Shown here in pieces: positions 1 to 14,059 of a stretch of DNA of 14,059 nucleotides. The translations under genes and the position numbers were made by a program. Location: contig JAEORO010000020.1 in the NCBI GenBank assembly GCA_016840855.1, positions 1 to 14,059 of the forward strand, given 5' to 3'. The notes beneath the pieces are model-generated. The model was given only the letters and a program-made list of their open reading frames with translations. It searched no databases and was not told where the DNA came from. Numbering within the stretch: position 1 is the first letter of the stretch; each line of letters begins with the position of its first letter. This DNA is from Candidatus Thorarchaeota archaeon (lineage in GTDB: Archaea; Asgardarchaeota; Thorarchaeia; Thorarchaeales; Thorarchaeaceae).

Positions 1-158
1 ATTGCCCCAATACTGTCCACATCTACAGGATAGTAGCTCAGCTTACTAACGTTGGCTATGGTCAGACCTGTTTTGTCAACTAGGATGACCTTTTTTATGC
101 CCTTATCCTGCCTAATGATTTCGGTGAGGATCTTATCGAAGGCTTTTGGATCACTCAT
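1..158 (-). CDS. Roadblock/LC7 (MglB-like) domain protein, 3' end runs off the window
   Basis: Not in the ORF track. Hand translation from ATG at 158 gives MSDPKAFDKILTEIIRQDKGIKKVILVDKTGLTIANVSKLSYYPVDVDSIGA, the Roadblock N-terminal pattern (helix, then GI..VILVD..GL.IA). SD GAGGTG on minus at 167-172; open to the window edge. Confidence 0.85.
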   Translation of the reverse strand, partial: MSDPKAFDKILTEIIRQDKGIKKVILVDKTGLTIANVSKLSYYPVDVDSIGA

Positions 159-184
159 TAATAGTACACCTCTATTTTATTTTC

Positions 185-487
185 TTACTCAGTGTTCTTA
201 AGGACTACTAGGATAAGTCCTTCGTTCACTTCCGGCGCGATGTTAATCTGACCCTTGGTTGTATCCAAGGTCAGGAATGACAGCGACCCCTCTCGAAGCT
301 CACGCACTGCATCAAGTGCCTTTCCAACGAGAGAGGTAATTATTGCAGCGACGTTCTCTGTTGTATCAGGGTCTAGATCACTACTAAGTGGTAGACCTTC
401 CAAGGTGGTTACAACAACTCCTCGAACTCCTTCTTGTGACTTAATTTTAGAAAGAATCCCTTGGAGTTTTTCTTGACTAATCACCAT
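185..487 (-). CDS. Roadblock/LC7 domain protein, short DYNLRB-like type (100 aa)
   Basis: GVRGVVVTTLEGLPLSS, AAIITSL and LILVVL fit the Roadblock fold. Start revised from 508 to ATG at 487 (MVISQEKL), which has a GAGG just upstream. Confidence 0.9.
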   Translation of the reverse strand: MVISQEKLQGILSKIKSQEGVRGVVVTTLEGLPLSSDLDPDTTENVAAIITSLVGKALDAVRELREGSLSFLTLDTTKGQINIAPEVNEGLILVVLKNTE

Positions 488-618
488 GCAGAGGCCTCGC
501 TGATTCAACTGTGCCTTAACATCTACGCCACAGTTGACTATTTTAGACTTGTGGAGATATGTTACAACTCCTCAGACTCCATTTGCGCATTTGGAGAATA
601 TTTGGGGTTGTGTTACAT

Positions 619-668
619 AAAAAAGAGGATTGGTCATGCCAAAAAATTCGCACGACCATTGAATGCGA
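619..668 (-). terminator. Putative terminator downstream of the vWA gene
   Basis: On minus, just after the stop at 678, TCGCA-N11-TGCGA hairpin (648-668) is followed by a T6 tract (641-646) and a second T6 tract (619-624). Confidence 0.5.
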
Positions 669-677
669 TGTTTAGAG

Positions 678-2300
678 CTATGCTTCTTTCTCATCATCAA
701 ATAGTTTCTTTGAGCTTCGTTTCATTTGAGCAAGACTACCAGTGAATGCTTCGTCCGCAGCACCTGATGGGGCTGCTTCGGGAGCTTCAGCAAGCATCTC
801 CTCTTGACGAACGATTTCAGCCTCCTCATTGTTCAGAACATTATCAGTCTTATCGAGCATCGCCTGAACACTTGCGGGGGCTGCTTTTGCCTTTGTCTTT
901 AGGGCTTTTCTGAAAGACGCTATTCGCTCGCGACCTTTTTCTCTATCGCCACGGAAAGACTCTTCTCCAGCTTTTTGTGTCACAAATGTTGCTCCAACTG
1001 TGGGGTCAAGGGTTTCCATGATTTCTTCTTCTTTCTTGGCTACACGAAGCTTTGTTGTAACCGCACGAACCCTTCTCGCACCTTCTTCATCAGTATAGGA
1101 AACCTGGACCTGTATGGGTACTTCAGGTGTCTTAATCTCCTTCTCAGGCTCGACCTCAAAATAGAGTTCATGGTCTTCTCCAACGACTCCAATCTTGCTT
1201 TCGCCTCTCTTCTTCAGCTGGTCAACAACAGCTCGAGAAACTCCAGAGACATCTTTTACCTTTACACCAGGAGGCGTGATGAGACGGACCTCTACATCTC
1301 GGCCAAGTAGGGATGCACCAGCCAATTCAGAAAGGCTTCGGTCAAGCTCATTTGGCGTGACATAATACATCTGTCCACCGGTGGCTTCTGGTAGGAGACC
1401 TAATGTTTGAAGCTCCATACCTGCCCCTGAAGCAATTCCAACTACATCCACAGCAGTACCTAGCTCCATGAACATCTTTCCAAGGTCCTCGTAGTACTTA
1501 CTCGCTGGCGTCACTTGATAGCCTTCAAGAGCGCCAATTCCTTCGTTTGCCAACCCATCAGTAAGAAGTACCACTCGACCTACATTACGGTGTTTGGCAA
1601 TGACATATGCCATTCCAACTGCAGGACCAAGAGCTGTACCCCCCTGATCACGGAGTGCCTGAACATGCTTCTTGAGCCTGTCTCTATTCTTTCCCACACC
1701 AACCAATTTCACCTGATCAAGCAGTTTCTTTGTCGAATCCATGATGTCTCTAAGACTAGCAAAAGAGTTTCTTGGAAGTTCAACTGGGTTTCCATTCTCC
1801 AGATTTCGAGCAATCACAGAGCTCTCAAACTCGATTAAGCCAAACATGGTGTCGGGTGCATTTGCAGAAAGACTGTCAATTGATGTGTTCAAGCTACGTT
1901 TGACCGCCGCCAGGTTCGCTCCAGCCATTGATCCTGAAACATCAATGAGACCAAGAAATGAACGACCACCTATGGCTATTGCTTCGGTATCGGTGCTTGT
2001 GTCTGGCGGTGGATTCACCACAAAATCTGTGTCATCCCCAGCCACAATGACCTCACCCTCTATCACATTTAGAGTTCCGCAAAAGGAGCATACAAAGTGT
2101 TTACCCACCTTTGGATCCTCTTGGATTTGGTCCACACTAAGGAGAAAGCCATTACACTTATGGCATGCTATTGGCTTTCCTACAATCTTTGTCGTCTCAT
2201 GCGCTAGATGACCAAATTCTACACGCAGGACATACGGAATATCGCTCAGTACCTTTTTCGAAGCCGGAAAAGCCTCTGAGCTGGTTCTCAACATAGGCAT
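678..2300 (-). CDS. Sec23/Sec24-like protein: Zn finger + vWA (trunk) + beta-sandwich + helical tail (540 aa)
   Basis: Zn finger PIACHKC-x21-CSFCGTLN. vWA motifs LIDVSGSM (DxSxS), GGTALGPA, VVLLTDGLANEG, VDVVG and EATGGQMY. Beta-rich region begins DVEVRLITPPGVKV. Start revised to ATG 2300 because of GGAGG at 2310-2314; the 40-aa extension in the ORF track looks non-coding. Confidence 0.8.
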   Translation of the reverse strand: MPMLRTSSEAFPASKKVLSDIPYVLRVEFGHLAHETTKIVGKPIACHKCNGFLLSVDQIQEDPKVGKHFVCSFCGTLNVIEGEVIVAGDDTDFVVNPPPDTSTDTEAIAIGGRSFLGLIDVSGSMAGANLAAVKRSLNTSIDSLSANAPDTMFGLIEFESSVIARNLENGNPVELPRNSFASLRDIMDSTKKLLDQVKLVGVGKNRDRLKKHVQALRDQGGTALGPAVGMAYVIAKHRNVGRVVLLTDGLANEGIGALEGYQVTPASKYYEDLGKMFMELGTAVDVVGIASGAGMELQTLGLLPEATGGQMYYVTPNELDRSLSELAGASLLGRDVEVRLITPPGVKVKDVSGVSRAVVDQLKKRGESKIGVVGEDHELYFEVEPEKEIKTPEVPIQVQVSYTDEEGARRVRAVTTKLRVAKKEEEIMETLDPTVGATFVTQKAGEESFRGDREKGRERIASFRKALKTKAKAAPASVQAMLDKTDNVLNNEEAEIVRQEEMLAEAPEAAPSGAADEAFTGSLAQMKRSSKKLFDDEKEA

Positions 2301-2486
2301 CGATATTTGCCTCCAAAATAATTCGACTGACCTTTGCATGAGGCGTTTTAAGTGATTCGCCGAAGTATGCCACGCGCAATTGGAAATAAATATGTGAAAT
2401 AGATGACCACAGACGAACACGCAAGATATTTACAGGCCTAGTAACAAGACTGCGGGTGATAATTCAGGCCCCATGGGAGGAATTCT

Positions 2487-2852
2487 ATGGTAGATAAAGA
2501 GAAGATTGAAAAAGTCGTGTCGGAAACGATGGCTGCGAATGCGGATTTGGAAGGCATTGTTATATGCGATGCCAAGGGACAGGTGCTATTCGGACATACC
2601 ATCAGCGGGGGAACGAAGCATTCTGACATCGCCAACCTCGCTGTGAAGATTGCATCTAACTCTTCCCAGCTTTCAGCTGGTCTTGACAAGGGAGGTCTGA
2701 AGGAAGTAAGTATTGCATCAGATAATGGGTTCATCATTATCCTTGGCGACGTAAAACTCGTACTAACGGGAGTAGCAGGAGAAGGAGCAAGAGAGTCGTT
2801 AGGTCTTCTAAGAATGGCTTTGAGAAGATCACTTCTACAAATTGTTGCTTAG
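2487..2852 (+). CDS. Roadblock/LC7 (MglB/LAMTOR2-like) domain protein with C-terminal helix (121 aa)
   Basis: LEGIVICDAKGQVL, GGLKEVSIASDNGFIII and the C-terminal helix SLGLLRMALRR. SD GGGAGG at 2475-2480. Divergent from the vWA gene. Confidence 0.85.
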   Translation: MVDKEKIEKVVSETMAANADLEGIVICDAKGQVLFGHTISGGTKHSDIANLAVKIASNSSQLSAGLDKGGLKEVSIASDNGFIIILGDVKLVLTGVAGEGARESLGLLRMALRRSLLQIVA

Positions 2853-3050
2853 TATGCGACCGAAATAGTCAGTAGAGTTAGACTTTTCTGTACTTTAGAG
2901 GATGGCCTCTAAGCCTGAATACATAATCCAGATGTAGCTGGGGTATTACTAGGGTCATACCAACGGTATTTAGGACTCTGTAACATCGGAATAACACACT
3001 TGGTCACGCCAGGGTTATTCTGACTGTAACTTGCCGGAAGGGAACGGGAC

Positions 3051-6000
3051 TTGGTTCACATTGAGAAGCTTGTATGCAAGGGCTTCAAATCATTCGGACG
3101 AGAAACAGTCACTATTAGGCTCAATCCTGGATTCACCTGTATAGTCGGACCAAATGGATCCGGCAAGTCTAACGTCATCGATGCCATCCTCTTTGTTTTA
3201 GGTCAGCTAAGCGCAAAGACGCTCAGAGCTAATGTCTTCTCGGACCTTCTCTATTCTCCACCAAAACCAAACATGCCTCCAAAAGCCAAGTCTGCTGTTG
3301 TAGAACTTCACTTTGATAACAAGGATAGGAAACTGCAGATTGATGCAGACCGCGTGGTTATAGAGAGAGAATTGGATGATTCAGGAAAATCGGTATGTCG
3401 TGTCAATGGAAGGGTAGTTACTCGTACTGCTGTGCTAGATGTGTTAGGCGCCATTGGTGTCGACCCTAATGGCTACAACCTTGTTCTCCAAGGTGAGATT
3501 GCTCAGATGGTTAAGGTGAGCCCTACTGAGCGACGGAAATTGATAGAGGACATCGCGGGAATTTCAGCATATGATGAACAGAAAGACCGTGCACTGAAGA
3601 AGTTGGCTGAAAGTGAGAGCAACTTGGGTAAAGTTGACATGCAGCTGCAAGAGCGACGTCGACATCTCGAGAAACTAGAGGAAGATATGGCTGATGCGCG
3701 CAGATACCAGAACCTCCACAAGCAGATTCGAGCACATAGAATTGACATTCTTGCTTGGAGTACCATAAAGGGCAAACTAAGGGTAGACACCATTAATGAA
3801 ACACTAGCGCAACGAGCTGAAGAAGCAGAAAGTCTTGTCAAGGAATTTGTAGAGGTTGAAACCGGAATTAAAAGCACAGAAACAGAGATTGAGAAAATAG
3901 ACCATGATATTGACCAAATCACCGGTGGTGACTCTACCAGAGTATCTGAACAGTATGGTATAGTATCTGCTGCGGTTTCTCATGTAAGAGGAGATCTAGA
4001 ACGGGCTCAAGCAGAATTCGACAAGGTATCCAGTGAGAAGATGGCTCTCAGTGAGGAACTTGAAACGGTGCAAGATGAAATTAGTCACAATGAACAAGTT
4101 TTGACCGACAAGAACAAGGAACTCTCTGTTCTTGAAAAAGAGATAGCGAGCACAGCAGCAGAAATCATCCGACTAGAAGAGATGTCAGAGAAAGCACAAA
4201 CAGAATACTACGAAACTACGCTACGTCTCCAAGATCTAAACAATCAGATGAGACACCTAGATGAGGGTGTTTCTGAAGTTCGGTCAACAATTAAGTCCGA
4301 TAATAGAGAACTTGGGCTTGCATATGAGGAACTCAGCGATGCAACGGAAAGTTTGGAAAAGACGGAAGCTGAGATTGAACAACTAGAGGCAACAATCCCT
4401 GAGAAGAGAACAGAACTCGAGAAATCCGAAGAACTTGAAAGGACAAAGCAAACCGAGGTTGACAGTCTGTCTGCACGACTTTCAACTGTTGATGCTGAAG
4501 TTGCAGAAAGTGCAAAAGTCGTATCTCAGACGAGAGAAGAACTCATTAAAGTAAAAGCTCGCCAAGATGCTTTGAAAGAGGCTGAAGATGCTTTCCTGAA
4601 AAGACGCAGGGCAATTGCTACAGTCCTTGAACTCAGGGATGCTGGTGCTATTAGCGGGATTTATGGCACAGTAGCAGAACTGGGCACAATTGATCCAGAC
4701 TATGCTGTGGCATTAGAGGTGGCTGGTGGTAGTAGGTTGTCATACATTGTTGTTGATAATGAGCAGGTAGCAACCGAATGTGTCAATGTTTTGAAGAATG
4801 AAAAAGCTGGCAGAGCCTCGTTTATTCCACTTGATAAAATCAAGACAAGTACACTAGGAAAACTCCCAAAGGATGAGGGTGTCATCGATTTCGCGTTGAA
4901 TCTTGTTAAGTTTGACCCAAAGATGCGGCCAGCTTTTGAGTTCGTATTTTCTGACACAATAGTGACTGAGGACTTTGATACAGCAAAGCGGCAAGGATTC
5001 CGAGGACAGAGAGCGGTTTCGCTGGATGGTGACTTAGTAGAACGTTCAGGATTAATTACTGGTGGGTATTTCCAGCAAGCATCAGCTGGGCTCTCACTAC
5101 AAGTAGAGGACACAAGTCCCGAGATTGAAAATCGGCTTCAAGGCTTGGAAGAGATACTGAAGGAACTTCGTACAAAGCAAGAGTCTCTTCGCAAGGAACA
5201 AATCAGCCTTGAAAAGGAGGTCCAGAACCTCTCAAAGACCAATTACAAGCTCCGAATTGAACAAGAGAGATTGGAGGAACGATTTGAGGAACAAAAATCT
5301 AGGTCTGAAATACTACACGAACGGATGGATAAAGCTAGCCTCACAATAGGTGAGCTCGAAGCTCAGGTCAAGGAGCTTCAAGAGCGTGATGATGAACTCA
5401 CCGTACAACGTGAGAGAGTTAGGGCTCAACGTGATGATGCCAATGAGGCATTAGTAACCTCTGATGCTAACAAGCTAAATCAAGAAATCAAGGATTTGAA
5501 AGAAGTACAAGAGCAGTATCAGAAACAGAGAGAAAAACTCCAGAGTGAAATAACCTCAGTGAGAGTCGCTCTTGACGAAAGACTTGGACCCAAGGCTATT
5601 GAGATTGAGTCAAAGATTCAATCCCAAGATGCAATTATCCCAGGACTTGAGGAACAAGTGAAACGATTACAGATGGGACTTGCAGAGAGAGAGAGTGAGT
5701 TTGAGAAACTAAAGGAAGAAAGAGAGCGAATTGACGAGGCTGTCAAGGACAAACGGGTGCGTCAGCTTGAATTAAAAGAAGACCTTCGTAACCTCAGACT
5801 AAGACATGAAGAGATACGTGAAGCCCAGACATCAAATGAGAAGGCAGTATACAGACTCCAGACAGAACAAAACCGATTGGAAACAGATGTCGTTGGGTAT
5901 ATGGCGGAGCTGAATCAGATAGCTGATGCCCAAGAAGCCATTGAAGAGAGAGCAAATGAACGTGAACTCACTTACAAGGAACTGGAGGAACTCGAGGAGA

Positions 6001-6641
6001 AAATCAAAGAGATTGAGAGAGAACTCGAAGCAATGGGACCTGTCAACTTGAAGTCGCTCACAGATTATGATACTGAGAAAGACCGATACGAAGAGATTGT
6101 TGATAAAAAGAATAGGCTAGAAGATGAGCGAAGAGAGATTCTCACCTTCATGGAGGAGCTTGAGGCTGAGAAAACACAGAAGTTCCTTACTGTCTACAAC
6201 GAAATTGCAGATAATTTCTCAAAAGTGTTCGGACAGTTGTCTCCGGATGGTGAGGCTAACCTCATGCTTGAAAATCCCGAACATCCGTTAATGGGAGGAA
6301 TCACAGTCAGATCAAAACCACGAGGGAAAGAATTAGTCACTCTTGATGCTATGAGTGGTGGGGAGAAGACACTTACTGGACTTGCACTCATTTTTGCGAT
6401 TCAAATGTATAGTCCTGCGAGCTTCTACATATTTGATGAGATAGATGCTGCGCTTGACAATGTAAACGCTCACAATGTGGCGCTCCTCATCTCAGAGATG
6501 TCAAAGAATTCACAGTTTGTTGTAGTATCATTGAGAGATACAACTGTACGAAAAGCTGATTTGTTGGTTGGAGTATCAAACCAAGATGGAATCTCTAGGA
6601 TTGTGTCTGTCGATTTGGAGGAGGTTGCAGTATCAACATGA
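3051..6641 (+). CDS. smc: Chromosome segregation protein SMC
   Basis: GFKSF, Walker A GPNGSGKSN, Q-loop LVLQGEI, two long coiled coils around a hinge (GIYGTVAELG ... GRASFIPL ... GLITGG), signature MSGGEK, Walker B/D-loop FDEIDAALD. 1196 aa, TTG start. Confidence 0.98.
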   Translation: MVHIEKLVCKGFKSFGRETVTIRLNPGFTCIVGPNGSGKSNVIDAILFVLGQLSAKTLRANVFSDLLYSPPKPNMPPKAKSAVVELHFDNKDRKLQIDADRVVIERELDDSGKSVCRVNGRVVTRTAVLDVLGAIGVDPNGYNLVLQGEIAQMVKVSPTERRKLIEDIAGISAYDEQKDRALKKLAESESNLGKVDMQLQERRRHLEKLEEDMADARRYQNLHKQIRAHRIDILAWSTIKGKLRVDTINETLAQRAEEAESLVKEFVEVETGIKSTETEIEKIDHDIDQITGGDSTRVSEQYGIVSAAVSHVRGDLERAQAEFDKVSSEKMALSEELETVQDEISHNEQVLTDKNKELSVLEKEIASTAAEIIRLEEMSEKAQTEYYETTLRLQDLNNQMRHLDEGVSEVRSTIKSDNRELGLAYEELSDATESLEKTEAEIEQLEATIPEKRTELEKSEELERTKQTEVDSLSARLSTVDAEVAESAKVVSQTREELIKVKARQDALKEAEDAFLKRRRAIATVLELRDAGAISGIYGTVAELGTIDPDYAVALEVAGGSRLSYIVVDNEQVATECVNVLKNEKAGRASFIPLDKIKTSTLGKLPKDEGVIDFALNLVKFDPKMRPAFEFVFSDTIVTEDFDTAKRQGFRGQRAVSLDGDLVERSGLITGGYFQQASAGLSLQVEDTSPEIENRLQGLEEILKELRTKQESLRKEQISLEKEVQNLSKTNYKLRIEQERLEERFEEQKSRSEILHERMDKASLTIGELEAQVKELQERDDELTVQRERVRAQRDDANEALVTSDANKLNQEIKDLKEVQEQYQKQREKLQSEITSVRVALDERLGPKAIEIESKIQSQDAIIPGLEEQVKRLQMGLAERESEFEKLKEERERIDEAVKDKRVRQLELKEDLRNLRLRHEEIREAQTSNEKAVYRLQTEQNRLETDVVGYMAELNQIADAQEAIEERANERELTYKELEELEEKIKEIERELEAMGPVNLKSLTDYDTEKDRYEEIVDKKNRLEDERREILTFMEELEAEKTQKFLTVYNEIADNFSKVFGQLSPDGEANLMLENPEHPLMGGITVRSKPRGKELVTLDAMSGGEKTLTGLALIFAIQMYSPASFYIFDEIDAALDNVNAHNVALLISEMSKNSQFVVVSLRDTTVRKADLLVGVSNQDGISRIVSVDLEEVAVST

Positions 6642-7360
6642 TGGACGATGATTCTCCTTTCTGGGCAACACCACCCTACATCCTTCTCACTGATGTACTC
6701 CAATTAGATAAGGTAGAGCCATGGAATGTGGATGTTGGCAAACTTGTTGTTGGTTTCTTGGATGAGATGAAACGACTGGGTGACATCGACTTTCGTATCT
6801 CTGGAAATGCGTTATACTCAGCATCTGTAATCTTCATGAGAAAGACTAGAGAACTTGTTGAACTTGGTTTTCTACCACCCGACGACGAGGAGGAGGAGGA
6901 GGATTTTGTCATTCCTCTCATTCGCCCTCCATTCAGACTAACAAATCGACGTGTAACACTTGAAGAACTACTTGTTGCTATGGATCAGGTTCTTAGCAAA
7001 GGTGTCAGAGAACGTTCTACGCTAACGAAGCGAAGATACAGCTCGAAAGCGGATCCACTGACATTTGAGATGAATAAAGACCAAGCTAATGTCGAGGAAA
7101 CAATAGCTGAAGTCTATGAGGATTTATGTCGGATAATGAGAGTTGGTGAAGTATCGAAGTTTACTGATGTACTTATGAATAACACTAGACAAGAGATAGT
7201 GAGAGTCTTTTTTTCACTCCTGTTCCTTTATGCACGAGCGTACATTGACATCTGGATGGACGAAGAGAGTATCATCTGGGTAAAACTTCAGGAGCCTCCC
7301 AAAGTATCTGAAAAGGACAAATCTCACGAGGAAGATATTCAGCCAGAGATTGAAACCTAG
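6638..7360 (+). CDS. scpA: Kleisin, segregation and condensation protein A
   Basis: N-terminal VEPWNVDV ... DFRISGNALYSASV, RRVTLEELL, and C-terminal winged helix IVRVFFSLLFL. ATGA overlap with the smc stop; SD GGAGGAGG at 6617-6624. Confidence 0.93.
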   Translation: MMDDDSPFWATPPYILLTDVLQLDKVEPWNVDVGKLVVGFLDEMKRLGDIDFRISGNALYSASVIFMRKTRELVELGFLPPDDEEEEEDFVIPLIRPPFRLTNRRVTLEELLVAMDQVLSKGVRERSTLTKRRYSSKADPLTFEMNKDQANVEETIAEVYEDLCRIMRVGEVSKFTDVLMNNTRQEIVRVFFSLLFLYARAYIDIWMDEESIIWVKLQEPPKVSEKDKSHEEDIQPEIET

Positions 7361-7370
7361 GGTGTTACCA

Positions 7371-7925
7371 ATGGATGAGGACATGATTACGGTTGAAGCT
7401 GCGCTCTATGTTTCAGGTCGAGCTCTGACTCTAGAGGAATTAGCTGACATGATTGGAAAATCTCAATCGACTACCCAGAAAGTGCTTGACAATCTGAGCT
7501 TCGAATATAGCAAGAGAGAAGGCGCTTTGGAAGTGGTTGCTCTACCAAAGGATCGTTATGTGATGCAATTAAAACCAGAACTCACTCCGCGAGTTGGTAA
7601 ATTGATACCAGGAGGACTCTTGTCGTTCGCTACTCTTCAAACATTAGTCTTCATTGCTCTCAAACAGCCCATTCTTCAGTCAGAGCTTGTTGCATTACGA
7701 GGCACCCATTCCTACGATCATATCAAAGATTTAGTTGACAAGAAGTTCATTGAGGCAGCACCAGAAGGGCGCTCTAAGTTGCTAACAACAACCCAACTTT
7801 TTGCTGACTATTTTGGCCTTGATAGTGATAAAGTCAAACTTAAGGCACAGCTCAAATTCAAGATGAAGAAGATACTTGAGGACCAGGGTGAAATGAGCGA
7901 GTCTGCGGGAATCACAAACATCTAG
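7371..7925 (+). CDS. scpB: KITE subunit, segregation and condensation protein B
   Basis: VEAALYVSG, LSFATLQTLVFIALKQPI, LRG ... HIKDL and TTQLFADYFGL. Start revised to ATG 7371, with GGGTG at 7360-7364. Confidence 0.95.
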   Translation: MDEDMITVEAALYVSGRALTLEELADMIGKSQSTTQKVLDNLSFEYSKREGALEVVALPKDRYVMQLKPELTPRVGKLIPGGLLSFATLQTLVFIALKQPILQSELVALRGTHSYDHIKDLVDKKFIEAAPEGRSKLLTTTQLFADYFGLDSDKVKLKAQLKFKMKKILEDQGEMSESAGITNI

Positions 7926-7949
7926 AAACCAATCGCTTACGAAGCAGTT

Positions 7950-8963
7950 CTAACATACGCGAGGTATAGGTTCACCATATGGTACTTGGATTATCTTACG
8001 ACCTCCGATTGTGGTCCTCATGACAACTCTAGCCTTACCATCGAGGACTTTACCAACTACTCGAGGGTCTTGTGTAGTCTTATATTTTGTAAGAGCATCG
8101 AGAATGTCATCAGTATCTCTGGATTCAACACTCATTACTACAGTGCCTTCGCAGCTCATGTGAAGTGGGTCAAGTCCGAGTACGTTGCATAGGGACTGAA
8201 CCGATGGACGGACTGGAATTTTCTCTTCTTGGAGCTCGAACTCAACTTTGGATTTTGACGCGAGTTCATTTAAAGCGACGGCTGTACCACCTCTGGTCGG
8301 GTCCTTCATGGCATGCACATCACCTGCATCAAGACAGGCGCGAATTGGTTCCCAAAGAGGAGCAACATCACTGACTAAATCAGTATCAAAATTCAGTCCT
8401 TCTCGGTGTGCGAGTAACGAAGTTCCGTGATCACCCACTGGTCCTGAGATGATTATGTCATCACCAGGTTTAGCGCCACTGTCTGAAATTGGATGGTCCA
8501 AGTAGGGAATTCCAATCCCTGTTGTTGACATTACGATTCCATCAAGAGTTCCTGGAGGCATTACTTTTGTGTCGCCAGCTATCATTGCAATGTCAAGAGG
8601 CTCAATGATACTATTGAGAGAGCGTAGCATAGTCTGAAGCAAGGCAATCTCAACGCCTTCCTCTACGATTACAGTATTTGTCATTGCTACAGGTTTAGCT
8701 CCCATGACAGCTAAGTCATTGATGGTACCGCAGGCTGTTAGGATTCCTAGATTACCACCAGGAAACACAATTGGGTGTATTGTATGGGCATCAGTGCACA
8801 CAATTAGATTGACACCTGTAACTTGCAGCGTAGCACCATCGTCCATCTCATCAAGACCAATTTCTCCTATTTTTCTTCTTCCAAAAGAGGGGATTATTAC
8901 TTCTTCTAGAAGACGCTGCATCAACTTGCCACCAGCTCCATGTGCAGTTTCAATCTTTGACAT
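7950..8963 (-). CDS. hypE: [NiFe]-hydrogenase maturation carbamoyl dehydratase HypE
   Basis: HGAGG, DDGA, GTINDLAVMGAKP, GDTKV, MKDPTRGG and C-terminal PRVC (PR[IV]C). Start revised to ATG 8963, with GGAGG at 8971-8975. Confidence 0.96.
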   Translation of the reverse strand: MSKIETAHGAGGKLMQRLLEEVIIPSFGRRKIGEIGLDEMDDGATLQVTGVNLIVCTDAHTIHPIVFPGGNLGILTACGTINDLAVMGAKPVAMTNTVIVEEGVEIALLQTMLRSLNSIIEPLDIAMIAGDTKVMPPGTLDGIVMSTTGIGIPYLDHPISDSGAKPGDDIIISGPVGDHGTSLLAHREGLNFDTDLVSDVAPLWEPIRACLDAGDVHAMKDPTRGGTAVALNELASKSKVEFELQEEKIPVRPSVQSLCNVLGLDPLHMSCEGTVVMSVESRDTDDILDALTKYKTTQDPRVVGKVLDGKARVVMRTTIGGRKIIQVPYGEPIPRVC

Positions 8964-9059
8964 CAACCATCCTCCGACTATGCAGTGTCTAGAAACAGAC
9001 CTTAGAAGTATTTGAAGAGGTCGCTTCGAACATGAAAAGAAGTTGGACACTAAGCAACA

Positions 9060-9066
9060 TTTAAAA
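9060..9066 (+). promoter_or_regulatory. Putative TATA box for rps8e
   Basis: TTTAAAA about 47 nt upstream of the ATG, in the divergent hypE/rps8e spacer. SD GAGGTG at 9100-9105. Confidence 0.45.
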
Positions 9067-9112
9067 CGAATCTACAAGGAGGCTGAATGACCTAACCAAG
9101 AGGTGTTCAGAT

Positions 9113-9490
9113 ATGGGTGTTTGGCATAGAAGATCAACACGTACTTCCACTGGTGCTCGATTAAAGCGGTTCAAAAGTAAGAGAAAGCACGAGATGGGTA
9201 GAACTCCAACTGAAACCCTAATGGGCGAAGCAAAGCGCACCTCAATTGATAGTAGACGTAAAGTAAAGAAGACACCAGCACTTCGTCTTGGCCAAGTTAA
9301 TGTCACAGATCCATCAAAAAATGTGACATTCCGTGCTGAATTACAGGATGTTGAGAAAAATCCAGCTAACATGGACTATCAGCGAAGAAAAGTCATTACA
9401 CGTGGCACAATCATCAAGACCTCAAAAGGTCGTGCGAGAGTAACAAGCAGACCGGGTCAAGAAGGGATTCTGAACGCTGTGTTAATCTAA
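9113..9490 (+). CDS. rps8e: 30S ribosomal protein S8e
   Basis: MGVWHRRSTR..TG, KRKHEMGR, VEKNPAN, VITRGTII and ARVTSRPGQEGILNAVLI. 125 aa. Confidence 0.97.
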   Translation: MGVWHRRSTRTSTGARLKRFKSKRKHEMGRTPTETLMGEAKRTSIDSRRKVKKTPALRLGQVNVTDPSKNVTFRAELQDVEKNPANMDYQRRKVITRGTIIKTSKGRARVTSRPGQEGILNAVLI

Positions 9491-9518
9491 GAAACGGATT
9501 TTTCGTAAGTAGTTCTTT

Positions 9519-9914
9519 TTAATCAACAAAGGATTCTGCGACTTCAGCTTCAATGCTCGTTATCACAAAGTCTCTCCCACCAGTGATTTTTGTGGAACTA
9601 CTTCCACATTTTCCACACTTCATGGGTGCGAACACGGCTATTTGATTAGGAATATCTGGATCTAGATTTGACTCGCCTTCGAATCCGCAGTCATTACAGA
9701 GTAGTCGACCTGTGACTTTCTTAATCCGCAATTCTGCACCTTCTAAAATCGAGTTTCGGCTGGCAATTTCAAAATTAAATATTAGTTGTTCAGGAATAAG
9801 AAAAGTGAATTCTCCAACTTCTACATTAACAGCAGAAACTCTTGATGCTCCGTTACTAATTGCTGCTTCAAGTGCAGTATCGACAATAGAACATGCTGCA
9901 GAGAACTCATGCAA
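9519..9914 (-). CDS. hypA: Hydrogenase nickel incorporation protein HypA
   Basis: N-terminal MHE Ni-binding motif, VEVGEFT..PEQL.F.F, CNDC ... CGKC Zn site, and GRDF.I.SIE. TTG start with GGTG upstream. Confidence 0.96.
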   Translation of the reverse strand: MHEFSAACSIVDTALEAAISNGASRVSAVNVEVGEFTFLIPEQLIFNFEIASRNSILEGAELRIKKVTGRLLCNDCGFEGESNLDPDIPNQIAVFAPMKCGKCGSSSTKITGGRDFVITSIEAEVAESFVD

Positions 9915-9984
9915 TTAATAACACCAAGACCAGCATGTTGGAAGTTCTGTTAAGGCACTTCCGATATAGTCAAAGGTCAGACTC

Positions 9985-10012
9985 TTTATATGATTCATCG
10001 TTTACTGATGAA
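9985..10012 (+). promoter_or_regulatory. Putative TATA box with an adjacent inverted repeat
   Basis: TTTATAT at 9985-9991 followed by TTCATC-N7-GATGAA (9994-10012). SD GGAGGT at 10034-10039. Confidence 0.4.
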
Positions 10013-10043
10013 ATGTCCTGTTATGATGTGAGAGGAGGTCGCC

Positions 10044-10649
10044 TTGTCCAAGATATCTAAAACATCAAAAAAGACAGTCGCGTCTAAGAGGGAAACCAAG
10101 AGTAGTAAAAAAGCTCCAAATAAATCTACAGCTAAGAAGTCCTCTAAACCCGAAGCAAAGCCTACCAAAAGAAAGACCACAAAAGAGAAGAAAACTTCTG
10201 GGAAGGGAGCTGGCGTAAAGACACTACCAACCAAGAAGACTAGTAAGAAAAAATCAGTGGTAAAGGGCTCTGTTGAAAAAGAGAAAGAGATGCTTAATGA
10301 ACTAGAAACTGAGATACATAGTAATGATGAACAAGTCTGTCTGGGAGCTGTTGATCGGTTGGGAAGTTTGAAACATCCAGATGCGACACGAGTCTTAATG
10401 GTCGCACTTGAAGACAAACGATACATGGTTAGGATACACGCTGCTGCTCAACTAGGTGAGAGAAAGGACAAGAAATCGATTGATGCATTGGTTGAGTCTC
10501 TTAATGATGATTCGGTTTTTGTAAGGCAGACGGTGGCGGGAGCTCTTGAGAACATCGGTGGTGCTAAAGCAAAGAAGGCACTCTCTAAAGCAGAGAGAGA
10601 AGGTTTGCTTCTGGATGAGTTGCCGGAAGGAAAAAGACTTGGAGAATAG
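10044..10649 (+). CDS. HEAT-repeat (PBS-lyase/HEAT_2-type) protein with a Lys-rich low-complexity N-terminus
   Basis: Repeats D..VCLGAVDRLG, LEDKRYMVRIHAAAQLG and LNDDSVFVRQTVAGALENIG. First 75 aa are K/S/T-rich. TTG start after GGAGGT. Confidence 0.85.
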   Translation: MSKISKTSKKTVASKRETKSSKKAPNKSTAKKSSKPEAKPTKRKTTKEKKTSGKGAGVKTLPTKKTSKKKSVVKGSVEKEKEMLNELETEIHSNDEQVCLGAVDRLGSLKHPDATRVLMVALEDKRYMVRIHAAAQLGERKDKKSIDALVESLNDDSVFVRQTVAGALENIGGAKAKKALSKAEREGLLLDELPEGKRLGE

Positions 10650-10760
10650 ATACAAAACTCATCTCTGTCATGTGAGAAGAGGGTGGTATATTCGACGGCA
10701 TTCTGCTTATATTGAAAGGTGTTAGGATTTTGTTAGTAGACAATACGGAGAATAACCATC

Positions 10761-11309
10761 TTGAATGATTTCTCTAACGATGAGATTACGAAGATTGAGT
10801 CGCAAATCAAGGATCTCGATTTAGACTATATGCGTGGACTTGTTTCAGATGATGAGTATAGTCAAAAAATGGCGAAGTTGAGGCTGCAACTGGAACAAGC
10901 AGGGGGGTCAGCGAAAAGTGTGTCACCAGTTCAGAAAATCGAACCTAAAGAGATACAGGCTGCCAAATTGCAACCACCACCAGCCGAAAAGAGAGCTGCA
11001 GTAGATCCCGTTACAGCCGTAAAGAGAGCAGTGGAAGGTATGAGAAGACTTGCCTTGGAGAAGATAGCACAAGAGGCAGGCGTGTCAATTATGAATGTAA
11101 CCAAGATCTTAAGCGACCTCTTAGATGGAAGAGAACTTTCCGGAAGGATAGACCACGATCGAGGAGATTTCATTCTTGGGACTGGAACTGGACCACCCCC
11201 AAAAACTATTGCAGTCTGTCCATACTGTAAGAACGATTTGAAACGAATTGCAGTAAAGGGGGAAACTGTGACGTGCACCATGTGCAGGGAGTCATTCATT
11301 GTATCATGA
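10761..11309 (+). CDS. Hypothetical protein: SHOCT-like N-terminus + PCI-like winged helix + C4 Zn ribbon
   Basis: LDYMRGLVSDDEYSQKMAKL (SHOCT-like), LALEKIAQEAGVS..NVTKILSDLLDGRELSGRID (PCI/WH-like) and CPYC...CTMC. TTG start; GGAG at 10747-10750. Confidence 0.65.
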   Translation: MNDFSNDEITKIESQIKDLDLDYMRGLVSDDEYSQKMAKLRLQLEQAGGSAKSVSPVQKIEPKEIQAAKLQPPPAEKRAAVDPVTAVKRAVEGMRRLALEKIAQEAGVSIMNVTKILSDLLDGRELSGRIDHDRGDFILGTGTGPPPKTIAVCPYCKNDLKRIAVKGETVTCTMCRESFIVS

Positions 11310-11330
11310 TGTAACTCAGGGTGATTGTAA

Positions 11331-12602
11331 TTGGACTTCTTTCAGGCATGTCTGAAGGCAGATAATCGAGAAGCTGTGAATGCCATCAGGAAGATGATAC
11401 CATCTGCACGTCCATCAGCTATCTGGGCAGTACTTATGCATGGCGCAGCATGGCATGAACAACGAACCTATGATACGCCACATTCAACAATCGTTGTGAA
11501 TTCGGTACACAAGATGATTGAGGACTTTGGTAGTCACACGGGACTTGCACCTGATGTTCCATCTAAGTCTATCAGGATTAATCTTGAAGAAGAGAAGAAA
11601 GTCGATGTTCAGGAATTATTGATTGAACGACTTGCACTACATTTAGCAGATATTGATCACTGGAATCTGGAAAAAGGACCCAGTTATAATGTCGAGAAGA
11701 GTATTGACTCTCCTGATAACGCCATCAGAAAGTTTGAGAGTACAATACGGCAAAAGAGCTTAGTTGGTTCTTGGGAAGCATCAGTCATTCTGGCATCTAA
11801 GGATGAACCTACTAGATTAAGACGTGTCATTGCATCACTTGCTGCAGAAGAACCTGATAAGCTAGGACATGCCTTCATTATGCCCACCTCTCTTATTGAA
11901 GAATTGCCCAGAGCAGAATATACCAGGCCGCAGATTGCATCTCTTTGGCATCTTATGGAATTCCTCGTGAGAAAAATACCATCGCAATCTCCTGAGGGCT
12001 TTTCGCAAGATGATAATTTGTCAAAGTTAGTGAAACCAGTAAGTCTAGGGGAGTATCGAAATATCTTCGTGAATGCTCTTGCGAATTATGGAATTCTAGG
12101 ACATAATACTATCTTTGCTCAGAGAATTGCAGCTGCCAATCAGAATGGGCTTGTGACAAAAGAGATGATTCGCTGGCTTGTTGGGAAGTTGAAACAAAAC
12201 ATTGGTGGGACAATGGCTTCCGATGATGACTTGGCTTATGAAAGAGTTCTGAAGAAAAATGTGGGGACTGACTGGATCCAACAACCTGATGCTAACAGGC
12301 TCCCGCATACAAAACCGATTCAAGATTGGGTCACTAACAATGACTTTGCTAAGATGTGGGCAGCTATGACTCATAAAAGGTCTTGCGAGTTTGAGAATAA
12401 GCTCCCTGAATTTGATTCTGAGTGGCAACTTGTGCGATGTTGTCAGTATATTATGGCAGCACTTCTAAGTGAGCCTCGAGCATCTCATGTAATGATCTTC
12501 ACTCATGCTGCGTGGAGTCTTGTGGACCATCTTCTCGTTCCAAGTGACTTAGCGGCTCTACAGATTCATAGGATGCTCCGGAAACACCTGAGTGAGTGGT
12601 AA
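11331..12602 (+). CDS. Hypothetical alpha-helical protein with four H-x-x-I motifs (423 aa)
   Basis: Long ORF filling the gap between neighbours, SD GGGTGA at 11319-11324, 21 nt downstream of the previous gene. Function not recognised. Confidence 0.8.
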   Translation: MDFFQACLKADNREAVNAIRKMIPSARPSAIWAVLMHGAAWHEQRTYDTPHSTIVVNSVHKMIEDFGSHTGLAPDVPSKSIRINLEEEKKVDVQELLIERLALHLADIDHWNLEKGPSYNVEKSIDSPDNAIRKFESTIRQKSLVGSWEASVILASKDEPTRLRRVIASLAAEEPDKLGHAFIMPTSLIEELPRAEYTRPQIASLWHLMEFLVRKIPSQSPEGFSQDDNLSKLVKPVSLGEYRNIFVNALANYGILGHNTIFAQRIAAANQNGLVTKEMIRWLVGKLKQNIGGTMASDDDLAYERVLKKNVGTDWIQQPDANRLPHTKPIQDWVTNNDFAKMWAAMTHKRSCEFENKLPEFDSEWQLVRCCQYIMAALLSEPRASHVMIFTHAAWSLVDHLLVPSDLAALQIHRMLRKHLSEW

Positions 12603-12611
12603 GCAGAGGAA

Positions 12612-14059
12612 TTATTTTTCTTCGCCTTTTCGATAAGACTCAGCAAGAAGGTCTGGGATATAGCGAACCTGCATGTTTGTTTCCTTCATCATATCATTAA
12701 TCTGGATTGTACAGAAGGGACATTCAGTAGTCACCATGTCAGCACCAGTTGCTTCAATGTACTCCTTCTTTGTTTGGGCAATTTTCTGGGAAAGCTCACG
12801 TTGACCTGCACGGACACCGCCGCCTGCACCACAACAGCGATTCTTGTAGGGATCATCAATGTATTCCACACCAGGTATCATTTTGAGAAGCTCGATTGGC
12901 TCGTCATATACATGCTGACCCCTGCCCAAGTGACAGGGTTCGTGATAGGTGATTTTCAATTTGATTTCACCCTTTGGTGGAACAATGTTCTCCTTACCAA
13001 TCACATGAATCATGTACTCTGCTAAGTCATAGACCTTGTACATTGGTGGTTCTCCACGATCTGACTCAATAAAAGGTCGATGATCCTCTCGGAGTGTTTT
13101 TCCGCATCCTGCACAAGCAACCACTACTGTGTCACAATTGTATTTCTTGCAGGCTTCTTCGAATATCTCAGTAACTCTGCGTGCGGCTGCATGAGCTGTG
13201 TTGAGATCTCCAGTCCTGAAGGCAGGACTTGCGCAGCACCATTGTTCCTTCGGAACGACTACATCAATATTGTTACGATTCAGAACATCAATCAGTGCTT
13301 TGCCAGTGTTCTGCATCCGGTAGTCTATAAGACAGCCTGTGAAGAAAGCAACACGACCGCGCGGATTATCCACGAAGAACTCTGCGTCTTTAACTTGTTT
13401 GAGAAGAGGTGCATCCTTAACAGGCACAGCCCTACCAGTTGCATTAATAGAGTCGATAAAGGCTTGCTGACCTTCAGCAAGTGGATAGCCAGCTTCGACA
13501 GCTTTGGCCCTAAGCAGTTCTACAGCTAAAGCAGGGATGTCTATCTTTTTGGGACAGATGTCGGTACACATCTTACAAGTAGTGCAGCTGTAGACTGATT
13601 CATTCATCGCCATTGCTACACGATCCTCTACATCGCGAGGGTCAAGCTCAAGCCTAGCTATCTGACGAATAATCATTGGACCAGGATAATCCCAGGTTTC
13701 ATGAACAATTGGGCAGTTGGATAAGCATGCACTGCATTCGATGCATTTTCGAATCTCACGAAGCTTTTCAATTTCCTCAGCATGGATAATCTCAGGATGC
13801 TGTGGCTGTTTATCACGCGCAACATAAGGACGGATTCGTCGGATACGAAAAGATGTCTGAGCCATGTCAGTGACTAAGTCCTTAATGACAGGCATCTTTT
13901 CGAGTGGTTCGAGGACTAGGTTTTCTTCAGGGTTTACCTTAGTTCGACATGCGATACGAGCTGTCTTGTTGACTTTCACGGCGCAAGAACCGCATTGACC
14001 CCCTCTACATTCCCATCGAAACGCCAAGCTTGAATCATACTTGTCTTGAATATAGAGTA
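12612..14059 (-). CDS. tfrB: Thiol:fumarate reductase subunit B-like protein (SdhB/FrdB Fe-S domains fused to two CCG domains), 5'-truncated
   Basis: Frame stays open to the window edge (..LYIQDKYDSSLAFRWEC). [2Fe-2S] motif CRGGQCGSC...C; two [4Fe-4S] motifs CIECSACLSNCP and CTTCKMCTDICP; HdrD-like CCG domains (GC...CCA...CAGC and HEPCH...CCGAGG...CPFC). Confidence 0.85.
   Translation of the reverse strand, partial: LYIQDKYDSSLAFRWECRGGQCGSCAVKVNKTARIACRTKVNPEENLVLEPLEKMPVIKDLVTDMAQTSFRIRRIRPYVARDKQPQHPEIIHAEEIEKLREIRKCIECSACLSNCPIVHETWDYPGPMIIRQIARLELDPRDVEDRVAMAMNESVYSCTTCKMCTDICPKKIDIPALAVELLRAKAVEAGYPLAEGQQAFIDSINATGRAVPVKDAPLLKQVKDAEFFVDNPRGRVAFFTGCLIDYRMQNTGKALIDVLNRNNIDVVVPKEQWCCASPAFRTGDLNTAHAAARRVTEIFEEACKKYNCDTVVVACAGCGKTLREDHRPFIESDRGEPPMYKVYDLAEYMIHVIGKENIVPPKGEIKLKITYHEPCHLGRGQHVYDEPIELLKMIPGVEYIDDPYKNRCCGAGGGVRAGQRELSQKIAQTKKEYIEATGADMVTTECPFCTIQINDMMKETNMQVRYIPDLLAESYRKGEEK

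Follow-up and report, generated by a model that had tools for sequence, protein, structure and literature searches.

A Sec23/24-like gene of Thorarchaeota lies in a conserved neighbourhood of Roadblock genes and an MglA-family GTPase gene

Asgard Sec23-like proteins are presented as forerunners of the COPII coat, yet to our knowledge they still lack an identified partner. The locus described here, in which a gene of this type is bracketed by Roadblock genes, raises the question of whether candidate partners are encoded beside it. The window, that is, the whole stretch of DNA analysed, comprises 14,059 nt of Candidatus Thorarchaeota archaeon (assembly GCA_016840855.1, contig JAEORO010000020.1, positions 1 to 14,059, forward strand). 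ORF calls and Pfam placed all four genes as a preliminary description had laid them out, with two Roadblock genes 3' of and co-directional with a Zn-finger/vWA gene, and a third divergent from it across 186 bp. The features are as follows.

3..158, minus strand: RB1, the leftmost Roadblock (ORF); codons 1–52 of the gene for a 154-aa Roadblock, the remainder lying past the left edge
185..487, minus strand: RB2, the second Roadblock; 100 aa, Robl_LC7 1.4e-16 (Pfam), short LC7/dynein-light-chain type
538..591, minus strand: promoter-like stretch 5' of RB2 (alignment of 12 loci)
616..658, minus strand: terminator-like stem-loop (631..658) and U-rich run (616..627), about 20 nt past the vWA stop codon
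678..2300, minus strand: Sec23/24-like Zn-finger/vWA gene, 540 aa (Pfam, AF2 model, Foldseek)
684..1031, minus strand: its predicted helical domain (AF2 model)
1038..1310, minus strand: its beta-sandwich (Pfam, AF2 model)
1317..1961, minus strand: its vWA/trunk domain with intact predicted MIDAS site (Pfam, AF2 model)
2064..2177, minus strand: its Zn ribbon (C46, C49, C71, C74)
2301..2486: spacer from which the vWA gene and RB3 diverge, exactly 186 bp
2487..2852, plus strand: RB3, the third Roadblock; 121 aa, Robl_LC7 22.6 bits, LAMTOR5 4.2e-5 (Pfam)
3051..7925, plus strand: SMC-ScpA-ScpB operon, as context (Pfam matches)
3051..6641, plus strand: SMC (SMC_N 2e-59, SMC_hinge 2.4e-34; Pfam)
6638..7360, plus strand: ScpA (ScpA 6.6e-6; Pfam)
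7350..7925, plus strand: ScpB (ScpB 7e-35; Pfam)

The likeness to Sec23/24 claimed for the vWA protein was borne out by its fold. Pfam detected the domains Sec23_trunk (PF04811; 40.7 bits, cut-off 27) and Sec23_BS (PF08033; 37.1 bits, cut-off 33.5), and the VWA profile matches too. In the AF2 model (pLDDT 88.3, pTM 0.88), N-terminal strands precede the Zn ribbon and are followed by an alpha/beta domain (residues 114–328), strands at 331–421 in addition to the N-terminal ones, and helices at 424–539, a predicted helical domain for which PF04815 gave no Pfam match. The top Foldseek matches of this model were Sec24 and Sec23 chains only (E 4e-31 to 5e-26, TM 0.66–0.74), with alignments spanning the whole chain (about 580–645 aligned columns). 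The overall fold and domain order match those of COPII Sec23/Sec24, from which the protein differs in being about 200 residues shorter, in having no gelsolin domain and in its MIDAS motif. At the sequence level, the likeness to Sec24 is marginal (Sec24C, E 0.002). The four Cys ahead of the trunk (C46, C49, C71, C74) are invariant or nearly so among homologues; the zinc finger profile PF04810 did not match the window protein at E <= 0.01 and did match three others of the family (P0157, P0160, and P0205; 5e-6 to 2e-4). The predicted MIDAS residues D120, S122, S124, T222, and D248 are invariant in sets of 29, 42, and 51 sequences. The protein keeps an intact D-x-S-x-S ... T ... D motif, a predicted metal site that is not known from the trunks of COPII.

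The accessible part of the Asgard report (Nat Commun 2025, PMC11914678) places the catalytic GAP residue of Sec23 in its gelsolin domain. In the vWA protein, Pfam found no gelsolin domain, and the model ends in helices at residue 540; the protein therefore cannot be a Sec23-type GAP. All Asgard Sec23-like proteins are described in that text as lacking the gelsolin domain. The window protein belongs to the same family, with which it shares the Zn finger, the trunk, the beta-barrel, a helical region seen in the model, the missing gelsolin domain, and Foldseek matches to Sec23/24. According to the same portion of the report, three family members bound one Asgard Arf weakly and irrespective of nucleotide state in co-precipitation, an Arf-like GTPase being the sole type of partner tried, with no MglA-type GTPase included. 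That portion contains no account of a Roadblock/MglA neighbourhood, of an intact MIDAS site, or of kinship to cpRAS-VWA proteins.

The three Roadblocks had been called clearly dissimilar, and in pairwise BLASTP none of them aligned with another at E <= 100. The 52-residue fragment of RB1 alone had no match in Pfam; it is identical to the start of a 154-aa orthologue in a related locus (L002:8136-8597). This full-length protein matched Robl_LC7 (1.4e-9) and MAPKK1_Int/LAMTOR3 (1.5e-7) in Pfam, MglB in NCBIfam (1.3e-4, over residues 8–147), and, among solved structures, MglB (2.9e-4) and LAMTOR2 (4e-3). RB1 is MglB-like, also in the region of the C-terminal helix, and its C-terminus carries an additional helix, acidic and conserved, that is encoded past the window edge. 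For RB2, the best solved match was 7f8f (1.3e-25), followed by the eukaryotic dynein light chain roadblock (4e-13). RB3 scored slightly below the Robl_LC7 cut-off of 23 bits (E 8.6e-5) and matched the solved 'Roadblock/LC7 domain protein' 9jq8 at 3.9e-9. The Pfam matches to LAMTOR families, LAMTOR3 for RB1 and LAMTOR5 for RB2 and RB3, are weak.

A small GTPase had been foretold just past the left edge, and an MglA-family GTPase gene was found there in 29 of the 30 related loci. Together with a gene for a fourth Roadblock (RB4), it lies 141 bp to 3.9 kb past RB1, on the same strand; in the sole locus without it, the sequence ends 40 bp past RB1. Both genes are outside the window, and their properties were read in the relative L002. 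The GTPase (190 aa) matched solved MglA at 3e-38 over residues 11–185, versus 6e-12 for Arf. Its P-loop, R54, T75-x-x-G-Q79, and NKRD align with those of Myxococcus xanthus MglA (R53, T78, Q82, NKRD), which is said to supply its own catalytic arginine, and it carries no Roadblock domain. RB4 (Robl_LC7 2.9e-16; Pfam) is 3' of the GTPase gene in 26 of the 27 loci with enough sequence, at a distance of 3–27 bp in 23 of 25, and is followed by a cis-prenyltransferase gene (UPPS). The vWA protein (57–96% identity across Thorarchaeota relatives) is much less conserved than RB1 (88–99% identical among 27 genomes) and than the GTPase, for which phmmer comparisons of loci gave E about 1e-115 to 1e-126; the strong conservation of these two fits hub proteins.

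This arrangement is conserved beyond chance. RB2 is 3' of the vWA gene in all 31 related Thorarchaeota-clade loci whose contig goes on, RB1 is 3' of RB2 in 30 of 30, and the order vWA-RB2-RB1 is kept in all 30 relatives with sequence; RB3 is divergent upstream of the vWA gene in 29 of the 30 loci with upstream sequence. Such constant adjacency of the vWA gene, the GTPase, and four Roadblocks suggests joint function, short of proof. Elsewhere the cluster is often interrupted. Insertions and rearrangements often fall in the RB3|vWA spacer, which spans 136–209 bp in 22 of the 27 loci and 317–1528 bp in the other 5; the RB1|GTPase gap, 141–321 bp in 16 of 28 loci, is affected in the remaining 12, and the GTPase|RB4 gap in L016, L018, and L019. 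None of these events divided the vWA-RB2-RB1 trio, in which the single insert is one of about 310 bp in the L007 spacer. In L021, the only rearranged locus, other genes replace the RB3-SMC side while the trio is intact, and RB3 keeps with SMC rather than with the vWA gene. In the window, RB3 has the same direction as SMC-ScpA-ScpB and lies 198 bp upstream of them, and the RB3|SMC gap is 178–204 bp in 24 of 26 loci.

Conserved order does not make these genes a single operon. The vWA gene and RB2 are 148–231 bp apart in 29 of 30 loci and about 190 bp apart in the window, where a hairpin (-16.5 kcal/mol, z -3.2) occurs past the vWA stop codon. A hairpin of differing sequence occupies the same position in 11 of 12 loci (z -4.2 to -0.3); the one in the window is missed by the consensus terminator scan, because its T run begins more than 2 bases past the stem. 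Further downstream, a conserved TATA-like box, TCTAAAATAG (538..547), is located about 55 nt 5' of the RB2 start, and the motif ATGCGCA (584..590) is invariant in 12 of 12 aligned loci. The 8-base word AATGCGCA (584..591) occurs only once in the window; counted on both strands of seven scanned loci, ATGCGCA occurs once in each of six and twice in L024. We infer that the stretch 538..591 is the promoter of RB2. With its gap, its post-stop hairpin, and the promoter-like box downstream, the vWA gene looks monocistronic. RB2 and RB1, separated by -4 to 26 bp in all 29 loci, are therefore probably co-translated. Together, the spacing, the hairpin, and the conserved TATA-like boxes indicate that the genes are transcribed as separate units and not as one operon.

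The linkage does not extend to other Asgard lineages. Outside the clade, we surveyed Sec23/24-like loci of a Thorarchaeota paralogue and of the Hermod, Odin, Jord, Frey, Borr, Heimdall, and Loki lineages. For 24 such loci, the 227 ORFs lying within 2.5 kb gave no Robl_LC7 or small-GTPase match in Pfam, and profiles derived from the Thorarchaeota proteins detected no Roadblock over 29 loci (298 kb), with one weak GTPase match, in L046, about 4 kb off and on the opposite strand. The distant lineages keep unrelated neighbours of their own (Fe-ADH with PHO4/PhoU; an amino-acid permease with Nre; a hexapeptide transferase with enoyl-CoA hydratase); synteny within a class therefore persists without functional linkage and is weak evidence for it.

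These observations give weight to an explanation by descent, in which the vWA gene is functionally unrelated to its neighbours, the adjacency having arisen once in the ancestor of Thorarchaeota and been kept by collinearity from SMC to the prenyltransferase. We consider this a serious possibility, if somewhat short of an even chance. It agrees with the absence of distant linkage, with the conserved metabolic neighbours of other lineages, with the apparent separate transcription units, and with the fact that the flanking SMC and cis-prenyltransferase genes are no less fixed in position than the Roadblocks. Descent alone, however, sits less well with a trio that survived the L021 rearrangement and was left undivided by the many insertions elsewhere in the cluster, and it does not account for eukaryotic homologues in which the same vWA module is covalently fused to a Ras-like GTPase.

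In sequence, those homologues come closer to the vWA protein than any other eukaryotic proteins (phmmer E 1e-25 to 1e-31, covering about residues 129–530). Among the 150 representative homologues listed, 17 bear an N-terminal Ras-like GTPase; these fusions correspond to the eukaryotic cpRAS-VWA proteins (CPRas1) as described in the accessible part of Elias and Novotny (2008; PMC2430557). They differ in carrying a circularly permuted Ras domain, at times with a RING finger, in one chain with the vWA. The four Cys and the MIDAS motif, here D-x-S-G-S-M ... T ... D-G-x-x-N, were present in 15 of the 15 sequences checked. In a quick tree, from which true Sec23/24 were left out, cpRAS-VWA formed the sister clade to the Asgard family (SH-aLRT 99 for both clades).

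The explanation that we favour, though only tentatively, is a neighbourhood of separately transcribed units conserved in Thorarchaeota, with one end in the window, which would combine an MglA switch, a multi-Roadblock platform, and the vWA protein as candidate effector or adaptor. The first unit would be the monocistronic gene of the Asgard 'Sec23/24-like' protein (Zn ribbon, vWA with MIDAS, beta-sandwich, helical domain), and the second the tightly coupled, unlike Roadblocks RB2 (short LC7) and RB1 (MglB-like), which probably form a heterodimer. A third, past the left edge, would comprise the MglA-family GTPase, RB4 within 3–27 bp, and then the cis-prenyltransferase; the fourth would be RB3, in opposite orientation and travelling with SMC-ScpAB. 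Roadblock dimers would regulate the MglA-type switch and give it a scaffold, offering GAP, exchange, or anchoring surfaces, on the model of MglA-MglB-MglC and Ragulator-Rag. The vWA protein, no GAP of the Sec23 type, would be a candidate effector or adaptor of that switch and may hold an acidic residue of a partner at its MIDAS metal site. That Roadblocks and MglA form a module is likely; coupling of the vWA protein to it is plausible at somewhat less than even chances, and the membership of RB3 is doubtful. The earlier proposal of one module is supported in part, by the Sec23/24 likeness, the adjoining MglA-family GTPase, and the GTPase-fused eukaryotic homologues; the separate units, the missing distant linkage, the missing gelsolin domain, and the position of RB3 with SMC in L021 speak against it.

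In Myxococcus and Thermus, MglA-MglB(-MglC) likewise consists of a GTPase with an adjoining Roadblock gene and more than one Roadblock paralogue; the Thorarchaeota locus differs in having four distinct Roadblocks rather than two, in the order GTPase then Roadblock, and in its archaeal host, and we saw no counterpart of the polarity-switch partners RomR/RomX. A Thorarchaeota MglA-MglB pair has been modelled by others, as reported in the accessible part of PMC13408092. Two published findings count against the favoured explanation, the weak Arf binding irrespective of nucleotide state cited above and, in MK-D1, GTPases that are generally outside Roadblock operons, according to the available text of PMC10933270. 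Ragulator-Rag (LAMTOR2/3 and LAMTOR4/5 heterodimers) also has several unlike Roadblocks, long and short, here encoded near a GTPase. The Thorarchaeota GTPase, however, lacks a Roadblock domain at its C-terminus, and we saw no tether resembling LAMTOR1. As the LAMTOR matches are weak, the likeness to Ragulator is one of analogy and not of membership.

An ArnB-like scaffold is a distinctly unlikely alternative, in which the vWA protein would be a regulatory adaptor controlled through phosphorylation or through metal-dependent binding, as in ArnA/ArnB of Sulfolobus, independently of GTPases. The bacterial vWA protein 4fx5 (3.6e-17), the ArnAB complex 8s05 (2.9e-16), and the ArnB paralogue 5a8j (6.9e-14) rank next after the Sec23/24 chains in Foldseek, and ArnB has the same layout of vWA with MIDAS, beta-sandwich, and helical domain and contacts a Zn finger (PMC12852372, accessible part). 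That Zn finger, however, is on a separate FHA protein, in a system controlled by a kinase, whereas ours is in cis; no kinase, phosphatase, or FHA gene was found in the window or in the Thorarchaeota loci, and Sec23/24 matches over the whole chain with E-values about 14 orders of magnitude better. Least probable of all is a proto-COPII coat, with the vWA protein as an inner-coat subunit recruited to membranes by the nearby GTPase, whose hydrolysis it would boost as Sec23 does on Sar1, and the Roadblocks as exchange factors: despite the fold match, the closeness of the GTPase, and a 41%-identical paralogue in the genome bin of an orthologue (L041 and L043) that would permit a Sec23/Sec24-like heterodimer, the gelsolin domain is missing, the MIDAS is intact, no outer-coat gene is at the locus, and the GTPase is MglA-type rather than Sar/Arf-type, its R54 aligning with R53 of MglA.

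The locus supplies candidate partners for a Sec23-like protein, an MglA-family GTPase and four Roadblocks beside the vWA gene throughout one archaeal class. Should binding be shown, the coupling of the Sec23/24 fold to a GTPase would predate eukaryotes; should it not, the 'proto-coat' reading of Sec23/24-like genes would lose its main genomic support. We found in print neither the intact, mutable MIDAS site of the vWA protein nor cpRAS-VWA as its close eukaryotic relative, with the same module fused to a GTPase. A bolder and unlikely extension is that the locus holds an early working form of coat or adaptor recruitment driven by a GTPase, in which the GTP form of the MglA-type switch, on a Ragulator-like platform of four Roadblocks, would recruit the MIDAS-bearing Sec23/24-fold adaptor, perhaps via the invariant acidic C-terminal helix of RB1, with cpRAS-VWA as fused descendants. 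The Asgard 'Sec23-like' family would then be the common stock of cpRAS-VWA and the COPII inner coat, and its first GTPase partner would have been MglA-like, not Arf-like. A protein of the SMTZ1-45 Thorarchaeota, 94% identical to that of the window, already bears the name 'SEC24 family transport protein'.

The ORF listing and Pfam agreed with the arrangement given in the preliminary description, in which a vWA/Zn-finger gene has two Roadblock genes downstream and a third one divergent from it across a 186-bp spacer. The features are as follows:

3..158, minus strand: RB1, 52-codon N-terminal fragment of a Roadblock gene, running off the left edge (identity to an orthologue, ORF listing)
185..487, minus strand: RB2, 100-aa Roadblock (Robl_LC7, 1.4e-16, Pfam)
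678..2300, minus strand: Sec23/24-like (vWA) gene, 540 aa (Sec23_trunk, 40.7 bits; Sec23_BS, 37.1 bits; VWA)
2301..2486: spacer of 186 bp between the vWA gene and RB3
2487..2852, plus strand: RB3, 121-aa Roadblock (Robl_LC7, 22.6 bits; LAMTOR5, 4.2e-5; solved Roadblock 9jq8, 3.9e-9)
3051..7925, plus strand: SMC-ScpA-ScpB (Pfam)

Both Sec23 scores are above the Pfam cut-off, and the score of RB3 is just under that of Robl_LC7 (23 bits). The RB1 fragment by itself had no Pfam match; it is letter-identical to the beginning of a 154-aa orthologue, which matches Robl_LC7 (1.4e-9). The three Roadblocks were confirmed to be mutually dissimilar, as BLASTP yielded no alignment in any pairing. The whole window, DNA of a Thorarchaeota archaeon, gave no Rfam match, and the locus is no known defence system, given that PADLOC matched none of six proteins.

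A 12-sequence vWA alignment was used to scan species-representative genomes for related loci, and 77 were recovered: 34 from the Thorarchaeota clade (vWA identity 57-96%), 29 from more distant archaea and 14 from bacteria. In the Thorarchaeota clade, RB2 follows the vWA gene at all 31 loci with a continuing contig, RB1 follows RB2 at 30 of 30, and RB3 is upstream and divergent at 29 of the 30 having upstream sequence. The exception is L021, where RB3 and SMC are missing upstream (L021:1-6000) and quite different genes are found there, with vWA-RB2-RB1 kept. A small GTPase had been predicted just past the left edge, and this prediction was borne out, since a GTPase lies downstream of RB1 at 29 of 30 loci (the remaining locus ends 40 bp past RB1). 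At locus L002, for example, the genes past RB1 are, in order, one for a small Zn-ribbon protein on the opposite strand, one for a GTPase of 190 aa (Pfam Arf, 3.8e-14; Ras, 1e-7), a fourth Roadblock of 126 aa (RB4; Pfam Roadblock, 2.9e-16) and a cis-prenyltransferase. At L001 (96%), the closest relative, 686 bp separate RB1 from the start of the GTPase. RB4 follows the GTPase at 26 of the 27 loci with room, and the rearranged L016 (L016:9347-13620) has other genes in place of RB4 and the prenyltransferase. The latter belongs to the undecaprenyl-diphosphate-synthase family (Pfam, 1.2e-76; L001-L044, downstream of RB4) and may be part of the GTPase-RB4 unit. In the literature on Sec23, Asgard and roadblock, this neighbourhood was not found described in the accessible text, and a search on the gene combination itself found nothing relevant; Liu et al. 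2021 and Zaremba-Niedzwiedzka 2017 may mention the genes.

Judged by its sequence, the GTPase is assigned to the MglA family: its match to solved MglA, covering residues 11-185, has an E-value of 3e-38, versus 6e-12 for Arf. In an alignment with M. xanthus MglA, the P-loop, R54, T75-x-x-G-Q79 and NKRD of the GTPase correspond to the R53, T78, Q82 and NKRD of that protein. RB1 is likewise classed as an MglB-like Roadblock, with matches to solved MglB (2.9e-4) and LAMTOR2 (4e-3), a weak NCBIfam MglB match over residues 8-147, and an acidic C-terminal helix that is invariant. RB1 is 88-99% identical between genomes whose vWA proteins share only 57-92% identity. Its homologue search was uninformative outside Thorarchaeota (433 matches, the best 120 of 433 all at least 91% identical), and the AF2 model from 27 near-identical sequences (pLDDT 50.3) was too poor as a search query, its secondary-structure order alone being used, loosely. 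RB2 is of the short type, its best match being 7f8f (1.3e-25), followed by the eukaryotic dynein light chain roadblock (4e-13); the best match of RB4 is 7f8m (1e-23). Short Roadblocks without the C-helix have been proposed, in the available part of one report, to offer a groove for the helix of a partner (PMC10933270). Roadblock heterodimers and helix docking in the Thorarchaeota set we only infer. A Roadblock-MglA switch module is, by family knowledge, well supported. The RB2 gene of L025 (L025:7830-8150) has a frame shift midway and an unrelated C-terminal half, possibly from assembly error or decay.

The distances between neighbouring genes at the Thorarchaeota loci are as follows:

SMC to RB3: 178-204 bp in 24 of 26; two exceptions, 1381 and 1713 bp
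RB3 to vWA gene: 136-209 bp in 22 of 27; five exceptions, up to 1528 bp
vWA gene to RB2: 148-231 bp in 29 of 30; exception L007, 503 bp
RB2 to RB1: -4 to 26 bp in 29 of 29; no exceptions
RB1 to GTPase: 141-321 bp in 16 of 28; 12 exceptions, 495-3925 bp
GTPase to RB4: 3-27 bp in 23 of 25; exceptions L018 and L019, 776 and 784 bp
RB4 to prenyltransferase: 60-80 bp in 24 of 24; no exceptions

The longer vWA-RB2 spacer of L007 (Thorarchaeota AB_25) holds an insert of roughly 310 bp (L007:7690-8010 approx.) with a direct repeat of 12 bases, TGTAACACAACC, on either side, a pattern expected of a small mobile element. Just 3' of the vWA stop, a hairpin (window 616..658, minus strand) is found in 11 of 12 loci, with varying sequence and its pairing kept, followed by a U run in most loci; its z-scores are -4.2 to -0.3 (at or below -2 in 8 of 12). 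Such a terminator-like structure is unusual for archaea, in which termination usually needs no more than a T run, and it was not among the terminators listed by a consensus scan. About 100 nt upstream of RB2, the word ATGCGCA (window 584..590, minus strand), invariant in 12 of 12 loci, adjoins a conserved TATA-like box, CCACAAG-TCTAAAATAG (window 538..547, minus strand). The GTPase gene has a similar box of its own, CCACAAAGG-CTTTTAT, and these boxes may be the site of a shared regulator or part of a local promoter grammar. Because of the gaps, the hairpin and the upstream boxes, we read the locus as separate units: the vWA gene alone, RB2-RB1, GTPase-RB4 (with or without the prenyltransferase), and RB3, possibly with SMC.

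The proposal that all these genes form one module is only partly supported: it holds best for the Roadblock-MglA set, and the units, which we read as separate, and the lack of Roadblocks at the distant loci speak against a single module. Linkage across Asgard genomes, which had also been put forward for testing, was found Thorarchaeota-wide and did not extend to the distant loci: at 24 such Sec23/24-like loci, 227 ORFs (at least 75 aa, within 2.5 kb) gave no match to Robl_LC7 or a small-GTPase family, and profiles built from Thorarchaeota detected a single weak GTPase, and no Roadblocks, at the 29 distant loci (298 kb in total). Other lineages each keep their own, plainly unrelated neighbours of the Sec23/24-like gene, so that adjacency conserved within one class is weak evidence.

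Among these distant neighbours, one contig labelled Undinarchaeota (L052:5890-9046) has, as a single case, the Sec23/24-like gene followed by a gene for a 485-aa WD40 beta-propeller, their ends overlapping. The outer-coat proteins of COPII are WD40 propellers. At Heimdall-type loci, an unannotated gene of 354-358 aa with no Pfam match is immediately upstream and co-directional (L046:4821-5882, L048:4721-5791, L050:4818-5879, L055:1176-2249), possibly encoding a lineage-specific partner of the Sec23/24-like protein.

The AF2 model of the vWA protein (42 sequences) is confident (pLDDT 88.3, pTM 0.88), with N-terminal strands, a Zn ribbon, an alpha/beta domain (114-328), a beta-sandwich (331-421) and helices (424-539), and no further domain past the latter. 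In Foldseek against the PDB, the best matches are all Sec24/Sec23 chains (E 4e-31 to 5e-26, TM 0.66-0.74), and the ranking continues with a vWA protein from a bacterium (4e-17) and the ArnAB complex of Sulfolobus (3e-16). In sequence, the match to true Sec24 is only marginal (E 0.002), and a 94% identical SMTZ1-45 protein is named 'SEC24 family transport protein' at NCBI. Layout and ranking agree with the Asgard Sec23-like proteins as described in the accessible part of PMC11914678, according to which these proteins do not have the gelsolin domain bearing the Sec23 GAP residue and gave a negative result in a binding test with an Arf-like GTPase. A COPII-like GAP or proto-coat role, as originally suggested, is unlikely. 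In alignments of 29, 42 and 51 members of the family, neither the four Cys nor the metal-site (MIDAS) motif (D120, S122, S124, T222, D248) varies; no mention of an intact MIDAS motif was found in the same accessible part (PMC11914678). The vWA ORF of L023 (L023:492-2468) encodes 659 aa, about 120 aa more than usual, possibly from assembly error or decay.

A homologue search of 1.84 billion representatives returned 963 proteins at E <= 0.001. Full-length relatives (about 520-560 aa) are from Asgard lineages, and many longer homologues, with 700-950 aa, align to residues about 129-530 at E 1e-25 to 1e-31. An N-terminal Ras-like GTPase is present on 17 of 150 homologues among the matches listed, these being the eukaryotic 'circularly permutated Ras protein 1' of Dictyostelium, Capsaspora, echinoderms, molluscs and others; long homologues without the GTPase were also found (P0163-P0166, P0170, P0191, P0228). 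The available text of a 2008 description gives this family a cpRAS domain, a putative 4-Cys finger, a VWA/Sec23 trunk and no known function (PMC2430557), and no literature linking cpRAS and Asgard was found. All 15 aligned long forms keep the four Cys and the entire MIDAS signature. A quick LG+G4 tree of 55 rows, with true Sec23/24 left out and SH-aLRT as the sole support measure, has the long forms as a clade (99) sister to the Asgard clade (99), with bacterial vWA proteins outside. Since the Thorarchaeota-wide adjacency outlasted local rearrangements and the sister family has a GTPase fusion in eukaryotes, coupling of the Sec23/24-like protein to the Roadblock-MglA module is plausible, if unproven. 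Complex prediction of RB2 and RB1 with the vWA protein as partner scored 0.00 in both runs, which weighs neither way on binding.

Thorarchaeota can have a second Sec23/24-like paralogue, 41-46% identical and apart from the Roadblock cluster (L043, L027, neither with Roadblock neighbours). The L043 paralogue and the orthologue L041 are in the same genome bin, and the two paralogues recall the Sec23/Sec24 pair. Elsewhere in the window, the stretch 9998..12602 encodes a protein of 423 aa that matches nothing in Pfam or NCBIfam (11331..12602), one of 182 aa that weakly matches PCI and a CdvA-like coiled coil (10761..11309) and a HEAT-repeat protein (10044..10649).
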